Assembly (NCBI GenBank): GCA_016700095.1
Contig: CP065002.1
Span: 1,188,145-1,252,144 of the forward strand
DNA: 64,000 nucleotides
Source of the DNA: Candidatus Woesebacteria bacterium
GTDB lineage: Bacteria; Patescibacteriota; Microgenomatia; UBA8517
Direction of reading: 5' to 3'
Positions within the stretch are counted from its first letter, which is position 1. Each line of letters starts with the position of its first letter. Below the pieces are notes generated by a model. The model worked only from the letters and a program-made list of their open reading frames with translations. It did not search any database and had not been told where the DNA came from. The position numbers were made by a program, and so were the translations under genes. Below, in pieces: positions 1 through 64,000 of this stretch.

Positions 1-381
1 TCCTAACGGAGTCGAGACATTTTGTCCCAAGTACAACTCAAGTATCTTAGAGCGATTTACCTTAATCCTCACCAGTATCCCTGCATTACCAGCCAATTTT
101 CTTTGTATAGGGGTTAGTAAAGAATTTCCCCTCTCATCATCCATCAGTAGAAAATTAGGAATTGTCTCGTTAAATATCCTTGATAAAGTCCGTGTACTCA
201 TGTTGTTTTCCTCTGCCCAATGGTCACGATTATGTAACTCTGTCCATTCTCGTTGCCATCCTACGGAATCACGCATTACCGAGCAAAATAATTTCCAAGC
301 CAAGGGACTAAGGACTTTTTTAACAAAGTCGAGGTAGAGATGGTCAAACTGTGTATAGCCTTTATTCTTCGTAGTCTCCAT
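1..381 (-). CDS. Partial CDS running off the window start; MGE-associated hypothetical protein with an HTH-like segment (METTKNKGYTQFDHLYLDFVKKVLSPLAWKLF...MSTRTLSRIFNETIP...)
   Basis: Manual minus-strand translation from ATG at 379-381 to position 1 has no stop. It is absent from the ORF track because its stop lies outside the window. The start overlaps the end of the SpoVG-like gene. Function guessed only from an HTH-like motif. Confidence 0.35.
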   Translation of the reverse strand, partial: METTKNKGYTQFDHLYLDFVKKVLSPLAWKLFCSVMRDSVGWQREWTELHNRDHWAEENNMSTRTLSRIFNETIPNFLLMDDERGNSLLTPIQRKLAGNAGILVRIKVNRSKILELYLGQNVSTPLG

Positions 382-682
382 AGTTAATCCTTTCCTTAAT
401 CAGCTCCTCAAACTTTTCCGTTATAGATTTCTGGATAGCGTCACCAACTTCCCTGCTTATAGGGTAGAAGTAGTAATAATTCTGTCCATTCGATAACTTT
501 TTCGTGGGGTAGGAAAGCCTATACGAACCATCAGCTTTACTAACGATTCCAATGTTGTCCAACCTCAACATCCTATTGATAATGCAACTGGCAAATGCCA
601 CAAGTCCATCACTTGACCGAATGGGAATTATCCGAACCTCGCTTACCTGAATATCACCGCTGGTGCTGCCTGGGCTGCCCAT
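362..682 (-). CDS. spoVG: SpoVG-family protein (phage-associated homologue)
   Basis: Aligns to B. subtilis SpoVG from memory (V.DVR...AFAS...D.F...I.V...DG.......P.KK..NG.......PI....R..I). Strong RBS AAAGGAGG 4 nt upstream of the ATG. Confidence 0.65.
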   Translation of the reverse strand: MGSPGSTSGDIQVSEVRIIPIRSSDGLVAFASCIINRMLRLDNIGIVSKADGSYRLSYPTKKLSNGQNYYYFYPISREVGDAIQKSITEKFEELIKERINYGDYEE

Positions 683-894
683 GCTACCTCCTTTCTCCAG
701 TCATAAGGTGTAATCCTGACCTCATCCTTTCGCTTGGGTAAGACTACCGCTTTAACTGGCTTTGGTTGTGTAACAGGAGTAGAGAGTGAAGATTCCTCGT
801 ACAAGAACTGAAGGGATGGAACAAACCGAGTTATAAAAGAAGGGAAGTTATCCGTTGTGAGATTGTCTGTGAGTTTAATCTTTTCGTGATTCAT
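643..894 (-). CDS. Hypothetical protein (83 aa) in the island
   Basis: ORF co-directional with the island genes. Overlaps the spoVG start by 40 nt. No recognisable motif. Confidence 0.3.
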   Translation of the reverse strand: MNHEKIKLTDNLTTDNFPSFITRFVPSLQFLYEESSLSTPVTQPKPVKAVVLPKRKDEVRITPYDWRKEVAWAAQAAPAVIFR

Positions 895-1013
895 AGTCCG
901 TTAAATAAAAAGCCACCTCTTTTGCTGAACCTGGATAGGTTCTGCTAAATAAGGTGGTCGAACTATGACCTCCGATTAGATTAATAATAATGTATTACTT
1001 CTGCAACTCAAAG

Positions 1014-1433
1014 TCAACTGGCTCTCCAGGTGTCTCCTCTCATTTTATTGAGCATCTCATCAATTTCCCCTGGGGTCTTTGGTACACTCGGCATTTCAAC
1101 TTTGCCTCTTGGTGCTTCCCAGCCTGACCATTTTCCTACAAGGTTAAGCCCTGCAACTGACACAGCATCGCTTTCCTTGGGCTGCATGATAATTTCCCTT
1201 GCCCTTTTGATTGCTACTTGTTGAGTAATGCCGCTATCCTGCATCAGCCCATCTAACGCTTCCCTTATCTTTGGCTTCCTCATGTTCTTTTTAGCTATAT
1301 CCTTTGGGTCTTTGCAATCTGGGTAAGCTATTCTTGCTGCCTTTGTTGGAGAGAGTAGTTCGATTACTTTCTGCACAAAGACTTGCTGTTTTATTGTAAG
1401 AGTGTCTGATTTTGTCCTCATAGTCGTGAGCAA
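1014..1433 (-). CDS. terS: Phage terminase small subunit-like protein (Terminase_2/HTH type)
   Basis: N-terminal LTIKQQVFVQKVIELLSPTKAARIAYP..KNMRKPKIREAL matches the TerS pattern (LTxKQxxFxxxYxxxxNxTxAAxxAGYS...NLxKPxIxxxI). No large terminase is adjacent. Confidence 0.5.
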   Translation of the reverse strand: MLTTMRTKSDTLTIKQQVFVQKVIELLSPTKAARIAYPDCKDPKDIAKKNMRKPKIREALDGLMQDSGITQQVAIKRAREIIMQPKESDAVSVAGLNLVGKWSGWEAPRGKVEMPSVPKTPGEIDEMLNKMRGDTWRAS

Positions 1434-1512
1434 AAGACAACTATTTTCACCAAAACACGCTCAATTCACATACGGAGGGGTGACAAAGGGGGACAATCTA
1501 AGTATAACAGAA

Positions 1513-1779
1513 TTACAATAGATTCAACTTGCCCATCACAAAATCTATAACAGAAAACCCAGTAACAGTGTAAATCGCAAGGTCAATTAATCCATAGAAT
1601 ACTAAAAACGCAATAACGCCAGAGACAATGTAAACGCCACTCCAGAACAACTTAATGAGGAAAAGAAAAGGTTCATCAGTTGCCTTTGGCTTGAAATCAT
1701 TCTCAGTTGCCCACTCCAGATTGTATGGGTCGTCATTGAAAGGGTCTATGTAAACTTCAACTTCTTTTTTTACCTTCAT
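1513..1779 (-). CDS. Small membrane protein (two C-terminal TM helices; holin-like by topology only)
   Basis: 88 aa with a hydrophilic N-terminus and hydrophobic segments FWSGVYIVSGVIAFLVFYGLIDLAIYTVTGF. Confidence 0.35.
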   Translation of the reverse strand: MKVKKEVEVYIDPFNDDPYNLEWATENDFKPKATDEPFLFLIKLFWSGVYIVSGVIAFLVFYGLIDLAIYTVTGFSVIDFVMGKLNLL

Positions 1780-1864
1780 AAATAAAATGGCAGCTTAAGA
1801 CCTCGTGTAGTCCCTTGGCTGCCTCAGTGTGCTGTCAGCAAATATAGCGTGATATTACCATGAT

Positions 1865-2164
1865 GTGACTGTGAGACGCAAGACTCCTGGTCACATACTT
1901 AGTAAATTATGGTTTATGGGAAAGGTTAATAAAAGTTTTCCAATCAACGAAAAAGAGAAAGAGGAGGTGCAGCAGAAGTTTGGCAAGAGGCTTGCTGAAC
2001 TACGGAGTGGTAAATTTACTCAAGAAAAATTCGCATTCGAGGTGGGAGTTGACAGAACCTATATCAGCTACATCGAAAGGGGAGAAAAGAATCCATCTCT
2101 TTATGTTTTGGCAAGAATGGCAAAAGCCCTTAAAATTAGTTTGTCGGAGTTAGTAAGCTTTTAA
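1865..2164 (+). CDS. XRE-family helix-turn-helix transcriptional regulator (cI/Cro- or C-protein-like)
   Basis: Canonical HTH_3 signature FGKRLAELRSGKFTQEKFAFEVGVDRTYISYIERGEKNPSLYVLARMAKALKISLSEL. The true start may be the internal Met (MGKVNK...). Its 3' end overlaps vsr convergently by about 29 nt. Confidence 0.75.
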   Translation: MTVRRKTPGHILSKLWFMGKVNKSFPINEKEKEEVQQKFGKRLAELRSGKFTQEKFAFEVGVDRTYISYIERGEKNPSLYVLARMAKALKISLSELVSF

Positions 2165-2552
2165 TTTCACTTAATTTTTTCTGAAGCTGGATTTTGTCGC
2201 TCAATTCGTGTTCCCAAAGCCTAATCACAGTCCAACCTATTTCATTATAGTGACTATTTACTAAGTTGTCTCGTTTTTTATTTCTGCTTATTTTCTCTCT
2301 CCAATAATCCTGGTTGCTGTTCGGCATTCTTAGATGTGAATCGCAACCATGCCAGAAACATGAATCTATAAATAAAACCACTTTTTTACTTTTAAAGACA
2401 AGGTCAGGCTTTCCAAAATAACGAGGGTTATTTTTTCTGTATCTTATACCTTCTGTCCAAAGTTTTTTCCTAAACTCAATCTCAAGCTTAGTCTCCTTGC
2501 TTTTTACCTTGCGCATTATTTCACTGCGTTTTGCTTTGGACACTTTATCCAT
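2136..2552 (-). CDS. vsr: Very-short-patch repair endonuclease Vsr
   Basis: Vsr core FIDSCFWHGC (cf. VDGCFWHGH). About 140 aa. Sits directly downstream of a C5-MTase/REase pair, as is typical for 5mC R-M systems. Confidence 0.8.
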   Translation of the reverse strand: MDKVSKAKRSEIMRKVKSKETKLEIEFRKKLWTEGIRYRKNNPRYFGKPDLVFKSKKVVLFIDSCFWHGCDSHLRMPNSNQDYWREKISRNKKRDNLVNSHYNEIGWTVIRLWEHELSDKIQLQKKLSEIKSLLTPTN

Positions 2553-2558
2553 ATTAGA

Positions 2559-3329
2559 TTAACGGACTATGGCACAGGGGTTTATCTTGAACTGAAGCAT
2601 TTTAGCTGATTCTCTACCGCCATCTCCGCCTTTTCTTTGCATTGTAATTTTTCCAATTTTTAAACTTCCCTGATTCGTAATATACACTTTGCCGCCCCCA
2701 TAAAAATTCATAACTACAGATATAGGAAGTAATGTCCACACACTTACATCTTTCTGGTATATTAGCATCCACGCTGCAGCAAGCTTGTCTCTTCCTTTTA
2801 AGATGTCGCTTACAATCATTATTTTGTTTTCTTCAAAGAACTTAACTAATTCATTTTGAGAATTAGAATCTAATTCATCTAAAAACATTCTTCTACCATC
2901 CCTTGTGTTTGTCCTGCTGGGTGAAAACTCTCCAGTAAAAAGTTTTAGTGAATGAGCGATATTGTCTGGAATTGCCCATAGTTCGATATATTTATCAACC
3001 CATCTTTTATCAACTTGATTAAAACCAGTGGGGTTGCTCACCAATTTTATGGATAAATTCTCTGCAGAGATGGCGTTTTTAAGATAAATTTTTATTTTTA
3101 CCTGCACATCTGTTTTATACGAACCTGTAATTTTCACTGCTTCTACTTTTTCAATCTCCTCGAGATTGTAGTTCATAACAGTTAGCCAGTCTTGAGCATC
3201 AAGGTCTGACTTCCAATTATTAAATTTTTCTACCACATCATTTTCATTTTTAAATCCGCCTTTTGCAGTAGCAGAACCTCGTTTTACCAATTCGTCTATA
3301 TTGTTTGTTGTATTGCTGTAATTAGACAT
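2559..3329 (-). CDS. Type II restriction endonuclease, MspI/HpaII-like family (CCGG-type inferred)
   Basis: 256 aa. Segments TGSYKTDVQVKI and ...SAKMLQFKI resemble MspI GGSPKTDATIRF and ...KAKKMQFKG (recalled from memory). Overlaps the upstream MTase stop by 8 nt, suggesting translational coupling. Confidence 0.5.
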   Translation of the reverse strand: MSNYSNTTNNIDELVKRGSATAKGGFKNENDVVEKFNNWKSDLDAQDWLTVMNYNLEEIEKVEAVKITGSYKTDVQVKIKIYLKNAISAENLSIKLVSNPTGFNQVDKRWVDKYIELWAIPDNIAHSLKLFTGEFSPSRTNTRDGRRMFLDELDSNSQNELVKFFEENKIMIVSDILKGRDKLAAAWMLIYQKDVSVWTLLPISVVMNFYGGGKVYITNQGSLKIGKITMQRKGGDGGRESAKMLQFKINPCAIVR

Positions 3330-4383
3330 TATAAGTTTCCAGATTTAGTTGCTCTATCTTACCCCTTTTTTTAGTAAGGGACTTCTCGTTCTCCGTTAAG
3401 GGATATGTCTCTAAAACTTTTTTAAATATTGCAATCAATACTGGGACAGAGACACTATCGCCAAATTGTTTATAAGCGATGTTTCGTTTTACTGGAATAA
3501 CGAAACTCTCAGGATAACCTTGTAGCCTTGCGCACTCTCTGGGAGTTAGTTTCCGCACTTTGTTATTTATAAAATAAGCCCCTGTCTTGCTGGCTGCACC
3601 GCCACCATAAGCCGATAGGGTTATTCCTGAAGCATATATTGAATATATTCTTTCCCCTTGACCTCCTTTGTTTATTTTACCTATTTGCAAAGGTCTTCTT
3701 GGGTCATTCACAGATTTTTCGTCACCATATATTTCCATATCGCTTCGGTTAATGTAACAGTCTTTATCAACATTGATTTCAGGCTCTATAATGTCTTTTA
3801 CAACCTTTAGTGAATTTGAATTATTGGGAAAGGTAAACTCGGTTACATTCAAATCCTTCCTAAATGCAACCATATACACTCTTTCTCTTGCTTGTGGAAC
3901 TCCATAATCACTTGAACGAAGCACTTTAATGAAAGTATTATATCCAACCTCATTAAGAGTATTCTCAATTACTTTAATCGTATTACCATTATCATGTCTT
4001 AATAAATTCTTTACATTTTCTAAGAATAATATTTTAGGTTGGTGGTATTTAGCAATTCGAGCAATATCTCTGAACAGAGTACCTCTTGTATCATCAAAAC
4101 CAAGTCTTTTTCCTGAAATGCTAAATGCTTGACAAGGAAAACCAGCACATAACACATCATGTCTTGGAATATTTTTTTCCTTAATCTTTGTTATATCTCC
4201 CTGAGGTGTATCACCAAAATTTGCAGAATATGTTGACTGTGAATTTTTATCCCATTCAGAACTGAAAATGCACATTCCTCCAAGTTCCTCCAATGCCATT
4301 CTGAACCCACCAATACCAGCAAATAGGTCTATAAAAGTAAATTTATTGCTTTTTCCGTTAATAGTTTTGCTTGTTTTGCTCAT
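3322..4383 (-). CDS. DNA (cytosine-5)-methyltransferase, Dcm-type
   Basis: Motif I FIDLFAGIGGF, motif IV GFPCQAFS, motif VI ENV, and a C-terminal LTPRECARLQGYPESF. Non-permuted C5-MTase architecture. Confidence 0.9.
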   Translation of the reverse strand: MSKTSKTINGKSNKFTFIDLFAGIGGFRMALEELGGMCIFSSEWDKNSQSTYSANFGDTPQGDITKIKEKNIPRHDVLCAGFPCQAFSISGKRLGFDDTRGTLFRDIARIAKYHQPKILFLENVKNLLRHDNGNTIKVIENTLNEVGYNTFIKVLRSSDYGVPQARERVYMVAFRKDLNVTEFTFPNNSNSLKVVKDIIEPEINVDKDCYINRSDMEIYGDEKSVNDPRRPLQIGKINKGGQGERIYSIYASGITLSAYGGGAASKTGAYFINNKVRKLTPRECARLQGYPESFVIPVKRNIAYKQFGDSVSVPVLIAIFKKVLETYPLTENEKSLTKKRGKIEQLNLETYNV

Positions 4384-4429
4384 AAATTTTAATGATTATT
4401 GCTTTATAGTATATCAGTTTTTCTGCTAA

Positions 4430-4720
4430 ATGCGCTATAATAAATTTATGGGAATAAGACAAGGTGTAACTCGATATACGAGTGGGTACATTCGAAAGTT
4501 AACTAATAGCGAAAAGGCAAGAGGCTATATGTTTATCTCAAACGATAGGTTAATTAAAGGTAATAAAGATATAAAAATCATTATTGGTAATAAAAATTTC
4601 TCTGGGGAAAATATAGACAATTCAGGTAGAATAGTTGCTGGTAAAGATGTAATTCAAGATATAGGAAATAAAGATATAACTTTTAAACTAAGCGGTAACA
4701 GATTAACGATAACCTTCTAA
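4430..4720 (+). CDS. Hypothetical Gly/Asn/Lys-rich protein (96 aa); may be junction filler
   Basis: ORF only. No RBS and no recognisable domain. Lies between the island MTase and the truncated comM. Confidence 0.2.
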   Translation: MRYNKFMGIRQGVTRYTSGYIRKLTNSEKARGYMFISNDRLIKGNKDIKIIIGNKNFSGENIDNSGRIVAGKDVIQDIGNKDITFKLSGNRLTITF

Positions 4721-4742
4721 AATTCTTGAACAATGTACATCC

Positions 4743-5807
4743 CTAAGGACAAGGATTGCTGGCAGCAACCAACAAAAATTTCGCGGGGTATGAGACGGTT
4801 GCTTTGGCTCTGGATATTGTAACTACACCATCCTCCATTGGTTGGCGCAAACTTTCGAGAACGTTTCTGGGAAATTCGGGAAATTCATCTAGAAAAAGTA
4901 CACCTCGATGTGCCAGCGAAACCTCGCCTGGAGTTGGATTGCTCCCTCCGCCAATTAAACCAATTCGACTCGTGGTGTGATGTGGACTACGAAACGGCCT
5001 TGAAATCATAAGCGATTGACCGGATGGTAAATTGCCGGTTATGGAATATATCTTGGTAACCGAAAGTGCTTCATCTTCGTTTAACAAAGGTAGTATCCCC
5101 GGCAATGCACGCGCTAGCATGGTTTTCCCCGATCCGGGAGATCCGCGCATAAAAATATTGTGTCCACCCGCCGCAGCGATTTCCATTGCCCTTTTGGCTT
5201 GTTCTTGTCCAATAATTTCACTAAAGTCAAATTCCGCACTAGCGGTTTTGAGTAATTTACTAAACGATGTTTTTACGACTGGAATAATTGAAATTGTTCC
5301 GGAAAAATATCGAACTAATTCAAGGAGATTCTCAACCGGATAAACATCAATGCCGGTTACAACACTTGCCTCTTTTGCGTTCACGCTCGGTACAAATATT
5401 TTCTTAATATCCCTACTTTGACTTGCAAGATTGGCAATTGGCAACAATCCGTTTGTGTGTCTTAAACCTCCGTCAAGAGACAATTCCCCCATAAACATAC
5501 AATCGTTAACAGTTGGCGCTATTTGTCCCGAAGCAAGCAGAATCCCTAGAGCAATCGGCAAATCGTATGCCGGTCCGTTTTTGGGTAAATCGGCAGGCGC
5601 TAAATTTACCGTTATCCGCGACATGGGAAAATCAGCACCGGTGTTTTTTATGGCTGATCTTACACGCTCTTTACTTTCTTCCACCGCCTTATCGGGTAAA
5701 CCAACAATAGTGAAGCTGGGCAAACCTTCTTGGGGAATATCGACTTCTACTTCAATTCTTTTAGCATCCAAACCGAGAACGGCACCAGAGGTAACTTTAG
5801 CAAGCAT
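4743..5807 (-). CDS. comM: ComM/YifB Mg-chelatase-like AAA+ ATPase, C-terminally truncated (ends at the NPCP motif; about 150 aa missing)
   Basis: N-terminal Lon-like domain plus Walker A GSPGSGKT, Walker [11 protein letters not shown], then ...[10 protein letters not shown] followed by stop TAG at 4743-4745. Full-length ComM continues NPCPCG... to about 500 aa. Confidence 0.8.
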
Positions 5808-5873
5808 AATTAAATATACAACGAACCAACAATTTTTGCGACGACTTAGGGAGAAGTCTTGGGAACTGCTTTG

Positions 5874-6335
5874 TCACTTACTTCTCTCGAAATTAATTGG
5901 CGTCGTGGGAAGGGGGGTAACAATTATATTTTTATTAATTTCAGTGTCGGAAGGAGTCGTGCTGTGCACCTGAACACTAGTCTTGTTATTTTTGTTTTTG
6001 AAATATAAAACAAAGGCTTCTGACGGAGAGATTTTTTCAATGTTTTCAAAATTTATTTTTTCAATGCGAGAAACCACCTTTCCGTCTTTGAAAGCCACAA
6101 TCCTTTTGATGGGACTTTTACGTTCAAATACCAATGAAAAAATACTAAGTAAAATCATCAAAGGAATCACAGAAATTATCAGAAACAACCACCAGTACGA
6201 CTTGGTACTTTCTTTGAATAACATTTTAAAAGTCTTGAAGTTCAAACTAACAAAAACAGTCGTAAAAAATATTAACCCAACATAAGCTGCCAGTCTAATT
6301 AATGTGACAACGTTTGCGTTAAAATTTACATCCAT
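5874..6335 (-). CDS. Membrane protein (two N-terminal TM helices), co-transcribed with the upstream receiver gene
   Basis: 153 aa. Start abuts the response-regulator stop (6335/6336). Hydrophobic N-terminal segments. Confidence 0.4.
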   Translation of the reverse strand: MDVNFNANVVTLIRLAAYVGLIFFTTVFVSLNFKTFKMLFKESTKSYWWLFLIISVIPLMILLSIFSLVFERKSPIKRIVAFKDGKVVSRIEKINFENIEKISPSEAFVLYFKNKNNKTSVQVHSTTPSDTEINKNIIVTPLPTTPINFERSK

Positions 6336-6734
6336 TTATTTAGAAGACAAATGCTCTCTCACCTTGTTTACAACTGTTTCGGGGGTTTGCATTGCTTTTA
6401 CCAGATATTCAATAGCTCCAAGACGCTCGGCTTTCCTTCTGTCATTTTGGCTTACCATATTCGTTAAAATAATAACCGGAATATCTCTTCCTTTTTTTGT
6501 CGCCCTAAGTTTTTCCAAAACATCTAGACCAGATTCTCTGGGCAAACCCACATCAAGAAGAATCAAATTAATATCTTCGTTCTGGGCAAGTTTCAAACCG
6601 GTTTCACCGTCATGGGCAACAAGGATTTTGAATGCCTCAATTGTGAATTTTTCTTCATATAATCTGGAGAGGGTCAAATCGTCCTCGATTAATAAAACCG
6701 TTGCAAGATAAACTCTGCCGTCAGTATCTGTCAT
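6336..6734 (-). CDS. Stand-alone response regulator receiver domain (CheY-like)
   Basis: LIEDD...LLDVGLPRESGLDVLEKLR...IPVIILTN...K. Phospho-acceptor Asp context is present. No output domain. Confidence 0.8.
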   Translation of the reverse strand: MTDTDGRVYLATVLLIEDDLTLSRLYEEKFTIEAFKILVAHDGETGLKLAQNEDINLILLDVGLPRESGLDVLEKLRATKKGRDIPVIILTNMVSQNDRRKAERLGAIEYLVKAMQTPETVVNKVREHLSSK

Positions 6735-7092
6735 TAAAATCTAAATGTAATGTCATATTACCCCACCTTAAGAATTTGTTCAATTAGCTATAAAGTAATA
6801 CTTGTCTTGATACCACTTACTATAATTTCTCCCGCTACACACCATATCCTTACGCTTTTATATTTAGAAAATTTAGTAAATTTTAATTCTCCAAACGTTT
6901 ACCAATTTAATGTTAGTAATCAATCTTAATTCAGGTTTGTTATTTATAACACATGTTTTCGGCAGTTTGAATATATTCCCCTAAACATACCTAGTTAAAG
7001 AAAATTACTTAATATATGCAAGACAATTATCGATCAATACGTCACTTCATGTGTTTGCATAGCTAGACAAAACACACTTTGACAAGTTAATT

Positions 7093-7752
7093 TTGTTGTG
7101 GGAACATATATCTGTGAGAAGTTATTACAAAATACTTATTTTCGTCGCCCTGATTGTCGTTTCAAGTTTTGTTGTCGTCAAAAAAATAAGTGCCTCGGAA
7201 GGTGTAGCGGAATTACGCAGTACAAATGGTGAAGACTATAGATGCGTAGTTGAGTCACAGTTGGCGCAAGATCGGACTTATAAACTACTTGTGACGTGCC
7301 GTGATCTAATATATCCATCTGATTCCACGGTTTTTTCGTACATATTATGGGCCAACCCAACCGATGGGGGTAAGATTATTAAATTGGGAGCTCTTGACTT
7401 CGGTAAAAAATTATTTACTTCAAAAAGAGCATTTACCAGTATTTTCATTACAACGGAGACGGCTCTAAAAGGTGAAGCGCCACAAGGTCCGGTTGTTATG
7501 CAGGGAACAACCCTACCACGGGCATTTTTGGATAAACCCACAAGTCCAACCCCTACACCCGAAGGTCAAGAAATTACGGAAGAGGTCGTCACAAAAACGC
7601 CAGATAAAAATCAAGCGGAAGACGAAAAGGTTCCCTCTACGAGAAATCGATTAAGCACGGCTTTGAGAAGGGCAAGTTTAATAGGAGTAATAATTCTTCT
7701 TATCGGCGCAGTTGTCGCATTAGTTGTAATTCTTCGTTCCAAAAAGAGATAA
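7093..7752 (+). CDS. Membrane-anchored surface protein: N-terminal signal/TM, Pro/Thr-rich linker, C-terminal TM helix plus RSKKR tail
   Basis: TTG start per the ORF track. N-terminus ILIFVALIVVSSFVVV, PTSPTPTPEGQ linker, and C-terminus LIGVIILLIGAVVALVVILRSKKR (sorting-signal-like architecture without LPXTG). Confidence 0.4.
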   Translation: MLWEHISVRSYYKILIFVALIVVSSFVVVKKISASEGVAELRSTNGEDYRCVVESQLAQDRTYKLLVTCRDLIYPSDSTVFSYILWANPTDGGKIIKLGALDFGKKLFTSKRAFTSIFITTETALKGEAPQGPVVMQGTTLPRAFLDKPTSPTPTPEGQEITEEVVTKTPDKNQAEDEKVPSTRNRLSTALRRASLIGVIILLIGAVVALVVILRSKKR

Positions 7753-7797
7753 AGAAAATTCTTCTAATTTACGTAAAAAAAGTTAGGCAATGAAGCA

Positions 7798-8259
7798 TTA
7801 AGCAATTCCCAGATGTTTTTTGACTTTCAATACCACTTCTCCCGGTGTTAGATTTGCCTTAAGTAAGTATTCTTTTGCTCCCAACTGGATGGCTTTTTGT
7901 TCTTCGTCTTTTTCAGATAAATTGGTAAGAATTATAACCGGTATAGTTTTTCCCTTAGTGTCGGTTCTTAGTTTCTCCAACAAATCTATTCCCGAAAGTT
8001 GTGGCATCATAATATCTAAAACAATAAAGGAGGGGTCGTTTTTTAAAGCCATATTTAAACCGGTTAGTCCATCCTCGGCTACCATTACTTGAAATCCTTC
8101 ATGAGTAAATTTCGCCTGATACATTTTTACGATCAGGGGATCGTCTTCGACAATTAACACTTTCGGAGAATTTGACATCTTTGCAGTCGACCCATCTTGC
8201 ACACCCTCAACTTCATCGGTCTTTATCGGCTCAACTGTTTTTTCATCTGAATCACTCAT
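7798..8259 (-). CDS. Stand-alone response regulator receiver domain (paralogue of 6336..6734)
   Basis: VLIVEDDPLIVKMY...LDIMMPQLSGIDLLEKLR...IPVIILTN...AKEYLLK. About 50% identical by eye to the other receiver. Confidence 0.8.
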   Translation of the reverse strand: MSDSDEKTVEPIKTDEVEGVQDGSTAKMSNSPKVLIVEDDPLIVKMYQAKFTHEGFQVMVAEDGLTGLNMALKNDPSFIVLDIMMPQLSGIDLLEKLRTDTKGKTIPVIILTNLSEKDEEQKAIQLGAKEYLLKANLTPGEVVLKVKKHLGIA

Positions 8260-8335
8260 AATTTCATTATCTTTGTTTTCTTGTGATTATGCAACAATTG
8301 GATACTTAAATTTTTTGTCTTTGAAAATTTTATTG

Positions 8336-10033
8336 TTATTTATGCTTTGTGGCTTTTTCTTTTTCTCTCAAAGTTTTTAGCTCAACTTCATTTTGGGCTT
8401 CATTGTTGTCGTGTTCAACCTCAGTAGTTAACGGTTTATCCGAAACAGGTAGCTCAAACCAAAATTCACTCCCTTTTCCAAGTTCAGATTTAAGACCAAT
8501 TTTTCCGTTAAACTTTTCTACCAGTAATTTTGAAATATATAACCCAAGGCCTGTGCCGATTGTTTTTCCCGCTGTGCTTTCCACGCGATAAAATTTCTGG
8601 AATAGTTTGTCTTGTTCTTCTTTGGATATTCCAGGACCCGTATCCTTGACGCCTAAGTGTATCCTGTCTTTTGTAGGCTGAGAAATATTAATGGATATTT
8701 CTCCTGTTTCGGTATATTTAACGGAGTTACTAACAAAATTCCCAATCACTTCATTCAAACGGTCGGGGTCAACTTCTATTTTGTCGTCAATATGTTCGGG
8801 AATATTTATCGAGAATTTGAGACCCTTTCTTTCTGCTTCGAACTTAAAGGAAACATAAATACTATGTGCTACATCGGAAAGCTTGACCACTTCGGTGTTA
8901 TAAATAAGTCTACCCTCTTCAATCCGTGAAACATTCAGCATATTGTTAACCAAGCGAATAAGCCTTTCGTTTACCGAATTTACATCAGTCAAATAACCAA
9001 TTGCTTTTTCAGGAATCACACCGGCATCACCCTCCATTATCATGGAAATGTATCCCTTGATGGCGGTAATTGGGGCACGAAGTTCATGTGCCGCCATGTT
9101 TATGAATTCATTTTTTTGTTTATCGAGGTTTTTTAATTTCTCATTGAGAAATAGTAGTTTTTCTTTCTGACTTAATTCTGTTTTCAAACTTTTGATTAAT
9201 AACATCCCAAATATCGAAATTAATACAAAAACAAAAACGTTAACCGACAGATCAACACTTGTTTGAGAAGAGAATAACCTTGAAAAAAGAATAATCCAAA
9301 TAACAAATGTAAATACTTCCGCCGCAACAATTCTAATATCAAATAGTCTATATCTGATTATTGAATAACTTGTCAATCCTATCATGAACACTGCCGAATA
9401 GTTACCAAACTTATATAATGCATCAGTATGAACAAACAATGGTTTTACAATTGATTGCAATATTATGTTGACCGCAAGGAAGGAAAAAAGACCAAACAAA
9501 AAATACCTAAGTTTGCGTTTCTCGAATTTATCAAGTGTACGCCACATAAATACATAATTAGTAATTGAAAATATTGGTCCAAGTAACATGAAAATATAGA
9601 AGATCCCCGCCATATCACCATCTATATAACTAGCACCCCAACCGAAATAATCAAGCCCAAATATTACTTTATTCGTAAAAATCACAAGTAGTCCAATCGT
9701 AACTGCTATTAAATAAATAAAATAAATTAAAGCTTTTTTTGGCTTTCTCTCCTTGGGGAAATAAAAGGGGAACTCAAAAAGCGTTACGCTCACAATAAGT
9801 AAGGTTAAATAGTTAAGCTTTGCACTCAACAATGCGAAATTCCGAAAATTGGGAATATCAGGTATGAAGGCTAATAAAATCCAGAATGCCGTTGCAATTG
9901 AAAACCTTGCAAATATTCTATTCGCACTTGATTTCTTATCTTGTGAATAAGCCAAGATGCCTAAGTATGACGATGCACCAAAAATTACAACTGCAATAAC
10001 CGTATTAAAAGCTAGATTATTTACAAGCTCCAT
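8336..10033 (-). CDS. Sensor histidine kinase with an N-terminal multi-pass (about 8 TM) sensing domain
   Basis: H-box AAHELRAPITAIKGYISMI, N-box and G-boxes (DTGPGIS, GTGLGLYISK). Long coiled-coil linker. Hydrophobic N-terminal 300 aa. Confidence 0.85.
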   Translation of the reverse strand: MELVNNLAFNTVIAVVIFGASSYLGILAYSQDKKSSANRIFARFSIATAFWILLAFIPDIPNFRNFALLSAKLNYLTLLIVSVTLFEFPFYFPKERKPKKALIYFIYLIAVTIGLLVIFTNKVIFGLDYFGWGASYIDGDMAGIFYIFMLLGPIFSITNYVFMWRTLDKFEKRKLRYFLFGLFSFLAVNIILQSIVKPLFVHTDALYKFGNYSAVFMIGLTSYSIIRYRLFDIRIVAAEVFTFVIWIILFSRLFSSQTSVDLSVNVFVFVLISIFGMLLIKSLKTELSQKEKLLFLNEKLKNLDKQKNEFINMAAHELRAPITAIKGYISMIMEGDAGVIPEKAIGYLTDVNSVNERLIRLVNNMLNVSRIEEGRLIYNTEVVKLSDVAHSIYVSFKFEAERKGLKFSINIPEHIDDKIEVDPDRLNEVIGNFVSNSVKYTETGEISINISQPTKDRIHLGVKDTGPGISKEEQDKLFQKFYRVESTAGKTIGTGLGLYISKLLVEKFNGKIGLKSELGKGSEFWFELPVSDKPLTTEVEHDNNEAQNEVELKTLREKEKATKHK

Positions 10034-10075
10034 TACATATAACTATCACATATTTGGCAGAGAATTAAAAGGTGA

Positions 10076-11602
10076 CTATGTTTTTTTGATGAATTTTGAT
10101 TTATGGAGCAACAAATCACCTTTAAATACACTTTTCTGAAATTCACATATCACAACTTTGGGCTTACACAGTTTACGATCCATATTGTATGCCCCTTCAT
10201 AATCTGGATTATTCTTTAGTAGTTGATCTAAGATCAAGTTAGTATATCTAATTTGTTCTTCTTGTTTTTTCAGAATGTTGTAGGATATATTCTCTTTGAG
10301 CTCTAGATAAATTCGCAACTCTTGATGTTGATTGATGTTATGCTCTACCGCCAGTTTAAAACTGTTGATATCTTTTGCCAACGATCCAAAAAACAAACCT
10401 TCTATATCGCTTGGAAACACCAATGAGCCCCCTATGTTAACAGAAAAGTCACTCCTGCCGGATAAAAATATAAACGGCCACTTCCAAGTGGGAAGGTAAT
10501 TGGCACCTGATTTTAGCAGATTATTGAGCACGTAGCCTCTTGATTCAATTTTTGTCATTACGTCAGAATAGTTTAATACCCCACCTGTATCACCAGTGTC
10601 ATATCTGCAAATTGGCATTCTACCTGGATATGTGACTAAAATTCTTTTATCAGATGATTCAACAAATAAGAAAGGGTTTTTTTGAAAGAGTGAGGGTACA
10701 ACTACCTGGCCAAAAAGATCGATACACAAATTTCGATCCTTTTTACACAAATTTTGTATCAATGTGGTTAATGGTGTACTTGCACCTGGCCCCCCCGAAT
10801 CACTCGTACCATAGTAGTCAAGTACTACCGTTAGATTTTCCTTGTCGTATCCTAGTTTCTCCTGAATATAGTATCGCCACTCTACTGTATGAGGTTCTCC
10901 CCCTAGCATTAAACGTATATTTAGTTTTCGCAAATTTATATCACCTTTCAGTGTCAAATAATCAATCAATTTACGCGCCAATGATGGATAAGTAGCAATA
11001 ATTACCTGATCGTACTTATGGGCAATTTTCTTTAAAATATAATATATATATGTGAAATCAGCCCCTGGGTTGGCAAACGTAAAATTATATTTTTTGGCAC
11101 AATGACTTGCAGCATGAAACTGTAAATTGCCAGATGCCCATATTCCCAAATCCATTGCAGAAATATACAAAGTACTTTTTTCTGCAATTTGCCAATATAA
11201 GTTGTAATAAAAATCAACAAAATAATCATAAGCCAGGTCTGATGTTTCGACTCTTGGCCAAATTAGTGGTTCTCCAGTTGATCCAGAGCTCATATAAAAA
11301 CTGTTCATTTCTCCAATATTTCCGACTAACATGTCTTCAAAAGGATACTTGTTGAAATAATTTTGTTTATTCATAATCGGTGCAAAACATATGTTTTTAG
11401 CGCGTTTAATCGAATTTGGATTGACTTTTTGATCTTTTAAGAATTTAGGGTAAGCACGAACTTTCTTCAACATAAAATTATATATTTTAAAAGCATTATT
11501 CATGGCCCCCAAACTCCAGTATTTCTCATCCTGTTTTTGAATAAAAGACAAAGCTGCTTTATAATTTTCAAAATATTCGTAAGTGATGAAATTCTTTTTC
11601 AT
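10076..11602 (-). CDS. Adenylate-forming enzyme, phenylacetate-CoA ligase (PaaK)/coenzyme F390 synthetase/CapK-like family
   Basis: ANL-superfamily motifs MSSGSTGEP (P-loop-like A3), YPGRMPICRYDTGD (A8 Y-x-TGD), and N-terminal KYPFEDML, as in the PaaK N-domain. Start overlaps the thiF-like stop (ATGA). Confidence 0.6.
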   Translation of the reverse strand: MKKNFITYEYFENYKAALSFIQKQDEKYWSLGAMNNAFKIYNFMLKKVRAYPKFLKDQKVNPNSIKRAKNICFAPIMNKQNYFNKYPFEDMLVGNIGEMNSFYMSSGSTGEPLIWPRVETSDLAYDYFVDFYYNLYWQIAEKSTLYISAMDLGIWASGNLQFHAASHCAKKYNFTFANPGADFTYIYYILKKIAHKYDQVIIATYPSLARKLIDYLTLKGDINLRKLNIRLMLGGEPHTVEWRYYIQEKLGYDKENLTVVLDYYGTSDSGGPGASTPLTTLIQNLCKKDRNLCIDLFGQVVVPSLFQKNPFLFVESSDKRILVTYPGRMPICRYDTGDTGGVLNYSDVMTKIESRGYVLNNLLKSGANYLPTWKWPFIFLSGRSDFSVNIGGSLVFPSDIEGLFFGSLAKDINSFKLAVEHNINQHQELRIYLELKENISYNILKKQEEQIRYTNLILDQLLKNNPDYEGAYNMDRKLCKPKVVICEFQKSVFKGDLLLHKSKFIKKT

Positions 11603-12402
11603 TGGTTTCCTGTAAACTGTTTATAAAAATCAACTGAATATACTTCTGGGGCAACTTTTACATTTTTACCTATACTTAAATAAATACACAAAGTAGAAAC
11701 CATGGAACTTGCGAGGCTTATCGTAATAGACATTTGCGGAAAATAGTTAAGCTCTCGTTTATACATCATAGTACCAACGCGTTTCATCTCTTTTGACGCA
11801 CGATACATATAAGGTTTAGTCAAAACTTCTAACGATAGTGAATCAACACAATTCAGTGAACAGCCATCGTCAAGCCCCATCAAACATTCGAGTGTCTGGC
11901 TTTTGTTTGAGAAGACCATTGCTTTTGCTCCCCAAACTATGTCCAGAAAGTAAATATGATATTTATCATCATATAATCTAATTACTCTATTAATTTGCAG
12001 TTCCTGTTTCAATGATTCCTCGGGAGGCATTGCATCAATAATAATATCCGATTTATTTACAATACTCGCCACATCTTTAATTTCAACCTTACGCGGGATT
12101 ACCCTAATGTTCAAATTAGGATTTATCATTTTCATGTTTTTAGCGAGTGCAACCGCTTTGTTTGATCTGATATCCTCTTGAAAAAAAAATTGCCTATTGA
12201 GATTGTGTAATTCTACATTGTCATAATCTGCCAGAATATAATTTGTGAAACCTGATCCCACAAGTTGCCTAGCGACTTCACTTCCTCCACCACAACCCAA
12301 AATTGCTACTCTTTTGTTTTTAATCTTTAACTGCTCTCTCCATGTCAATATTCCTATATTACGTTTAGTAAATGTTTTATAAAATTCCTCTTTATTTTTC
12401 AT
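11599..12402 (-). CDS. ThiF/MoeB/HesA-family E1-like adenylyltransferase
   Basis: RVAILGCGGGSEVARQLVGSGF...LADYDNVELHNLNRQ is the canonical E1 Rossmann fold plus the D-x-D-x-VE-x-SNLNRQ motif. C-terminal about 100 aa extension of unknown function. Confidence 0.75.
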   Translation of the reverse strand: MKNKEEFYKTFTKRNIGILTWREQLKIKNKRVAILGCGGGSEVARQLVGSGFTNYILADYDNVELHNLNRQFFFQEDIRSNKAVALAKNMKMINPNLNIRVIPRKVEIKDVASIVNKSDIIIDAMPPEESLKQELQINRVIRLYDDKYHIYFLDIVWGAKAMVFSNKSQTLECLMGLDDGCSLNCVDSLSLEVLTKPYMYRASKEMKRVGTMMYKRELNYFPQMSITISLASSMVSTLCIYLSIGKNVKVAPEVYSVDFYKQFTGNQ

Positions 12403-13561
12403 AGGATCTCAAATAACAACCAAATAAAAATAAGGATAAACCAATTAGAAACGAATTTACAATAAATGGAATTGCATAGTCAAATTTGGCATATAATAAA
12501 CCACCCAAAAGTGGACCTCCGACTCGTGCAATAGAATCAAAACTCCAAGTCACACCCATAGTAGCACCATATCCCTCACGACTGCTTCTACTAATAAGTG
12601 ATGCAAGGGTGGGTTCGTTTAACGCTAGTCCCACCGAGAGAATTGCCGAAATCAATAAGAGTATAAGAATGTTTGGAGAAAAACCAATTAACAAGTATGC
12701 TATAACCATAAGCGTTTGAGCAATTATTATCGTAGATCTTTCTCCATATTTTTTAACTATTCTACCTACAAGAAAACCCTGCGTAACAGCTACACTTAGT
12801 CCAATAAATGTAAATATGTAACCAACATTAGCTTCCTTTACGTTTAGTCTATAATTGACAAAAAAGGGAAAGGTTGTTTCAAGGCTTGATAAAGCAAATG
12901 ATACTATAAAAATTTGTATAAACAGCAACCCAAATTTGGAATTAAGATGTTTCACTATTTGAATCACATTAAACAAACTTCCGTCTTCCTTTATTTCTAA
13001 CTTTCTACTTTTGGTTTTCGACTCAGGCAAAAAAACAATTGTAAATATAAAATTTACTAAAGCTATAAAACCAGCAACTAAAAATGGGGTAGTCGGCGAT
13101 ATAGTACTCAATAGTCCACCAAGGGCTGGTCCAAGTACAAAACCCAAACCCCATGCAGCACCAAGCATGCCAAATTTTTCTACTCTTTCCCTCTGTTTTG
13201 TACTATCTGCCACATAAGCGTATGTTGTTGGTAGTGAGGCAGAAGTAAATAAACCTGCTAGTATTCTAGAAACCAATATTGCGTAGATACTAGATGCAAA
13301 AGAGAGCATGATAAACGATAAACTTGTACCCAACAAGCTTGCTAAAATAATTGGTTTCCTGCCAACAACGTCAGAGAGTTTACCCCAAAGTGGGGAGAAT
13401 AAGAACTGCATTAAAGAAAAAGATGCGATGACAGCACCAACGGTAAATGCGGAGACATCGTAACTCTTTATATAAAAAGGTAATAATGGGAATATAATTC
13501 CAAACGAAAGATAATCAATAAACACAGTAATAAACAAAATAAGAAAATGTCTTCTTTTCAT
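12392..13561 (-). CDS. MFS transporter
   Basis: 12 predicted TM segments. MFS loop motif GKLSDVVGRKPIIL between TM2 and TM3. Confidence 0.8.
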   Translation of the reverse strand: MKRRHFLILFITVFIDYLSFGIIFPLLPFYIKSYDVSAFTVGAVIASFSLMQFLFSPLWGKLSDVVGRKPIILASLLGTSLSFIMLSFASSIYAILVSRILAGLFTSASLPTTYAYVADSTKQRERVEKFGMLGAAWGLGFVLGPALGGLLSTISPTTPFLVAGFIALVNFIFTIVFLPESKTKSRKLEIKEDGSLFNVIQIVKHLNSKFGLLFIQIFIVSFALSSLETTFPFFVNYRLNVKEANVGYIFTFIGLSVAVTQGFLVGRIVKKYGERSTIIIAQTLMVIAYLLIGFSPNILILLLISAILSVGLALNEPTLASLISRSSREGYGATMGVTWSFDSIARVGGPLLGGLLYAKFDYAIPFIVNSFLIGLSLFLFGCYLRSYEK

Positions 13562-13670
13562 CTTACTTCTTCCTTACACAATTCTTCCCAACGACTCGCG
13601 TCTTTAGTTTTATAGTCTTTTATATCTTTTGTAATTTCCGATGGATAAAAAAAATACTTGTATCTATTTG

Positions 13671-14738
13671 TTACATATACTCATCGGTGATACTCTTTGC
13701 TTTAATTAACAATTGAGCCAAGGGAGAAATATTTTTTTTCTTACATTCCTCAATACCTTTTTTTAATACGTCTTTAATATTTTCCACTCTTTTTTCGACT
13801 CGCTTAATCCTATAATTTCCATGTTCATATTCATCGGCAACGCTTATTAGCCCACCCGAATTGACAACAAAATCAGGTGCATACAATATACCACGTTTAA
13901 ATAATTTTTCCCCCGTTTTCTCATCGTCCAGTTGATTGTTGGCTCCGCCAGCTATAATTTTACACTTAAGCTCATCTATGTTTCTCTTATTTACACACGA
14001 ACTCAATGCGCATGGGACAAATACATCAACTTCTTGAGAGTGGATCACTTTTGGAGATACGACTTTTACCTTTGGATATTTTTTCTTCACATCATTCACC
14101 ACCCCAATATTAATATCGGCTATATATATTTCACTCGCTTGGTTATATATGTACTCCAAAGCAGTTGATCCTACTTTTCCCACACCTTGTATTGCAAAAC
14201 TCCTTCCTTCACAAGATTCATCTCCAAACGTCTCACTAAGACTAACCTGAATTGCATAAAATATTCCTAACGCCGTAAATCTCACAGGATCAGTTTGAGT
14301 TCCTACAAAATATTTACTATGCTTTTTCATGTTTATAACATCTTCTCTCGACAAGCCAACATCTGCCCCAGTAATGAAACTGCCTGAAAAAGTATTTATT
14401 CTCTTTGCATAAACTTTAAAAAATTCATGTCTATTATTAATACTTTTAGGCATGATTAATACTCCCTTTGCTCCCCCATACTTCAAACCAGCCAAGGCAC
14501 ATTTATAAGACATCGTTCTCGCTAATCTTAATGAATCTTTCAGTGCATCCAATTCCGTTGCATAATTCCAGATACGTGTTGCTCCAAAAGCGGGATGATG
14601 TTTATTGCTTCGATGTATTGAAACAAACCCTTTCAATCCCGTCTTGTTATCCATAAAACAAGTTATCGACTGGTGATTGTCAAACTCGCTTAATTTCGTA
14701 AAATCAACAATTTCTAATAATGTGACGGATTTGCCCAT
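13671..14738 (-). CDS. Glu/Leu/Phe/Val dehydrogenase family enzyme (short, LeuDH/ValDH/PheDH-like)
   Basis: Catalytic Lys motif LKYGGAKGVL, NAD-binding GVGKVGS. 355 aa, the size of Leu/Phe/Val dehydrogenases rather than 450-aa GDH. Confidence 0.8.
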   Translation of the reverse strand: MGKSVTLLEIVDFTKLSEFDNHQSITCFMDNKTGLKGFVSIHRSNKHHPAFGATRIWNYATELDALKDSLRLARTMSYKCALAGLKYGGAKGVLIMPKSINNRHEFFKVYAKRINTFSGSFITGADVGLSREDVINMKKHSKYFVGTQTDPVRFTALGIFYAIQVSLSETFGDESCEGRSFAIQGVGKVGSTALEYIYNQASEIYIADINIGVVNDVKKKYPKVKVVSPKVIHSQEVDVFVPCALSSCVNKRNIDELKCKIIAGGANNQLDDEKTGEKLFKRGILYAPDFVVNSGGLISVADEYEHGNYRIKRVEKRVENIKDVLKKGIEECKKKNISPLAQLLIKAKSITDEYM

Positions 14739-14942
14739 TGTTTATTTATTAAGAAGATTAGATTCATGAAGACTGTTTTTAATGCGACTTATATTATGTA
14801 CACCAAAAATGTTTACATAGCGCTTACGATAATTATAAATAATACCCATAATAGTCCAACCCAGATAAAGCACTTAACATGTATTCTAGCAGATGTACCT
14901 ACGTTTTTACAATATAGGACTACATTACTTTTGTGTATATTT

Positions 14943-14971
14943 TTGCATAGCCAACGACTTAATAATAAAAT
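14943..14971 (+). promoter_or_regulatory. Sigma70-like promoter TTGCAT-N17-TAAAAT about 20 nt upstream of the regulator gene RBS (AAGGA)
   Basis: Read directly: ttgcat agccaacgacttaataa taaaat actcatattaaactcAAGGAcATG. Confidence 0.35.
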
Positions 14972-14992
14972 ACTCATATTAAACTCAAGGAC

Positions 14993-16417
14993 ATGGCTGG
15001 AAAAGAATTGATCAGAGTAAACTTCAAACTACCCAAGTCTCTTGCTGATAAATTTTCTCGAGTTGCCAAAAATAGAGGAATTACAAAATCCGAATTGATC
15101 AGAGAGTGGATATTGGATTGTACTGAGCTTCAACTTACAAAGTTAAGTGAGAAAAATAACAGCTGGGTATCCTTTGATTTTCTGGTAGACAAGAAAACCG
15201 AGAATATGATAATTGATTTAGCTCGAGAGTTCTGCGTCAGTAAAAGTGCTTTTCTCAGACTCCTACTTCAGAAGGGAGTTCAGAAAAATATCAGATTTAA
15301 TGTTAATAGAATAAGTAACACCTCACCGTGCGAAAGTATTGGAGATTTATGGAGAGGTGGAAAATTACTAGAGATTATTCACAGAGTCGACGAAGATATT
15401 GAGAAAACCGATTTTTCCGACTTATTCTGGTATACGAAAGCGAACGTTGAGCTAAATAATTACGAAAAGGCAATGTGTGGAATTAATTTAATCAAAACAA
15501 AGTACATCGATAAGGATTTTAATGAATATTACTACAAGAAGATTCTACTACTTGAAGTTGAAATTGAATATGTTCGTCGAAATTTCCCGTTAGCGAATAA
15601 TATCCTGAAACTTGTATTGTCGGGAAATAGTCTAACCAATGAAATAATCGGTTTAGCTCACTATTATTACGGTAGCATTGCAGCTATAACTGAATCGCCA
15701 CGTAAAGTACTAGTTGATCATTACCAAATAGCCCAGAACAATTTAACTTACTCAAAAAACCCATATGAAATAACTAAAATGTATGTATTTTCCAGCTATC
15801 TTCAATTAAGATATGAGAATTACAAAGAAACTGATCAAATCTTAACTAATCTAAGTAGCTGTTTGTTGAAAAACAACAATCAATATCTATCAGGGTGGGC
15901 AATGTCCGCTATCGGTAGACTTAATAGCCTTAGATCTACCAATACAACCGCCGGTAGCAAGATTTTAAGCGATGCATTCGATATTCATAGATGTAATTCC
16001 TATAACCGCGGGATGGTTGAAAGCCTTGCCCTCAATGCATTCAATAAATTTAACCAAGGCAACCATCAAGATGCAGTGAAATTAATTGAAAAATCCTTAA
16101 AAAACGAGGTGGCTTTCCGAAATGCAACATCGGACGGTCTAACTTATTCCGGTTTATTGTTTTCCATGTCTAGAACTAATTATCCGGAATCAATGGAAAA
16201 ATTTAGACATGTGTTAACAACCAGTAGATCCTCACACTATACTCCTAAAATCTACATTTACCATGCCGCCCAGTTTCTGCACGCCGATGGTCATAAGGAG
16301 AAAGAAGCTGGCGAAATAGGATTAAGAAAACTTATGAAATTGGGAAAATACCCGCAAATAAAAACTGCCGCAAGAAATACATTAAAATACAAATCACTTC
16401 AACCTTTTGCTGTTTGA
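14993..16417 (+). CDS. Transcriptional regulator with tandem N-terminal ribbon-helix-helix (CopG/Arc/MetJ-like) motifs and a large C-terminal all-alpha (TPR-like) domain
   Basis: RVNFKLPKSLADKFSRVAKNRGITKSELIREWI is a classic RHH (beta-strand plus two helices). A second RHH-like unit WVSFDFLVDKKTENMIIDLAREFCVSKSAFLRLLL follows. About 350 aa helical C-terminus. Divergent from the dehydrogenase/MFS/ThiF/ligase operon. Confidence 0.5.
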   Translation: MAGKELIRVNFKLPKSLADKFSRVAKNRGITKSELIREWILDCTELQLTKLSEKNNSWVSFDFLVDKKTENMIIDLAREFCVSKSAFLRLLLQKGVQKNIRFNVNRISNTSPCESIGDLWRGGKLLEIIHRVDEDIEKTDFSDLFWYTKANVELNNYEKAMCGINLIKTKYIDKDFNEYYYKKILLLEVEIEYVRRNFPLANNILKLVLSGNSLTNEIIGLAHYYYGSIAAITESPRKVLVDHYQIAQNNLTYSKNPYEITKMYVFSSYLQLRYENYKETDQILTNLSSCLLKNNNQYLSGWAMSAIGRLNSLRSTNTTAGSKILSDAFDIHRCNSYNRGMVESLALNAFNKFNQGNHQDAVKLIEKSLKNEVAFRNATSDGLTYSGLLFSMSRTNYPESMEKFRHVLTTSRSSHYTPKIYIYHAAQFLHADGHKEKEAGEIGLRKLMKLGKYPQIKTAARNTLKYKSLQPFAV

Positions 16418-16632
16418 CAACTATTTCCGGATAGTAATGATAATTGTTATACAAGTATTCCTTAGACTCGACCAACCAAACAAGAGCTGCAATTAAGTAT
16501 TTACGTACAGATTATATCTAAATCAAGAATATTAATATGTCTGAAGTACATAAAACTTATGTATTTTTTTGACAGAAGCTATACGTGGTGATAATTATAA
16601 ATAAGGAAGATAAACGGATTTTCCAAACAGAG

Positions 16633-16662
16633 GTGGGTGTCACGAAAATAAGTAACACCCAC
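16633..16662 (+). terminator. Hairpin gtgggtgtcac-N-gtaacacccac followed by TTTCT; candidate terminator for the upstream regulator gene
   Basis: 10/11-bp stem with 8 perfect pairs (gtgggtgt/acacccac). Lies about 215 nt downstream of the stop at 16417. Confidence 0.3.
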
Positions 16663-16677
16663 TTTCTGATTAGATCA

Positions 16678-16798
16678 TGGCGCTTACTGAAAATAGTGTA
16701 CACAGTATAAGTAAAAATAGCTTGCTAGTTATTACCCTGTAAACAGGATGCAACTTAAACTAAGTACACAAACCAAAGAGACAATTCAGTAAGCGCCA
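16678..16798. repeat. 14-bp perfect inverted repeat (tggcgcttactgaa / ttcagtaagcgcca) bracketing 93 nt; candidate structured sRNA or miniature inverted-repeat element
   Basis: The arms at 16678-16691 and 16785-16798 are exact reverse complements. They sit in a 750-bp ORF-free convergent spacer. Confidence 0.45.
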
Positions 16799-17168
16799 AA
16801 ATACATTTAATATTTCAGCTTAAAAAATTAATTATGTTAATCCTTTACAAGAAAGGTAGTTCATTCTAACACCATAGTGCAACCAATTTCCACCCATTAA
16901 TATAAAAACCGCGATCTAAAAAATCCACAGTTGTCTCGCACTAATCCGAAGAGTTTATTCCCAACAAAACGTATCGTGCCCAATAGCGTAATTTCTTTGA
17001 TTAATAGTAAGTTCGACGAATTACCAACAAATTTCTTATTGAGAGCGTCTTGTCTTTCCGTGCGCTATCAAAACTTGTTTATTTAAAAAAAGTTAAATCG
17101 CAACACTTAATAAAATATTTAGTTTGTAAAATATTTAACAATGAAGGCAAGACTATTTATTTGTATAT

Positions 17169-17750
17169 CTATTTCGAGACCGAAATTTCCTCTTTTGTTT
17201 CACCGACAGCCAATCCAACCAAATGACCATTGGCATCTACATGAATCATATAGGCAGTATCTTCGGCATCACCGGTTCTTGGATCAAAAGGCATAGACAC
17301 CATGTAAACCGGTACAATTTCTTCTCCCGCCTCCCCAGCACCAGCCAAATCAAAACAGCCCACACCTGTCCCGATACAGGTTGCTTCAGTTGGAAAACTA
17401 CTGGTCTCCGGATCATTATCGGTATCAGGAAGTTCACCACTATGCTCTGCCGCATACTGCTGTACGGATGACAAAATACCAATCAAATCAGATTCTCTTT
17501 CAAAGTCACGGGATTTCGCAAATTGGCGTTGGGGATTTATAACAATAATCATCACCGTCGACAGGACACTAATAAGAGCAATTACAATTAGGATTTCCAT
17601 CAGACTAAAACCTCCGTTCACTTTTTTATATTTATCCGAAGAATGAAAGTTGAGATTACTATTGCGAAGCAAAACGTGCTTTGAATTAACATGTGATGAT
17701 AAAACTCCTTCTATTTTGGCTTGCGGATACTTTGTTGATTTATTTAACAT
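17169..17750 (-). CDS. pilA: Type IV pilin (prepilin with class III signal: ...KKVNGG|FSLMEILIVIALISVLS, Glu at +5)
   Basis: G|F cleavage/N-methylation consensus with E5 and a hydrophobic alpha-1 helix. The annotated ATG gives an unusually long 45-aa leader. Possible internal GTG start (MNGG|F). C-terminal Cys pair. Confidence 0.75.
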   Translation of the reverse strand: MLNKSTKYPQAKIEGVLSSHVNSKHVLLRNSNLNFHSSDKYKKVNGGFSLMEILIVIALISVLSTVMIIVINPQRQFAKSRDFERESDLIGILSSVQQYAAEHSGELPDTDNDPETSSFPTEATCIGTGVGCFDLAGAGEAGEEIVPVYMVSMPFDPRTGDAEDTAYMIHVDANGHLVGLAVGETKEEISVSK

Positions 17751-17753
17751 TAA

Positions 17754-18080
17754 TTAATTTTCGTCCACTATCTCGGCAATCGCTGTTTCCCTAACTTGCA
17801 AAGTGGGTATATCTCTATGGTAGATCGAAGTAACGGCTTGATCAAGCTTTGTTTTATCTAACCGTGCTTCACGGTCAGCTTCATTGTCAATTTCGTATAC
17901 GGTAGTGAAGGCGGACAGTATTCCAAGTGACGTGTATATCACGGGTACAGCAAGCACCATAAGTACTATTGCCAAAATTAAATAAAACCGATCAATTTTT
18001 CTCCAAGCTTTTGTCAACATATAAAAACCCTCCATACTTAACCTCAACTCTGCCTTCTTCAGGGATCTCTTCGGCGTCAA
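17754..18080 (-). CDS. Small membrane protein in the pilus operon (start uncertain; overlaps upstream gene)
   Basis: One TM helix LILAIVLMVLAVPVIYTSLGIL. The annotated start overlaps the PilO-like ORF by 89 nt. An internal Met is more likely. Confidence 0.3.
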   Translation of the reverse strand: MTPKRSLKKAELRLSMEGFYMLTKAWRKIDRFYLILAIVLMVLAVPVIYTSLGILSAFTTVYEIDNEADREARLDKTKLDQAVTSIYHRDIPTLQVRETAIAEIVDEN

Positions 18081-18693
18081 AAGTTACTGGTCGAAAAACA
18101 TAAGGTAAGTTTTGTATTTTTATAATATCAGCGCTGATTCTTTCCCAGGATCCCGACAACATAATAATAATCGGAAAACCGAAATTTTTTGTTTTATCGG
18201 GAACAGGTATGTCACTTGCAAAAGTAAAACCCACTACACTTCCTTCGGTTTTTAATTTTTCTATTTCACCCATAAAAGCAATTAGTCCATCATCAGTCGG
18301 GTATGCTTTTTTGATTTTCTCGATTGATTCTATGTTGTTTTCATAATCGAATTTAAGTACTGTCATGTCATCCGCTTCGGTATTAAGTACCGACTGACTT
18401 CTAAGAGATTTAATCTGACCCGCTCTTTGTGGAATCTGTCCCAGAAGGTAAACCAGCCCGAACAAAAAAGCCAGATTTATTATTCCCAAAAATATATCTT
18501 TAACCCAAATATTTTTCTTCTTTACCTTACTGACAGTATCACCTTCTTGTGTCTTATTTTTTAAAAGTGGGAATTTATTCTTGCCGGCAGGTACCACCGG
18601 ATTCGCTACAGCTTTTATTAATTTTCCATCACTGCTTTTATCAATTAAATCACTTTCTTTGCTGTCGTTTTTTATTTCTTTCTTGTTGTCCAT
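17992..18693 (-). CDS. PilO/PilN-like bitopic pilus assembly protein
   Basis: Cytoplasmic Lys-rich N-terminus, a single TM IFLGIINLAFLFGLVYLLG, and a periplasmic domain. Position between pilM/N and pilin. Confidence 0.4.
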   Translation of the reverse strand: MDNKKEIKNDSKESDLIDKSSDGKLIKAVANPVVPAGKNKFPLLKNKTQEGDTVSKVKKKNIWVKDIFLGIINLAFLFGLVYLLGQIPQRAGQIKSLRSQSVLNTEADDMTVLKFDYENNIESIEKIKKAYPTDDGLIAFMGEIEKLKTEGSVVGFTFASDIPVPDKTKNFGFPIIIMLSGSWERISADIIKIQNLPYVFRPVTFDAEEIPEEGRVEVKYGGFLYVDKSLEKN

Positions 18694-18694
18694 T

Positions 18695-20119
18695 TTATTT
18701 TTTGGTTTTTACCGCGGATTCTTTTTTCGTAGAAATCGGTAAGTAATTAAAGCCCATACTGTAATCCAAATCCCTGTCAGTCTCGAGAGAAGCTATTGGA
18801 ATATCAACAATTGAAAAATTTTTGTTGCTCTCTAAGGCTTGTTTGAAAAGTATGAGCGATTGTCTTTCCTTTGATATACCATATAACTTAATTTCACCGG
18901 CTTCCAGGTCAATTGTGTAATGCCTTATTGTCACAGCTTCAGGTCGAACTGCATAAATATCATTTAGCAGTGTTTGCGGCAATACGGTACTTTCGTTAAT
19001 CGTAAACGTTTTTCTTGTGAGTAAGTTTATATCTTGGATATCGGTAATTAATTGCACTTTCGCAGGATCGGTTTTTCGAAGTGTTGTGTCGGCATTTTTC
19101 AGGTCGGTAATCATTTGCCCAAACAATAAATAAGTTGACAAGGCAGCAAAAAAAGTGATCCACACGACATACGAAACTACCAAAGACAAACTCCATGTTT
19201 GCAGTTTTAGTTTTTCCATTTCGTATTTTTTAACCCACTTTTCTGGAAGCAGGTTTATGCTGTACTGATCAGCAGGTTGAGAAGGTTCTTTGAATTGCAA
19301 AGAAATTGGTATCAAATATTGTCCAAGTGCCTCGTTTGTTAAACCATCTATTTTTGTTCCAAGCATTGCAACTTTTGTATTAAACGTTTCCATTAGTTTT
19401 TTGCCAAACGAAGCGGTCGCTCCTGGGCCGTTAATTTCAACCGATTGTATTTGAACATCTCCGTAATGACTTGCCATTCTCGTAACTGTAGAATACAAGT
19501 CGGCCTCACTGCTCGAGTAAACAACTGAGCTGCCAAGAATTTTTTCTCCTCTTGCGACAATAAAAATACTCGAGTTTTTACCGCCATAAAATACCAACTT
19601 CCCCACATCACCCGAAGAAGAAAGCCTTAAAAGAGAAAGTGACGGTGTTTCAATTACGATTGGGAACAAACCGGCAGCCGAAACTGCACCGACATATCCC
19701 ATCAAAACATCTTTCCTGACTGCTACAAACAATATAACGTAACCAGTTTTGTTTTTATCAATAATTTTCCAATCTAAAATCGTTTCATTTTCCTCCCACG
19801 GTAAAAATTCTTGCGATTGCCATCTTACCGCCTCATCAATATCCTCCTTTTCAATGTCTGGTATATCAATCATTTTGGTAAATGTTGAAAACTCGGGTAT
19901 TACTATCCCAACCGATTTTTCTTTGATTTTGTTTTTTGCCCATACCGCTCTGAGGAACTCCGCTAATTCATCGGGGTTTTTTACACTTCTATCGGAAATT
20001 ATACCTTCAGGCATATTAAAACTTCCCGAAAGTTTAACTTTCTTTTTGTTGGGTGTTGTTTGAATTATCCTTACTTCATTAGAAGAAAAATAGATCGAAA
20101 CAAATTTTTTATTTATCAT
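18695..20119 (-). CDS. pilM: Type IV pilus assembly protein PilM fused to a PilN-like TM/periplasmic domain
   Basis: N-terminal actin-like ATPase fold typical of PilM (about 300 aa). Then TM WSLSLVVSYVVWITFFAALSTYLLF and about 140 aa C-terminal domain. Confidence 0.65.
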   Translation of the reverse strand: MINKKFVSIYFSSNEVRIIQTTPNKKKVKLSGSFNMPEGIISDRSVKNPDELAEFLRAVWAKNKIKEKSVGIVIPEFSTFTKMIDIPDIEKEDIDEAVRWQSQEFLPWEENETILDWKIIDKNKTGYVILFVAVRKDVLMGYVGAVSAAGLFPIVIETPSLSLLRLSSSGDVGKLVFYGGKNSSIFIVARGEKILGSSVVYSSSEADLYSTVTRMASHYGDVQIQSVEINGPGATASFGKKLMETFNTKVAMLGTKIDGLTNEALGQYLIPISLQFKEPSQPADQYSINLLPEKWVKKYEMEKLKLQTWSLSLVVSYVVWITFFAALSTYLLFGQMITDLKNADTTLRKTDPAKVQLITDIQDINLLTRKTFTINESTVLPQTLLNDIYAVRPEAVTIRHYTIDLEAGEIKLYGISKERQSLILFKQALESNKNFSIVDIPIASLETDRDLDYSMGFNYLPISTKKESAVKTKK

Positions 20120-20321
20120 GGCAGAGTTTCCGTTTAAATCGGATTAACTATTATTGATTATGACAAATAGGCTAAATAACCGCAAGGTACGGCATATCCG
20201 AAATCAATCGGTATAGCGCACACCACCGCACCCACTCAGCGATAACCAAAAGGTGAAGCATGTATGAACAAATACTAGACTTTAATATCTAAAGAGGGCA
20301 TACTTTTATAAGCACCTGCCC

Positions 20322-21650
20322 ATGAATGCAAAAAAACTACATAGTGGGCAATCACTCATTGGCGTATTGATTGCTCTTGCAGTAATGATAATTTTGGGGC
20401 AGGCTATTTTTACCCTGACCAGTACTTCATATCGGTTGGTCGGATTCAACAAAGCACGCATCGCCGCTCGCCATTTGGGACAAGAGCGTTTAGAAATTAT
20501 CCGAAATCTACCTTACGAAGAAATAGGTACGCTCGGTGGAATTCCATCCGGAAGCCTTGCGCAAAACGAAACAGTTGTTTTGAATGGTCTGGCATATACG
20601 ATAAAAACCAGTATTGTTTACGTGGATGATCCATTCGACGACCAAGCTCCTGAAGACATCTTGCCCATTGATTACAAACGAGCTCGAATTGATGTGTCCT
20701 GGGAAGGTTTATCTCCTTCAAGAAAAGCGCCTGTTGTTTTGGTAACCGACATCGCACCTCGCGGAATTGAAAATACCGACGGTGGAGGCACGCTGTCCAT
20801 CCTCGTGTTTGATTCAAATGCAAATCCCGTACCACAAGCTCAGGTCCGAATACAAGCAGGAGGACTAACACCGGCAATCGATTTATCTCTACAGACAAAC
20901 GATAATGGTAGAATTGTTCTCCCGGGTGCTCCGCAATGTCTGGAGTGTTACACCATCACTGCAACCAAAGAAAATTACAGCACCGATAAAACATATTCCA
21001 ACGCTGAAGTTGCAAATCCGGACAAGCCACTCCAAAGCATTATAGAAGGTGAAATAACTGAAATAAGTTTTGCCATCGATGTTTTAAGTTCACTAAATAT
21101 CGCAACTTTCAACTCCAGGGAATCCGGATTTTCTCCTCTAGCAAATACTTCGTTTACCCTCCAAGGGGAAAGAAGAATCGGAACAGATATAGACGATTAT
21201 CCCGTCTTTAAGTTTATTGAAAATTTCTCAACAGACGAAAACGGTAACATTTCAATTGACAACTTGGAATGGGATAATTATTCGTTTATTGTTTCAAGCT
21301 CCGTAGTTTCAGGTAGCAATCCTCTTCTCCCCATACAACTACATGCAAACGAAACCGTGGATCTAAAAATTGCTTTGTCGAACCCTACTCCCAACAGCTT
21401 GCTTGCTGTATTTAGCGACGGAAACAATATGACGGCTTCGGTGTCTGCAGTTTTATCCAACAGCCTTGGATTTAACGAAAGCAAGTTCACCGGAGGAGTA
21501 AACGATCCCGATTTCGGTCAGGTTTTCTTCTCCAATCTTTCGGCGATGACATATAATCTCGCCGCAACCGCATCCGGATTTTTAGACTCCATATCAACCG
21601 TTAACGTCACTGGTCAGACAACAAGTAAAACAATATTGAATCCATTATGA
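20322..21650 (+). CDS. Large pilin-like/pseudopilin protein with an N-terminal hydrophobic pilin-type helix
   Basis: N-terminus MNAKKLHSGQSLIGVLIALAVMIIL (non-canonical G|Q). 442 aa with beta-rich repeats. First gene of the minor-pilin operon. Confidence 0.4.
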   Translation: MNAKKLHSGQSLIGVLIALAVMIILGQAIFTLTSTSYRLVGFNKARIAARHLGQERLEIIRNLPYEEIGTLGGIPSGSLAQNETVVLNGLAYTIKTSIVYVDDPFDDQAPEDILPIDYKRARIDVSWEGLSPSRKAPVVLVTDIAPRGIENTDGGGTLSILVFDSNANPVPQAQVRIQAGGLTPAIDLSLQTNDNGRIVLPGAPQCLECYTITATKENYSTDKTYSNAEVANPDKPLQSIIEGEITEISFAIDVLSSLNIATFNSRESGFSPLANTSFTLQGERRIGTDIDDYPVFKFIENFSTDENGNISIDNLEWDNYSFIVSSSVVSGSNPLLPIQLHANETVDLKIALSNPTPNSLLAVFSDGNNMTASVSAVLSNSLGFNESKFTGGVNDPDFGQVFFSNLSAMTYNLAATASGFLDSISTVNVTGQTTSKTILNPL

Positions 21651-22264
21651 TAAAAACGAAAAACAGTGCCGGGATTACATTGATTGAACTATTGGTGGTT
21701 ATGGGAATTAGCTTAATTTTAGGAGGTGGTGTGCTTGGCCTTCAATATATTCTGGCTCAGAACCAACAGTTGGCTATCGATAGCTACTATAACGTCGACA
21801 CGGCAAACATAAATCTCAACACCATGACAAGGGAAATTAGAACAGCCAGGGTAAGCGCAACCGGATCGTATCCGATCGCAACAGCCGACGACAACGAGAT
21901 CATCTTCTATTCTGATATTGATTTTGACAATGTCGTAGAAAGGGTGCGATACACGAGAAACGACAATGAGTTGGAAAAGGGTATTGTCAAACCTTCAGGG
22001 CAACCTGCAAGTTATGTAATTAGCAACGAAATTGTGAAATTGTTAACCGAAGATATTAGAAATGATGACCTTCCGATCTTTACATATTTTAATGGCGATT
22101 GGCCCATCGATATCATCAATAATCCACTCTCCAGCCCGCCGGTATTGTCGGATATCAAATTGGTTAGAATTTATCTTAAAGTAAACCAGAGTAGCGATCC
22201 TACAAGCGAAGACTTTATACTTGATTCATACACAACATTCAGAATGTTGAAAGATAATTTGTAA
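21647..22264 (+). CDS. Prepilin-type N-terminal cleavage/methylation domain protein (minor pilin)
   Basis: KNSAG|ITLIELLVVMGISLIL with Glu at +5. Start overlaps the upstream stop. Confidence 0.65.
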   Translation: MIKTKNSAGITLIELLVVMGISLILGGGVLGLQYILAQNQQLAIDSYYNVDTANINLNTMTREIRTARVSATGSYPIATADDNEIIFYSDIDFDNVVERVRYTRNDNELEKGIVKPSGQPASYVISNEIVKLLTEDIRNDDLPIFTYFNGDWPIDIINNPLSSPPVLSDIKLVRIYLKVNQSSDPTSEDFILDSYTTFRMLKDNL

Positions 22265-22267
22265 AAC

Positions 22268-23641
22268 ATGACTAAGTCGATACAAGGTTCAATCACACCA
22301 GCAATCCTGGTAATTGCTACTTCATTTCTGGTTGTGATGTATGGCATACTTTTCATCCTCACGCTTCAATTTGATTTTTCCAGACGACAAACAGCGTCCG
22401 AATCCGCTCTTAATATTGCCGAAGCCGGTGTAAACTATTATCGGTGGCATTTGGCTCACGACCCTGACGATCTAACCGACGGCACCGGTCAACCCGGACC
22501 ATATGTCCACACCTACGTTGATCCTCAAGGGGATGAAATCGGGAAATATAGTTTGGAAATAGAATCACCCGACGACGGATCGTCCATGGTCACCATCAAG
22601 GCAACGGGGTGGCTTAATGAATATCCTCATGTGACAAGAACTATTGAAGCACAATATGGACAACCTTCTTTCACTCAGTATTCCTTTTCGTCTAATGCAT
22701 CAACTTGGTATGGAACAAATATTACCGTCAACGGAAGAGTTCATTCCAACAACGGGGTAAGAATGGATGGAACTAATACTGCCCTAGTAACGAGCGCTAA
22801 GGAAACATATACGTGTGGCTCCGAAACCGGTTGTAATCCGTCCCGCACCAGACCGGGGGTCTGGGGTGTTGGGGGAGATCAGGGATTGTGGCAGTTTCCC
22901 GCACCGGCAATCGATTTCGATTCAATATCCTTTAATTATTCCAGCATGAAAGATGCTGCAAATAGTGATGGATTGTATCTAGCGCCTTCCGGCAGACAAG
23001 GTTATCATCTACTCTTTTTTAGCAACGGAACAGTACGTGTAAACACGGTCACGGGTACAAATTACTACAATGCATATACGCCCGACGATGGTTGTCAAAG
23101 AAGATATGAAAGAATCACGAACGAAAGCTTCAAGGGAACTTATTCACTTGGTGATACACCGATAATTTTTGCTGAAGACCATTTGTGGATAGAAGGAGTC
23201 GTCAGGGGTCGTACTACAGTTGTTGCTGCAAAATTTCCCATTGAATCAAACAACATGAATATTTGGATACCAAACAATATTACTTACAACGGCTATGATG
23301 GGTCTAACGCACTTGGTTTAATAGCTCAAAACGACATCTACTTCACCAGAAACATCCCCGAAAACTTCAGAGTGGACGCTGTTTTGATGGCTCAAACCGG
23401 AAAAGTAATTAGACACGGTTATCTCTCCACTTGTGGCAATACTACACAAGCCGTAAAAGACAGTCTTACTCTAAACGGATCTTTGATTTCGTTTGAAAAG
23501 TCTTATTGGAATTTCGGAACTCCCCCGTCGTCAGGATTTGAAACGCGCGAAGTCAATTATGACGCCAATCTTTTCTACAATCCTCCACCATATTTCCCGT
23601 CAACGGGAAATTTTGAATTTATTTCCTGGATTGAAAAGTAA
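22268..23641 (+). CDS. Large membrane-anchored extracellular protein, putative pilus-tip/minor pilin-associated (PilX/PilY-like role by context)
   Basis: N-terminal TM ITPAILVIATSFLVVMYGILFILTL. 457 aa with a Gly/Asn/Thr-rich beta-like sequence. Confidence 0.35.
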   Translation: MTKSIQGSITPAILVIATSFLVVMYGILFILTLQFDFSRRQTASESALNIAEAGVNYYRWHLAHDPDDLTDGTGQPGPYVHTYVDPQGDEIGKYSLEIESPDDGSSMVTIKATGWLNEYPHVTRTIEAQYGQPSFTQYSFSSNASTWYGTNITVNGRVHSNNGVRMDGTNTALVTSAKETYTCGSETGCNPSRTRPGVWGVGGDQGLWQFPAPAIDFDSISFNYSSMKDAANSDGLYLAPSGRQGYHLLFFSNGTVRVNTVTGTNYYNAYTPDDGCQRRYERITNESFKGTYSLGDTPIIFAEDHLWIEGVVRGRTTVVAAKFPIESNNMNIWIPNNITYNGYDGSNALGLIAQNDIYFTRNIPENFRVDAVLMAQTGKVIRHGYLSTCGNTTQAVKDSLTLNGSLISFEKSYWNFGTPPSSGFETREVNYDANLFYNPPPYFPSTGNFEFISWIEK

Positions 23642-23947
23642 TCAAGTCTCACGCTAACTACTATTACACTTTTCTTTTCAAGACGTGTTTAGTCGAGTGA
23701 ATTATCGGTTATTTAGAAAACTGACTTAGCTAAGATACTTTGCAACTTTTCCAACCAATTTTTAACTAACAAATTATTTGGTAAAAAGAAAAATAGTCGA
23801 TAATGACTTTGCAACATAATTGACCGACTTTCCTTGCACTCGGGATTGCCACCAACATTTATCCTTTGACGGGTTTGAAATTTTTCAATTTATCCCACGG
23901 CTTAACACTTACGGGTTTTTATAAACAACTTTAGATCAAAGAGAAAT

Positions 23948-24631
23948 TTATTCGATATTACATATCGTGTTGGAGATAACAGTTCTGCCGGTCACTAAAG
24001 TACCATACAAATCACAATCGGGTGGAGTTTGAACTGTTTTACTTCCTCCTTGCGTACCCGTAATTGTAGGGTTTGGAGTTGCGGTCGTCCCAAAAGGTAA
24101 AGTCGGTGTAGGATTGCCGGTGTAATCACCATCATCTTCATCGTCCTCGTCCTCGTCCTGATCAAAGTAGTCACCGATACCATCGTCGTCATCTCCGTCG
24201 TCATATTCTTGAAATATTTCCTCAATAATTTCACCGACCACTTCGTCGTCTTCGGACACATAAATGGTTACGATTTCTCCATCCAACCACAGTTTGATTT
24301 CATACCCATTCTCAAATTTCTTTCCTGGAGTTTTTTCCAGATACTGTCTTGCCGCCGCTTCCATACTGGCAAAAAAAGCATTTGTCCGACTGGGATCCCA
24401 GGTTTCATAAAAAACTCCTTCCTCCGAACGATATTCAATCAGTCCATTTTCATTGACAGTTACAACCCTGTCACCTCTCGTAATTTGTATTTGCCCTTTC
24501 TCAATCACATCTTTTTCTTTTCCCAATAAACTCATTACAACAAAAATTATCACTGCAACAAAAAATAACCCTAAGGAAATTAAAATTCCCGTCTTGGGTT
24601 GTTTGAGTATTTTTTTGATTTTTTTAGACAT
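23948..24631 (-). CDS. Membrane-anchored hypothetical protein with an extreme Asp/Glu-rich tract and a Thr/Pro-rich C-terminus
   Basis: N-terminal TM GILISLGLFFVAVIIFVVMSLL, then EDDEVVGEIIEEIFQEYDDGDDDDGIGDYFDQDEDEDDEDDGDY, then TPTLPFGTTATPNPTITGTQ, with a C-terminal Cys pair. Last gene of the pilB-pilC operon. Confidence 0.4.
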   Translation of the reverse strand: MSKKIKKILKQPKTGILISLGLFFVAVIIFVVMSLLGKEKDVIEKGQIQITRGDRVVTVNENGLIEYRSEEGVFYETWDPSRTNAFFASMEAAARQYLEKTPGKKFENGYEIKLWLDGEIVTIYVSEDDEVVGEIIEEIFQEYDDGDDDDGIGDYFDQDEDEDDEDDGDYTGNPTPTLPFGTTATPNPTITGTQGGSKTVQTPPDCDLYGTLVTGRTVISNTICNIE

Positions 24632-25839
24632 TAAAGATTGTCAAAACCACCGATTAAACTGTATATCGGAGTGATCATCATCAACACCAATCCCCCAACG
24701 GCCACACCAATCACGAGCATAAGAATCGGTTCAATTAAAGCTGTAACTCTTTTTAAGCTGTAATCCACTTCACTCTCGTAGAAATTTGACATTTCAGCCA
24801 AAACTTCACCCAAATTTCCGGATTTCTCCCCCGCCCTAATTGTTTGAATCACCGCCGTTGGAAATACTCTTTTTCCTGTAAGCAACATGTCCGATAACTG
24901 TTCTCCACGCGACACTCCTTCACAAAACTCAGCAGCTTTTGCCGCTAATTTTGGCGTCCTAAGAACTCCCGCAGATGTCTCTAGCGCAACGGTTATTGGT
25001 ACTCCGCTTTGCAAAAGGGTTGAAATTGTTCTGGAATACCGTGCAACATCAATATTTATTACCAATGCTTTCACGAGAGGTAATTTCAAAAAGGCACGAA
25101 ATATTAACGATCTGGTGGCTCTAATTAGAAAAAGGGAAATGGTTGCTATCAACACACCAACCATAATAAGAAGTGTTAGTAGTGTATTATTTCCAATGAA
25201 GTTACCCACAGAAAGCATAATCTTTGTTGCGGCCGGTAAATCAACATTTAGTTCGGTAAAAACACCTGAAATTTTAGGAAGGACAAACGTAATCATAATA
25301 ACAGCATTTCCAAGCATTGCTATTACGATAATTATTGGATACATCATCGCTCCTTTAATTTTTTGATCCAGTTCGTGTGATGCAAGTAATTGCTTTGACA
25401 AATAGTCAAAAGACTGATCAATTGTCCCCGTCTTCTCACCTGCTTTTACCATGGTTAGAAAGAAATTATCAAAGTCTTTTTTGTATTTCGATAGAACACT
25501 AGACAAACTTGCCCCCTTTCTTATTTGAAAGGAAACATCAAAAAGTATTTTTTTGAGTTTGGGATTTTTGGTTTCCTCGCGGATATTATCAACCGCTTCC
25601 GTCATCGGAAGACCGGCTCTTAACATTGTCGCCATAAATCTACAGAAGGCGGCTTTTTCCGATATCTTAATACTTCCCCCAATTGAAGCGTTGAATCTCT
25701 GTTGAATATTTTTTATTGTTAATATCTTAAAACCATTGGAGCCGATTATCGAAGCGGCTTCTTTCCTCGAACTCGCTTGTACAACATCCTCAACTACTTT
25801 TCCTTTACTGTCTTTTGCTTTGTAAGAATAAAGTGGCAT
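24631..25839 (-). CDS. pilC: Type IV pilus/T2SS platform protein PilC/GspF
   Basis: Two GspF repeats, 3 TM segments, 402 aa. Confidence 0.85.
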   Translation of the reverse strand: MPLYSYKAKDSKGKVVEDVVQASSRKEAASIIGSNGFKILTIKNIQQRFNASIGGSIKISEKAAFCRFMATMLRAGLPMTEAVDNIREETKNPKLKKILFDVSFQIRKGASLSSVLSKYKKDFDNFFLTMVKAGEKTGTIDQSFDYLSKQLLASHELDQKIKGAMMYPIIIVIAMLGNAVIMITFVLPKISGVFTELNVDLPAATKIMLSVGNFIGNNTLLTLLIMVGVLIATISLFLIRATRSLIFRAFLKLPLVKALVINIDVARYSRTISTLLQSGVPITVALETSAGVLRTPKLAAKAAEFCEGVSRGEQLSDMLLTGKRVFPTAVIQTIRAGEKSGNLGEVLAEMSNFYESEVDYSLKRVTALIEPILMLVIGVAVGGLVLMMITPIYSLIGGFDNL

Positions 25840-25852
25840 GTAACAATTATTA

Positions 25853-27532
25853 TTAGTTTTCCTGAACTACTCTTAGTACTTCCTCTATTGTTGTTAAACC
25901 GGCAGAGACTTTGTTTATTCCGTCTTGCAGCATCGTTGTCATGCCCGCTTCTACTGCAGCATCCTGGATCGCATCTCCGGTCGCTTTTTGTACTATCAAC
26001 GAACGGATATTTTCCGCTACGCTGATCACTTCGTATAAGCCGACTCTTCCTTTGTAGGGTTTAATATTCTCGTTTTCGGAATTTCCTCGATAAAACTTTT
26101 GTCCCTTTAGATTAACGTTAAATACTTTTTCAAATTTTTTAATCAGATCAGGTTCAGGAGTATATTTCGTAACCGCCTCAGGGTTAATTTTTCTCACCAA
26201 GCGTTGTGAAATAACACAATTAAGGGTCGACGCCAAAAGAAAATCTTCGATACCCATATCAAGTAATCGTGGGATTGCGCCGGCAGCTGTATTGGTGTGC
26301 AAAGTTGATAAAACCAAATGCCCCGTTAGAGCAGCGTGGACAGCAATTTCGGCTGTTTCTTTGTCGCGGATTTCACCAACCATGATAATGTCCGGATCAT
26401 GACGAAGTAAGGCTCGAAGGCCTGCGGCGAAAGTTAATCCCGTCTTGTCATTTACTTGGATTTGACTTACACGTCCGACACCGTATTCGACAGGATCTTC
26501 GATCGTACATACTTTGACATCAACCGTATTTAACATATTTAAGATTGAATACAGGGTTGTTGTTTTACCCGATCCTGTTGGCCCTGTTACAAGTATCATG
26601 CCATGCGGTTTTGTAATATTTGACTTCACAATCTCCAAACTGGAGCCGGTTAACCCAAGCTCCTCCAAACTATATGGCCGCTGAGATTCATGCAATACCC
26701 TCATAACGACGTTTTCTCCATAAAAACCGGGGATGACGGAAATACGCAAAGCAATAACCTCCTCATTTATTGTAAATTTGTAGCGTCCATCCTGGGGAAT
26801 TCTGTGTTCATCAATTTTCAAAAACGACAAAATTTTTATTCTCGCGACAAGTGCTTCTTCAATACCACGGGGATGTTTAATTATATCTCTCAACATTCCG
26901 TCAATACGAAAACGTACAACCACCTGATCTTCTTGTGTTTCTATGTGAATATCTGATGCTCCTTCGGCTATCGAATAAGCTAAAATTGTGTCCAATATCT
27001 TGATAACAGGAAGTTTCTCCGCCGCCTTTTCCAAGCTCTCGTCACTTTTTTTTGCTTTTTTTAGATTTTCACTAATTACTTCATCGAAATCTTTTTTAAT
27101 GTCATGCTTATAACCACCAAGTGCTTTAGTTACATCCTTTGCGCTTGCATAAAAAGGGACTATGTTTAGCCCGGTATGCCGTTTCGCAAATTCCAATGCT
27201 TCAAAATCTTTCGGATCTGCCATGGCAAGACTTAGGGTGTTGCCCTCTTTTTTAAATGGAATAATGCGATAATTTAATGCTAACTTTTCCGGAATCAGGT
27301 TGATTACTTCCTGCGCTATGTGCACTCTCGACAAGTTAACGCTATCTACTCCAAAGTGATCTGCAATCAACGACCCAAGCGCGTCTTCGCTTAAAAAGCC
27401 TTTGAAAATTATTGTGTCTGCGACGTCTTTACCTAACTCTCTTGCGTCACTTGCAATTTCATCATAGTCAGCCTCAGAAATATAACCTGAATCAATAAGT
27501 ACATCACGGAGCGTTTTTTCGGACAGTTTCAT
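25853..27532 (-). CDS. pilB: Type IV pilus assembly ATPase PilB/GspE
   Basis: Walker A LVTGPTGSGKTTT, Asp box, His box, tetracysteine-less CPR-like C-terminus, N-terminal GSPII domain. Confidence 0.9.
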   Translation of the reverse strand: MKLSEKTLRDVLIDSGYISEADYDEIASDARELGKDVADTIIFKGFLSEDALGSLIADHFGVDSVNLSRVHIAQEVINLIPEKLALNYRIIPFKKEGNTLSLAMADPKDFEALEFAKRHTGLNIVPFYASAKDVTKALGGYKHDIKKDFDEVISENLKKAKKSDESLEKAAEKLPVIKILDTILAYSIAEGASDIHIETQEDQVVVRFRIDGMLRDIIKHPRGIEEALVARIKILSFLKIDEHRIPQDGRYKFTINEEVIALRISVIPGFYGENVVMRVLHESQRPYSLEELGLTGSSLEIVKSNITKPHGMILVTGPTGSGKTTTLYSILNMLNTVDVKVCTIEDPVEYGVGRVSQIQVNDKTGLTFAAGLRALLRHDPDIIMVGEIRDKETAEIAVHAALTGHLVLSTLHTNTAAGAIPRLLDMGIEDFLLASTLNCVISQRLVRKINPEAVTKYTPEPDLIKKFEKVFNVNLKGQKFYRGNSENENIKPYKGRVGLYEVISVAENIRSLIVQKATGDAIQDAAVEAGMTTMLQDGINKVSAGLTTIEEVLRVVQEN

Positions 27533-27676
27533 ATGTGTTAATTATTAACGATTGGCACAAGAGCCTTTATATCATAATAAAGTATACAACGATTAAAAGC
27601 ACACGGTATAGACTAGGATAGTCATTTGTGGAGGATGATACTCTTTTTTGTTAGCGAAATTGCGATAAAAAAAAAT

Positions 27677-28046
27677 ACTCTGGAGGGTAGTAAGCCAGGT
27701 TCTGTTTCACTTCTAATAAAACTATTAGAAAAACAATCATCTATCTAAGCCCTCATCTTCTAAACGTCCCGTACGGTCGGGAAGGCTACCTCAAACGTTT
27801 AATTCGGAGGTTGCAGCGGGGAGGATTGCCCGTTTCACCCCCAGTAAAGTAATTAACTTCTTTGGGAATCGTCTCTGTTGCTCTTAAATTCTGTCAATTC
27901 AGAATTCATGTATAAAAATATACCACTAGCCCTCTCAGGTCACGGCTTACACCGCGCACCCTGCCTTCTGCTGCCTGGACTTTCCTCTCCATCTTTGATC
28001 TATTAAAATATTTCAAGAAGGAGCGATTGTTCTTCCTCCAGAGTAG
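27677..28046 (-). ncRNA. rnpB: RNase P RNA (bacterial type A), rnpB
   Basis: Minus strand has GAGGAAAGTCCAGGC (cf. E. coli M1 GAGGAAAGTCCGGGCTCC), AACAGAACCTGGCTTACTACC (cf. ACAGAACCCGGCTTATCGG), and GGTGCGCGGTGTAAGCCGTGAC (cf. GGGTGCCAGGTAACGCCTGGG). A 10-bp P1 helix ACTCTGGAGG/CCTCCAGAGT closes the molecule. A T9 tract follows the 3' end. Confidence 0.85.
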
Positions 28047-28095
28047 CCGTATTTTACCACACTGAGCTTACTTTTTATAGCGAAATGAGTACGCG

Positions 28096-29085
28096 TTATG
28101 AAGAAATTCTCTTTGCCTGCATATATTCTCTAACAAGAAGTTCGATAATTATTACAACGGGAACGGATATGAAAATACCCACAATCCCCGCCAATCTAAA
28201 TCCAACCGTTAATGCAAGCAGGGTAACGATAGGGTTTACTTTTGCCGACCTTTCCATCACTTTAGGGACAATAAGATAATTTTCAAGTTGTTGCACCAAA
28301 AAATACAATGCAATAACTGCAAGCGCCATCACCGGAGAAACACCAAATCCAATTACGACAGCAGGCGCAGCAGCTATGAATGGACCTAAATACGGAACAA
28401 TCTCAAACATACCAGCAATAATAGCAAGCGGTAAGGCAAGTGGTACTTGCAAAAACATTAGACCGACGTAAATAATAATAAAAATGATAAGCATTAACGA
28501 AGCCTGACCTAACATCCAACCTCCCAATCTTTTTTCTAATATATTGATTATTTTTTCGAATTCTTCTACCGACTTACCGCCAAACACATTTTTCAACTGC
28601 TCCGGAAATCTATCCCGGGCTAAAAGCATATAAAAGGCAAATATCAAAACCGCAACAATGTTTAGAATATTAGAAAATATCGCAATCGCACTTTTGGCAA
28701 CATAACTAGGTAACCTGCCAATTTGCGACAAAGTTTCAACGAGTATTTTCTCACCCAGTATGCTTGATTGACCGATCGACTCATACAGACCAGGTGCAAG
28801 CAAGGCAAGTCTGGTCGATTGATCAACCAAGGCGGGAACTACACCGGCAAGAGACAGTCCAAAAACGGTGATCACAAGAATATATGCAACAAGAATTGAC
28901 AATGCTCTGGGAATTTTAATCTTCTGAAGTCTCGTAACAAGCGGATTCATAATAATTGTTATGAGCGAGGCTACAAAAAGCATCAGAATTATGTCCCGTA
29001 TCAAAAAAACGAGCCACAAACCTAATACAAAAATTGTCGTAAAAATTATTGTTTTATGTGATATTTCGATTGTTAATTTTCGCAT
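28096..29085 (-). CDS. AI-2E family transporter (PerM/YhhT-like permease)
   Basis: 8 TM segments. Conserved C-terminal EIVPYLGPFIAAAP motif of the AI-2E/UPF0118 family. Confidence 0.65.
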   Translation of the reverse strand: MRKLTIEISHKTIIFTTIFVLGLWLVFLIRDIILMLFVASLITIIMNPLVTRLQKIKIPRALSILVAYILVITVFGLSLAGVVPALVDQSTRLALLAPGLYESIGQSSILGEKILVETLSQIGRLPSYVAKSAIAIFSNILNIVAVLIFAFYMLLARDRFPEQLKNVFGGKSVEEFEKIINILEKRLGGWMLGQASLMLIIFIIIYVGLMFLQVPLALPLAIIAGMFEIVPYLGPFIAAAPAVVIGFGVSPVMALAVIALYFLVQQLENYLIVPKVMERSAKVNPIVTLLALTVGFRLAGIVGIFISVPVVIIIELLVREYMQAKRISS

Positions 29086-30053
29086 GTGTATTCCTGATTA
29101 TGCCATTTTTTTACGTTTTCTTCTACCTTGTGATAATACTTCTTGTCTTCTATGTCATACCAGGCTATGTGTTTTTGTTTTCTAAACCATGTCATTTGTC
29201 TTTTAGCATAAACATGTTCAGCACGTTTCCACATCGTTGCGGCTACTTGTCTGGTCACAGTATTGTTTAGTGCCAAAAGCCACTCTTTGTAACCGATTGT
29301 CCTTGCCGGAGCCTGATTGATATATCCTTCCTGTGCCAACAACGCCATTTCCGCGTCTAATTCAGGACTAATGCGCATCATAACTCGTTGGTCAATTCTA
29401 TTGTTCAAATTTTGCCTGTCAGACATAGTCAACCCTATCCAAAAGGCATCGTATTTGGGTTGTGGTTTCCGGTTCTCCAATTCTCCTAAATGTTTGGTGA
29501 CCTCTATGGCTCTAATTAACCGTCGAGGATTTTTTTGATCCGAAGAGTTAAGCGACATAGCTTTACGAGGGTTAATCAACAACAGCATTCGATACAGGTC
29601 GGCAGCCGACGTATCAGTAAGCTGATCTCGCAATTCGTTATTTACCGGTACGCGCGCTGTCTGAATTCCGTCTACCACCCCCGATATGTAAAATCCCGTA
29701 CCACCAACCAGTATCGGTAATTTATTTCTACTGATAATATTCTCAATTATTTTTTCCGTTACTTCCATAAAGGAAGAAACGTTAAAATTGTAACTTGGAT
29801 CCACTAGATCGTAACCCCAAATCCGAATATTATCGGTCTCCCAATATCCAACATTACTTCCATTAAACTGAATAGCTGATGATAACCAAACTGCTTTGTC
29901 GGGGATATCTTTGCCGGTTATGACATTCATATATTTGTACACCTGCCGTGAATCGGCTGAAATTAGCTCCCCGTTAAATTTCTTAGCCAAATATAACGCG
30001 AGGTGTGTTTTGCCGGTCGCAGTTGGCCCACATATCACCAACAGTTTGTTCAT
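29073..30053 (-). CDS. miaA: tRNA dimethylallyltransferase MiaA
   Basis: P-loop ICGPTATGKT, ...ISADSRQVY..., and C-terminal zinc-finger-less bacterial-type extension. Confidence 0.9.
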   Translation of the reverse strand: MNKLLVICGPTATGKTHLALYLAKKFNGELISADSRQVYKYMNVITGKDIPDKAVWLSSAIQFNGSNVGYWETDNIRIWGYDLVDPSYNFNVSSFMEVTEKIIENIISRNKLPILVGGTGFYISGVVDGIQTARVPVNNELRDQLTDTSAADLYRMLLLINPRKAMSLNSSDQKNPRRLIRAIEVTKHLGELENRKPQPKYDAFWIGLTMSDRQNLNNRIDQRVMMRISPELDAEMALLAQEGYINQAPARTIGYKEWLLALNNTVTRQVAATMWKRAEHVYAKRQMTWFRKQKHIAWYDIEDKKYYHKVEENVKKWHNQEYTCEN

Positions 30054-30231
30054 GGTGATATTATACCAATTATTCGCGTCTTTATAAGTAATTTAATTTC
30101 TCTTAATTGGCAATTCAACGTTATTTATCGCGTGGATAAAGTTGTCTTACCTCCGAAGGCGGAATAAAGGCGCCACGGACCTTGGTTCACGGAGTATCAT
30201 TAATTAAATTATAATTTGTTATAATCCAAAC

Positions 30232-30942
30232 ATGACATCTTTTCGAGGTAGAAAATTACACAATGAAGCGGAAATCGCCAGAGAAAAAAAGCAGGATTTT
30301 ATAAAGTCGCTGCAAATTCTTGATGAAGCAATTTTAGTATACGAAAAAGATGGCGACCTACAAGGTTTCTCGGAAGCGCTCCAATCAAGGTCATCCGTTT
30401 TTAAGCATCTTTATCAGCAAACCGGCGACGCCGCTTTTTTGGTTGTCGCAAAACACGATTCCCTCGCAGGAGTTGAAATTGCAGAAAGTTTAACCGACAA
30501 ATCGGCACTAGCAATGTCTTATCGCGGAGCAGCAAAGGTGTTTGAACAACTTTTAGATTGGGAAAATGCCCAGAAGTATTTCCAGATGGCTGTTAAAGCA
30601 TTCGCACAAAATCCCCCCAAAGAAAACGCGCGCCCGGCGGTCTTGTATGACATGAAGGCTCATCTGGGATATGCGACATTTATGTTTAGACAAAAGAAAA
30701 TTGGACTTAAGATTATAAATGATGCAATAAAAAACTTACTTAATGATTTAACCGAGGAAAAGTATAACAGGGATGTTTGGCTTTCAGGTGCTTACATGCG
30801 CCTTGCGACTATGCTATGGTACACCGATAAAAACAAGGCTAAAACCAGTCTTGATCAAGCTGAGGCAATCATCAACTCAAATTCCGATCTTACGCTTCGG
30901 TCGAGCCAACTAAAGAAGTTGAAAAGTAAACTTGGAGTCTAA
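30232..30942 (+). CDS. Hypothetical all-helical (TPR-like) protein
   Basis: 236 aa. Repeated amphipathic helices. No catalytic motif recognised. Confidence 0.35.
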   Translation: MTSFRGRKLHNEAEIAREKKQDFIKSLQILDEAILVYEKDGDLQGFSEALQSRSSVFKHLYQQTGDAAFLVVAKHDSLAGVEIAESLTDKSALAMSYRGAAKVFEQLLDWENAQKYFQMAVKAFAQNPPKENARPAVLYDMKAHLGYATFMFRQKKIGLKIINDAIKNLLNDLTEEKYNRDVWLSGAYMRLATMLWYTDKNKAKTSLDQAEAIINSNSDLTLRSSQLKKLKSKLGV

Positions 30943-30961
30943 AGAACCTTATACCAACAGT

Positions 30962-31252
30962 CTATTTCTTCACCTGGCGTTTTAATTTCTTCCCGGGAGT
31001 AAAACTGGGATACGGATGTGGTTTAATATTTACCAGTTTCTCAGTGTTAGGAATTTTTACTGTTTTTCCTTCCATTCTAATTGTCTTGAAGGTTCCAAAT
31101 CCGGATATCAAAACTTTACTGTCTACACCTTTTGATAAAAACCTACCGATTTCATCAAAAATTACCTCAACGGCTTCGGTGGCTGCTCTTTTGGGCATAT
31201 GAGCCTTGCGAGCAACAATCTCTATCAATTCGCCTTTTTTCATCTTTGCCAT
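30962..31252 (-). CDS. hup: DNA-binding protein HU/IHF family
   Basis: MAKMKKGELIEIVA...GFGTFKTIRMEGKTVKIPNT..., a typical HU arm. C-terminal Lys-rich tail. Confidence 0.9.
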   Translation of the reverse strand: MAKMKKGELIEIVARKAHMPKRAATEAVEVIFDEIGRFLSKGVDSKVLISGFGTFKTIRMEGKTVKIPNTEKLVNIKPHPYPSFTPGKKLKRQVKK

Positions 31253-31304
31253 ATCTAGCTTGAGAGGATATTAGAAAAGAATAATTTTGTCAAGTGCTAT
31301 GCAA

Positions 31305-32558
31305 TTATCGAGCTGCAGTAGTTTCCATAGCTCTAACTTCTCTGACAACGGTAACTTTAATTCTTCCGACGTATTCCGCTTCCTTTTCAAGTCTTCGAGC
31401 AACTTCTCTTGCCAATATGGTGATCGCATCGTCATCTACTTCTTCTGGTTTAACAATTATGCGCACATCTCTTCCGGCTTGAAAGGCATATGCTTTATCA
31501 ACTCCCTTAAAGCTTGTCGCAATATCCTCAATTTTGTCCATTCTTTTCAAATAGTCTTCGTGAGGTTCGTATCTGGCTCCGGGCCTTGAGCCGGACACCG
31601 CATCTGCAATCCAAACGATTACCGACTCAACTGCTGAAAATGGTTTATCTTCATGGTGTTCGGCAACGGCATTAATTACTCCCTTGGGAAACCCGTGCTT
31701 TTTTAACAATTTAACGCCTAATTCAATATGGGTTCCTTCGTCTTCGGTGATCACTTTTCCAATATCAGCGAGCATACATCCCAATCTGGTTACTTCGACG
31801 TCTGCACCGATTTCATTTGCTATCGCCACGCCAATCTTTACTTCTTCAATCGTATGTACGGCAAGATTTTGACCATATGAAGTTCTAAACCTAAACCTTC
31901 CAAGGAGCATAATTATTTCGTTGGGTAAATTAAATACTCCGCATTCTTCGGCAATTTTTTGACCTTCTTCCATGAGGATATCATCCATTTGTGTTTTGGT
32001 CTTTTTGACAACATCTTCAATGCGTGACGGTTGAATCCTGGTATCTTTTAGTAATTCAACAAGCGAACGTCTTGCTATTTCACGTCGAATTGAATCAAAG
32101 GAAGAAATTCGGATAGAATTACCCTCATCCAGCTCCAACTCAACTCCGGTTGCTTTTTCAAATGCTCTAATGTTTCTGCCTTCACGACCAATTATTCGAC
32201 CCTTTACGTCTTCATCGGCAACAGGAACCGTAGAAACCGTATAGTCTGCTGAATAAGTCGTTGCTCCATTTTTCATAGCCATTACCAAGATTTCTTCCGC
32301 TTCTTTTTTACTTTCGGCTCGTATTTTTTCTTCCGCGGCTCTTATTCTTTTGGCGATCTCGCCCTTTAATTCCCGTTCAATTTCGGCAAGTAACGTTTTT
32401 TCTGCTTCACCCGGAGTCATTTTGGAAATTCCGGCCAGTAACTGTTTTACTTCCGCTTCACGCAAAGCCAACGCTTCTTCTTTTTTTGCAAGCTCTTTTC
32501 TTTCCGATTTTATTTCGGAAAGTAATTCCTTCAATTCTTTGTCATCGGATTTATCCAT
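31305..32558 (-). CDS. rny: Ribonuclease Y (KH + HD domains), lacking the usual N-terminal membrane anchor
   Basis: KH motif GRIIGREGRNIRAFE. HD-domain His/Asp residues (...AVAEHHED...). N-terminal coiled-coil region but no hydrophobic helix before it. Confidence 0.85.
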   Translation of the reverse strand: MDKSDDKELKELLSEIKSERKELAKKEEALALREAEVKQLLAGISKMTPGEAEKTLLAEIERELKGEIAKRIRAAEEKIRAESKKEAEEILVMAMKNGATTYSADYTVSTVPVADEDVKGRIIGREGRNIRAFEKATGVELELDEGNSIRISSFDSIRREIARRSLVELLKDTRIQPSRIEDVVKKTKTQMDDILMEEGQKIAEECGVFNLPNEIIMLLGRFRFRTSYGQNLAVHTIEEVKIGVAIANEIGADVEVTRLGCMLADIGKVITEDEGTHIELGVKLLKKHGFPKGVINAVAEHHEDKPFSAVESVIVWIADAVSGSRPGARYEPHEDYLKRMDKIEDIATSFKGVDKAYAFQAGRDVRIIVKPEEVDDDAITILAREVARRLEKEAEYVGRIKVTVVREVRAMETTAAR

Positions 32559-32702
32559 AGGTTAATTTATAAAACAAGTGAAGCAAGGAAACACAACCCT
32601 TAAGAAAGACTTTTCAAGGGAAAATTAGTTTTAACAAAGTAATATCTGTTAAAGATAATCCTCTTCTTCACATTCATATTGTACTTTTTGTACCCTTTTT
32701 AG

Positions 32703-33305
32703 TCAAACGACTTTTTTTATTGTTTCCCAACTAAACCCTTTTCTGGCTAAATATTCAGTTTTTTTCTTTTTTGCTTCGAGTTTTCCTAAATTCCGCCATT
32801 TGTAATCGCGTTGTGCGATCAATCGTGAAGCATGTGATACGTCGTCCGGCATTTTTTTACTAAATATTTCATCAATTACTTGCTTGCTTATTCCCTTATT
32901 GTGAAGTTCAAACTCCAGTTGCCTTTTTGATCTGGGGCGAAAACTTTCTCTTTGATCAATCCACCAATTAGCAAAATTTAGGTCGTTAAGCAATTCCAAA
33001 CTCTTTAGTTTATCAAACACCTTTTCATGGCTCTCGGATGGTACTTTCTTTCGTTGAAGCCAATCATAGATTTCCTTCTCACTCCGTGGCCGCATTGTAC
33101 AAAAAGCTATCAAGCGATTGATCGTATTACGGTATTGTCCTTCATTGATAAGATTATTGATTTCGTCATTGGAATAAACATTTCCAACTTTTATCTGACT
33201 TATAACAAAAGTTTCCAAATCCAAACCAAACCCAAATTTGTTGTCCAGGTAAACATTAACTCTGTTTTTGGTTTTCTGGGGTTTTATGGCAGTGATCGAC
33301 GGCAT
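32703..33305 (-). CDS. recX: RecA regulator RecX
   Basis: Three-repeat helical RecX architecture, 200 aa, immediately downstream of recA. Confidence 0.6.
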   Translation of the reverse strand: MPSITAIKPQKTKNRVNVYLDNKFGFGLDLETFVISQIKVGNVYSNDEINNLINEGQYRNTINRLIAFCTMRPRSEKEIYDWLQRKKVPSESHEKVFDKLKSLELLNDLNFANWWIDQRESFRPRSKRQLEFELHNKGISKQVIDEIFSKKMPDDVSHASRLIAQRDYKWRNLGKLEAKKKKTEYLARKGFSWETIKKVV

Positions 33306-33483
33306 AAATACAATTTTACAGTAATAGTAAAGATTTCGGAAAATGTAATAATTATCTCATAGCAAACTAAGTTTCTTGACACTTCATCTACCAAAAACTG
33401 CCGTGTTATTAAAAATTAGTGTCCACGTATCTTCAAAATTCGAAGATCGGTACTGATAATCTTAGTGGGGAAGTAAAATTAGA

Positions 33484-34590
33484 TCAGATTTCACTATCAA
33501 GAGAAGTAGCGTTTCCATTATCGGCTTCCCCTAACTCCTTTGGTATTTCTTTGCCGGAACTTGCTCTTGCTAAAATTTTATTTTCAATTTCTTTCGCAAT
33601 TTTAGCATCGTTTTTCAACAAAGCCTTTGCACCCTCCCTGCCTTGTGCCAAAACTTTTCCATCCAGATAATAAAATGCCCCTTTCTTTTGTAAAATATTC
33701 AAATCACAACCCACATCCAAAAGCCCTCCAGATCTAGAGATGCCTTCACCCGACATAATATCAAGTTCCGCTACCCTAAGTGGCGGGGCGACCTTATTTT
33801 TGACAACTCTCACTCTGTGCCGTGAACCAATTACTTCATCTGCATCTTTTAGAATCTCAATTCTTCTGATGTCCAGTCTAACGGATGAATAAAACTTCAA
33901 CGCCAATCCACCTGGTGTTGTTTCAGGGTTTCCAAACATTACACCTATTTTCTGTCGAAGTTGGTTGGTAAAAATTAGAATCGTTTTTGATTTCGAAATA
34001 GCACCTGTCAACTTTCTCAACGCCTGACTCATGAGTCTCGCTTGGAGCCCAATTACGGCATCTCCCATTTCACCCTCCAATTCAGCGCGCGGAACCAAAG
34101 CGGCTACGCTATCGACAACAATTACATCAAGTGCACCTGACCGAATAAGCGTTTCTGTGATTTCCAAAGCTTGTTCACCCGTGTCCGGTTGCGATAACAA
34201 TAAATTATCAAGATCAACCCCAATTGCCTCAGCCCACGTCGGATCGATTGCATGTTCCGCATCCACAAAAGCACACTGTCCGCCTTTTTTTTGTGCCTCG
34301 GCAATAACATGAAGAGCAATTGTTGTTTTTCCTGATGCTTCAGGTCCATAAATTTCTACGATACGACCCCGGGGAATACCACCGACACCCATAGCCAAAT
34401 CCAAAGCAATTGATCCGGTTGGAATTACATCTATCTTTAAATGCGAGTCTGCACGTTCTCCAAGACGCATAATAGATCCTTTTCCATACTGATTTTCTAT
34501 TTGATCCATCGCGATTTTTATCGCCTGAAGCTTTGATGCAGAGTCGTTTTGTTTAGTTACCGAACCTGTTTCTTTCTTCTTTCTTGCCAT
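33484..34590 (-). CDS. recA: Recombinase RecA
   Basis: [29 protein letters not shown] (Walker A), L1/L2 loops, 368 aa. Confidence 0.95.
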
Positions 34591-34694
34591 ACTGGTATTC
34601 TTGTAACATACCGAGAAAATAAAAACAACAGGTAAATTACCTTATAGTTATACATAAAATGTATGTACCAGAAATTACTCTTACACATTAAACT

Positions 34695-35198
34695 ATGATT
34701 AAGTATCGCTATTGCCCTCAGTGTAAAAACAAGCTAGATAAGAAAGGCCCCCACTTTCTGTGCAAAGAATGTGAAGTAACGATTTATACAAATCCCAAAC
34801 CGACTGCGTGTGTGTTTATAGTAAATAAAGGTAAAGTGCTTATAAATAAACGCGCAGTTCCTCCTAAAGCAAATACCTACGATATTCCAGGGGGATTTTT
34901 GGAGCCAGGGGAAAGTCCATCGGAAGCAGCCATACGCGAAATCAAAGAGGAAACCGGTCTTACTATCAAATTGCTTGCCATTGTTGGCATCTACAAAGAA
35001 GTTTATGACGGCTACGATCTTATTAATATATTTTATGCAGGTGAAATACTAAGCGGCAAACTAACCGCCGCGGACGACGTGAAAGATTTGGCGTGGGTTC
35101 GAATTGATCAAATTCCAAAAATGGGTTTTAATAGCGTTAATCAAGCAGTCGATGATTTCAAAATTTGGCACCAAAATATATCTTCAAAAAAAGTCTGA
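34695..35198 (+). CDS. NUDIX hydrolase with an N-terminal C4 zinc ribbon (NudC/ADP-ribose pyrophosphatase-like)
   Basis: CPQCKNKL...CKECE zinc ribbon. Nudix box GGFLEPGESPSEAAIREIKEETGL. Confidence 0.75.
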   Translation: MIKYRYCPQCKNKLDKKGPHFLCKECEVTIYTNPKPTACVFIVNKGKVLINKRAVPPKANTYDIPGGFLEPGESPSEAAIREIKEETGLTIKLLAIVGIYKEVYDGYDLINIFYAGEILSGKLTAADDVKDLAWVRIDQIPKMGFNSVNQAVDDFKIWHQNISSKKV

Positions 35199-35218
35199 AA
35201 TAGTCTATACTTTACGTT

Positions 35219-35983
35219 ATGGAACTGCTTGTAATTCTTTTCGTTGTTTTTTTGATTCTCATTGCCTCTCTCAAACAAATTAATGAATATGAAAGAGGGG
35301 TCGTATACACAATGGGGAAATATTCCGGAATAGTAAACCCAGGCTGGAGAATAGTTATCCCCATTTTCCAAACTTTTTTAAAAGTGGACATGCGTACCAA
35401 GGCAGTTGATGTACCCAAACAGGAAACAATTACCAAAGACAATGTAAGTTGTAAAATGAATGCTGTCATTTATTACAAAGTTGCGGATGCTGCAAAAACT
35501 ATCAATGAGGTCGAAAATGTGTATTGGGCAGTAAGTCAACTTGCTCAGACCACCATGCGCAGGATTGTCGGTGAAGTTGAGCTTGATGAGTTATTACAAA
35601 ACCGTGAGAAGGTAGCAAGCGCGATACTCAAAATTATTGATACCATGACTGACCCTTGGGGGATTGACGTCGAAAGCGTTGAGTTAAAAGATATGGAACT
35701 TCCCGACAACATGGTTAGAACCATGGCAAAGCAAGCCGAAGCCGAAAGAGAAAAAAGGGCAACAATAATTAGTAGCCATGCGGAAGTGCAAGCGGCGGAT
35801 AATTTAGCTCATGCCGCAAAGATTATGGCGAGTTCCCCCGGAGCACTACATCTTAGGACGTTAAATTCAATAAACGATATTTCGTCTGATGAGTCAAATA
35901 CCGTAGTTTTTGCGGTACCACTTGAGATCCTACGGGCAATCGAGGGATTGGGCAACATTCTTCCTAAAACTTCTAAAAAGTAG
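35219..35983 (+). CDS. SPFH/band-7 (stomatin/prohibitin-like) membrane protein
   Basis: N-terminal TM LLVILFVVFLILIASL. SPFH core ...VDMRTKAVDVPKQETITKDNV...AVIYYKV. C-terminal coiled coil AKQAEAEREKRA. Confidence 0.85.
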   Translation: MELLVILFVVFLILIASLKQINEYERGVVYTMGKYSGIVNPGWRIVIPIFQTFLKVDMRTKAVDVPKQETITKDNVSCKMNAVIYYKVADAAKTINEVENVYWAVSQLAQTTMRRIVGEVELDELLQNREKVASAILKIIDTMTDPWGIDVESVELKDMELPDNMVRTMAKQAEAEREKRATIISSHAEVQAADNLAHAAKIMASSPGALHLRTLNSINDISSDESNTVVFAVPLEILRAIEGLGNILPKTSKK

Positions 35984-35994
35984 GTGATTTTACT

Positions 35995-36068
35995 TGGTCG
36001 GGGTACTGAGAATCGAACTCAGATCGGACGGCCCCCAGCCGCCCATTCTACCACTAAACTATACCCCG
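35995..36068 (-). tRNA. tRNA-Pro (anticodon GGG)
   Basis: Minus-strand CGGGGTA-TA-GTTT-AGTGGTA-GAAT-G-GGCGG-CTGGGGG-CCGTC-CGAT-CTGAG-TTCGATT-CTCAG-TACCCCG-A-CCA. Perfect 7-bp acceptor stem (C1:G72, as in bacterial tRNA-Pro), perfect T arm with TTCGATT loop, U33, encoded CCA. D stem weak (G-U pairs). Confidence 0.8.
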
Positions 36069-36188
36069 CAATACTTCGTAACGCTTATTATAGCAGTATA
36101 AAAATTACAATCGTAAAATAAAATGTTTTTTGGCTGGTTTTCCTACATTAAGGAAACATCATAGAATTTCTGCTAGTATGAATTAACG

Positions 36189-36665
36189 ATGAAAATAAAA
36201 TCGTTTAATAAACTAGTTTTTTCAATTTTAGTCTGTCAGTTGGCTGGAATAATCGGTTCGGTCTTTACGATTAGTTCGATTGAAAATTGGTATATCTTAT
36301 TAAACAAACCTTTCTTTAGCCCACCAAACTGGATCTTTGGTCCAGTGTGGACAATTCTTTATACCTTGATGGGGATTTCACTATACCTTGTATGGACGTC
36401 AAAAAAAGGTTCTAATGCAACCGATAAAGCGTATACGGTATTTACTGCACAACTTATTCTGAATACTATCTGGTCAATTATTTTTTTTGGCTTAAGAAAT
36501 CCTTTCTTGGCACTAATCGTAATATATATAATGCTCTTGGCAATAATTCTTACGCTAATTCAATTTAGAAAAATTAGTATTTTGTCAGCGAAGCTTCTAG
36601 TTCCTTATTTGGTGTGGGTTTCTTTTGCAAGTCTACTAAATCTAGCTATCGTAGTACTTAATTAA
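36189..36665 (+). CDS. tspO: TspO/MBR family tryptophan-rich sensory protein
   Basis: Five TM segments. Conserved ...PPNWIFGPVWTILYTLMGISLYLVW. Confidence 0.8.
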   Translation: MKIKSFNKLVFSILVCQLAGIIGSVFTISSIENWYILLNKPFFSPPNWIFGPVWTILYTLMGISLYLVWTSKKGSNATDKAYTVFTAQLILNTIWSIIFFGLRNPFLALIVIYIMLLAIILTLIQFRKISILSAKLLVPYLVWVSFASLLNLAIVVLN

Positions 36666-37336
36666 TTACATCCAAACGCGGTTAAACATTGGTTTTTTTC
36701 GTCTCCCTCGGGAATTTGATCACATAACGAACAATCAACTTCTTGGTTATTCCCAACCCCTGACTCGTTCAATTGCAACATTCCTTCCGACAAATCAGTA
36801 AAGACAATATTAACAGGAGGAACAAAAACTGAATTATCCACTTTCCAATTGTCGCAATCAAAGTTCATATTGGTATCATCGGTCAATACGCTTTTTTCTC
36901 CTGTCGACATATTTTCTCCAAAGATATCCTTCACGTCCGGATCGACTTTTGTCTTGAAACCACCTTGACCGTCGGTCCAAATGTAACTATATTCATCGTC
37001 ACGAATTACTCCGCCGGATTGCGAAGTGCCGTCAGCTAGTTGATAAGTAAAATCCCCCCGCAGTTTTGTTCCCGAATTGTTTATATACACTTTTCCGCTG
37101 TTTTTATTACCCGATTCATCGATTTGATTGAATGAACAAGTATAATCTTTACCGAGACTTAATAAATCAGAAAGTTTTCCGTTTAACTTATTTCCTTGCG
37201 ATCCGGCTTCATTTGTTGTTGTACTTATATTAGTTTCAGAATCTTTGTTACCTGGAGCTTCTTTCAACAAAAAGTATCCGCCAGCACCCAAGATCATAAC
37301 AGCCAAGAATATACCGATGATCAAATTCTTATTCAT
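36662..37336 (-). CDS. Secreted/membrane-anchored Cys-containing hypothetical protein
   Basis: N-terminal signal/TM NLIIGIFLAVMILGAGGYFLL. Gly/Asn/Thr-rich. Six Cys in the C-terminal half. Confidence 0.4.
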   Translation of the reverse strand: MNKNLIIGIFLAVMILGAGGYFLLKEAPGNKDSETNISTTTNEAGSQGNKLNGKLSDLLSLGKDYTCSFNQIDESGNKNSGKVYINNSGTKLRGDFTYQLADGTSQSGGVIRDDEYSYIWTDGQGGFKTKVDPDVKDIFGENMSTGEKSVLTDDTNMNFDCDNWKVDNSVFVPPVNIVFTDLSEGMLQLNESGVGNNQEVDCSLCDQIPEGDEKNQCLTAFGCN

Positions 37337-37554
37337 TGTCTTTATTATATCGAACTATTGAAAATATTCAATTATGTATAAAACTATTGTTGAACTTGCA
37401 CTAAACCGCGTCATGACAATCTTTGTGTTACTGACCCTAATCATTATTGCATAGTGTGTCAGATATATTGCTCCGCTACTTTTTTAATAGATAGTAGAAA
37501 CGTTTATTGACTTTCTATAAATGCCATTTGACTTTTTAAAACACGGCAAAACAC

Positions 37555-39375
37555 ATGTTATACTTCAATATGCAAAAATCATCTCCAAAAACTCGATGGA
37601 ATTTACAAGTGTTGTATCGAAACGATAACGATCCAAAAATTGTTAGTGATCATCAACTAATCGACAAAGTTGTCACTAGTTTTGCAAGCAAATGGAGTGC
37701 CAGCAATAAATATTTATCAAGTCCCAAGTCACTTAAACAAGCATTGGATGATTACGAAAATATTTTCAGACATTATGGTTTAGGCGGTAAGGAATGGTAT
37801 TACTGGAATTTGAAATATTCACAAAATCAACTTGATGTAAAAACAAAAGCGCGCTTGAATAAAGCAATCGAGTTTGCCAGATGTAATCAAAATAAACTTC
37901 AATTTTTCGAATTGAATTTGGCAAAAATCAACAATAAAAAGCAGATTGAATTTTTGGAAGCGGAAATATTACGACCCTACAAACATTTTTTAGAAAAAAT
38001 ATTTAGAGACGCTAAATATCAGCTATCCGAAAAAGAAGAGAGAATAATTAATCTCAAATCTTCGGTAGCGCGAGAAAACTGGACAAAAATGACTTCCAGT
38101 CTTTTGTCAAAAGAAGAAAAAGTTGTTGCGGGTGAAGACGGTAAACGTACAAAACTTACTCTTACCGAATTACTGCCCTTGCTGCAGAGTACCAGCAAAA
38201 AGGTGCGAGATGAAAGCGCTCTGGCAATTAACGAAATATTTTCCAAATATATCGATGTAGCAGAACATGAAATTAATTCGTTTTTGCAGGATGTTAAAAT
38301 CGAAGATGAATTACGGGGCAGGATTAGGCCGGACCTCCAGAAACACTTAGCAGATGATCTTACAAGTGAAATAGTAGACAATCTTGTCGATTCGGTCAAA
38401 AAAAGGTTTTCTATATCTAAAGACTTTTACAAACTAAAGTCCAAACTCCATGGAGTGAATAGACTTGCCTATCACGAACGCAACATCGACTATGGAAAAA
38501 CAAACACAATCTATTCCTTCAATAAGGCAACGTCTTTGATTACTGATGCATTTAGCTCACTTGATCCGAAATTTTCACAAATTTTCTCACACTACTTACA
38601 AAACGGGCAGATTGACGCTTTTCCTAAAAAAGGTAAAACGGGTGGAGCTTTTTGTCTATATAATCTACCAACCCAGCCGACATATATTCTTTTAAATTTC
38701 TCAGGCAAATTGGAAGATGTATTAACTATGACTCACGAAACGGGTCATGGAATAAACGGCGAATTAATGAGAGAAAAGCAAAACTCGCTAAATTTTGGAA
38801 CTCCGCACGCAACAGCTGAGATTGCAAGTACCTTTTTTGAAAATTATGTTCTGGAAAAAGTCGTGAACGATGTCGACGACGAAACAAAATTGGCTCTCAA
38901 AATTAAAACACTTTCAGATAGTATAAACACAATTATTAGACAAATCGCCGCAGATCTTTTCCAACGTGAATTACATGCTTCGTTTAGAAAAAAGGGTTAT
39001 TTGTCAAAGGACGAAATCGGCAAAATATTCCAAAAACATATGGCTTCATATATGGGGCAATTTGTTGAACAATCGCCAGGAAGTGAAAACTGGTGGATCT
39101 ATTGGCACCATATCCGAAGCCCATTTTACAATTATCAATATGCCTTTGGCTTGTTGATCGCGAAGTACTTACTAAAAATTGTGAAAGAAGACAAAAACAA
39201 TTTGGAGAAAGTTAAATACTTTTTGTCGGCAGGAATGGAACAATCCCCGGTGGAAATATTTAATAATATTGGACTTGATATAACTAGTAAAAAGTTCTGG
39301 GATCAAGGAATGGATGAGATTCAAAATTCATTGAATGAAAGTAACATACTTGCCAAAAAAATAGGAAGGATCTAG
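37555..39375 (+). CDS. pepF: Oligoendopeptidase F (M3B family metallopeptidase)
   Basis: HExxH zinc motif MTHETGHGING plus a downstream Glu ligand. About 600 aa. Confidence 0.85.
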   Translation: MLYFNMQKSSPKTRWNLQVLYRNDNDPKIVSDHQLIDKVVTSFASKWSASNKYLSSPKSLKQALDDYENIFRHYGLGGKEWYYWNLKYSQNQLDVKTKARLNKAIEFARCNQNKLQFFELNLAKINNKKQIEFLEAEILRPYKHFLEKIFRDAKYQLSEKEERIINLKSSVARENWTKMTSSLLSKEEKVVAGEDGKRTKLTLTELLPLLQSTSKKVRDESALAINEIFSKYIDVAEHEINSFLQDVKIEDELRGRIRPDLQKHLADDLTSEIVDNLVDSVKKRFSISKDFYKLKSKLHGVNRLAYHERNIDYGKTNTIYSFNKATSLITDAFSSLDPKFSQIFSHYLQNGQIDAFPKKGKTGGAFCLYNLPTQPTYILLNFSGKLEDVLTMTHETGHGINGELMREKQNSLNFGTPHATAEIASTFFENYVLEKVVNDVDDETKLALKIKTLSDSINTIIRQIAADLFQRELHASFRKKGYLSKDEIGKIFQKHMASYMGQFVEQSPGSENWWIYWHHIRSPFYNYQYAFGLLIAKYLLKIVKEDKNNLEKVKYFLSAGMEQSPVEIFNNIGLDITSKKFWDQGMDEIQNSLNESNILAKKIGRI

Positions 39376-40652
39376 GCGACTCTTTCTTTGAGAGCTTGAT
39401 AATAAAGTTCCAGATAATCTCCTGCTTTCTGCCAGTGCTTTTCCCCTAATCCACTTTCGGCCATGTTCATTTCAAGATTTGCCAATACCCTAAGGTGTGC
39501 CACTTTCGTTGCTTGATAGTTACTCATTCTGTAAACTTCGGAATACAGTTTTCTACCCGTATCTTCTACATTGCCAGCGGCATGGGCGTCTTTGGTTTCA
39601 CTAATTTCTTTCCAAAATTTTACCTGTAAACTAGCAGCAAGCTTAGGTTCAAAAGCAAGCTTTACTTCGTCTTTGATCAATATGTAAAATTCTAAAATAT
39701 TTTTTCTTGCTTCTACCCATTTGCTTTTTCTCCCCATCAAGACAGCTTGCATCATGTATTTTGCAGCTTTGGTTGACAAGGCATAAGACATACCAAACTG
39801 TTCTTTGAGGTGTTGAATTGCATATTCTCTTAATTTAGTTCCTTCGGGAATATTTTGTAAACGCCACCATTTAAGTTCCAAATCCGCAATCACCTCAGGT
39901 TTAAATTTAAAATGAGCAACCTTGTCTTTACCGCCAAATCTTCTTCTCCTTCTGCTGTAATCAATTATTGCATTCTTTAGTTTTTCAGTATTCATGTCGG
40001 GAAGATGGTCCGGTTCGAAGTAAAACTCAGCATAAGTCATTTGCCAAGGCATTAGACCACTTGTTCGCTGCTCACCTGAAGTTCTAATAAAAAGATCGGG
40101 GTAAGGATATGGTTGTCCGGAAGTATCCAAATATGAACTAAAAAGATCTTCGTCAAGGCTTGCGGGGTCGACGCCATCTTTAAGCATCTTTTGAACTGCA
40201 CGAATTATTTCGTCTCTTCCGCCATAATCAAAAGCTAAATTCAATACATGTTTATTGTAATGTCTGGTTTCGCTTTCGGCTTTTTTAATCCATTTCACTA
40301 AATCTCTGGGGAGGCGGTCTTTTCTACCAATATGAACAAACCTTACTTCCTCCTCGTGCGCATTCTTCAATTCGACTTGGATATTTTTTTTAACAATCGC
40401 CATAATCTTTCTTACTTCCTGAGGTGGTCGTTTCCAATTCTCAGTTGAAAAACCCCACAATGTGATTGTGTGCACACCAATTTTTCTGGCACTATCAATC
40501 ACTTCGCGAATTGCCCTCCCGCCCGCTTCGTGTCCCTTGTTTTCCGGTAACCCGCGCGACCTTGCCCATCTACCATTTCCATCTAGCACAACGGCAATAT
40601 GATTGGGAATAATTGTCCCCTTTGGTAAACGAATCGTTTCTTTTGTTTCCAT
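39372..40652 (-). CDS. uppS: Undecaprenyl-diphosphate synthase (cis-prenyltransferase) fused to an about 200-aa C-terminal helical domain of unknown function
   Basis: IPNHIAVVLDGNGRWARSRGLP...GH.AG...TLWGFSTENWKRP...DLFIRTSGEQRTSGLMPWQMTYAEFYF is the UppS core. The likely true start is METKETIRLP (ATG at 40650-40652); the ORF track extends to 40721. The extra domain begins RRRRRFGGKDKVAHFKF.... Confidence 0.8.
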   Translation of the reverse strand: METKETIRLPKGTIIPNHIAVVLDGNGRWARSRGLPENKGHEAGGRAIREVIDSARKIGVHTITLWGFSTENWKRPPQEVRKIMAIVKKNIQVELKNAHEEEVRFVHIGRKDRLPRDLVKWIKKAESETRHYNKHVLNLAFDYGGRDEIIRAVQKMLKDGVDPASLDEDLFSSYLDTSGQPYPYPDLFIRTSGEQRTSGLMPWQMTYAEFYFEPDHLPDMNTEKLKNAIIDYSRRRRRFGGKDKVAHFKFKPEVIADLELKWWRLQNIPEGTKLREYAIQHLKEQFGMSYALSTKAAKYMMQAVLMGRKSKWVEARKNILEFYILIKDEVKLAFEPKLAASLQVKFWKEISETKDAHAAGNVEDTGRKLYSEVYRMSNYQATKVAHLRVLANLEMNMAESGLGEKHWQKAGDYLELYYQALKERVA

Positions 40653-40711
40653 GTCAGAAATTATAACACGAATAAATACATTGATATATTTATATTGTAT
40701 AATCCATAAAA

Positions 40712-41848
40712 ATGAGTTCAATCCAGGACATCGTCACGAAAACTGAAAGCAAAATTGCTAAAGATGCCAAGATTACTTTGATTGAATTTGTAGACAAAAT
40801 CAATTTGCAATTAGAGGCATATTTTGACAAAGAAATATCCAATGTATTCGGTGTCAGCAACAAGCAAAGGAAACTTTCGAAACACATTTTGGAACATATA
40901 AAAGAACACAATATGCGCCCCTGTAAAAGACTCAGGGGGTCTTTTGTTTACTACGGATATAAACTTCTGGGAGGCAAAAATACTAAAGAAATATTGAAAA
41001 CTTCAATGTGTGCAGAACTTATTCAAACTGCACTCCTCATTCATGATGATTTTATGGATCAGGACGACGTAAGACGTTACAAACCAACCACCCACAAATA
41101 TTATCAAAGTATCCATAATAATAACTACAAATACGGAGATCCAATTCATTATGGCGATAGCATGGCAGTAGACGCTGGAGACGTGGCTCTCATGCTTGGT
41201 TTCGAAATATTAAGTAACAGTAAATTTGACTCGAGTCTAAAAACAAAAGCAATGTCTAGCTATTTAAGAGGAATAGGAAATACAGCTCTTGGTCAGGCAT
41301 ACGATATTACACTGGAAGCGCGAGGTAGTATGGATGAACAAGACGTCTTAGACCTGCACCATGCAAAAACAGCCATATATACATATATCAATCCTCTGCA
41401 AACGGGTGCAATTTTAGCAGGTGCCAATGAAGATGATCTTTCGATTATTAATGAATATGCAACATTTGGAGGAATTGCATTTCAAATACAAGACGATGTT
41501 TTAGGGTTGTTTGGTGATTCAAATAAAACAGGAAAATCAGCACATGCAGATCTCAAAGAAGGAAAGGTAACACTTCTGACTATTTACTCTTTCAACAACG
41601 GTACGGCAAAACAAATAAAAATGCTCAAAAAAATATGGGGAAATAAGGACATCACCGAATCGGATGCCGAAATAGCAAGAAAGATAATAATTGACACAGG
41701 TGCCTTGGAACACTCGAAACAAATTTCAATAAAATACGCCAAAAAAGCGCAACGTGTCATTCCAAAAATGAAAAAAAAGGGATGGAATTATCAGGCGATT
41801 AATTATTTAGACGGAATAGCACAGTACATGATTGAAAGAGATCTTTGA
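40712..41848 (+). CDS. trans-Polyprenyl diphosphate synthase (FPP/GGPP synthase family)
   Basis: FARM LIHDDFMDQDD and SARM FQIQDDVLGLFGD motifs. Confidence 0.9.
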   Translation: MSSIQDIVTKTESKIAKDAKITLIEFVDKINLQLEAYFDKEISNVFGVSNKQRKLSKHILEHIKEHNMRPCKRLRGSFVYYGYKLLGGKNTKEILKTSMCAELIQTALLIHDDFMDQDDVRRYKPTTHKYYQSIHNNNYKYGDPIHYGDSMAVDAGDVALMLGFEILSNSKFDSSLKTKAMSSYLRGIGNTALGQAYDITLEARGSMDEQDVLDLHHAKTAIYTYINPLQTGAILAGANEDDLSIINEYATFGGIAFQIQDDVLGLFGDSNKTGKSAHADLKEGKVTLLTIYSFNNGTAKQIKMLKKIWGNKDITESDAEIARKIIIDTGALEHSKQISIKYAKKAQRVIPKMKKKGWNYQAINYLDGIAQYMIERDL

Positions 41849-41849
41849 A

Positions 41850-42305
41850 TTATCTACAGTCTTTAATCAATTCCAGCGGAAAGTTAATTCCATTATTAAA
41901 ATCGTTTACAACTTGTAAAATCCCTGGTCGTAATTTACAACTTCCTTTAATTAAATTGTCTACTGTTTCAAACTTGGCATTTCCAATATCACTTCCATCG
42001 ATATGTTGTAAATCAATTTCATCATTCGTTTCAGCCGAAAACGCTACTCCAAGTGCACCTTTTATTAAGTAGAGTCCGATTACATTCTTAACAACAATTT
42101 CCTTAATTCCCGTTTCTTCTGCCACTTCCCGCTTTATAGCCTCTATTAGAGATTCATTCTCCTCAACATGACCGGAGGGCAATCCATACATCCCACTTTC
42201 TTTGCCAAGATTTGCTCGTGCACGCTTTTCTTCTACAATTACAATTCGTGACATATCCGATTTATTGTATAAAACTACCCCGACACCAGTTATTACATTG
42301 TTCAT
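41850..42305 (-). CDS. NUDIX hydrolase (possible isoprenoid-diphosphate or housekeeping pyrophosphatase)
   Basis: Nudix box GHVEENESLIEAIKREVAEETGI. Start/stop abut the IDI-2 gene. Confidence 0.7.
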   Translation of the reverse strand: MNNVITGVGVVLYNKSDMSRIVIVEEKRARANLGKESGMYGLPSGHVEENESLIEAIKREVAEETGIKEIVVKNVIGLYLIKGALGVAFSAETNDEIDLQHIDGSDIGNAKFETVDNLIKGSCKLRPGILQVVNDFNNGINFPLELIKDCR

Positions 42306-43342
42306 TAATTATATTTTATAAGTTGTGCTTTGCTGAGGTGCGACAAACTATTTACTCCCAATCCAAACATCGTTGTTTTCAACTCCAATCCCAATCGATC
42401 AATCATATCTTCCACCTCTTTAGTCGATTGAAGTGCCGCTTGTGCAAATGGCGTAGCTAATCCAACCATGTCACTACCAAGTGAAATTGCTTTTGCAATA
42501 TCAATCCCATTTCTTACTCCGCCACTTCCTAAAATGGTCATCTTTCCTCTTTTCTCAACTTTCACTTTTTTAGCCATATTAATTGACTCGGTTGTTGGTA
42601 TTCCCCAGTTACTAAATAGTGTTCCTAGATTCCTATCCGCCTTTCCTCGCATTGCTTCGACATATGACCAATTTGTCCCGCCCCAACCTGCAGTATCAAA
42701 TATTCGTATACCAATGTTATATAACCTGCGAATTACACCATCGGACAAACCAAATCCGACTTCTTTTGCAATAACCGGGACCTTAACAACCTTAACAACT
42801 TTTTCCAGTTTGGGAAGTAAATTTTCCCAATTTCTGTCTCCCTCCGGTTGGATAATTTCCTGAATCGGATTTATGTGGATAACCAATGCATCTGCTTCAA
42901 TCATATCCACACACCTCAAATACTCCTTGTGAGTAAAACCATAATTTAATTGAACTATCCCCACATTGGCCATCAAAGGGACACTAGGTGCCACACTACG
43001 CGCCTTAAACAACGATTCCAGTTCTTTATGTTCTATCGCAACTCTTTGACTTCCCACCCCCATAGCAATTCCTTTCTTTTGAGCGGCTTTGGCTAGGTTT
43101 CTATTGATTCTAAGTCCTTCCTTAACGCCACCTGTCATACAGGAAATGAAGAATGGATAATTAACTTTTTTACCCAGAAACGAAGTTGATGTGTCAATTT
43201 TGTCAAAATCGATTTCAGGGAGTGCGTTGTGGATAAATCGATAATTATCAAAGCCACTATTACCTATTTGTGCGCCTTCTGACAGGGCAATTTTCAAATG
43301 GTCAATTTTTCTTTTTGCAACATCACCTTTTTTATTTCTCAT
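42305..43342 (-). CDS. fni: Isopentenyl-diphosphate delta-isomerase type 2 (FMN-dependent)
   Basis: KRKIDHLKIAL...FDNYRF.H.ALPE...FISCMTGG...GSGGVRNGIDIAKAISLGSDMVGLA is the TIM-barrel IDI-2 signature. Confidence 0.85.
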   Translation of the reverse strand: MRNKKGDVAKRKIDHLKIALSEGAQIGNSGFDNYRFIHNALPEIDFDKIDTSTSFLGKKVNYPFFISCMTGGVKEGLRINRNLAKAAQKKGIAMGVGSQRVAIEHKELESLFKARSVAPSVPLMANVGIVQLNYGFTHKEYLRCVDMIEADALVIHINPIQEIIQPEGDRNWENLLPKLEKVVKVVKVPVIAKEVGFGLSDGVIRRLYNIGIRIFDTAGWGGTNWSYVEAMRGKADRNLGTLFSNWGIPTTESINMAKKVKVEKRGKMTILGSGGVRNGIDIAKAISLGSDMVGLATPFAQAALQSTKEVEDMIDRLGLELKTTMFGLGVNSLSHLSKAQLIKYN

Positions 43343-44143
43343 TTACTTATACGCTATTATCGTACCAACAAACGGTTTGTTGTGATAAGCGTTAATTAGA
43401 TTATTTTTCAAATTTCCATTTATGATATATGACGAGATGTTTTCCCGTTTAGACAATTCAAGTGCTTCTTTGACTTTTGTATTCATTCCACCAGTAACAT
43501 CAATTCCAGCCGAAGAACCGATTTCGTTTTGAATTTTGGAATATATTTTTGCATCAATTTTTTCAATCGTCTTTCCATGTCGATCGTACACACCATGTGT
43601 TATACCGCAATATATGATTTTTTCTATTTCGTAAGTATGTCTAAACGACCTGGCTAAGTGATTCAACACCATTTCAGTCGAAGCGATTGTACAACCAACG
43701 GTTTGGTCAAATATTACGTCACCATAAACAACAGGAACAATTTTATTGTTAAGAGCAACAATTATCGGTTTGATATAACTGCTAACAATTTTGCCTTTGT
43801 TTGAAATCATAAAACTTGAGGGTGAAAAGGAAACGGCTTGAATGTTGGCTTTGATAAGCTGCTCTGTCAAAATACGGTTTAATTTCGATGCCGCATCTTG
43901 AACCTTGGCAATTCCCATATAACTGTTGTCATTAATTACCCCCAGATTAGTCTGATATTTTTTTGCCGGAAAATGAGGATAGGATCCCCCACCATGGCCG
44001 ATTATAAACTTGCGGCTTTTGTCGTTTTGAATATTTGAGAGTTCTCTTGCAAGTCGCGCAATGGTACCCTTGCGCTCGGTAAAAGGTTGTGTCTTGTCGG
44101 TTATAAGACTTCCACCAAGTTTAATTAAAGTTAACTTTTCCAT
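43343..44143 (-). CDS. ipk: Isopentenyl phosphate kinase (amino-acid-kinase fold)
   Basis: LIKLGGSLITDK, IGHGGGSYPHFPAKKY, VPVVYGD, and GIDVTGGMNTK match the M. jannaschii IPK motifs (LKLGGS, HGGGAFGH, VPVIHGD, SIDVTGGM). Confidence 0.8.
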   Translation of the reverse strand: MEKLTLIKLGGSLITDKTQPFTERKGTIARLARELSNIQNDKSRKFIIGHGGGSYPHFPAKKYQTNLGVINDNSYMGIAKVQDAASKLNRILTEQLIKANIQAVSFSPSSFMISNKGKIVSSYIKPIIVALNNKIVPVVYGDVIFDQTVGCTIASTEMVLNHLARSFRHTYEIEKIIYCGITHGVYDRHGKTIEKIDAKIYSKIQNEIGSSAGIDVTGGMNTKVKEALELSKRENISSYIINGNLKNNLINAYHNKPFVGTIIAYK

Positions 44144-44144
44144 C

Positions 44145-45158
44145 CTAGAATAAATGTTTATTTGATGTTCTTACTCCCAGACACGGTCTATTAACAATTG
44201 TAAATTGCACTTCGGAAATATCATGTAATAGTTTTTGCACTCTTTTAATATTTTTTTCTTCACAAATAACATGAACATTAGGCCCTGCGTCAATTGTAAA
44301 ATAACACTGTAAACCATTTTGTCTTGCAAAAAGGATCTCCTGCATTATTTTCATTGTCCCGCCATTCCAATAGTAAATTGGCGGATCGGATGTCATCATG
44401 ACAGCATGCATTGAAGTACTATCTTGTTCGATGCAATAACCCAATTTTTCAAAATCTTTTTTTATAATCGCATCTTTCGTCCACTTTATGCGTCTCTGCA
44501 TTTCTTTGATTCTTGTTTCATAGTAAGGACAAGTTTTTGTCAGCAAATGTCCTCTTGACGAAGAAGTGTGTTTTTTCTCAGGATCTACAACTGCCACTAT
44601 ATCGACAAGCTTCCAGTGGTTTTCGTCGGCAATTTGTTCGGCGTAACTTTCCTTGTGTGACTTTCCGGTTTTAAATTCGACAAATCCTCCATATGCCGAC
44701 CGAACCGCAGAACCCGAACCGCAGAACCTAATTTGTCGAGATAATTCTTTTTTGTCAAGAAACTTTTCCTCTAAACCATATGCAATTAATAAAGCTGCCG
44801 TTAGTGCAGAAAAACTGGATGCTGATGCTGCAATTCCGGCATCAGATGGAAAATTGTTCTCCGATCTGATAAATACTTTTTCCTTTTTTCCGGCATCTTT
44901 GCGTATTCTTGCTACCTGATCAAAAAGATTTTTCTGCTTGATCGAATTACTTTCAAGTTTTTTATATTCTTCGCCATAGTATTTAACTTCAATAACATCT
45001 TCTTTTAAATCAGGGTTTGTTTGCACAGTCGCTGTCGTGAGACAGCCATCCATTGTCATAGAAATATTGTTATTTCTTGGAATAAAAAGTTTTTCGTTTT
45101 TCCTTCCCCAATATTTAATGAAGGCAATATTTGCAGGAGAAACAACGCTTATTTTCAT
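44145..45158 (-). CDS. mvaD: Diphosphomevalonate decarboxylase family (GHMP kinase fold); may act as phosphomevalonate decarboxylase given the adjacent IPK
   Basis: SPANIAFIKYWGRKNEKLFIPRNNNISMTM is the MVD N-terminal signature. GHMP motif SSASSFSALTAALL. 337 aa. Confidence 0.75.
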   Translation of the reverse strand: MKISVVSPANIAFIKYWGRKNEKLFIPRNNNISMTMDGCLTTATVQTNPDLKEDVIEVKYYGEEYKKLESNSIKQKNLFDQVARIRKDAGKKEKVFIRSENNFPSDAGIAASASSFSALTAALLIAYGLEEKFLDKKELSRQIRFCGSGSAVRSAYGGFVEFKTGKSHKESYAEQIADENHWKLVDIVAVVDPEKKHTSSSRGHLLTKTCPYYETRIKEMQRRIKWTKDAIIKKDFEKLGYCIEQDSTSMHAVMMTSDPPIYYWNGGTMKIMQEILFARQNGLQCYFTIDAGPNVHVICEEKNIKRVQKLLHDISEVQFTIVNRPCLGVRTSNKHLF

Positions 45159-45251
45159 AAGAATAGGATTAGCATTATAGACAATTTAATACTAAAAATC
45201 ACCTCAATTCATCCATGGCTAATAAAGATTTGTTAAGTTAGCAAAACAAAC

Positions 45252-45656
45252 TTACCTCTTTGGAGACTGTTTTTGCTTTCTTGCTCTACCACCCGTACCC
45301 GGTTTTCTTCTCTCTCTTTGGCGGGCATCTCTTGTCAGAAGTCCTGCTAATTTTAAAGGAGTTCGGAATTTTTCTTCATCTTCTTTTGAAAAAGCTTTAG
45401 CAATCCCATTGACAACTGCATCTAATTGACCATTTTTGCCTCCGCCAATTACTCTAACCGTCACATAATATTTTCCAGCAGTTTGGGTCAACTCGAACGG
45501 TTTGTTCCATTTCTCAGACATTACCTTGCCGGGAAAGTACTTACCTATCGGTTGATCGTTAACCATACTTTGGTCTTTCCCTTTAAATAACCGTACTCTA
45601 GCAGAAGCTGTTTTTCTTCTTCCGACGGCAAATGTATATTTTTGTTTTAATTGCAT
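45252..45656 (-). CDS. rpsI: 30S ribosomal protein S9
   Basis: C-terminal RRKPGTGGRARKQKQSPKR and overall S9 pattern. Follows rplM. Confidence 0.9.
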   Translation of the reverse strand: MQLKQKYTFAVGRRKTASARVRLFKGKDQSMVNDQPIGKYFPGKVMSEKWNKPFELTQTAGKYYVTVRVIGGGKNGQLDAVVNGIAKAFSKEDEEKFRTPLKLAGLLTRDARQRERRKPGTGGRARKQKQSPKR

Positions 45657-45667
45657 AGTGTTTGTAT

Positions 45668-46090
45668 TTATGATGCTTTTATTTTATCTTCATATGGATG
45701 TTTTTCACCCGAATACACTTTCATGCGCCTTAAGCGCGCTTTGTGCAAACGATTTTTGGGTAACATTCCTGAAACTGCATGTTCGACAACTTTGGCTGGG
45801 CTATCGGAAAATAATTTCTTGAAAGCAATTTCCTTGAAACCACCGGGGAACCCCGAATGTTTATAATACACCTTTTTGTCGGTTTTTCCTCCGGTAACGA
45901 CCAATTCCGCCGCATTTATTACAACAACATAATCACCCATATCCAAATGCGGAGCATACTTAACCTTGTGTTTACCCATCAAAAATTTGGCAATTTTTGT
46001 TGACATTCTTCCAAGAACTTCTCCTTTGGCGTCAACTACGTGCCAATTCCTGACAATTTCTTTTTCTTTAGGTTGATATGTTTTTTTCAT
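45668..46090 (-). CDS. rplM: 50S ribosomal protein L13
   Basis: TYQPKEKEIVRNWHVVDAKGEVLGRMSTKIA is the L13 N-terminus. Confidence 0.9.
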   Translation of the reverse strand: MKKTYQPKEKEIVRNWHVVDAKGEVLGRMSTKIAKFLMGKHKVKYAPHLDMGDYVVVINAAELVVTGGKTDKKVYYKHSGFPGGFKEIAFKKLFSDSPAKVVEHAVSGMLPKNRLHKARLRRMKVYSGEKHPYEDKIKAS

Positions 46091-46572
46091 TTTTTCTTTC
46101 TCTCAAGTATTTTCTTTAACTTACCTTTATTGCCAACTTTCTTTTCTTTTTTCAGAGATGCTTTTTCTTTTGACTTTTTTGTTTTTTTGAGCGATGCTTT
46201 TGGGGCTATTATTATGTCATTACTCCATGAGAGCTTAACCAATTTAGCCGCATCTCCTCTTCTAATACCTGCTCCCACAACTTTGGTATAACCACCGATT
46301 CTGTCCTTTAGTGACAGGGCAATGTTTTTTACCAACGCGTCTGTCGTTTTTCTGTCATTACCCAAGTACGCATACAAGCGTCTGCGTGATGCCAAATCGT
46401 CTTTTTTGGCTAAATTAACCAATTTGTCAATATCACCGGTTACTGCTTTCGCTTTAACGACAGTTGTTGTTATTGTACCGTGAATAATCAATGATTTAAT
46501 CAACGACCTAAACAACGCTGTTCGTGAACCGCGATTTCTTGACAGTTTATATCCAAGTTTTCTTTTTTTCAT
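46087..46572 (-). CDS. rplQ: 50S ribosomal protein L17 with a Lys-rich C-terminal extension
   Basis: KLGYKLSRNRGSRTALFRSL is the L17 N-terminus. About 45-aa K-rich tail. Confidence 0.85.
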   Translation of the reverse strand: MKKRKLGYKLSRNRGSRTALFRSLIKSLIIHGTITTTVVKAKAVTGDIDKLVNLAKKDDLASRRRLYAYLGNDRKTTDALVKNIALSLKDRIGGYTKVVGAGIRRGDAAKLVKLSWSNDIIIAPKASLKKTKKSKEKASLKKEKKVGNKGKLKKILERKKK

Positions 46573-46634
46573 GTTATTTAAACTAAAGGCAGGTTCGATG
46601 AAAAACTAACCAAATTCCGATTAAAGGAATTTGG

Positions 46635-47555
46635 TTAGTTTAATATCTCGAGATCTCTTTCTCCCAACGCTACTTCAACAATCTTTACGGATTTCTCGCC
46701 AAGATTCCTCACTTTTACAAGATCGGCTCTCTTTGCGTTAACCAAATCTTCAATTGTGTCATAGCCCGCTTTGATTAAAGCATTTGCTACGCGTGTGGGA
46801 AGACCTACTTCCTCAACCGAAAGATTTCCAATCGGTCCAAGACCGGATTCCTTTTTCTCTTCTTTCTTCTCAACCTTTTTAGGCAATACAATTTGATTGA
46901 AATAATCAATCAAAATTTTTGATGCCGATACTACAGCGTCTTTCGGAGATACCGTACCGTCAGTCCAGACTTCGATTATTAATTTATCATAGTCTGTCAA
47001 TCTTCCGACACGAGTTTCCTCGACTCTATAGTCAACTCTGTTTACTGGTGAAAAAGAAGCGTCCATAGGAATAAGTCCGATTTCTCCCGTCTTTCTTTCT
47101 TCAGCAGGAGAATAACCAACTCCTTTTTCAATTATTAGATCAGCCTCAAGCTTTGCATCTTTATTCAAAACTGCAAGTACCAAGTCCGGATTAGCAATCT
47201 TTACAGATGAATCACATTGAATGTCTTTTGCTTTCACTTCACCAGGTCCTGATACTGAAATTTTTGCCTTCGCAGGTTTGTCACCTTCATACTGAAATCT
47301 TACTTTCTTCAAATTCAAAACAAACTCGACAACATCCTCTTTCATTCCTTTAAGTGTTGAAAACTGATGTTTAACTCCGGAAATTCTTACGGAAGTAACG
47401 ACTGCTCCTGCCATACTGCTAAGAAGGACTCTTCTTAACGAATTACCAAGAGTAGTTCCAAAACCTTGCGCCAAAGGAGAAATGACAAACTTCGAGTAAT
47501 CAACTTTTGTCTCTTCTTCTTTAATTTCAAAAAATGGATCGTTCATATAATTCAC
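46635..47555 (-). CDS. rpoA: DNA-directed RNA polymerase subunit alpha
   Basis: N-terminal dimerisation domain and a C-terminal alphaCTD (LSVEEVGLPTRVANALIKAGYDTIEDL). 306 aa. Confidence 0.9.
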   Translation of the reverse strand: MNYMNDPFFEIKEEETKVDYSKFVISPLAQGFGTTLGNSLRRVLLSSMAGAVVTSVRISGVKHQFSTLKGMKEDVVEFVLNLKKVRFQYEGDKPAKAKISVSGPGEVKAKDIQCDSSVKIANPDLVLAVLNKDAKLEADLIIEKGVGYSPAEERKTGEIGLIPMDASFSPVNRVDYRVEETRVGRLTDYDKLIIEVWTDGTVSPKDAVVSASKILIDYFNQIVLPKKVEKKEEKKESGLGPIGNLSVEEVGLPTRVANALIKAGYDTIEDLVNAKRADLVKVRNLGEKSVKIVEVALGERDLEILN

Positions 47556-47600
47556 CTCCCTTCGTTTACCAATCCGTTTAAGGTATTGGTAAACACTAGT

Positions 47601-48200
47601 TTACCTAGAATAAAACTCAATTATATCTTGTTCAGAAATTGGCTCAATCACATCTTCACGAACCGGCTCTTTTTCAATTTTCCCGACAATCGCTTTTCTT
47701 TTTAACCAATTAGGTATCGTAACATCTTTTTTGTCCAAATAGATTTTTATAGATGGGATTGCAGCCGCTTTAGTTGTTATGCTGACGGTTTCACCAATCC
47801 TTACTTGGTATGATGGAATGTTTACTTTTTTCCCATTCACCAACACGTGCCGGTGAGAAACTAATTGTCTGGCTGCAGGACGAGTTGGCGCGAAACCAAG
47901 CCTGTAAACCACATTGTCGAGTCTTTTTTCCAGTATGGAAAGTAACCTTTCCCCAGTATTTCCTTTTGATTTAATTGCTGTTTGATAATAACCCTTAAAT
48001 TGTTTTTCCAATACTCCATAAATTCTTTTTACCTTTTGTTTTTCTCTCAATTGTTTACCATATTGAGATGACTTTCTAGCTCCTTTTGGTCCATGAACTC
48101 CAGGCAAAACCGCAAGTCGCGTTAGTTTTGCACCCTTAGCAAAAATGTCATACACTTCTCTTCTTGATAATCTATCTTTTGGTCCGTTATATTTTGCCAT
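47601..48200 (-). CDS. rpsD: 30S ribosomal protein S4
   Basis: MAKYNGPKDRLSRREV...S4 domain RLDNVVYRLGFA. Confidence 0.9.
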   Translation of the reverse strand: MAKYNGPKDRLSRREVYDIFAKGAKLTRLAVLPGVHGPKGARKSSQYGKQLREKQKVKRIYGVLEKQFKGYYQTAIKSKGNTGERLLSILEKRLDNVVYRLGFAPTRPAARQLVSHRHVLVNGKKVNIPSYQVRIGETVSITTKAAAIPSIKIYLDKKDVTIPNWLKRKAIVGKIEKEPVREDVIEPISEQDIIEFYSR

Positions 48201-48209
48201 ATATTTTTA

Positions 48210-48578
48210 TTACACTCTCCTCCGTTTGCGTGGTCTTGGACCATTGTGCGGAATCGGTGTTACATCGGAAATTGATGATATTTTCAAACCTGCAGCTCGA
48301 ATCGCTCTCAATGCGGCATCTCGTCCGGGACCAGGCCCTTTAATAAAAACCTCCACTTGTCTTAAATTATATTCTTCCATCGCGCTTTTTACCGCTTTTT
48401 CAACAGCAGACGTAGCGGCAAAAGGTGTGGACTTTCTGGTTCCTTTAAATCCCGATGCCCCCGAAGATCCCCAGACAAAAACTTCCCCTTTTTCGTCGGT
48501 TATCGAAATAAGCGTGTTATTAAAAGACGCCGATATATAAATTCTCCCTGTTTCAACTTGTTTTTTCTGTTTTGCCAT
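48210..48578 (-). CDS. rpsK: 30S ribosomal protein S11
   Basis: [18 protein letters not shown]...[14 protein letters not shown]. Confidence 0.9.
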
Positions 48579-48581
48579 ATT

Positions 48582-48983
48582 TTATTTATTCTGTGTTTGC
48601 TGAATCTTTGCCAAAGCTTCTTTCCTGAATGCTCCAACAGTCTTTCTTTTTCCTCTTTTTGTACGAGCATTGCTTTTTGTTCGTTGTCCTCGAACCGGTA
48701 AACCCCTTGAATGCCTCATTCCCCGATAACTACCAATAACTTGAAGCCTATTTATATTGCTTCTTACCTGTCGTGCCAGTTCACCTTCGTTGGGATATTT
48801 TTCTATCTCCGATGCAATTTTTGCCACCACATCGGCCGAAATTTCGGAAACTCTTTTTGAACCATCAACCTTCACCGCTTCAAGTATCTTTCTGGACATA
48901 GCCCAACCAATACCTTTAATTTTGGTTAACGCATAATCAACCTTCCAATTATCTTTTAATTCTATACCCGTAATTCTTGTCAT
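48582..48983 (-). CDS. rpsM: 30S ribosomal protein S13
   Basis: MTRITGIEL...GIGWAMSRKIL...SYRGMRHSRGLPVRGQRTK. Confidence 0.9.
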   Translation of the reverse strand: MTRITGIELKDNWKVDYALTKIKGIGWAMSRKILEAVKVDGSKRVSEISADVVAKIASEIEKYPNEGELARQVRSNINRLQVIGSYRGMRHSRGLPVRGQRTKSNARTKRGKRKTVGAFRKEALAKIQQTQNK

Positions 48984-48991
48984 AAATTTAT

Positions 48992-49108
48992 TTACCCCTG
49001 TCGTCTTTTGCGGCGGGGGCTTTTTTTGTTAATCCGATACAGTCTACCACGACGTCTCACTAAAATATCGTCTTTGTTTTGTTTTTTTACTGATGCTTGA
49101 ACTTTCAT
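48992..49108 (-). CDS. rpmJ: 50S ribosomal protein L36 (Cys-less, non-zinc form); not in the ORF track (38 aa)
   Basis: Manual translation [38 protein letters not shown] between infA and rpsM. Matches MKV.ASVKK....I.RR.GR.Y.I...P..KQRQG. Confidence 0.8.
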
Positions 49109-49114
49109 TTTGTA

Positions 49115-49333
49115 TTATCTTTTTCCTAATTTATAAACAATTCTTCCTCTTTCTTTGTCATACTTTGTCATTTCGACAATTACTTTATCACCTGGGAAAA
49201 TCCTTACATACCTTCTTCGCATTTTCCCCTTCAATGTCGCCAAAATTATCCTGCCGTCTTTTAGTTCGACTTTGAACATCGTGTTAGGAAGTGCTTCGAG
49301 CACATCTCCTTCAATTTCAGTTGACTCATTCAT
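49115..49333 (-). CDS. infA: Translation initiation factor IF-1
   Basis: [52 protein letters not shown]. Confidence 0.9.
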
Positions 49334-49354
49334 TGGGCGTTTTATACAAGAAAA

Positions 49355-49380
49355 AGGCTAATTTAGACTTAAATTAGCCT
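49355..49380 (-). terminator. Rho-independent terminator-like hairpin (10-bp perfect stem aggctaattt/aaattagcct, 6-nt loop) followed by a U-rich tract on the minus strand, between map and infA
   Basis: Read directly. Minus-strand order is hairpin then TTTTCTTGTA. Confidence 0.45.
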
Positions 49381-49385
49381 TACTT

Positions 49386-50135
49386 TTATACTCTAGTTAA
49401 AACCAGAGGACCGTTTTTGGTTACCGCAACAGTCTCTTCATAAAGCGCTGATATTGTACCATCCTGAGTTGAAATTGTCCACTTGTCAGGCATAAGCTTA
49501 ATCTCATAAGATCCAAAAGCATACATGATTTCTATTGCAATTACCAATCCCTCCAGCAATTCTTCGTCCCGATAGCTTCTTCCAACTACATAACAAGGTA
49601 TCTGTGGATCCTCATGTAATTCCCGACCCACACCATGACCCACAAGCGATCTTACGGGACTATAGCCGGCACCTTCAATGGTACTTTGCAGCGCCCTCGA
49701 AATATCGGAAACGTGATTACCTGGAATAGCCATTCCGATTGCTTTATCCAAAGCTTTTTCGCCGGCAAGTAAGAATTCTTTTGTTGTATTGTCAACACCA
49801 AGCCCTTTACTTACAGACGTATCTGTATGAAAACCTTTATAGTATAGTCCGACATCGACACTCACCACGTCACCTTTTTTGAAAATTACTTCTTTTTTGG
49901 GAATTCCGTGTACGATTCCTTCGTTAACATTAATGCAAGTAGCCCAATGATATCCGGGGACTCTCATAAAAGACGGTTCTCCTCCGGTTTTCTTTATCAA
50001 TTCTCGAGCTTTTTCTTCAATTTCCCACGCAGAAACACCGACGCTGACACATTCGGCAAGTGTGTTTTTAACTCCAGCAAGAAGTTTCCCTCCTTCCTGC
50101 ATTAACTTTATTTCTTGATCTGATTTTATGTGCAT
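49386..50135 (-). CDS. map: Methionine aminopeptidase type I
   Basis: Metal ligands in ...VSVDVGLYYKGFHTD..., ...VGHGVGRELHEDP..., ...AIEIMYA. 249 aa. Confidence 0.9.
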   Translation of the reverse strand: MHIKSDQEIKLMQEGGKLLAGVKNTLAECVSVGVSAWEIEEKARELIKKTGGEPSFMRVPGYHWATCINVNEGIVHGIPKKEVIFKKGDVVSVDVGLYYKGFHTDTSVSKGLGVDNTTKEFLLAGEKALDKAIGMAIPGNHVSDISRALQSTIEGAGYSPVRSLVGHGVGRELHEDPQIPCYVVGRSYRDEELLEGLVIAIEIMYAFGSYEIKLMPDKWTISTQDGTISALYEETVAVTKNGPLVLTRV

Positions 50136-50767
50136 TATTCTTTAAATAAATCCATTATCTCGATCGTAATTTGTTTTATCGGTCTTTCACCATCAACTTC
50201 ACTTAGAATTTGACGTTTTTTAAATTCATCCAGTATTTCTTTGTTTAAGGTATTTGACCACGCCAGACGCTCTCTAATCGCCTCAGGAGTATCGTCTTCT
50301 CTCTGGTCTAGTTCGCCACCACATGCGCAATTATTCTCTAACGGTGGATTTGTCACCAAATTGTAAATTCTGCCGCAGGATTTGCAAATTCTTCTTGCCG
50401 ATAAGCGTCTTATTGATTCGTCTTCCGACACCTTTAGAAATATTACCTTATCAAGTTTCTTGTTTTTTTCAGCCAGCCATACATCTAATGCATTAAGTTG
50501 ACCGATGGTTCTAGGAAAACCGTCAAAAAAGATTCCGTCCCTATTTTTTGCTTTTTGACTTAGGTAATTCAAAGCAAGCGGAATACTTATGTTTTCGGGA
50601 AGAAATGCACCTCTTTCATTTACAATTTTATCTATCTCGGGATCTTCCTCCGCAAGTTTACGTAAATACTTACCCATGTCAAAATAAAACATCTCAAATG
50701 CACTTGCCACTCTCCTTGCTTGCGTACCCTTGCCGGAACCCTGCGGTCCGAGAATTAAAATATTCAT
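50135..50767 (-). CDS. adk: Adenylate kinase (zinc-lid type)
   Basis: P-loop GPQGSGKGTQ. LID Cys4 CKSCGRIYN...CACGGEL. Confidence 0.9.
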   Translation of the reverse strand: MNILILGPQGSGKGTQARRVASAFEMFYFDMGKYLRKLAEEDPEIDKIVNERGAFLPENISIPLALNYLSQKAKNRDGIFFDGFPRTIGQLNALDVWLAEKNKKLDKVIFLKVSEDESIRRLSARRICKSCGRIYNLVTNPPLENNCACGGELDQREDDTPEAIRERLAWSNTLNKEILDEFKKRQILSEVDGERPIKQITIEIMDLFKE

Positions 50768-52047
50768 TAACGGATAAAACTATCGTATTTTTTCATTACC
50801 AGCTGCGCTTCAATTTCGCGAGTCAATTCAAGAACAACCGAAACCACAATTAATATGCCAGTACCACCAATCGCTAAATTATTTGCTCCCCCAAGGCTGT
50901 TTTGAAAAAACGACGGAAGGATTGCAATAAAACCAAGAAAACTAGCGCCAATTAAAGTCGTCCTATTTAGTACACTTCTTAAGTAATTTTCGGTCTGTTT
51001 TCCCGGCCTAATTCCCGGTATAAATCCTCCGTTTTTTTGTAAATTCTCGGCTATTTGTTCCGGATTGAAAACAATCGATGTGTAAAAATACGTAAATCCA
51101 AAAACCAAAAGAAAATAGATGGCATTATAAGAAAATGATTGTGGATTAAATACTTCACCAACTTTTGCAGCCATCAAGGCTACTTTTACATTCGGTACAC
51201 CTGCCAAAAACTGACTAAGAAGCGACGGTAAAAGAACCAAAGAAACAGCAAAGATTATTGGAATAACACCAGCTTGGTTTAGCCTAAGTGGCAAGTAGGA
51301 AGCGTTAATTGCACGCCTTCCGATTTGCCTTGCGTAATTTATCGGAATTTGGCGAACCGCCTCACTCATAAATACAATTAATGCAATAATAAGTGCCGCC
51401 ATAACGACAAAAATAGATGTCGCAAGCATATCCTTTGTATCAATTAAGCTAAATTGCTGAGCAACCGAAACCGGTAGTCGAGCCACAATACCAGCAAAAA
51501 TCAAAAGTGATATACCGTTACTTATACCATACTCGGTAATCAATTCTCCCAACCAAACTGCAAGCATAGCTCCAGCCATCATCGTTGCTACCAATGCAAG
51601 AACCGACAATACTGACAATGTCGTAATAATGCCTTGACTTCTCAAGAGTGTATACATCCCAAATGCCTGCAATGCAGCCAGTGGCACGGTTAAAAATCTA
51701 GTATATTGACCTATTTTTTCTCGACCAAATTCACCTTCTTTGGAAAGCACTTCCAAGCTTGGAATGACATATGTCATTAATTGAAGAATAATCGATGCGT
51801 TTATATAAGGGGTAAGTCCAAGAGCAAGAATTGAAAAATTTGCAAGCGTACCACCCGAAAAAACATCGAGCAATGAAAGGAGAGGGCTTCCTTGAAACAA
51901 TGATTGCAGAGAAGTTCTGTCTATTCCCGCCGCCGGTATGTGGGCAATTAATCTATAAACCGCGAGAATAACAGCCGTAATCGTTAATTTCCGTTTAATG
52001 TCGGGCGATTTGACCGCCTTTATAAAAAATTGAGATATGTTCCTCAT
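50767..52047 (-). CDS. secY: Preprotein translocase subunit SecY
   Basis: 10 TM segments, 426 aa, conserved position after rplO. Confidence 0.9.
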
Positions 52048-52083
52048 TGCTATATATAAGAAGAATTCTTCTTTACGTTAATC

Positions 52084-52524
52084 TTACTCCAATTCAACTT
52101 TGCCACCGTTTTTCTCTATTAGCTTAGCTGCTTTTTTGGAAATCGGAAGTTTCACCGAGAGTTTTTTCGTTAATCCGGCATTTCCCAAAATCTTGACACC
52201 GTATTTTACAGCATCTTTTTCGGACACAATACTATTTTTAACGAGTGTAGCAATATCGACAATCGTCCCCGTCGGCAACATTTCAAGATATGCAACATTA
52301 ATAATTATTGGATTATTTTTAGATTTAAATTTACCCTTACCTCTTCTTAATGGCAACCTTTTGATAAACGACTTTTTCATCTTCGTTCCTTCAAAAAGAA
52401 TGTGAATCTTGCGTCTGGCTTTTTGTCCCTTGGTCCCTCTACCCGATGTATGACCACCGCGTCCGCTCCCATATCCACGACCCAATCTTTTTCCGACTTT
52501 TACTTTTACTTTAGGTAATTGCAT
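52084..52524 (-). CDS. rplO: 50S ribosomal protein L15
   Basis: GRGYGSGRGGHTSGRGTKGQKAR. Confidence 0.9.
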   Translation of the reverse strand: MQLPKVKVKVGKRLGRGYGSGRGGHTSGRGTKGQKARRKIHILFEGTKMKKSFIKRLPLRRGKGKFKSKNNPIIINVAYLEMLPTGTIVDIATLVKNSIVSEKDAVKYGVKILGNAGLTKKLSVKLPISKKAAKLIEKNGGKVELE

Positions 52525-52525
52525 A

Positions 52526-53008
52526 TTATTTTTTATTCAACATTTTTCTATCGTTTATTTTTCTGATCTTTTTCAGTGCAGCAACAGTAGCATAAACATT
52601 GCTTGCTTGGTTATTCGTACCCAATATTTTTCCTACCGCATCTCTTACACCCGCAGCTTCAAGTACAACTCGCATCGGACCTCCGGCAATTATTCCGCTT
52701 CCCGCAGGTGCCGGTTTAAGTAAAACCCTTGCCGCCGAATATTTTTCTTCTACAGAACAGGGGAGTGTCGTTCCAAGAATCGGCACGTCAAACATATTGC
52801 GTTTTGCCAATTCAACCGATTTCTTAATGACACTTCTTACATCACCGGATTTCGACAATGCAACACCCACTCGACCCTTTTTATCACCAACCACAACCAA
52901 AGCCGTAAACCGCATAGTATTACCACCTTTGGTCTTTTTGGAAACACGTTTAATCTGCACAACAGTCTCCTCGAATTCTTTGTTTTCATTGTAATTATAG
53001 TTTGACAT
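52526..53008 (-). CDS. rpsE: 30S ribosomal protein S5
   Basis: VVQIKRVSKKTKGGNTMRFTALVVVGDKKGRVGV. Directly abuts rplO (no rpmD/L30 between). Confidence 0.9.
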   Translation of the reverse strand: MSNYNYNENKEFEETVVQIKRVSKKTKGGNTMRFTALVVVGDKKGRVGVALSKSGDVRSVIKKSVELAKRNMFDVPILGTTLPCSVEEKYSAARVLLKPAPAGSGIIAGGPMRVVLEAAGVRDAVGKILGTNNQASNVYATVAALKKIRKINDRKMLNKK

Positions 53009-53014
53009 ATTAAA

Positions 53015-53368
53015 TTAAAGCTTCATTCCGCCTTCTCTAAGTGCTTCCGCAAGCGCTTTTACTCGTCCATGATATCTGAATCTCCCTCGGTCAAATGTTA
53101 CAGCAACTATTTTTTTCGTTTTAGCTTTTTTGGCTAAATCCTCACCAACGAGAGTTGAGATTTGCGTTTTTGTTTTCTTAACTTTTAAGGTGTTGGCAAT
53201 TTCAACATCACCAGAGGACAGCAAGGTCTTTCCGTTCACACTATCAACAACCTGAACATAAATATGTTTATTCGTTCTATGCACCACAACTCTAGGTAGT
53301 TTACTAATCATACCTTTGTGACTCTGCTTACGCCTATTTATCAGTTTTAGTTTTTTATCGTGTTTCAT
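53015..53368 (-). CDS. rplR: 50S ribosomal protein L18
   Basis: C-terminal FDRGRFRYHGRVKALAEALREGGMK. Confidence 0.9.
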   Translation of the reverse strand: MKHDKKLKLINRRKQSHKGMISKLPRVVVHRTNKHIYVQVVDSVNGKTLLSSGDVEIANTLKVKKTKTQISTLVGEDLAKKAKTKKIVAVTFDRGRFRYHGRVKALAEALREGGMKL

Positions 53369-53375
53369 ATATTTT

Positions 53376-53924
53376 TTACGCTGATCCTGCCGCTTTTGCG
53401 GTTTTACCTGCTTTTCTTCTTACTTGCTCACCCTTATATCTGATCCCCTTGCCTTTGTACGGTTCGGGCGGTCTAACCATTCTAATATTTGCACTTATTA
53501 GTCCTACTATTTCCTTATCTACACCTTCTACATTTATCTCGGTTTTCTCTACTTTGAAAGATATTCCTTCCGGCGGTTCAATTATAACGGGATGAGAAAA
53601 TCCGACGTTGAGTACCAAGTTTTTTCCAGACAACTCCGCCCTGTAACCCGTGCCGACTAATTCAAGTCTTTTTTCCCAACCTTGCGAAACACCGTGCACC
53701 ATATTAAAAATCAAAGCTCTCAATGTCCCGTACATAGCCCTTATTGCTTTCGCTTCGCTTTGAATGCTTACTATAATTTGATTATTCTCCAATTTGACAT
53801 CCATTTTATCGGGAATAATACGTTCCATAGTACCCCTAATACCCTTGACGGTTATTTTTCTGTTGTTAATTTCTACCGTAACACCTTCGGGTATGTCTAT
53901 CGGCAATTTTCCAATTTTACTCAT
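53376..53924 (-). CDS. rplF: 50S ribosomal protein L6
   Basis: MSKIGKLPIDIPEGVTVEI...two L6 repeats. Confidence 0.9.
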   Translation of the reverse strand: MSKIGKLPIDIPEGVTVEINNRKITVKGIRGTMERIIPDKMDVKLENNQIIVSIQSEAKAIRAMYGTLRALIFNMVHGVSQGWEKRLELVGTGYRAELSGKNLVLNVGFSHPVIIEPPEGISFKVEKTEINVEGVDKEIVGLISANIRMVRPPEPYKGKGIRYKGEQVRRKAGKTAKAAGSA

Positions 53925-53931
53925 ATATTTA

Positions 53932-54354
53932 TTACCAAATTTTAGCGATCACTTCGCCACCAACTCTTAATTTGATTGCATCTTTAGATGATAAAACACC
54001 GTGTGCCGTTGAGAGTATCAACGTCTCGGGTCCACGATGTTTCTCCAAATCATCAACACTCATGTATCTCCTTAAGCCCGGTCTTGAAACTAGTTTCAAT
54101 CCAAAAAGCAGTGGTTCTTTTTTGTGAAATGCCAACGTTACCGTTATTACACCATCGTCGTCAACGACTTCAGTTAAATACCTTTCCTTCTTCAAGGCTT
54201 CGGCAACTGACTTAATGTATTTTGTCTTTGCAACACTTACTTTTTCATTACCGGCAAGTGAAGCATTTTTTATTTGAATCAAGAAATCTCCAATCGGATA
54301 ATTTACATTTCTAAATATTCTTTTAACTGATGTTTGATTTAAACTTTTTTTCAT
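53932..54354 (-). CDS. rpsH: 30S ribosomal protein S8
   Basis: DFLIQIKNA...LSTAHGVLSSKDA...GGEVIAKIW. Confidence 0.9.
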   Translation of the reverse strand: MKKSLNQTSVKRIFRNVNYPIGDFLIQIKNASLAGNEKVSVAKTKYIKSVAEALKKERYLTEVVDDDGVITVTLAFHKKEPLLFGLKLVSRPGLRRYMSVDDLEKHRGPETLILSTAHGVLSSKDAIKLRVGGEVIAKIW

Positions 54355-54363
54355 GTTACTTTT

Positions 54364-54549
54364 CTACCAACTTGCCTTTTTAACTCCAGGAAGCTCACCT
54401 TTATGGGCATGTTCCCTAAAACAAATTCTACAAAGTCCATATCTCCTCATGTACGACCTTGGCCTCCCGCAAAGCTGACACCTATTCCGATACCGCACCT
54501 TAAATTTAAGGTTTTTGGTTTCTCTAATTATTTTCGATGTTTTAGCCAT
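54364..54549 (-). CDS. rpsN: 30S ribosomal protein S14, zinc-binding type Z
   Basis: 61 aa with [23 protein letters not shown] (C-x2-C...C-x2-C). Confidence 0.9.
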
Positions 54550-54560
54550 AGTATATTATC

Positions 54561-55103
54561 TCACTCACTCACTTTTTCAAAGGGCATTCCCAAAAGATCA
54601 AGGAGCCTTTTCGACTGAGCTTCGTCTTTGCCGTTTGTAACAACAGTAATCTCAAGACCTCTTCCGCCGGATTTAGCAATATCAATCTCGGGAAAAACCG
54701 AATAATCTCTTATCCCCAAATTGTAATTACCGTGTTGATCAAAACTGGTTACCGATACACCACGAAAATCTCGAAGTCTCGGCAAAACAACTGCTACCAA
54801 TTTCTGGAAAAAATCATACATTCTTTCTTTTCGCAAAGTCACTTTCAATCCCACAGGTGAACCTTCCCGCAAACTGAAACTGGCAACCGACAGTTTCGCA
54901 AGTCTCACAGACGGCGCTTGTCCGGTTATTTCCGCTATATCTTTTTGAACTTGAGCCAATAATTCCTTGTTTTTCGATGCATCGCCTACACCCATATTGA
55001 CAACTATCTTCTCAAGTTTGGGTGTTGCCATACAGTTTTTAATTCCAAATTCCTTCTGCAAAATTGGAACAATTTCTTTGATATATTTTTCTTGTAATTT
55101 CAT
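54561..55103 (-). CDS. rplE: 50S ribosomal protein L5
   Basis: MKLQEKYIKEIVPILQKEFG..., a 180-aa L5. Confidence 0.9.
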   Translation of the reverse strand: MKLQEKYIKEIVPILQKEFGIKNCMATPKLEKIVVNMGVGDASKNKELLAQVQKDIAEITGQAPSVRLAKLSVASFSLREGSPVGLKVTLRKERMYDFFQKLVAVVLPRLRDFRGVSVTSFDQHGNYNLGIRDYSVFPEIDIAKSGGRGLEITVVTNGKDEAQSKRLLDLLGMPFEKVSE

Positions 55104-55105
55104 AG

Positions 55106-55441
55106 TTATTTTTTATCTGATCCTGCAACCAACGCTTGTCCACCTTTTTTAGAGTAGCGTACTTTTTTCCCGTTTATTGTTTTGAACCCGATTTTTGTCA
55201 ATTTTTTAGTTTTCGGACAAATAAGCATGATCTTCGAAACCGGAAGCGGTCTTGGAATCTCGTATATTCCGGCTTTTTGCCCCGAAGACGCACTTTGTCC
55301 TTTTACGTGTTTTTTATAAATATTCACTCCGGCAATTAAAACACTGAATTTTTTAGGGAATACTTTTTCTATTTTCCCTTCTTTACCTTTATCTTTTCCC
55401 GATAATATTTTTACTTTGTCACCAACTTTAAATTTAAACAT
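55106..55441 (-). CDS. rplX: 50S ribosomal protein L24
   Basis: KVGDKVKILSGKDKGKEGKI is the KOW motif. Confidence 0.9.
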   Translation of the reverse strand: MFKFKVGDKVKILSGKDKGKEGKIEKVFPKKFSVLIAGVNIYKKHVKGQSASSGQKAGIYEIPRPLPVSKIMLICPKTKKLTKIGFKTINGKKVRYSKKGGQALVAGSDKK

Positions 55442-55445
55442 ATTT

Positions 55446-55811
55446 TTATACTACTTCGCGGGCAAGTGATGCAATTTTTGTAAAACCGGCATCTTTGACT
55501 TCGCGTGCGACAGGACCCAAAATTCGTGTTCCCTTGGGCATGTTCTGTTTGTCAACAATAACACCGGCATTATCATCAAATCGGACGTAAGTTCCGTCAC
55601 TTCTTTTTATTTCTTTTCTTGTCCTTACGACAAGAACTTTTACTTTTTCTCTATTTGCGACACTTCCATTCGGATCGGCTCCATGAACGACACAATTTAT
55701 AACATCCGCTACAGTTGCGCTTTTACCTATTTTTGTTGAAAAACCGATAACCGATAATTTTTTTGCTCCAGAATTATCGGCAACATTTAGAACCGACCTC
55801 AGTTGTATCAT
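55446..55811 (-). CDS. rplN: 50S ribosomal protein L14
   Basis: [18 protein letters not shown]... Confidence 0.9.
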
Positions 55812-56071
55812 TTTTTATCCTCCTTGGTATTTTTTGACTTGTTATTATTAACGATTTCTATAAGCTTCCATTTTTTAAGTTTACTGAAAGGTTTACTTGC
55901 TACAAAAAGTACATTTTGTCCAACGATAGCTCCCATTTCATCATGAACATGATATTTTTTCGTTCTTTTGATTCTTTTCTTGTAAATGGGATGGACCACT
56001 ATACGATCAACAGCAACCGTCGCTGTTTTAGCCATTTTTGTCGATATTACTTTTCCTTTAAATATTTTCAT
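55808..56071 (-). CDS. rpsQ: 30S ribosomal protein S17
   Basis: [27 protein letters not shown]...KYHVHDE. Confidence 0.9.
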
Positions 56072-56072
56072 C

Positions 56073-56318
56073 TTACTTACTTTTTACAGATAGTTCCTCT
56101 TTAACATGTTTTAAACTTTCAACCAACTCTTTCTCGCGAATTATAGTCGAAATCTGGGAAATGTCACGCCTTAGTTCTCTTTTTTTCTTCGGATTGGTAT
56201 TTTTTCCGGATTTCAACTCGACAATTTCTTTCGAGATATTTATTTTTAATTTCACAAGCTCAGCCTTCATCTCCGAAAGACTTTTGCTACGAAATGATTT
56301 TTTCTCTGCTTTATTCAT
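56073..56318 (-). CDS. rpmC: 50S ribosomal protein L29
   Basis: 81-aa helical protein in the conserved slot between rplP and rpsQ (KSLSEMKAELVKLK...). Confidence 0.8.
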   Translation of the reverse strand: MNKAEKKSFRSKSLSEMKAELVKLKINISKEIVELKSGKNTNPKKKRELRRDISQISTIIREKELVESLKHVKEELSVKSK

Positions 56319-56321
56319 ATG

Positions 56322-56735
56322 TTAATTCGCATCTCTTTTTACAATCTTAGTTTTGAACGGTAACTTAGCAGCAGCTCTTTTCAAAGCCGTGGTTACTAGT
56401 CCAATTTCTACACCTGCTACTTCAAAAATAACTCTGCCCGGTTTTATAACCGCGACATATCTATCAATGTCTCCTTTTCCACTTCCCATTCTTTGTCCGG
56501 CGGGACGTGAACTTACTGGTTTATCCGGAAATACACGAATCCAAACTCGTCCGCCTCTTTTCAAATTATGTGTTATTGCACGTCTTGCCGCTTCCAACTG
56601 TCTGGCTGACATCCATCCACGATCCAGTGCTTTTATACCATATTCACCAAATGCCAAGGTATTGCCACGGTTTGCGTTACCTCTCATTTTACCTCTAAAA
56701 TCCTTTCTATATTTTCTTCTTTTTGGTTCCAACAT
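56322..56735 (-). CDS. rplP: 50S ribosomal protein L16
   Basis: MLEPKRRKYRKDFRG...RMGSGKG.... Confidence 0.9.
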   Translation of the reverse strand: MLEPKRRKYRKDFRGKMRGNANRGNTLAFGEYGIKALDRGWMSARQLEAARRAITHNLKRGGRVWIRVFPDKPVSSRPAGQRMGSGKGDIDRYVAVIKPGRVIFEVAGVEIGLVTTALKRAAAKLPFKTKIVKRDAN

Positions 56736-56736
56736 T

Positions 56737-57390
56737 TTAATTTTCCCTTTCTTTGTGTATATACACCTTTACTCCAACATATCCTCTTTTCAGTGAAGCC
56801 GGTACTTGAGCGTATTCTATATTTTCTCTTAAAGTCTGGGCGGGAATTGATCCTAGATGAAACTTTTCCGTTCTCGAAATATCAGCTCCCCCAATTCTTC
56901 CGGACAAAACCACTTTTACACCTTTTGCCCTGGATTGCATAACTCTTTCCATCGCTTTGGTAACCACTCGGCGGTGCGGAATCCTTCGTTCCAGTTCACC
57001 GGCAATACGCATCGCAACTAATTGCGCGGACAATTCGGGATCTTTGATCTCCTGAACCCGAAGGTCAATCTTCAAATCCTTTGCAAGTGCCCCTCTGTGC
57101 TTTGTGATAATGCTTAATATAAATTTCTTTGTGTCCGTTATTCCGGTTCCACCTCGGCCAATTACCACTCCGGGTCGAGAAACCATCGCCGTAACCACCA
57201 TGCTTTTGGGAAGTCTTTCAATTTCAACCCTGGTTATGCCCGCAAGTTGCAACTTCTCCATCAAAGCTCTCCTTATTTTAATATCTTCAATCAAATAAGT
57301 TTTATATTTAGAGTCCGAAGCAAACCACCGCGATTGCCAAGGAAAAAACTTTCCGATTCTAAAACCTGTTGGATTAACTTTTTGTCCCAT
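56737..57390 (-). CDS. rpsC: 30S ribosomal protein S3
   Basis: MGQKVNPTGFRIG is the KH domain. 217 aa. Confidence 0.9.
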   Translation of the reverse strand: MGQKVNPTGFRIGKFFPWQSRWFASDSKYKTYLIEDIKIRRALMEKLQLAGITRVEIERLPKSMVVTAMVSRPGVVIGRGGTGITDTKKFILSIITKHRGALAKDLKIDLRVQEIKDPELSAQLVAMRIAGELERRIPHRRVVTKAMERVMQSRAKGVKVVLSGRIGGADISRTEKFHLGSIPAQTLRENIEYAQVPASLKRGYVGVKVYIHKEREN

Positions 57391-57391
57391 A

Positions 57392-57847
57392 TTATTTATT
57401 TTTTGATTTCTTTTGAGCTTCTTCTGGTTTCACTTTTTGAACCACCTGTTTGCTACTTTTTTTATCAATTTTCTCGGCTATTTTATTGTCAACCGCTTTG
57501 ACCTTGTCGATAGTTTTCTTTTCTACTTGTTCTAATACAATCCTTATGTGACTCATTTTTCTTTGATAAGGATGCCATCGACCCCTTGATACCGCTCTTC
57601 CTCTTTTTAATCTCGTTGCCTCATTTATCTGCAATTCTTTGATGACCAATTCACCAGTTACACCCTGATCTTTGGCGTTTGCAATCGCAGTTTTGATACT
57701 TTTTTGCAAAATAATAGAAGCTCTTTTACCGACAAACGGCAGTAATTCAACAGCTCTATTGGGTTCTAAGTTTCTGACAACATCGGCAACCAACCTCAAT
57801 TTACGAGGCGATGTTCTAACAAACTTCTGTGTATGAAAAACTTGCAT
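57392..57847 (-). CDS. rplV: 50S ribosomal protein L22 with a Lys-rich C-terminal extension
   Basis: L22 core, then about 40-aa K-rich tail. Confidence 0.85.
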   Translation of the reverse strand: MQVFHTQKFVRTSPRKLRLVADVVRNLEPNRAVELLPFVGKRASIILQKSIKTAIANAKDQGVTGELVIKELQINEATRLKRGRAVSRGRWHPYQRKMSHIRIVLEQVEKKTIDKVKAVDNKIAEKIDKKSSKQVVQKVKPEEAQKKSKNK

Positions 57848-57853
57848 AAAATA

Positions 57854-58138
57854 TTACGTCTTTTCAATAATTCTTTTAACAACTTGACCGTGTCCCCTGA
57901 AAGTGCGTGTTGGTGCAAACTCGCCGATTCTGTGCCCAACCATATCTTCGGTAACAAACACATCTAGAAATGTCCTTCCGTTGTGAACTTTGAAATATTT
58001 TCCAACAAATTCAGGTGGAATTTGACTCCTTCGTGCCCATGTTTTCACCGGGCTCTTTTTGTCAGAACCTTCACCATTACCTATCTTTTTTATTAAGTTT
58101 AGGTCTACAAACGGACCTTTTTTTGAACTTCTTGACAT
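57854..58138 (-). CDS. rpsS: 30S ribosomal protein S19
   Basis: [12 protein letters not shown]...HNGRTF...[16 protein letters not shown]. Confidence 0.9.
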
Positions 58139-58139
58139 A

Positions 58140-58919
58140 TTAACTGTGACTTCCTTTCTTTCTTGGTTTTATTATTAATCTATTGGAATATTTTCTCTTT
58201 TGACGTGTTTTACCGACCGCTTTACGACCTTTATAGGTTTTAGGGAATTTCATACCGATTCCGCTTCTTCCTTCTCCTCCTCCGTGAGGATGTGAATGAG
58301 GATTTTGCGCTACTCCTCTGACGGTAGGTCTTATGCCCATTTTGCGTTTGGTTCCTGCTTTCCCGATACGCGCTGATCTTGGTTTTACTATCCCTACTTG
58401 GCCAACTGTTGCCTTGGCATCCGGAACAAACCTTCTTATTTCACCCGATGGAAGTTTCACTAGTACATACAACTCTTCTTTTCCGTGTACAATAGCTGCT
58501 GAACCGGCACCTCTGACGATTTGTCCTCCCTTTCCCGGTCGTATCTCTAAATTATGCACCTGAGTACCAACAATAATTTTTGACAAAGGCAAGCAGTTTC
58601 CCGGTTTAAATGGGGCATTAGCTGATGATATTACTTTTTGCCCTACAGTCAAGCCCAACGGAGCAAGAATATATCTTCTTTCACCGTCTTCGTAACACAC
58701 TTGTGCGACATTGGCAGTTCTGTTGGGATCGTACTGTATTTCTTCTACTTTGCCCCAAATATCAATTTTATCTCTTTTAAAATCAATAACTCTCAAAAAT
58801 CTCTTCTGTCTGCCACCCTGATGTCTGGTCGTTATTGTACCAAACGATCTGCCTGATTTTTTGGGTAATATTCTTTGTAACTTGCTCATATTATTTTTTA
58901 CTTTCATCAAAAACATCAA
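58140..58919 (-). CDS. rplB: 50S ribosomal protein L2 (true start probably internal Met MSKLQR..., avoiding overlap with rplW)
   Basis: [10 protein letters not shown]...ERRYILAP...[20 protein letters not shown]. Confidence 0.9.
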
Positions 58920-59169
58920 TCTTCCCCTTACCCCTTAAAGTAACTATCGCTTTTTTTCTGGGTTTAATACTTTTTTTTCTACCTGTATATGTCTTTTTTG
59001 ATTCACCTTTGAAATTGGCGGTTCTTATTTTTACCACTTCAACGGCAAAAACTTCTTTTACCAGCTGTTTAATTTTGAATTTAGTCGCATTAACATCAAC
59101 CCAAAAAGAATATTTACCTTCCTTGGCATCTGCCAGGCTTTTTTCTGTAAGTATTGGAATTAACTTCAT
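58891..59169 (-). CDS. rplW: 50S ribosomal protein L23
   Basis: 92 aa. ILTEKSLADAKEGKYSFWVDVNATKFKIKQLVKEVFAVEV. Confidence 0.85.
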   Translation of the reverse strand: MKLIPILTEKSLADAKEGKYSFWVDVNATKFKIKQLVKEVFAVEVVKIRTANFKGESKKTYTGRKKSIKPRKKAIVTLRGKGKIDVFDESKK

Positions 59170-59171
59170 AT

Positions 59172-59885
59172 TTATTTTTTAACTGTTTTTTTGGGCTTCA
59201 AGGTGCTTGCTGTTTTCTTGCTCGTGGATTTTTTAATCGGATCTTTTTTGGTCACCAAGGCATCCTTATCAAAGATAATAAATCCTCCCAGAAATACCTT
59301 ATGCGCATTCATTGTATCGTAAGGATAAACTCTTACGTTGCTAATGTTTCTAAACATCTTAGCCTTTTCTTTGTTTGAGTTGGCCAAAAAGACGGTTATT
59401 TTCACACCTTCTTTACAGATTTTGTTCATAAGTTTTGAGGCAATCTTTGTCTTTTCGATTTTTGACACTCCATCGATGACTGCAAGTTTTTTATCCGAAA
59501 GTTTTAAATTTATAGCACTTGATAATGCGGTAAGTCTCATATTTTTGGACAACGATAGTTTTCGCTTTTCACCCGTCGGACCATGAGCTTTGCCTCCACC
59601 TACAAAAATCGGCGCCGAGGCGGCACCATGACGGGCTCTTCCCGTACCTTTTTGGCGATAGATTTTTTTCTTCGTAATATCAACTTCGGCACGGGTTTTG
59701 GCTACCGGTTTGTTGGAGTGCAAACGGTTTTCAAATACATAAATGGCTTGAGCTAACAGATTCTTATTCACTTTGCCACCAAGACTTTTTGGCAATTCCA
59801 CCGGTGTGCCTTTTGTCCCATTTAATGAATATGTTTCAATTTTTGTCATATGATTATTGTTCGTTATTGGCATTTTGATCGTCAC
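59172..59885 (-). CDS. rplD: 50S ribosomal protein L4 (likely start at internal MTKIETYSL, ATG at about 59847-59849)
   Basis: QKGTGRARHGAASAPIFVGGGKAHGP. Confidence 0.9.
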   Translation of the reverse strand: MTIKMPITNNNHMTKIETYSLNGTKGTPVELPKSLGGKVNKNLLAQAIYVFENRLHSNKPVAKTRAEVDITKKKIYRQKGTGRARHGAASAPIFVGGGKAHGPTGEKRKLSLSKNMRLTALSSAINLKLSDKKLAVIDGVSKIEKTKIASKLMNKICKEGVKITVFLANSNKEKAKMFRNISNVRVYPYDTMNAHKVFLGGFIIFDKDALVTKKDPIKKSTSKKTASTLKPKKTVKK

Positions 59886-60558
59886 CAGGTGCTACTTGAT
59901 TTTCTTTGTCCGATGTGTCGACACCGCCTGAAATCTTTGTAATAACCAAAAAACCAAGTGTATTTCCCGGAATCGTACCCGATATCGCTATCTCACCAAG
60001 ATCTTTGTTGATTTCAAGTACTTTCAAATTTTTGACGTCAACAGTGTTGTTACCCATTCTTCCTGGCATTTTTTTACCTTTTCTAACGCGACCAGGAGTC
60101 GTTCCTTGGCCTATTGATCCGGGTCTTCTCTCATGACCACTATGACCATGAGAACGGGGATAACCTGAGAAACTCCACCTTTTGACTACTCCTGCAAACC
60201 CCTTACCTCTGGATGTTCCAACAACCGACACTTTATCACCTTCCATAAATATGTCAGTAACATTTATCTCGTCACCGACTTTGTATTTTTCCGGATCGTC
60301 AACTTTTACTTCCGACAAAAAACGAGGCGCTTTCTTGTCTTTGATAGCGCCTTTTAAGTGTCCTGAAACGGGTTTTTTAATATTTTTGAGATTTTTAGTT
60401 CCAAATCCGAATTGAACTGCATTATATCCATCTTTGTCCTTTGTTTTTATTTGCGTAATGACACACGGTCCTACTTTGACCCACGTAACAGGCACTCGTT
60501 TATCTCCAACGAATTTTTGACTCATCTTGTGCTTTTGTCCTAATAAAGAATTAATCAT
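59854..60558 (-). CDS. rplC: 50S ribosomal protein L3 with a C-terminal acidic/Gln-rich tail
   Basis: MINSLLGQKHKMSQKF...NAVQFGFG... aligns to E. coli MIGLVGKKVGMTRIF. Confidence 0.9.
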   Translation of the reverse strand: MINSLLGQKHKMSQKFVGDKRVPVTWVKVGPCVITQIKTKDKDGYNAVQFGFGTKNLKNIKKPVSGHLKGAIKDKKAPRFLSEVKVDDPEKYKVGDEINVTDIFMEGDKVSVVGTSRGKGFAGVVKRWSFSGYPRSHGHSGHERRPGSIGQGTTPGRVRKGKKMPGRMGNNTVDVKNLKVLEINKDLGEIAISGTIPGNTLGFLVITKISGGVDTSDKENQVAPGDDQNANNEQ

Positions 60559-60567
60559 TTTTTGTCA

Positions 60568-60591
60568 TAAAAAAAGGTGCCAGAGGCACCT
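60568..60591 (-). promoter_or_regulatory. Terminator/attenuator-like hairpin (aggtgcc-aga-ggcacct, 7-bp stem) plus U7 ending 10 nt upstream of the rplC start codon, at the end of a 310-nt untranslated leader
   Basis: Read directly. Minus-strand order is AGGTGCCTCTGGCACC TTTTTTT ATGACAAAAA ATG(rplC). No SD-like sequence for rplC. Confidence 0.4.
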
Positions 60592-60870
60592 GTAAAAATT
60601 GGTACAACCCGGCTTTCAACGTGGCTATATGTGACGAACCACTTCCACGCTCGTAAGTATATCAAATCGCATTGCACTAGGCAAGCGCCGCAGTTTATAA
60701 CAATAAATCACAAAAGCTTAAGCATTGGCTCGTGGATGAAGATTTTCCGAATAAGAAGAGTAGGAACAAGCGAACTTAACTAAGACTGGAAGAAATTACG
60801 TCACATGCACCTGTAGAGCCTTATTATCTTATATTGAACTGATTAATCTCTAAAATTATTTCGGCAGAAG

Positions 60871-61431
60871 TTAATGCTGTTTTTCCACAAGAGATAGATA
60901 CTCGGTGTTACCTCCCCGTTTACCTACAATAGGCGAAACCGTGGTTGCAATTACTTTTAATCCTAAACTTTCGATTTTTTTAGTTACTTTGTCAAGAATT
61001 TCATCTTCAAATTTTTCATCCAGTTTACCACCCCGAACCAATTGGGATGCTTCATAATGTGGTTTGATAAGCGTTATTATCTTTCCATCATCTTTCAAAT
61101 TCCAAGACGCATTTGGAATGATCAATTCCTGTTTGGTCCATCCAACATCAATCGTAATTAAATCGACTTTTTCCGGTAACTTAATATGCATGGCGTTTTT
61201 ACGCTCCATGACCACAACACGTCCGTCATTTCTTAACTTCCATGCCAATTCACCATAAGAAGTATCGACAGAATACACTTTCGAGGCGCCTTGTTGCAGT
61301 AAACAATCCACAAAACCACCGGTTGATGATCCGAAATCCGCACACATAAGTTCGGTAACATCAACCTCAAAGTTCGTAATTGCATGGTATAATTTTTCCC
61401 CTGCACGAGAAACGAATTGGCTATTCATCAT
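60871..61431 (-). CDS. tlyA: TlyA-family rRNA 2'-O-methyltransferase (FtsJ-like fold; S4 domain absent)
   Basis: VSRAGEKL...DFGSSTGGFVDCLLQQGASKVYSVDTSYGELAWKLRNDGRVVVMERKNA...VDLITIDVGW...LIKPHYE aligns along the whole TlyA methyltransferase domain (M. tuberculosis TlyA recalled: VSRGGRKL...DAGASTGGFTEVLL..GA..V...DVGYGQLAW.LRND.RVVV.ERTNAR). Confidence 0.8.
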   Translation of the reverse strand: MMNSQFVSRAGEKLYHAITNFEVDVTELMCADFGSSTGGFVDCLLQQGASKVYSVDTSYGELAWKLRNDGRVVVMERKNAMHIKLPEKVDLITIDVGWTKQELIIPNASWNLKDDGKIITLIKPHYEASQLVRGGKLDEKFEDEILDKVTKKIESLGLKVIATTVSPIVGKRGGNTEYLSLVEKQH

Positions 61432-61547
61432 GGAAGTGTAACAAAATTACGCGCTTTATTACAGTTATTAAGTCGATGACTGTAGAAAAATAGAAATCAA
61501 TTCCTTAGTCAATAATTTCCAAGTGGGGAGCGCAAAGGTTTTGCGGG

Positions 61548-61862
61548 TTACATTTTAATCTCAATACTCACACCTGCAGGAAGATCTAAATTAGAAAGCG
61601 AGTCGATTGTACGTGGAGAAGGATCGAGAATATCAATTAACCTTTTGTGCACAAGTGTTTCGAAATGTTCTTGGGCATCCTTGTTAACAAATGGTGACTT
61701 AAGAATAGGAATGAGAGTTCTTTTTGTCGGAAGTGGTACAGGACCAATTACTTTTGCACCAGTGGAAATGGCACTATCCAATATCTTTACCGCCGCCTCG
61801 TCAATGACGCGGTGGTCGTAAGCTTTTAGTTTGACACGAAGTCTTCCAGCTGTCATATGCAA
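61548..61862 (-). CDS. rpsJ: 30S ribosomal protein S10
   Basis: RLRVKLKAYDHRVIDEAAVKI...GPVPLPTK. Confidence 0.9.
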   Translation of the reverse strand: MHMTAGRLRVKLKAYDHRVIDEAAVKILDSAISTGAKVIGPVPLPTKRTLIPILKSPFVNKDAQEHFETLVHKRLIDILDPSPRTIDSLSNLDLPAGVSIEIKM

Positions 61863-61893
61863 ATAGTAAATGTGCGAATAGAAATTTTACGCT

Positions 61894-63096
61894 TTATTTG
61901 AGAATCTTGGTAATAACACCAGCACCTACGGTGCTGCCGCCTTCTCTAATAGCAAATCTTAATCCTTCTTCCATTGCTACGGGGACAATTAGTTTTCCAA
62001 CCATTTTTGCGTTATCTCCCGGCATAACCATTTCTACACCTTCAGGTAAAGTTACTTCACCTGTAACATCAGCTGTCCTTATGAAAAACTGGGGTTTATA
62101 GCCTGTAAAGAAGGGTGTATGTCTTCCACCTTCTTCTTTAGATAATATATAAACTTCGGCTTCAAACTCTGTGTGAGCGGTTACACTACCCGGTTTAACA
62201 AGTACTTGTCCTCTTTCAACATCATCTTTCTTTATCCCTCTCAAAAGAACACCGACATTGTCCCCGGCAACCGTTTCATCCAAAGTCTTTCTAAACATTT
62301 CCAGACCGGTTACAACTGTTTTTACAGTTGCTCTAATTCCTAAAATTTCAATTTCTTCGTTTACTCCAAGTTTTCCTCTTTCAACCCTACCGGTAACAAC
62401 TGTTCCGCGTCCTGTCTTTGAAAAGACATCTTCGACCGGCATCAAAAATGGTCTTTCAGTATCTCTTTTTGGTTCTTCAAAATACTCATCAACCGATTTC
62501 ATAAGTTCAAGAATCGACTTTTCGGCATCAGCGTCACCTTCCATAGCTTTTAGTGCACTTCCGCGAATGATAGGAGTCTTTTCACCATCATATTCATATT
62601 TAGTCAAAAGCTCACGCACATCAGCTTCGACGAGATCAATAATCTCAGGATCATCAACCATATCGATTTTATTAAGAAAGACAACAAGTGAAGGAACATT
62701 AACTTGACGAGCAAGAATAACGTGTTCTCTAGTTTGTGGCATAGGACCATCAGCCGCGGATATTACAAGAATTGCTCCATCCATTTGAGCGGCACCGGTA
62801 ATCATGTTCTTTATGTAGTCGGCATGTCCAGGAGCATCAATATGTGCATAATGCCTCTTGTCAGTCTCGTATTCGACGTGAGTTATGTTAATAGTTACGC
62901 CTCTTTCTTTCTCTTCTGGAGCATTGTCGATTTGATCAAATTTAAGAGTTTGAGTATTATTTCCCGGTTGCTTTGCCAAAACTGCAGTTATTGCTGCGGT
63001 TAGAGTAGTTTTTCCGTGATCCACATGACCTATGGTACCGATATTCAAATGAGGTTTCGATCTTTCAAATTTTTTTCTTGCTACGTCTGCTGCCAT
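61894..63096 (-). CDS. tuf: Elongation factor Tu
   Basis: [25 protein letters not shown]-binding motifs. 400 aa. Confidence 0.95.
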
Positions 63097-63197
63097 GTTA
63101 TTATTCTATATGTTTTTGTTGCCTAAATCAAACCACACTTTGTGCGGCAACGATGGTATTATTACAGGCACACTCCATGCTGTCAAGTAGTATTTTT

Positions 63198-64000
63198 TTA
63201 CCTCAACGCGTTTTGACTTGTGTTAACAATATTTTCTGCAATATTTGCCGGAACTTCGTCGTAGTGGCTTGGTTCAATGTAAGGGGTTGCACGACCTTTT
63301 GATATAGATCTCAAAGTTGTTGCATAACCTCTAAGTTCAGACAATGGTCCAACTGCATTTATAATAGTAACTATTCCTTTGTCTTCGGTTCCTTGAATTT
63401 GCGCTCGTCTGGATGACAAATCACCAATGATGTCTCCCATATATTCCTCAGGGGTCGACACCTCGATCTTCATTATGGGTTCAAGAAGCACAAGGGATGC
63501 TTTTCTGGCGGCTTGCTCGACAGCAAGTGATCCCGCTATCTTGAATGCTAACTCTGAGGAATCAACATCGTGATATGTACCGTCATAAAGGGTAATTTTT
63601 ATATCGGTAACGGGATAACCGGCAAGTATTCCTTTTTCCAACTTTTCAACGATACCTTTTTCAACCGCAGGTATATATTCGGAAGGAATGGCACCACCTT
63701 TGATTTTATTTACAAATTCATAACCTTCCCCTCTGCCTTTTGGTTCAATTTCCACAAAACAGTGCCCGTATTGTCCACGACCTCCTGTTTGTTTGATGTA
63801 TTTTCCTTCTGCTTTTGCATTACCTTTTATCGTTTCTTTGTAAGCAACTTGCGGAGCACCAGTTGACGCTATTACATTGAATTCTCTCTTCATCCTGTCT
63901 ACCAATATTTCAAGCTGCAACTCGCCCATACCGGAAATTATTGTCTGACCCGTTTCGTGATTTGTACGAATTCTAAATGTCGGATCTTCGTCTGAAAGTT
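63198..64000 (-). CDS. fusA: Elongation factor G, C-terminal part (gene continues beyond the window end)
   Basis: Domains IV-V of EF-G (..VAYKETI...GGRGQYGH..., ...[16 protein letters not shown]...). The reading frame is open to position 64000. Confidence 0.9.

What the first reader, a model, noticed from the sequence alone, without database searches (positions are those of the whole stretch)
1..4742. Phage-satellite-like island with terS, spoVG, an XRE repressor and an MspI/HpaII-like R-M + Vsr module, ending exactly where comM is cut
Every ORF from 1 to 4383 has mobile-element flavour. A terminase small subunit stands alone, with no large terminase, portal or capsid within 4 kb. That is the hallmark of phage-inducible chromosomal islands (PICIs) and satellites that hijack a helper phage's packaging machinery. 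A phage-type SpoVG and an XRE repressor sit beside it. The distal accessory end carries a complete type II 5mC restriction-modification set (C5-MTase, then a translationally coupled REase, then Vsr). That is the position where satellites often carry anti-phage cargo. The island abuts a comM ORF that stops at the NPCP motif. comM is a known integration hotspot, for example for AbaR islands in Acinetobacter. An R-M-armed satellite in a CPR-like genome would be notable.
Basis: partly seen in the sequence, partly recalled or inferred. Interest (0 to 1): 0.75.

Follow-up and report, generated by a model that had tools for sequence, protein, structure and literature searches.

The report
Mobile island splitting comM in Woesebacteria
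Window 1-4746 is the right half of a roughly 9.5-kb mobile element that a large serine recombinase inserted into the competence gene comM of a candidate-phylum (Woesebacteria) bacterium; it looks like a phage satellite and carries a GCGC restriction-modification system, making it a new family of a well-known kind of element.

Summary
Window 1-4746 carries a small-terminase-like gene, a SpoVG-like gene, an XRE regulator and a methylase/endonuclease/Vsr set, and it ends exactly where comM is cut (NPCP*).

Corrections and additions:
- The R-M system is HhaI/HinP1I-type (GCGC), not MspI/HpaII (CCGG).
- A metagenome contig identical to the window extends the island 4.7 kb leftwards. It adds a rep-slot protein, a tyrosine recombinase, a MerR-like protein and a large serine recombinase (LSR).
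- The missing comM 3' end is fused in frame to the LSR (716-aa NCBI protein, Candidatus Woesebacteria). The two comM halves rebuild a gap-free 510-aa ComM.
- The element is about 9.5 kb and has no structural genes.
- At least five relatives in Woesebacteria/Levybacteria-type genomes share the same core, the same comM codon and variable cargo. The two relatives with both ends measure 9.6 and 9.7 kb.
- attP is an inverted repeat centred on a CC dinucleotide, inside the LSR's own 3' end.
- The islands almost lack several 4-bp palindromes (GATC 0 observed, 24.5 expected), and this stops at the att sites.

Satellite status is plausible but unproven: no helper phage was found. LSR insertion into comM is already well documented. 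I rate it a new member of a known kind.

The parts
1..381 (-). First 127 codons of a 340-aa protein that runs off the left edge of the window. It occupies the slot held by replication initiators in related elements.
   Evidence: translation. (full gene, L001 4396-5418). Relatives in this slot hit phrog_270 replication initiation at E 1e-10 and Phage_rep_O at 1e-5. This copy has no significant hit, and hhalign against the relatives gives probability 0.7%.
362..682 (-). SpoVG-like protein (106 aa), a conserved core gene
   Evidence: Pfam SpoVG E 6.5e-10. 50-76% identical to the positional equivalents in L006, L007, L009 and L010.
643..894 (-). 83-aa conserved core ORF of unknown function
   Evidence: 37-49% identity to equivalents in L006, L009 and L010. 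No family hit.
903..957 (-). Conserved hairpin followed by a T-run, directly downstream of the TerS-like gene. It is terminator-like and could be a packaging or regulatory site.
   Evidence: MFE -30.1 kcal/mol for 895-1013(-), z -3.2, 0 of 200 shuffles as stable. The outer stem sequence is conserved and the inner stem changed compensatorily in L007/L010.
1014..1433 (-). Small-terminase-like protein (135-139 aa), a conserved core gene
   Evidence: Terminase_2 33.6 bits, above the cut-off of 26.1. PHROG 51 E 6.4e-13. The family profile hits SF6 TerS 3zqp at E 3e-8 and Pam5 TerS at E 5e-5. AF2 model pLDDT 74; the top 11 Foldseek PDB hits are all small terminases, but with E of 0.24 or worse.
1513..1779 (-). 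88-aa predicted membrane protein, not shared with relatives
   Evidence: No family hit.
1865..2164 (+). XRE-type HTH regulator (82 aa from the ATG at 1916). It is the only core gene on the opposite strand and is the candidate master repressor.
   Evidence: HTH_3 E 5e-14. 76-77% identical in L006 and L009, at the same position between cargo and core.
2136..2552 (-). Vsr very-short-patch mismatch endonuclease (cargo)
   Evidence: Pfam Vsr E 1.5e-28. PADLOC Vsr 1.5e-20. Absent from relatives.
2559..3329 (-). Type II restriction endonuclease of the R.HinP1I family, predicted target GCGC (cargo)
   Evidence: Pfam R-HINP1I E 6.5e-73. PDB 1ynm E 2.9e-75 over residues 14-253. PADLOC REase_II 6e-89.
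3322..4383 (-). C5-cytosine methyltransferase, M.HhaI-like, predicted target GCGC (cargo). Overlaps the REase start by 8 nt.
   Evidence: Pfam DNA_methylase E 1.2e-97. PDB M.HhaI 10mh E 4.4e-113 over residues 15-318. The next methylases score far lower.
4430..4720 (+). 96-aa ORF of unknown function in the cargo slot
   Evidence: No hit in Pfam, PHROGs or PADLOC. Not shared with relatives.
4729..4746 (-). Element-derived half of attL (the right arm of attP): TTA-GGGATGTACATTGTT. It supplies the TAG stop that ends the comM 5' fragment.
   Evidence: Its reverse complement AACAATGTACATCCC encodes N-N-V-H-P, the tail of the LSR. In L006 and L007 the two arms are seen as real DNA, symmetric about CC.
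4747..4748 (-). Inferred crossover dinucleotide CC, the first two bases of the second Pro codon of NPCP
   Evidence: It is the centre of symmetry of the reconstructed attP and the only sequence shared by attL and attR in L006/L007. Two Logan contigs of one sample overlap by 30 nt and break exactly here.
4743..5807 (-). comM 5' fragment (354 codons, ending NPCP-TAG)
   Evidence: Joined to the last 156 residues of P0001 it gives a 510-aa ComM that aligns without a gap to intact 508-512-aa Woesebacteria ComM at 72-79% identity.

Best explanation
Window 1-4746 is the comM-proximal half of a roughly 9.5-kb integrative mobile element. The family it belongs to is conserved in Microgenomates-type CPR bacteria (Woesebacteria, Levybacteria).

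Shown:
- The element sits inside comM at the codon boundary NPCP|CG.
- At its far end is a large serine recombinase (LSR). The LSR ORF runs across the recombination site into the comM 3' part, giving a 716-aa fusion.
- The comM 5' part is stopped by a TAG that the element supplies.
- attP, reconstructed from attL and attR, is an imperfect inverted repeat symmetric about a CC dinucleotide. It lies in the last codons of the LSR gene.
- Precise attL x attR recombination would restore a full-length comM and a 560-aa LSR ending ...NNVHPHP*.
- The conserved core is XRE regulator, TerS-like protein, 83-aa ORF, SpoVG-like protein, rep slot, a second recombinase (tyrosine, or a small serine resolvase in some relatives), 65-aa ORF, MerR-like protein and LSR.
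- Two slots hold variable cargo. Here they hold an M.HhaI-like methylase, an R.HinP1I-like endonuclease and Vsr next to attL, and a 293-aa protein before the LSR.
- There are no capsid, portal, large-terminase or lysis genes.

Inferred life cycle:
- The XRE protein keeps the element silent.
- On induction, the MerR-like protein acts as directionality factor and the LSR excises the element.
- The rep-slot protein replicates the circle and the second recombinase resolves multimers.
- The TerS-like protein directs packaging into a helper phage's capsids, in the manner of a satellite.
- On entry into a new cell, the lack of common 4-bp restriction sites protects the DNA, and the LSR integrates it into comM.
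- Splitting comM weakens transformation-driven removal of the element.
- The GCGC R-M system defends the host against phage and stabilises the island, and Vsr limits 5mC-to-T mutation at its sites.

The confidence of 0.6 is for the whole statement including the satellite lifestyle. The integration model on its own I put at about 0.95.
For: Extension and fusion:
- L001 is 100% identical to window 4776-1 and continues 4693 bp further.
- P0001 (716 aa, NCBI, Candidatus Woesebacteria, 1.27-Mb contig) is 100% identical to the LSR of L001. It carries Resolvase, Recombinase, Mg_chelatase and Mg_chelatase_C domains.
- The junction reads ...NNVHPHP|CGYYKDP.
- The rebuilt ComM is collinear with intact orthologues.

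Family:
- P0002-P0005 and L003 have the same fusion at 53-68% LSR identity.
- L006 and L007 show both comM halves flanking islands of 9605 and 9694 bp. This element is inferred to be 9504 bp.
- Core genes are shared and cargo is not.

Site: attP is symmetric about CC in L006 and L007. The window's right arm is the reverse complement of the codons for NNVHP.

TerS-like gene.

Rep slot in relatives.

R-M type.

Mobility signature:
- GATC 0 observed vs 24.5 expected, CTAG 0 vs 20.4, ACGT 0 vs 8.1, CCGG 0 vs 4.2, CGCG 0 vs 4.7, GGCC 1 vs 13.9 in 9.4 kb. The host shows no such gaps.
- Relatives avoid partly different words.
- The depleted zone ends within 13-81 bp of the att cores, and within 13-36 bp at three of the five observed ends (window attL, L006 attL and attR).
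- GCGC is not avoided in the host (84 observed, 74 expected), so the R-M system is a recent arrival.

Polymorphism hint: two contigs from one sample break at the crossover with a 30-nt (k-1) overlap, as expected if occupied and empty comM coexist.

Literature:
- Mg-chelatase/comM homologues are targeted by 12.4% of site-specific LSRs (PMC10083194).
- comM disruption by mobile elements and its effect on transformation: PMC4774983, PMC12378983, PMC11441513.
- Marine satellites carrying tyrosine and/or serine recombinases, TerS and R-M: PMC9618062.
Against: - No helper phage is known.
- None of about 20 close TerS-like homologues examined sits near a large terminase or a structural gene. All are in similar small islands.
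- IMG/VR holds no relative of the LSR or the TerS-like gene, and INPHARED holds none of the TerS-like gene.
- The Terminase_2 match covers only the N-terminal DNA-binding half, and the fold matches have weak E-values.
- This element's own rep-slot protein has no detectable homology to replication initiators. Its model was unusable, with pLDDT 41.
- No excised circle or empty site was observed directly.
- attR DNA of this very element was not retrievable. The left arm of its attP is therefore inferred from the protein sequence.
- The size uniformity rests on three elements.
Confidence: 0.6

Rival explanations
1. The element is integrative and plasmid-like but is not packaged by a phage. It spreads as naked DNA, in vesicles or by cell contact. 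The TerS-like protein is just an HTH DNA-binding regulator or replication accessory protein.
For: - TerS-like homologues are never found beside a large terminase.
- There are no relatives in viral collections.
- Only the DNA-binding half matches Terminase_2 strongly.
- A rep slot and a multimer-resolvase-type second recombinase would suit a plasmid-like circle.
- Restriction-site avoidance fits any DNA that enters cells unmodified.
Against: - The family profile also aligns with the oligomerisation region of solved small terminases (Pam5, residues 6-107, E 5e-5). All top fold hits are small terminases.
- Three elements with different cargo have nearly the same length, 9.5-9.7 kb, which suggests a packaging size constraint.
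- No relaxase or other transfer gene was found.
Confidence: 0.25
2. The element is a domesticated intervening element. Its main role is to switch comM off and on by regulated excision, like the phage in Listeria comK or the skin/SPbeta elements in Bacillus sporulation genes.
For: - Both comM halves are intact ORFs in all three complete cases, and excision would restore the gene exactly.
- All island genes but two (the XRE regulator and the 96-aa ORF) are co-oriented with comM.
- The in-frame LSR-ComM fusion is conserved.
Against: - Most related Woesebacteria genomes carry uninterrupted comM.
- The cargo is variable and the restriction-site avoidance is strong, which indicates ongoing horizontal transfer rather than domestication.
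- The element keeps replication and TerS-like genes that a pure switch would not need.
Confidence: 0.1
3. The island is an ordinary prophage or a decaying prophage remnant whose structural genes lie outside the window or have been deleted.
For: Phage-type genes are present: a TerS-like gene, an XRE regulator and integrases.
Against: - Both ends are defined, and the whole element is about 9.5 kb with no structural or lysis genes.
- Five or more diverged relatives keep the same compact gene order.
- Where both ends are present, the relatives also keep the same size.
- All ORFs are intact.
Confidence: 0.03
4. The island is an AbaR-like, Tn7-type transposon in comM.
For: It interrupts the same target gene (PMC11441513).
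Against: - No transposase genes of the TnsA/B/C type were found.
- Insertion is by a serine recombinase at a symmetric att site.
Confidence: 0.01

Closest known systems
LSR-borne mobile elements that integrate into Mg-chelatase/ComM (YifB) genes, e.g. sr1WO prophages of Wolbachia and the LSR clusters catalogued by Durrant et al. 2022
   Same: - A large serine recombinase sits at the element's end.
- The target is the coding sequence of the comM/Mg-chelatase homologue, and gene halves flank the element (PMC9203015).
- This gene family is targeted by 12.4% of predicted site-specific LSRs (PMC10083194).
- Distant LSRs (27-34% identity) in the representative library show the same junction (xPxP|CG) and the same read-through into comM.
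   Different: - sr1WO elements are full tailed prophages. This element is about 9.5 kb with no structural genes.
- The host is a CPR bacterium.
- I found no mention, in the papers read, of attP embedded in the LSR ORF or of the resulting in-frame LSR-ComM fusion.
[quoted passage not shown]
   Same: - Small size, with integrase(s), a divergent repressor and a replication module.
- A lone small terminase and no structural genes.
- Defence cargo including R-M (PMC9618062; PMC10803314).
   Different: - No helper, induction or encapsidation has been shown.
- There are no capsid-remodelling genes.
- Classical PICIs use tyrosine integrases and att sites with direct repeats.
- The TerS-like gene has no detected close phage homologue.
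Myxophage Mx8 (attP inside int; integration gives the integrase a new 3' end) and SSV-type archaeal integrases
   Same: The recombination site lies inside the recombinase's own ORF, so integration changes the protein that the gene encodes (PMC6070905; PMC7253208 abstract).
   Different: - Those are tyrosine recombinases.
- SSV integration splits the gene.
- Here a serine recombinase keeps all its domains and gains a 156-aa ComM C-terminal domain. No functional consequence is known.
HhaI / HinP1I type II restriction-modification systems with an associated Vsr
   Same: The methylase matches M.HhaI over its full length, the endonuclease matches R.HinP1I over its full length, and a Vsr gene lies next to a C5-methylase.
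   Different: Specificity is inferred from homology, not measured. The system is carried as cargo on a mobile element in a CPR host.

Membership tests
Large serine recombinase integrative element | Recombinase with an N-terminal resolvase catalytic domain (conserved Ser), a Recombinase domain and a Cys-rich/coiled-coil C-terminal region | tested here: met
   P0001: Resolvase E 4e-22 (residues 28-186) and Recombinase E 5e-24 (214-318). R33, S35 and Q39 are invariant in alignment A1. Cys clusters and a long helical region are visible in the sequence. The Zn_ribbon_recom Pfam model hits only the more distant relatives.
Large serine recombinase integrative element | attP is an imperfect inverted repeat about a non-palindromic central dinucleotide, and attL/attR share only that core | tested here: met
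   L006: AACAATGTACACCCC-CAC-CC-TTA-GGGGTGTACATAGTT. L007 is analogous. For the window element the right arm is real DNA and the left arm is inferred from the peptide NNVHPHP.
Large serine recombinase integrative element | Catalytic activity, and directionality controlled by an RDF | not testable with these tools
   The MerR-like 89-aa protein upstream of the LSR is only a candidate RDF.
Phage satellite (PICI/VEIME-like) | Integrase and defined att sites | tested here: met
Phage satellite (PICI/VEIME-like) | No capsid, portal, tail, large-terminase or lysis genes within the element | tested here: met
   All 15 genes of the 9.5-kb element were screened with Pfam, and most also with PHROGs or PADLOC. 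The same holds in L006, L007, L009 and L010.
Phage satellite (PICI/VEIME-like) | Own replication module (primase/rep) | tested here: inconclusive
   Relatives have replication initiators in this slot (phrog_270 at 1e-10, Phage_rep_O at 1e-5). The window element's 340-aa protein has no detectable homology.
Phage satellite (PICI/VEIME-like) | Packaging-hijack gene (small terminase or capsid-remodelling genes) | tested here: met
   TerS-like gene. Support is strongest for the DNA-binding half.
Phage satellite (PICI/VEIME-like) | Helper-phage-dependent induction and encapsidation | not testable with these tools
   No helper candidate was found. Viral collections hold no relatives.
Small terminase, Terminase_2 family | N-terminal HTH DNA-binding domain plus a helical oligomerisation core | tested here: met
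   - Pfam score above the cut-off for positions 1-66 of 141.
- The profile hits SF6 TerS and aligns with Pam5 TerS over residues 6-107.
- The model is all-helical; the SF6 DNA-binding domain gives TM 0.85 and rmsd 1.6 A.
- NV1 and PaP3 TerS are the next hits, but with E of 0.24 or worse.
Small terminase, Terminase_2 family | Works with a large terminase (normally the adjacent gene) | tested here: not met
   No TerL lies within 10 kb of any family member examined. This is expected for a satellite, but it leaves the function unproven.
HhaI/HinP1I-type (GCGC) type II R-M system | C5-MTase with an M.HhaI-like target-recognition region, plus an R.HinP1I-family endonuclease | tested here: met
HhaI/HinP1I-type (GCGC) type II R-M system | Cleavage and methylation at GCGC | not testable with these tools
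   Inferred from homology only. GCGC is neither avoided in the host (84 observed, 74 expected) nor absent from the island (5 observed, 9.8 expected).
   The only REase family hit is R-HINP1I. The best methylase match by far is M.HhaI.
ComM (YifB, Mg-chelatase-like AAA+ helicase) | ChlI, Mg_chelatase and Mg_chelatase_C domains in one protein of about 510 aa | tested here: met
   The gene is split. The N-terminal 354 aa are in the window and the C-terminal 156 aa are in P0001. Joined, they align end to end with intact orthologues.
AbaR-type island (Tn7-like) in comM | Tns/Tni transposition genes and a target-site duplication | tested here: not met
   No transposase domains are present in the element.

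The most novel reading that the evidence does not exclude
Because attP lies inside the last codons of the LSR gene and in the same reading frame as comM, integration swaps C-termini. The LSR gains ComM's 156-aa C-terminal domain (716 aa instead of 560 aa), and comM is truncated by the element's stop codon. Excision reverses both changes.

This could be a built-in state sensor. It would give the integrated and free forms different recombinase isoforms, biasing directionality or stability as reported for Mx8. It would also tie the host's competence helicase to the state of the element.

The arrangement is shared by LSRs that are only 27-34% identical. That would be expected if it were under selection rather than accidental.
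Probability: 0.15. Interest if true: 0.7.

Novelty: new member of a known kind. Interest (0 to 1): 0.45.

Why it matters
- It gives a precisely delimited, apparently active mobile-element family in CPR/Patescibacteria. Mobile elements of these organisms are hardly described, and the organisms cannot be grown alone.
- If the elements are phage satellites, they would point to satellite-helper systems in these ultra-small bacteria.
- They would also show that R-M systems, the main known defence of CPR bacteria, travel on such elements.
- The defined attB and attP sites and compact LSRs could serve as integration tools for CPR-related work.
- The split-comM architecture adds CPR bacteria to the list of lineages where mobile elements disable the competence helicase. 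CPR bacteria are thought to rely on DNA uptake.
- The basic mechanism, LSR insertion into comM, is already well documented, so the advance is in host range and family description rather than in principle.

Tried and rejected
- **Source contig:** look-ups of the truncated ComM and of P0001 found nothing on record. The SpoVG and response-regulator look-ups returned only two Logan contigs. The source genome is not among the GTDB representatives. The attR DNA of this element was therefore not obtained.
- **JGI metagenome scan** for the attP right arm (CCTTAGGGRTGTACATWGTT): three hits, all in unrelated contexts, so chance matches.
- **IMG/VR scans** with the TerS-like profile and the LSR profile: no relatives. 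tblastn of the TerS-like protein against INPHARED phages: no match.
- **Rep-slot protein:** the structure of the first 127 residues gave pLDDT 41 and was unusable. hhalign against the relatives gave no similarity.
- **Promoter/terminator scan of 1-6200:** counts were no higher than in shuffles.
- **Rfam scan of the whole element:** no match.
- **Repeats in the XRE/core intergenic region:** none found.
- **Ordinary prophage and AbaR-type transposon:** rejected on gene content and defined ends.
- **Literature:** searches for CPR/Patescibacteria prophages or satellites with serine recombinases found no prior description of this family.

Full report
**1. What is in the window**

- SpoVG-like, 362-682(-).
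- Terminase_2-like, 1014-1433(-): 33.6 bits against a cut-off of 26.1, but only profile positions 1-66 of 141. PHROG 51 'terminase small subunit' gives E 6.4e-13.
- XRE HTH, 1865/1916-2164(+).
- Vsr, 2136-2552(-).
- Restriction endonuclease, 2559-3329(-).
- C5-methyltransferase, 3322-4383(-), overlapping the endonuclease start by 8 nt.
- comM ORF, 4743-5807(-). It has the ChlI domain and three quarters of the Mg_chelatase domain, and stops at NPCP-TAG.

Two things were missed:
- A gene on the minus strand starts at 381 and runs off the left edge. The window therefore begins inside the island.
- The endonuclease belongs to the R.HinP1I family (E 6.5e-73; PDB 1ynm E 3e-75 over the whole protein).
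- The methylase matches M.HhaI over its whole length at E 4e-113, far above any other methylase. The system is therefore predicted to act on GCGC, not CCGG.

**2. Extending the island**

A 9469-bp Logan contig (L001, sample SRR11674018) is 100% identical to window 4776-1 and continues 4693 bp further. The extension encodes:
- the rest of the 340-aa protein;
- a 318-aa tyrosine recombinase;
- a 65-aa ORF;
- an 89-aa MerR-type protein;
- a 293-aa protein;
- a large serine recombinase (LSR) that runs off the contig end.

A protein search with the LSR returned P0001. It is 716 aa, annotated by NCBI as a recombinase of Candidatus Woesebacteria on a 1.27-Mb contig, and 100% identical to the query. 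Its first 560 residues are the LSR. Its last 156 residues are the missing ComM C-terminus, with Mg_chelatase positions 156-204 and Mg_chelatase_C. The junction reads ...NNVHPHP|CGYYKDP....

Joining the window's 354-residue ComM fragment to these 156 residues gives a 510-aa protein. It aligns end to end, with no gap at the junction, to intact 508-512-aa ComM proteins of Woesebacteria at 72-79% identity.

It is fused in frame to the recombinase that cut the gene. The window itself contains no comM 3' part.

**3. A family, not a one-off**

Four further proteins (P0002-P0005, 54-68% identical, 722-725 aa) and a Levybacteria genome locus (L003) have the same LSR-ComM fusion. Their contigs show the whole structure: comM 5' fragment, island, then the LSR fused to the comM 3' part.

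Genes shared with the window element:

| Gene | Identity to the window element |
|---|---|
| XRE | 76-77% |
| TerS-like | 29-55% |
| 83-aa ORF | 37-49% |
| SpoVG-like | 50-76% |
| Tyrosine recombinase | 83% (replaced by a small serine resolvase in L007/L010) |
| 65-aa ORF | 68-71% |
| MerR-like | 70-76% |
| LSR | 54-68% |

Genes not shared: the 96-aa ORF, the methylase, the endonuclease, Vsr, the 88-aa membrane protein, the 340-aa protein and the 293-aa protein.

A second slot lies between the MerR-like gene and the LSR.

In relatives, the slot of the 340-aa protein holds replication initiators (phrog_270 at E 1e-10, Phage_rep_O at 1e-5). The window's version has no detectable similarity to them, and its model was unusable.

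The two relatives with both ends measure 9605 and 9694 bp. The window element is inferred to be 9504 bp, with its right end observed and its left end placed from the protein junction.

**4. The recombination site**

In L006 and L007, both junctions are available as DNA.
- Joining the element sides of attR and attL gives an attP with two imperfectly inverted arms placed symmetrically around a CC dinucleotide. In L006 it reads AACAATGTACACCCC-CAC-CC-TTA-GGGGTGTACATAGTT.
- CC is also the only sequence that attL and attR share. It forms the first two bases of the second proline codon of NPCP.
- In the window, the element side of attL is TTA-GGGATGTACATTGTT (4746-4729). Its reverse complement, AACAATGTACATCCC, encodes N-N-V-H-P, which is exactly the tail of the LSR in P0001.

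The left arm of attP is therefore the last codons of the LSR gene. The TAG that ends the comM fragment also ends the LSR in the excised form (a 560-aa protein).

A serine recombinase leaves no direct repeat beyond the 2-bp core.

Two Logan contigs of one sample overlap by 30 nt (k-1) and break exactly after the CC. The comM 5' flank therefore has a second continuation in that sample, most simply an unoccupied comM. I could not check this against reads.

**5. An independent mark of mobility**

| Word | Observed / expected in 9.4 kb of the element |
|---|---|
| GATC | 0 / 24.5 |
| CTAG | 0 / 20.4 |
| ACGT | 0 / 8.1 |
| CCGG | 0 / 4.2 |
| CGCG | 0 / 4.7 |
| GGCC | 1 / 13.9 |

- The host part of the window has these six words at 10.9 per kb, with no gap above 489 bp. 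The first site appears 36 bp beyond the junction.
- L006 and L007 show the same pattern with partly different words: GATC and ACGT in L006, CATG and TTAA in L007.
- Their depleted zones end within 13-81 bp of the att cores.
- This is the pattern expected for DNA that repeatedly enters new cells unmodified and meets type II restriction.
- GCGC, the element's own target, is not avoided in the host (84 observed, 74 expected). The R-M system is therefore a recent arrival there.

**6. Satellite or not**

In favour:
- The element has integrases, a divergent repressor, a replication slot and a small-terminase-like gene. It has no structural or lysis gene.
- The TerS-like family profile hits solved small terminases: SF6 at E 3e-8 and Pam5 over residues 6-107 at E 5e-5.
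- The AF2 model (pLDDT 74) has small terminases as its top eleven PDB matches, though with weak E-values.
- Lengths are nearly constant despite different cargo.
- Marine satellites recovered from virus particles have the same inventory, including serine and tyrosine recombinases, TerS and R-M (PMC9618062).

Against:
- About 20 close TerS-like homologues exist. Every context examined is another small island with an XRE regulator, a rep or primase gene and an LSR. None is a phage.
- Viral collections hold no relatives.

I therefore rate the integration model as near certain, and the satellite lifestyle as the most likely but unproven reading.

**7. Comparison with what is known**

- LSR insertion into Mg-chelatase/comM homologues is common. 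It accounts for 12.4% of predicted site-specific LSRs (PMC10083194) and is the site of sr1WO prophages in Wolbachia (PMC9203015).
- Disruption of comM by mobile elements, and its proposed role in blocking transformation-mediated removal of the element, is established (PMC4774983, PMC12378983, PMC11441513).
- A recombination site inside the recombinase's own ORF is known for tyrosine integrases of Mx8 and SSV-type elements.
- A search of 1.84 billion representative proteins found further LSR-ComM fusions from LSRs only 27-34% identical, with the same junction (NPHP|CGY, KPQP|CGF, HGCP|CGW). It also found many ComM C-terminal fragments of 140-250 aa whose match starts at the same point. The read-through is therefore a general property of comM-targeting LSRs, not of this family alone.
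- I found no description of this CPR family, or of the fusion, in the papers searched.

**8. Verdict**

The anatomy and the predictions were right. The R-M specificity and the repeat criterion were wrong. Satellite status is plausible but not shown.
- The element is a new member of a known kind.
- The most novel reading still open is that the C-terminal swap between LSR and ComM acts as a functional switch.

Noticed in passing
window 1-4781; L001 31-9469; L006 2097-11702; L007 1184-10878: The islands are almost free of several 4-bp palindromes. In the window element GATC, CTAG, ACGT, CCGG and CGCG occur 0 times and GGCC once in 9.4 kb. Relatives avoid different sets of words. The depleted zones end within 13-81 bp of the att cores, and the host DNA shows no such gaps.
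   Followed up: yes
window 4747-64000: The host DNA itself under-represents GGCC (36 observed, 93.5 expected). No other 4-bp palindrome is depleted to this degree. This suggests long exposure of the host lineage to a GGCC-specific R-M system.
   Followed up: no
window 4747-4776; L001 1-30 and L002 8747-8776: Two Logan contigs from sample SRR11674018 overlap by exactly 30 nt and break right after the inferred CC crossover. The comM 5' flank therefore has two continuations in that sample, possibly occupied and empty sites.
   Followed up: partly
window 903-957 (-); L007 about 5050-5130; L010 about 735-810; L011 about 10480-10550: A hairpin plus T-run lies just downstream of the TerS-like gene. 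Its outer stem sequence (CACCTTATTT...AAAGAGGTG) is conserved between elements whose TerS proteins are only 34-44% identical. The inner stem changed compensatorily. It could be more than a terminator, for example a packaging or regulatory site.
   Followed up: partly
L001 5466-6422; L006 8038-8949; L009 3618-4550; L007 6769-7572; L010 2367-3215: The slot after the rep gene holds a tyrosine recombinase in three elements and a small serine resolvase in two. A non-homologous replacement like this suggests a shared role such as multimer resolution of a replicating circle.
   Followed up: partly
window element (inferred), L006, L007: Island lengths are 9504, 9605 and 9694 bp despite different cargo genes. 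This may reflect a packaging size constraint, but only three elements are available.
   Followed up: partly
proteins P0263, P0285, P0325, P0337, P0374 and about 60 short ComM C-terminal fragments: Distant LSRs (27-34% identity, including one from a high-GC host) also read through into the comM 3' end at the same xPxP|CG position. P0325 is fused at a different, upstream point in comM. Many 140-250-aa ORFs are ComM C-terminal fragments whose match starts at this junction.
   Followed up: partly
L011-L015: TerS-like homologues occur in other small CPR islands integrated at other sites by other LSRs. The module is XRE, a ~99-aa ORF, the TerS-like gene, a rep or PriCT primase gene, and the LSR. One island has an HTH_17 excisionase-like gene directly before its LSR.
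   Followed up: partly
L006 245-2102: In one relative, dprA (DNA_processg_A) lies directly upstream of the interrupted comM. The element therefore sits inside a competence gene pair.
   Followed up: no

What the first reader, a model, noticed from the sequence alone, without database searches (positions are those of the whole stretch)
10076..14738. Cryptic four-gene operon: short amino-acid dehydrogenase, MFS exporter, ThiF/E1-like adenylyltransferase, PaaK/F390-synthetase-like ligase
Stop/start overlaps tightly couple MFS (12392..13561), ThiF-like (11599..12402) and PaaK-like (10076..11602). The dehydrogenase (13671..14738) sits 110 bp upstream on the same strand. An E1-like adenylating enzyme paired with an ANL-superfamily ligase and a dedicated exporter suggests synthesis and export of a small amide or acyl-adenylate-derived metabolite. 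One possibility is a keto acid or amino acid made by the LeuDH-like enzyme and then activated and ligated. No ThiS/MoaD-like GG-ending carrier ORF was found nearby, so the E1-like enzyme may act on the metabolite or a peptide C-terminus, as MccB does. I cannot assign this gene set to any pathway I know, and it sits next to a two-component system and a dedicated regulator.
Basis: partly seen in the sequence, partly recalled or inferred. Interest (0 to 1): 0.65.

Follow-up and report, generated by a model that had tools for sequence, protein, structure and literature searches.

The report
CPR acyl-amino-acid cyclase operon with sensor
The four genes are real and form the biosynthetic half of a six-gene operon in a tiny uncultured Woesebacteria bacterium, which probably makes and exports a small cyclised acyl-amino-acid molecule and carries its own membrane sensor, an undescribed relative of known oxazolone and Bacteroidota signal pathways.

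Summary
In detail: dehydrogenase, MFS transporter, ThiF-like enzyme and PaaK-like ligase lie on the minus strand at the stated coordinates, with 11-nt and 4-nt gene overlaps. A 7TM histidine kinase and a receiver protein follow after gaps of 42 and 76 nt and belong to the unit.

The organism is a Candidatus Woesebacteria (CPR). The same gene order recurs in three other Woesebacteria contexts with different flanks.

The ligase family occurs in at least 589 species genomes, almost all CPR. There it usually sits in the order [aromatic-type dehydrogenase or aminotransferase] – ligase – ThiF – flavin oxidase – 7TM kinase, and fused proteins link dehydrogenase, ligase and ThiF. In that common form, ThiF plus oxidase is a split version of Rv1355c/TrzS, the published oxazolone synthase.

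The window's variant has no oxidase, has an MFS exporter, and has a short ThiF. Its closest solved relative is AclA, from the Bacteroidota N-acyl-cyclolysine quorum-sensing pathway.

Best reading (inferred, confidence about 0.5): the ligase makes an N-acyl aromatic amino acid with ATP, ThiF adenylates and cyclises it, MFS exports it, and the kinase may sense it.

No ThiS-like carrier, precursor peptide or acyltransferase was found. I rate it a new variant of a known kind.

The parts
13671..14738 (-). ELFV-family amino-acid dehydrogenase (355 aa) with an aromatic-type (PheDH/TrpDH-like) substrate pocket
   Evidence: Pfam ELFV_dehydrog and ELFV_dehydrog_N. Best NCBIfam hit is Trp_DH_ScyB, 260 bits, below its cutoff of 600. 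PDB hits: LeuDH 3vpx 1e-71 and TrpDH 5b37 4e-60. Catalytic K/K/D are conserved. At LeuDH positions L40/G42/A113/V291/V294 it has F/A/G/L/V, against M/A/G/L/V in TrpDH 5b37 and L/G/A/V/V in the LeuDHs.
12392..13561 (-). MFS transporter (389 aa), DHA1 / Tet(A)-like exporter type, translationally coupled to ThiF
   Evidence: MFS_1 E 1.8e-71. Best NCBIfam hits are Tet(A/B/C)-family efflux (225 bits, below its cutoff of 475) plus siderophore exporters. It overlaps ThiF by 11 nt. It is present in all four Woesebacteria-type loci and absent from the common CPR form.
11599..12402 (-). Short stand-alone ThiF/E1-like adenylating enzyme (267 aa). It has no peptide-clamp or RRE domain and no CxxC zinc motifs. 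Its closest solved relative is AclA.
   Evidence: PF00899 E 2.8e-30. All NCBIfam hits are below cutoff; the only full-length match is PRK08223. phmmer against PDB: 9egb over the full length, E 1.9e-12. AF2 pLDDT 87.6; Foldseek top hit 9egb 'AclA from Tenacibaculum discolor', E 1e-16, TM 0.75-0.81, ahead of MoeB and ThiF. hhalign against the AclA family: 233 columns, E 6e-24. Invariant GCGGGS, D59/D61, NLNRQ, K82, D119/D123 and C181, plus a YFPQM motif.
10076..11602 (-). PaaK-family (ANL superfamily) adenylate-forming ligase (508 aa), founding a large, mostly CPR family. Proposed ATP-dependent N-acyl-amino-acid (amide) synthetase.
   Evidence: No Pfam hit and weak PaaK hits. Fold matches the PaaK family. 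ANL motifs are invariant. The profile search found 941 cluster representatives at E<=1e-30, and at least 589 species genomes carry a relative. It occurs fused to the dehydrogenase and/or ThiF in P0014, P0024, P0037, P0093 and P0127.
8336..10033 (-). Histidine kinase (565 aa) with an N-terminal 7TM sensor region. Candidate receptor or regulator of the pathway.
   Evidence: HisKA_7TM 2.9e-8, HisKA and HATPase_c. It starts 42 nt after the ligase stop. A kinase is in the cluster in 45 of 57 full-flank CPR loci. Its sensor region alone (residues 1-285) matches 49 of the 60 other cluster kinases.
7798..8259 (-). Stand-alone receiver-domain response regulator (153 aa) downstream of the kinase
   Evidence: Response_reg E 2.5e-24 with no output domain. 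A receiver protein also follows the kinase in L001 and lies beside it in L091.

Best explanation
The locus is a Woesebacteria-specific variant of a very widespread CPR gene cluster. That cluster makes a small cyclised N-acyl amino acid, related to the oxazolone pathways (OxzAB/TyzACB/TrzAS) and the Bacteroidota N-acyl-cyclolysine (AclA) pathway.

Proposed steps:
1. The aromatic-type amino-acid dehydrogenase interconverts an arylpyruvate and the matching aromatic amino acid and so supplies a substrate. That it is an active ELFV enzyme with an aromatic-type pocket is shown; the direction of the reaction is inferred.
2. The PaaK-family ligase adenylates a carboxylic acid and passes the acyl group directly to the amino group of the amino acid. 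This gives an N-acyl amino acid without acyl-CoA, and the ligase thereby replaces the N-acyltransferase of the known pathways. This step is inferred from gene replacement, fusions and fold.
3. The short ThiF-like enzyme adenylates the alpha-carboxylate of that N-acyl amino acid. An internal nucleophile then closes a ring, or the invariant Cys181 captures the acyl group. This step is inferred from homology to AclA and to TrzS-type cyclases.
4. The co-translated MFS pump exports the product (inferred).
5. The co-transcribed 7TM histidine kinase and stand-alone receiver either sense the product or control its synthesis (inferred from conserved linkage).

The window variant has no flavin oxidase. 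Its product is therefore probably not the unsaturated oxazolone made by TrzS-type systems.
For: Organism and distribution: the ligase is 100% identical to a Candidatus Woesebacteria protein on a 1.27-Mb contig.

Window-type cluster: the order DH-MFS-ThiF-ligase-HK(-RR) is conserved in L001/L002, L091 and L092 with unrelated flanks.

Size of the ligase family: 941 representatives at E<=1e-30, and at least 589 GTDB species genomes, nearly all CPR.

Synteny in 57 full-flank loci of the common form:
- ThiF in 53
- Acg-type flavin oxidase in 47
- histidine kinase in 45
- all three in 40
- dehydrogenase in 20, class I/II aminotransferase in 8, either one in 27. These were the gene called immediately upstream of the ligase in 19 and 8 loci respectively.

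Rosetta-stone fusions: DH-ligase, DH-ligase-ThiF, ligase-ThiF and ThiF-ligase.

Link to known chemistry: in the common form, ThiF matches the N-half of the Rv1355c family (up to 324 bits, E 1.5e-96) and the oxidase matches its C-half and the Acg family. Rv1355c is TrzS, an ATP-dependent cyclase plus O2-dependent desaturase of N-acyl-Trp (PMC12856293).

Window ThiF: its closest solved structure is AclA, PDB 9egb. AclA belongs to the two-enzyme N-acyl-cyclolysine signal pathway (PMC13080023, PMC13419125), and its gene neighbours are a LuxR/GerE regulator and a weak FeeM-like N-acyl amino acid synthase.

Ligase: the fold hits include PaaK-family enzymes (NatL2, AjiA1, ClxA) that, from my own knowledge, do not use CoA. 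GH3 hits among family members are faint.

Dehydrogenase: all 32 cluster dehydrogenases have Gly at LeuDH-A113, and 25 have Leu at V291, as in TrpDH. All known natural N-acyl oxazolones derive from Tyr, Phe or Trp (PMC12856293).

Kinase: the 7TM sensor domain is shared between both cluster variants.
Against: Nothing here is biochemical. No substrate, product or activity was measured.

- The window ThiF is only 22-26% identical to AclA. It aligns with the CPR TrzS-type ThiF profile only over its N-terminal 120 residues, so an orthologous function is not established.
- The window has no flavin oxidase in 64 kb, no N-acyltransferase and no LuxR. It therefore fails the defining gene content of both known pathways.
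- Amide formation by the ligase, rather than CoA thioester formation, is untested.
- A dehydrogenase or aminotransferase is present in only about half of the common-form loci, so its role is accessory and its direction is unknown.
- The invariant Cys181, which is absent from AclA, could point to thioester or transfer chemistry rather than cyclisation.
- Kinase linkage does not show that the kinase binds the product.
Confidence: 0.5

Rival explanations
1. Same chemistry, but the product is not a signal. It would be a membrane-active lipid, an antimicrobial or a stress metabolite, as has been considered for mycobacterial oxazolones and N-acyl tyrosines. The kinase and receiver would only regulate expression in response to an unrelated cue.
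For: The physiological role of the known oxazolones is unresolved; antimicrobial and stress roles are discussed in PMC12856293. The MFS is of the drug/siderophore efflux type. Linkage to the kinase is equally compatible with regulation.
Against: The same 7TM sensor family stays attached to the cluster through a change of ThiF type, loss of the oxidase and gain of the MFS. That is what would be expected of a cognate synthase-receptor pair. The closest solved ThiF relative is a quorum-signal synthase (PMC13419125).
Confidence: 0.25
2. The ThiF-like enzyme activates a peptide or protein C-terminus. This could be RiPP maturation of the MccB/PaaA type, or an E1-style conjugation through the invariant Cys181. 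The ligase and dehydrogenase would then modify or supply a group to be attached.
For: The ThiF superfamily mostly acts on proteins and peptides (PMC12596934). Cys181 is invariant and sits in a loop at roughly the crossover-loop position. MccB and PaaA appear among the PDB hits.
Against: The 267-aa protein starts directly with the Rossmann fold and has no RRE or peptide-clamp domain. There is no small ORF in the operon's intergenic gaps and no conserved ORF of at least 45 aa across 88 loci. There is no E2, JAB or Ubl gene. MccB and PaaA score well below AclA. ORFs shorter than 45 aa were not screened across loci.
Confidence: 0.1
3. Ordinary catabolism or salvage of aromatic or branched-chain amino acids. 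The dehydrogenase would make the 2-oxo acid, and a PaaK-type aryl- or acyl-acetate-CoA ligase would handle the acid, as in anaerobes and archaea. ThiF and the MFS would be unrelated neighbours.
For: The fold and the weak sequence hits are to phenylacetate-CoA ligases. The dehydrogenase is an ordinary active ELFV enzyme.
Against: The ligase scores 43 bits against a PaaK cutoff of 646 and forms its own large family. It is physically fused to ThiF and to the dehydrogenase in several CPR proteins. No 2-oxoacid:ferredoxin oxidoreductase or paa genes appear in any locus. The stop/start overlaps tie the MFS and ThiF to it.
Confidence: 0.08
4. A sulfur-carrier pathway making a thiocarboxylate metabolite, as in thioquinolobactin or PDTC. 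There an E1-like enzyme, a ThiS-like carrier and an AMP-ligase cooperate and an MFS exports the product.
For: The gene set E1-like + AMP-ligase + MFS resembles those clusters (from my own knowledge of the qbs and pdt clusters). The highest-scoring NCBIfam hit of the ThiF is ThiS adenylyltransferase PRK08644, 103 bits, N-terminal part only.
Against: There is no ThiS/MoaD-like ORF in the window operon or in 88 related loci. There is no rhodanese domain, JAMM protease or CxxC zinc motif. All ThiF and MoeB models are below cutoff. The nearest full-length relatives are small-molecule cyclases.
Confidence: 0.04
5. An anti-phage system of the CBASS/Cap2 or 6A-MBL type that uses an E1-like enzyme.
For: The ThiF matches PADLOC E1-E2 models (best E 1.1e-17) and the NCBIfam 6A-MBL cap2_3 model.
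Against: Only the generic ~100-residue Rossmann segment matches (residues 24-140). There is no E2 domain. The other three proteins have no PADLOC hit. No cyclase, effector or JAB gene is nearby.
Confidence: 0.01

Closest known systems
TrzAS (Rv1356c/Rv1355c) N-acyl tryptazolone pathway of Mycobacterium tuberculosis, with TyzACB and OxzAB (oxazolone synthetases)
   Same: A ThiF-like enzyme adenylates the carboxylate of an N-acyl aromatic amino acid and closes a ring, with no carrier protein. In the common CPR form of this cluster, ThiF and the adjacent Acg-type flavin oxidase are the two halves of the Rv1355c family model. The ligase, kinase and dehydrogenase of the window are homologous to those of that common form.
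   Different: The window has no flavin oxidase, so no desaturation step. It has no acyl-CoA N-acyltransferase of the OxzA/TyzA/TrzA type; a PaaK-family ATP-dependent ligase takes that place. Its ThiF is short, lacks the roughly 100-aa N-terminal domain of TrzS, and aligns with TrzS-type ThiF only over the Rossmann part. It adds a dehydrogenase, an MFS exporter and a 7TM kinase. The hosts are CPR bacteria rather than Actinomycetota or Pseudomonadota.
AclA (PDB 9egb, Tenacibaculum discolor), ThiF-like enzyme of the N-acyl-cyclolysine quorum-sensing pathway of Bacteroidota (Linares-Otoya et al., Nature 2025)
   Same: A stand-alone ThiF of about 250-270 aa with no RRE domain and no zinc motifs. 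It is the best full-length sequence and structure match to the window ThiF. The two share a C-terminal PQ(L/M) motif. It belongs to a small synthase module that is encoded next to its receptor and makes a secreted acyl-amino-acid-derived signal (PMC13080023).
   Different: Identity is only 22-26%. The partner of AclA is a small protein with only a sub-threshold FeeM (N-acyl amino acid synthase) hit (E 0.0066), and the receptor is a LuxR/GerE regulator. Here the partner is a PaaK-type ligase and the candidate receptor is a 7TM histidine kinase. The window-type ThiF has an invariant Cys181 that AclA lacks. The dehydrogenase pocket suggests an aromatic amino acid, not lysine.
PaaK-family AMP-ligases that act without CoA (NatL2, AjiA1, ClxA of benzoxazole pathways) and GH3 acyl-acid amido synthetases
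   Same: Same fold and same adenylate-forming motifs. They set a precedent for transfer of the acyl-adenylate directly to an O or N nucleophile instead of to CoA (my own knowledge of these enzymes). GH3 Pfam hits in 3 of 13 family members are faint.
   Different: Identity is 13-16%. The protein is about 80 residues longer than PaaK and has an N-terminal extension. The substrates are unknown, and no activity has been tested.
Synthase-receptor pairs with membrane histidine kinases (CqsA/CqsS, LuxM/LuxN)
   Same: A signal synthase is encoded next to a polytopic membrane histidine kinase. The resemblance is in organisation only and comes from my own knowledge.
   Different: There is no sequence relationship, and ligand binding by the CPR 7TM kinase is entirely untested.

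Membership tests
Oxazolone synthetase pathways (OxzAB / TyzACB / TrzAS) | ThiF-like cyclase of the OxzB/TyzB/TrzS clade | tested here: inconclusive
   The window ThiF hits the Rv1355c model with 55 bits (cutoff 476), over residues 3-123 only. hhalign against the CPR TrzS-type ThiF profile covers only 120 N-terminal columns. By contrast, ThiF of the common CPR cluster form hits the Rv1355c N-half at up to 324 bits, still below the whole-protein cutoff because the protein is split.
Oxazolone synthetase pathways (OxzAB / TyzACB / TrzAS) | Acg-type flavin-dependent oxidase fused to or adjacent to the ThiF | tested here: not met
   tblastn of 68 cluster oxidase sequences (from 67 loci) against the whole 64-kb window gave no hit at E<=0.01. 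None is present in L001, L091 or L092. It is met in 47 of 57 common-form CPR loci. The rest of the 1.27-Mb genome could not be searched.
Oxazolone synthetase pathways (OxzAB / TyzACB / TrzAS) | Adjacent acyl-CoA-dependent amino acid N-acyltransferase (OxzA/TyzA/TrzA) | tested here: not met
   No acyltransferase family appears among the genes of the window operon or among the conserved gene families of 88 loci. The PaaK-like ligase occupies the slot.
N-acyl-cyclolysine (ACL) signalling module of Bacteroidota | AclA-type ThiF-like enzyme | tested here: inconclusive
   It is the best PDB match by sequence (E 1.9e-12, full length), by fold (E 1e-16, TM 0.75-0.81) and by profile (E 6e-24, 233 columns). 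Identity is only 22-26% and no phylogeny was made.
N-acyl-cyclolysine (ACL) signalling module of Bacteroidota | Adjacent small N-acyl amino acid synthase and LuxR/GerE receptor | tested here: not met
   AclA homologue loci carry GerE plus a 201-216-aa protein; the 216-aa one (L088) has a weak FeeM hit and the 201-aa one (L089) has no Pfam hit. The window has neither. It has a PaaK-like ligase and a kinase-receiver pair instead.
Phenylacetate-CoA ligase PaaK (equivalog) | Score above the curated cutoff; paa pathway context | tested here: not met
   TIGR02155 scores 43.3 bits against a cutoff of 646.3, and NF041878 scores 38.8 against 700. There are no paa genes nearby. Fold and ANL motifs are met at superfamily level.
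ThiF/MoeB sulfur-carrier adenylyltransferases | ThiS/MoaD-like GG-ended partner, CxxC zinc site, score above cutoff | tested here: not met
   There is no such ORF and there are no CxxC pairs. The best model, PRK08644, scores 103.5 bits against a cutoff of 159 and covers residues 20-147 only.
RiPP E1-like enzymes (MccB, PaaA, GrcB, IndF) | N-terminal RRE/peptide-clamp domain and a precursor peptide gene | tested here: not met
   The Rossmann fold starts at about residue 30 of 267. There is no candidate precursor in the 109-, 42- and 76-nt gaps. ORFs under 45 aa were not screened across loci.
ELFV amino-acid dehydrogenases, leucine-specific subgroup | LeuDH pocket residues L40, A113, V291 (B. 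sphaericus numbering; from my own knowledge of Baker et al. 1995 and Seah et al. 1995) | tested here: not met
   The window has F, G and L at these positions, as in TrpDH 5b37 (M, G, L). The LeuDHs 3vpx, 6acf and 8hpe have L, A and V. Membership of the ELFV family itself is met.
MFS DHA1-type exporters | MFS_1 fold with similarity to drug:H+ antiporters | tested here: met
   MFS_1 E 1.8e-71. Tet(A/B/C)-family model 225 bits, below the specific cutoff of 475. The substrate is not testable here.

The most novel reading that the evidence does not exclude
The six-gene unit, and the far commoner ligase-ThiF-oxidase-kinase cluster of other CPR bacteria, is a self-contained synthase / exporter / receptor circuit for a diffusible cyclised N-acyl amino acid. 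It would be the first cell-cell or symbiont-host chemical signalling system native to the Candidate Phyla Radiation. It would be built on an ATP-dependent PaaK-type amide ligase instead of an acyl-CoA or acyl-ACP acyltransferase, and it would be read by a 7TM histidine kinase.
Probability: 0.25. Interest if true: 0.85.

Novelty: new variant of a known kind. Interest (0 to 1): 0.64.

Why it matters
CPR/Patescibacteria have tiny genomes and little biosynthetic capacity, and they live attached to other microbes. How they sense partners or each other is largely unknown.

Here a compact cluster for a probable acyl-amino-acid-derived heterocycle is found in at least 589 species-level genomes, almost always joined to one family of 7TM sensor kinases. 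That gives a concrete, testable candidate for a CPR chemical signal.

It would also extend two recently described chemistries. Oxazolone lipids, whose function in M. tuberculosis is still unknown, and Bacteroidota N-acyl-cyclolysine signals would gain a new phylum and a new way of making the N-acyl amino acid: a PaaK-type ligase using ATP, with no CoA.

I found no paper in the searchable library that links these pathways to CPR, to a PaaK-like ligase or to an ELFV dehydrogenase.

Tried and rejected
- **Locus search.** The search for related loci with the broad ligase alignments A1 and A2 failed because no conserved stretch was found. A closer alignment, A3, worked.
- **Literature dead ends.** Searches for '9EGB/9EGC/9EGD', 'AclA' and 'AclA + ThiF' found nothing useful. 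The identity of 9egb came from the Foldseek description. Its biology came only from secondary citations, because the Nature paper itself is not held. The search for 'Rv1355c/moeY' alone returned only genomics papers.
- **Sulfur-carrier reading.** Rejected: no ThiS-like ORF and no zinc motifs.
- **Defence-system reading.** Rejected: only the Rossmann segment matches E1-E2 models.
- **Terminator and promoter scan.** Counts are no higher than in shuffled sequence, and there is no terminator-like site in the intergenic gaps, so it neither splits nor proves the operon.
- **Ligase outside CPR.** The Desulfobaccales homologue has a different context, with no ThiF or oxidase. The linkage therefore seems specific to the CPR branch.
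- **RHH protein.** The 474-aa RHH protein as a 'dedicated regulator' is not conserved next to the operon in L001, L091 or L092.

Full report
**1. Observation**

ORF listing confirms four minus-strand genes at exactly the stated coordinates:
- 13671-14738 (355 aa)
- 12392-13561 (389 aa)
- 11599-12402 (267 aa)
- 10076-11602 (508 aa)

MFS and ThiF overlap by 11 nt. ThiF and the ligase overlap by 4 nt. The dehydrogenase is 109 nt upstream of the MFS gene, and that gap holds no ORF.

Pfam assigns ELFV_dehydrog plus its N-terminal domain, MFS_1 (E 1.8e-71) and ThiF (E 2.8e-30).

The 508-aa protein has no Pfam hit. It weakly matches PaaK models, 43 bits against a cutoff of 646, and PaaK structures at E about 3e-3. 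An AlphaFold model built on 13 homologues (pLDDT 84.6) matches PaaK-family structures best: BT_0428, PaaK1, NatL2, AjiA1 and ClxA at E 1e-20 to 1e-15. The ANL motifs SSGSTGxP, YG(T/S)xD, RYxxGD and a C-terminal Lys are invariant or nearly so.

On the same strand, 42 nt after the ligase, lies a histidine kinase with an N-terminal HisKA_7TM region (8336-10033). A stand-alone receiver (7798-8259) follows 76 nt further on. No terminator-like site falls in the intergenic gaps.

**2. Organism and the window-type cluster**

The ligase is identical to a protein of a Candidatus Woesebacteria MAG on a 1.27-Mb contig. Close homologues (49-57% identity) all come from Woesebacteria/Microgenomates.

Three further contexts show the same order, DH - MFS - short ThiF - ligase - (methyltransferase on the other strand in two of them) - 7TM kinase - receiver. 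These are L001/L002, L091 and L092, and their flanking genes differ.

**3. The wider family**

A profile search of 1.84 billion representatives found 941 at E<=1e-30, mostly full length and about 500 aa. Almost all are CPR: Paceibacterota/Parcubacteria, Kaiser-, Wolfe-, Lipton-, Magasanik- and Saccharibacteria-labelled MAGs.

I called ORFs in 88 loci and clustered them by BLASTP. In the 57 loci with enough flank, I counted the following:
- ThiF in 53
- an Acg-type flavin oxidase in 47
- a histidine kinase in 45
- all three in 40
- an ELFV dehydrogenase in 20
- a class I/II aminotransferase (Aminotran_1_2, E 5.5e-44) in 8

The dehydrogenase or aminotransferase was the gene called immediately upstream of the ligase in 19 and 8 of these loci.

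The usual order is [DH or aminotransferase] - ligase - ThiF - oxidase - kinase. No conserved small ORF of at least 45 aa was found, so there is no ThiS/MoaD-like carrier.

Fused proteins tie the enzymes together:
- DH-ligase (P0037)
- DH-ligase-ThiF (P0093, 1242 aa)
- ligase-ThiF (P0014, P0024)
- ThiF-ligase (P0127)

**4. Link to known chemistry**

In the common form, the 360-395-aa ThiF matches the N-terminal half of the NCBIfam Rv1355c family model (up to 324 bits, E 1.5e-96). The roughly 350-aa oxidase matches its C-terminal half and the Acg family.

Rv1355c is now characterised as TrzS. [quoted passage not shown] The TyzACB system (PMC10404671) and the OxzAB system (bioRxiv 10.1101/2020.06.11.147165) do the same with Tyr or Phe. 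A 2025 review calls OxzB the only ThiF-like enzyme known to act on a small molecule (PMC12596934).

None of these papers mentions a PaaK-like ligase, an ELFV dehydrogenase, a histidine kinase or CPR. The common CPR cluster is therefore best read as a split TrzS-like oxazolone synthase in which a PaaK-family ligase stands where the N-acyltransferase should be.

**5. What is special about the window**

The window variant has no flavin oxidase and no aminotransferase anywhere in 64 kb (tblastn). It does have an MFS exporter.

Its ThiF is short. Close relatives occur only in Woesebacteria. It aligns with the TrzS-type CPR ThiF profile only over the N-terminal 120 columns.

Its best full-length match among solved structures is PDB 9egb. 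This holds by phmmer (E 1.9e-12, residues 13-255), by Foldseek (E 1e-16, TM 0.75-0.81, ahead of MoeB and ThiF at about 3e-13) and by hhalign against the family (E 6e-24, 233 columns).

The entry 9egb is 'AclA from Tenacibaculum discolor in complex with substrate'. Secondary sources describe the acl system as two enzymes encoded next to a luxR gene. They make secreted N-acyl-cyclolysines that act in cell-density-dependent signalling in Bacteroidota (PMC13080023, and PMC13419125 citing Linares-Otoya et al., Nature 2025). I could not read the primary paper.

AclA homologues sit beside a GerE/LuxR gene. They also sit beside a 201-216-aa protein; the L088 copy has a weak FeeM (N-acyl amino acid synthase) hit, E 0.0066.

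The window ThiF keeps the adenylation residues: GCGGGS, D59/D61, NLNRQ, K82 and D119/D123. It lacks CxxC zinc motifs and any N-terminal peptide-binding domain. It shares a C-terminal PQ(L/M) motif with AclA and with the CPR TrzS-type ThiF.

One feature is unexplained. Cys181 is invariant and sits in a loop roughly where the E1 crossover-loop cysteine lies, and AclA has no cysteine there.

**6. The dehydrogenase**

The catalytic Lys, Lys and Asp are conserved in all 32 cluster-associated dehydrogenases. All 32 have Gly at the position of LeuDH A113, and 25 have Leu at V291.

In the printed alignments the window enzyme reads PAFGATR / ITGADVG / GGLISV. Nostoc TrpDH 5b37 reads PAMGATR / ITGQDV / GGLINV. 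The three LeuDHs read PALGGTR / ITAEDVG / GGVINV.

From established work on LeuDH and PheDH (A113/V291 against G124/L307; my own knowledge), this pair marks a pocket for bulky aromatic side chains. That fits the fact that all known natural N-acyl oxazolones derive from Tyr, Phe or Trp (PMC12856293). The label 'LeuDH-like' is therefore misleading.

**7. The kinase**

The N-terminal 285 residues of the window kinase, which form the 7TM sensor alone, match 49 of the 60 other cluster-associated kinases at 22-37% identity, in most hits over nearly the whole sensor region. The same sensor family thus stays with the biosynthetic genes in both cluster variants. This argues that it belongs to the system. 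It does not show what the sensor binds.

**8. Mechanism proposed**

Shown:
- gene content, order and coupling
- family and fold of each protein
- intact catalytic motifs
- conserved linkage and fusions
- absence of carrier, precursor, acyltransferase and (in the window) oxidase

Inferred:
- The ligase adenylates a carboxylic acid and acylates the amino group of an aromatic amino acid.
- The dehydrogenase supplies one of the two substrates by interconverting arylpyruvate and amino acid. The direction is unresolved, and the step is accessory because only 27 of 57 loci have a dehydrogenase or aminotransferase.
- ThiF adenylates the alpha-carboxylate of the N-acyl amino acid, and a ring closes or the acyl group is transferred.
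- The MFS exports the product.
- The kinase and receiver sense or regulate.

Without an oxidase the window's product is probably not an unsaturated oxazolone. A saturated 5(4H)-oxazolone would be labile, so another ring or an amide is possible. I put about 0.5 on this overall scheme.

**9. Rivals**

- The same chemistry with a non-signal role (0.25).
- Modification of a peptide or protein C-terminus (0.1). Against it: no RRE domain and no precursor. For it: Cys181. ORFs under 45 aa were not screened.
- Ordinary aromatic or branched-chain amino acid catabolism with a CoA ligase (0.08). Against it: the fusions, the scores far below cutoff, and no oxidoreductase genes.
- A sulfur-carrier thiocarboxylate pathway (0.04). 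Against it: no carrier and no zinc site.
- A CBASS-like defence system (0.01). Only the Rossmann segment matches.

**10. Comparison and novelty**

The locus works most like the oxazolone and ACL pathways, but it is a member of neither. It fails the oxidase and acyltransferase criteria of the first, and the FeeM-like synthase and LuxR criteria of the second. Its ThiF cannot be placed in either clade with the data at hand.

I class it as a new variant of a known kind. It is an ATP-ligase-dependent N-acyl-amino-acid cyclase module, coupled to a kinase, specific to CPR, and apparently undescribed in the searchable literature.

Interest is moderately high. The cluster is very widespread in a poorly understood radiation, and it offers a testable candidate for a CPR signalling molecule. 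The interest is tempered because every functional step is inferred.

Noticed in passing
window 14993-16417 (+): A 474-aa protein with an N-terminal ribbon-helix-helix domain (RHH_1, E 1.3e-5) and a long unassigned C-terminal region. It is transcribed divergently from the dehydrogenase. It is not found beside the operon in L001, L091 or L092, so it is probably not a conserved dedicated regulator.
   Followed up: partly
window 17169-17750 (-); also L001:724-1206, L092:4329-4802: Proteins with a prepilin-type N-terminal methylation motif lie upstream of the operon. Pilin and PilM genes also flank two of the related Woesebacteria loci.
   Followed up: no
window 6336-6734 (-) and 5874-6335 (-): A second stand-alone receiver-domain protein (Response_reg, E 2e-20) is followed by a 153-aa protein with a weak DUF5381 hit. 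L001 also has a second receiver gene nearby.
   Followed up: no
window 11599-12402, residue Cys181 of the ThiF: A cysteine is invariant in all 12 Woesebacteria-type ThiF proteins. It lies in a predicted loop roughly where the E1 crossover-loop cysteine sits. It is absent from AclA and is not invariant in the TrzS-type CPR ThiF.
   Followed up: partly
L054:11889-12821 and 7 other common-form CPR loci: A roughly 310-aa protein with no Pfam hit sits between the flavin oxidase and the histidine kinase in 8 loci. It may be an additional pathway component.
   Followed up: no
L009:11615-12961 and 5 other CPR loci: A radical SAM/SPASM protein (448 aa) lies near the cluster in 6 loci. SAM methyltransferases lie inside or beside the cluster in L001, L092 and L004. 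Both could be tailoring enzymes.
   Followed up: no
L090:6285-8503 (Desulfobaccales MAG): Outside CPR, a 30%-identical homologue of the ligase follows a gene with a weak Prok-JAB hit. It has no ThiF or oxidase nearby, so its context is different and unexplained.
   Followed up: partly
L088:6001-8331, L089:309-2614 (Flavobacteriaceae): AclA homologues are flanked by a GerE/LuxR gene on the opposite strand and by a 201-216-aa protein. The 216-aa copy (L088) weakly hits the FeeM N-acyl amino acid synthase model (E 0.0066); the 201-aa copy (L089) has no Pfam hit. In L089 an NRPS locus follows.
   Followed up: partly
many common-form CPR loci, e.g. L008, L026, L045, L051: The cluster often lies directly downstream of grpE-dnaK-dnaJ (DnaJ in 15 loci, DnaK in 14). 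This is a recurrent chromosomal position across distant CPR lineages.
   Followed up: no
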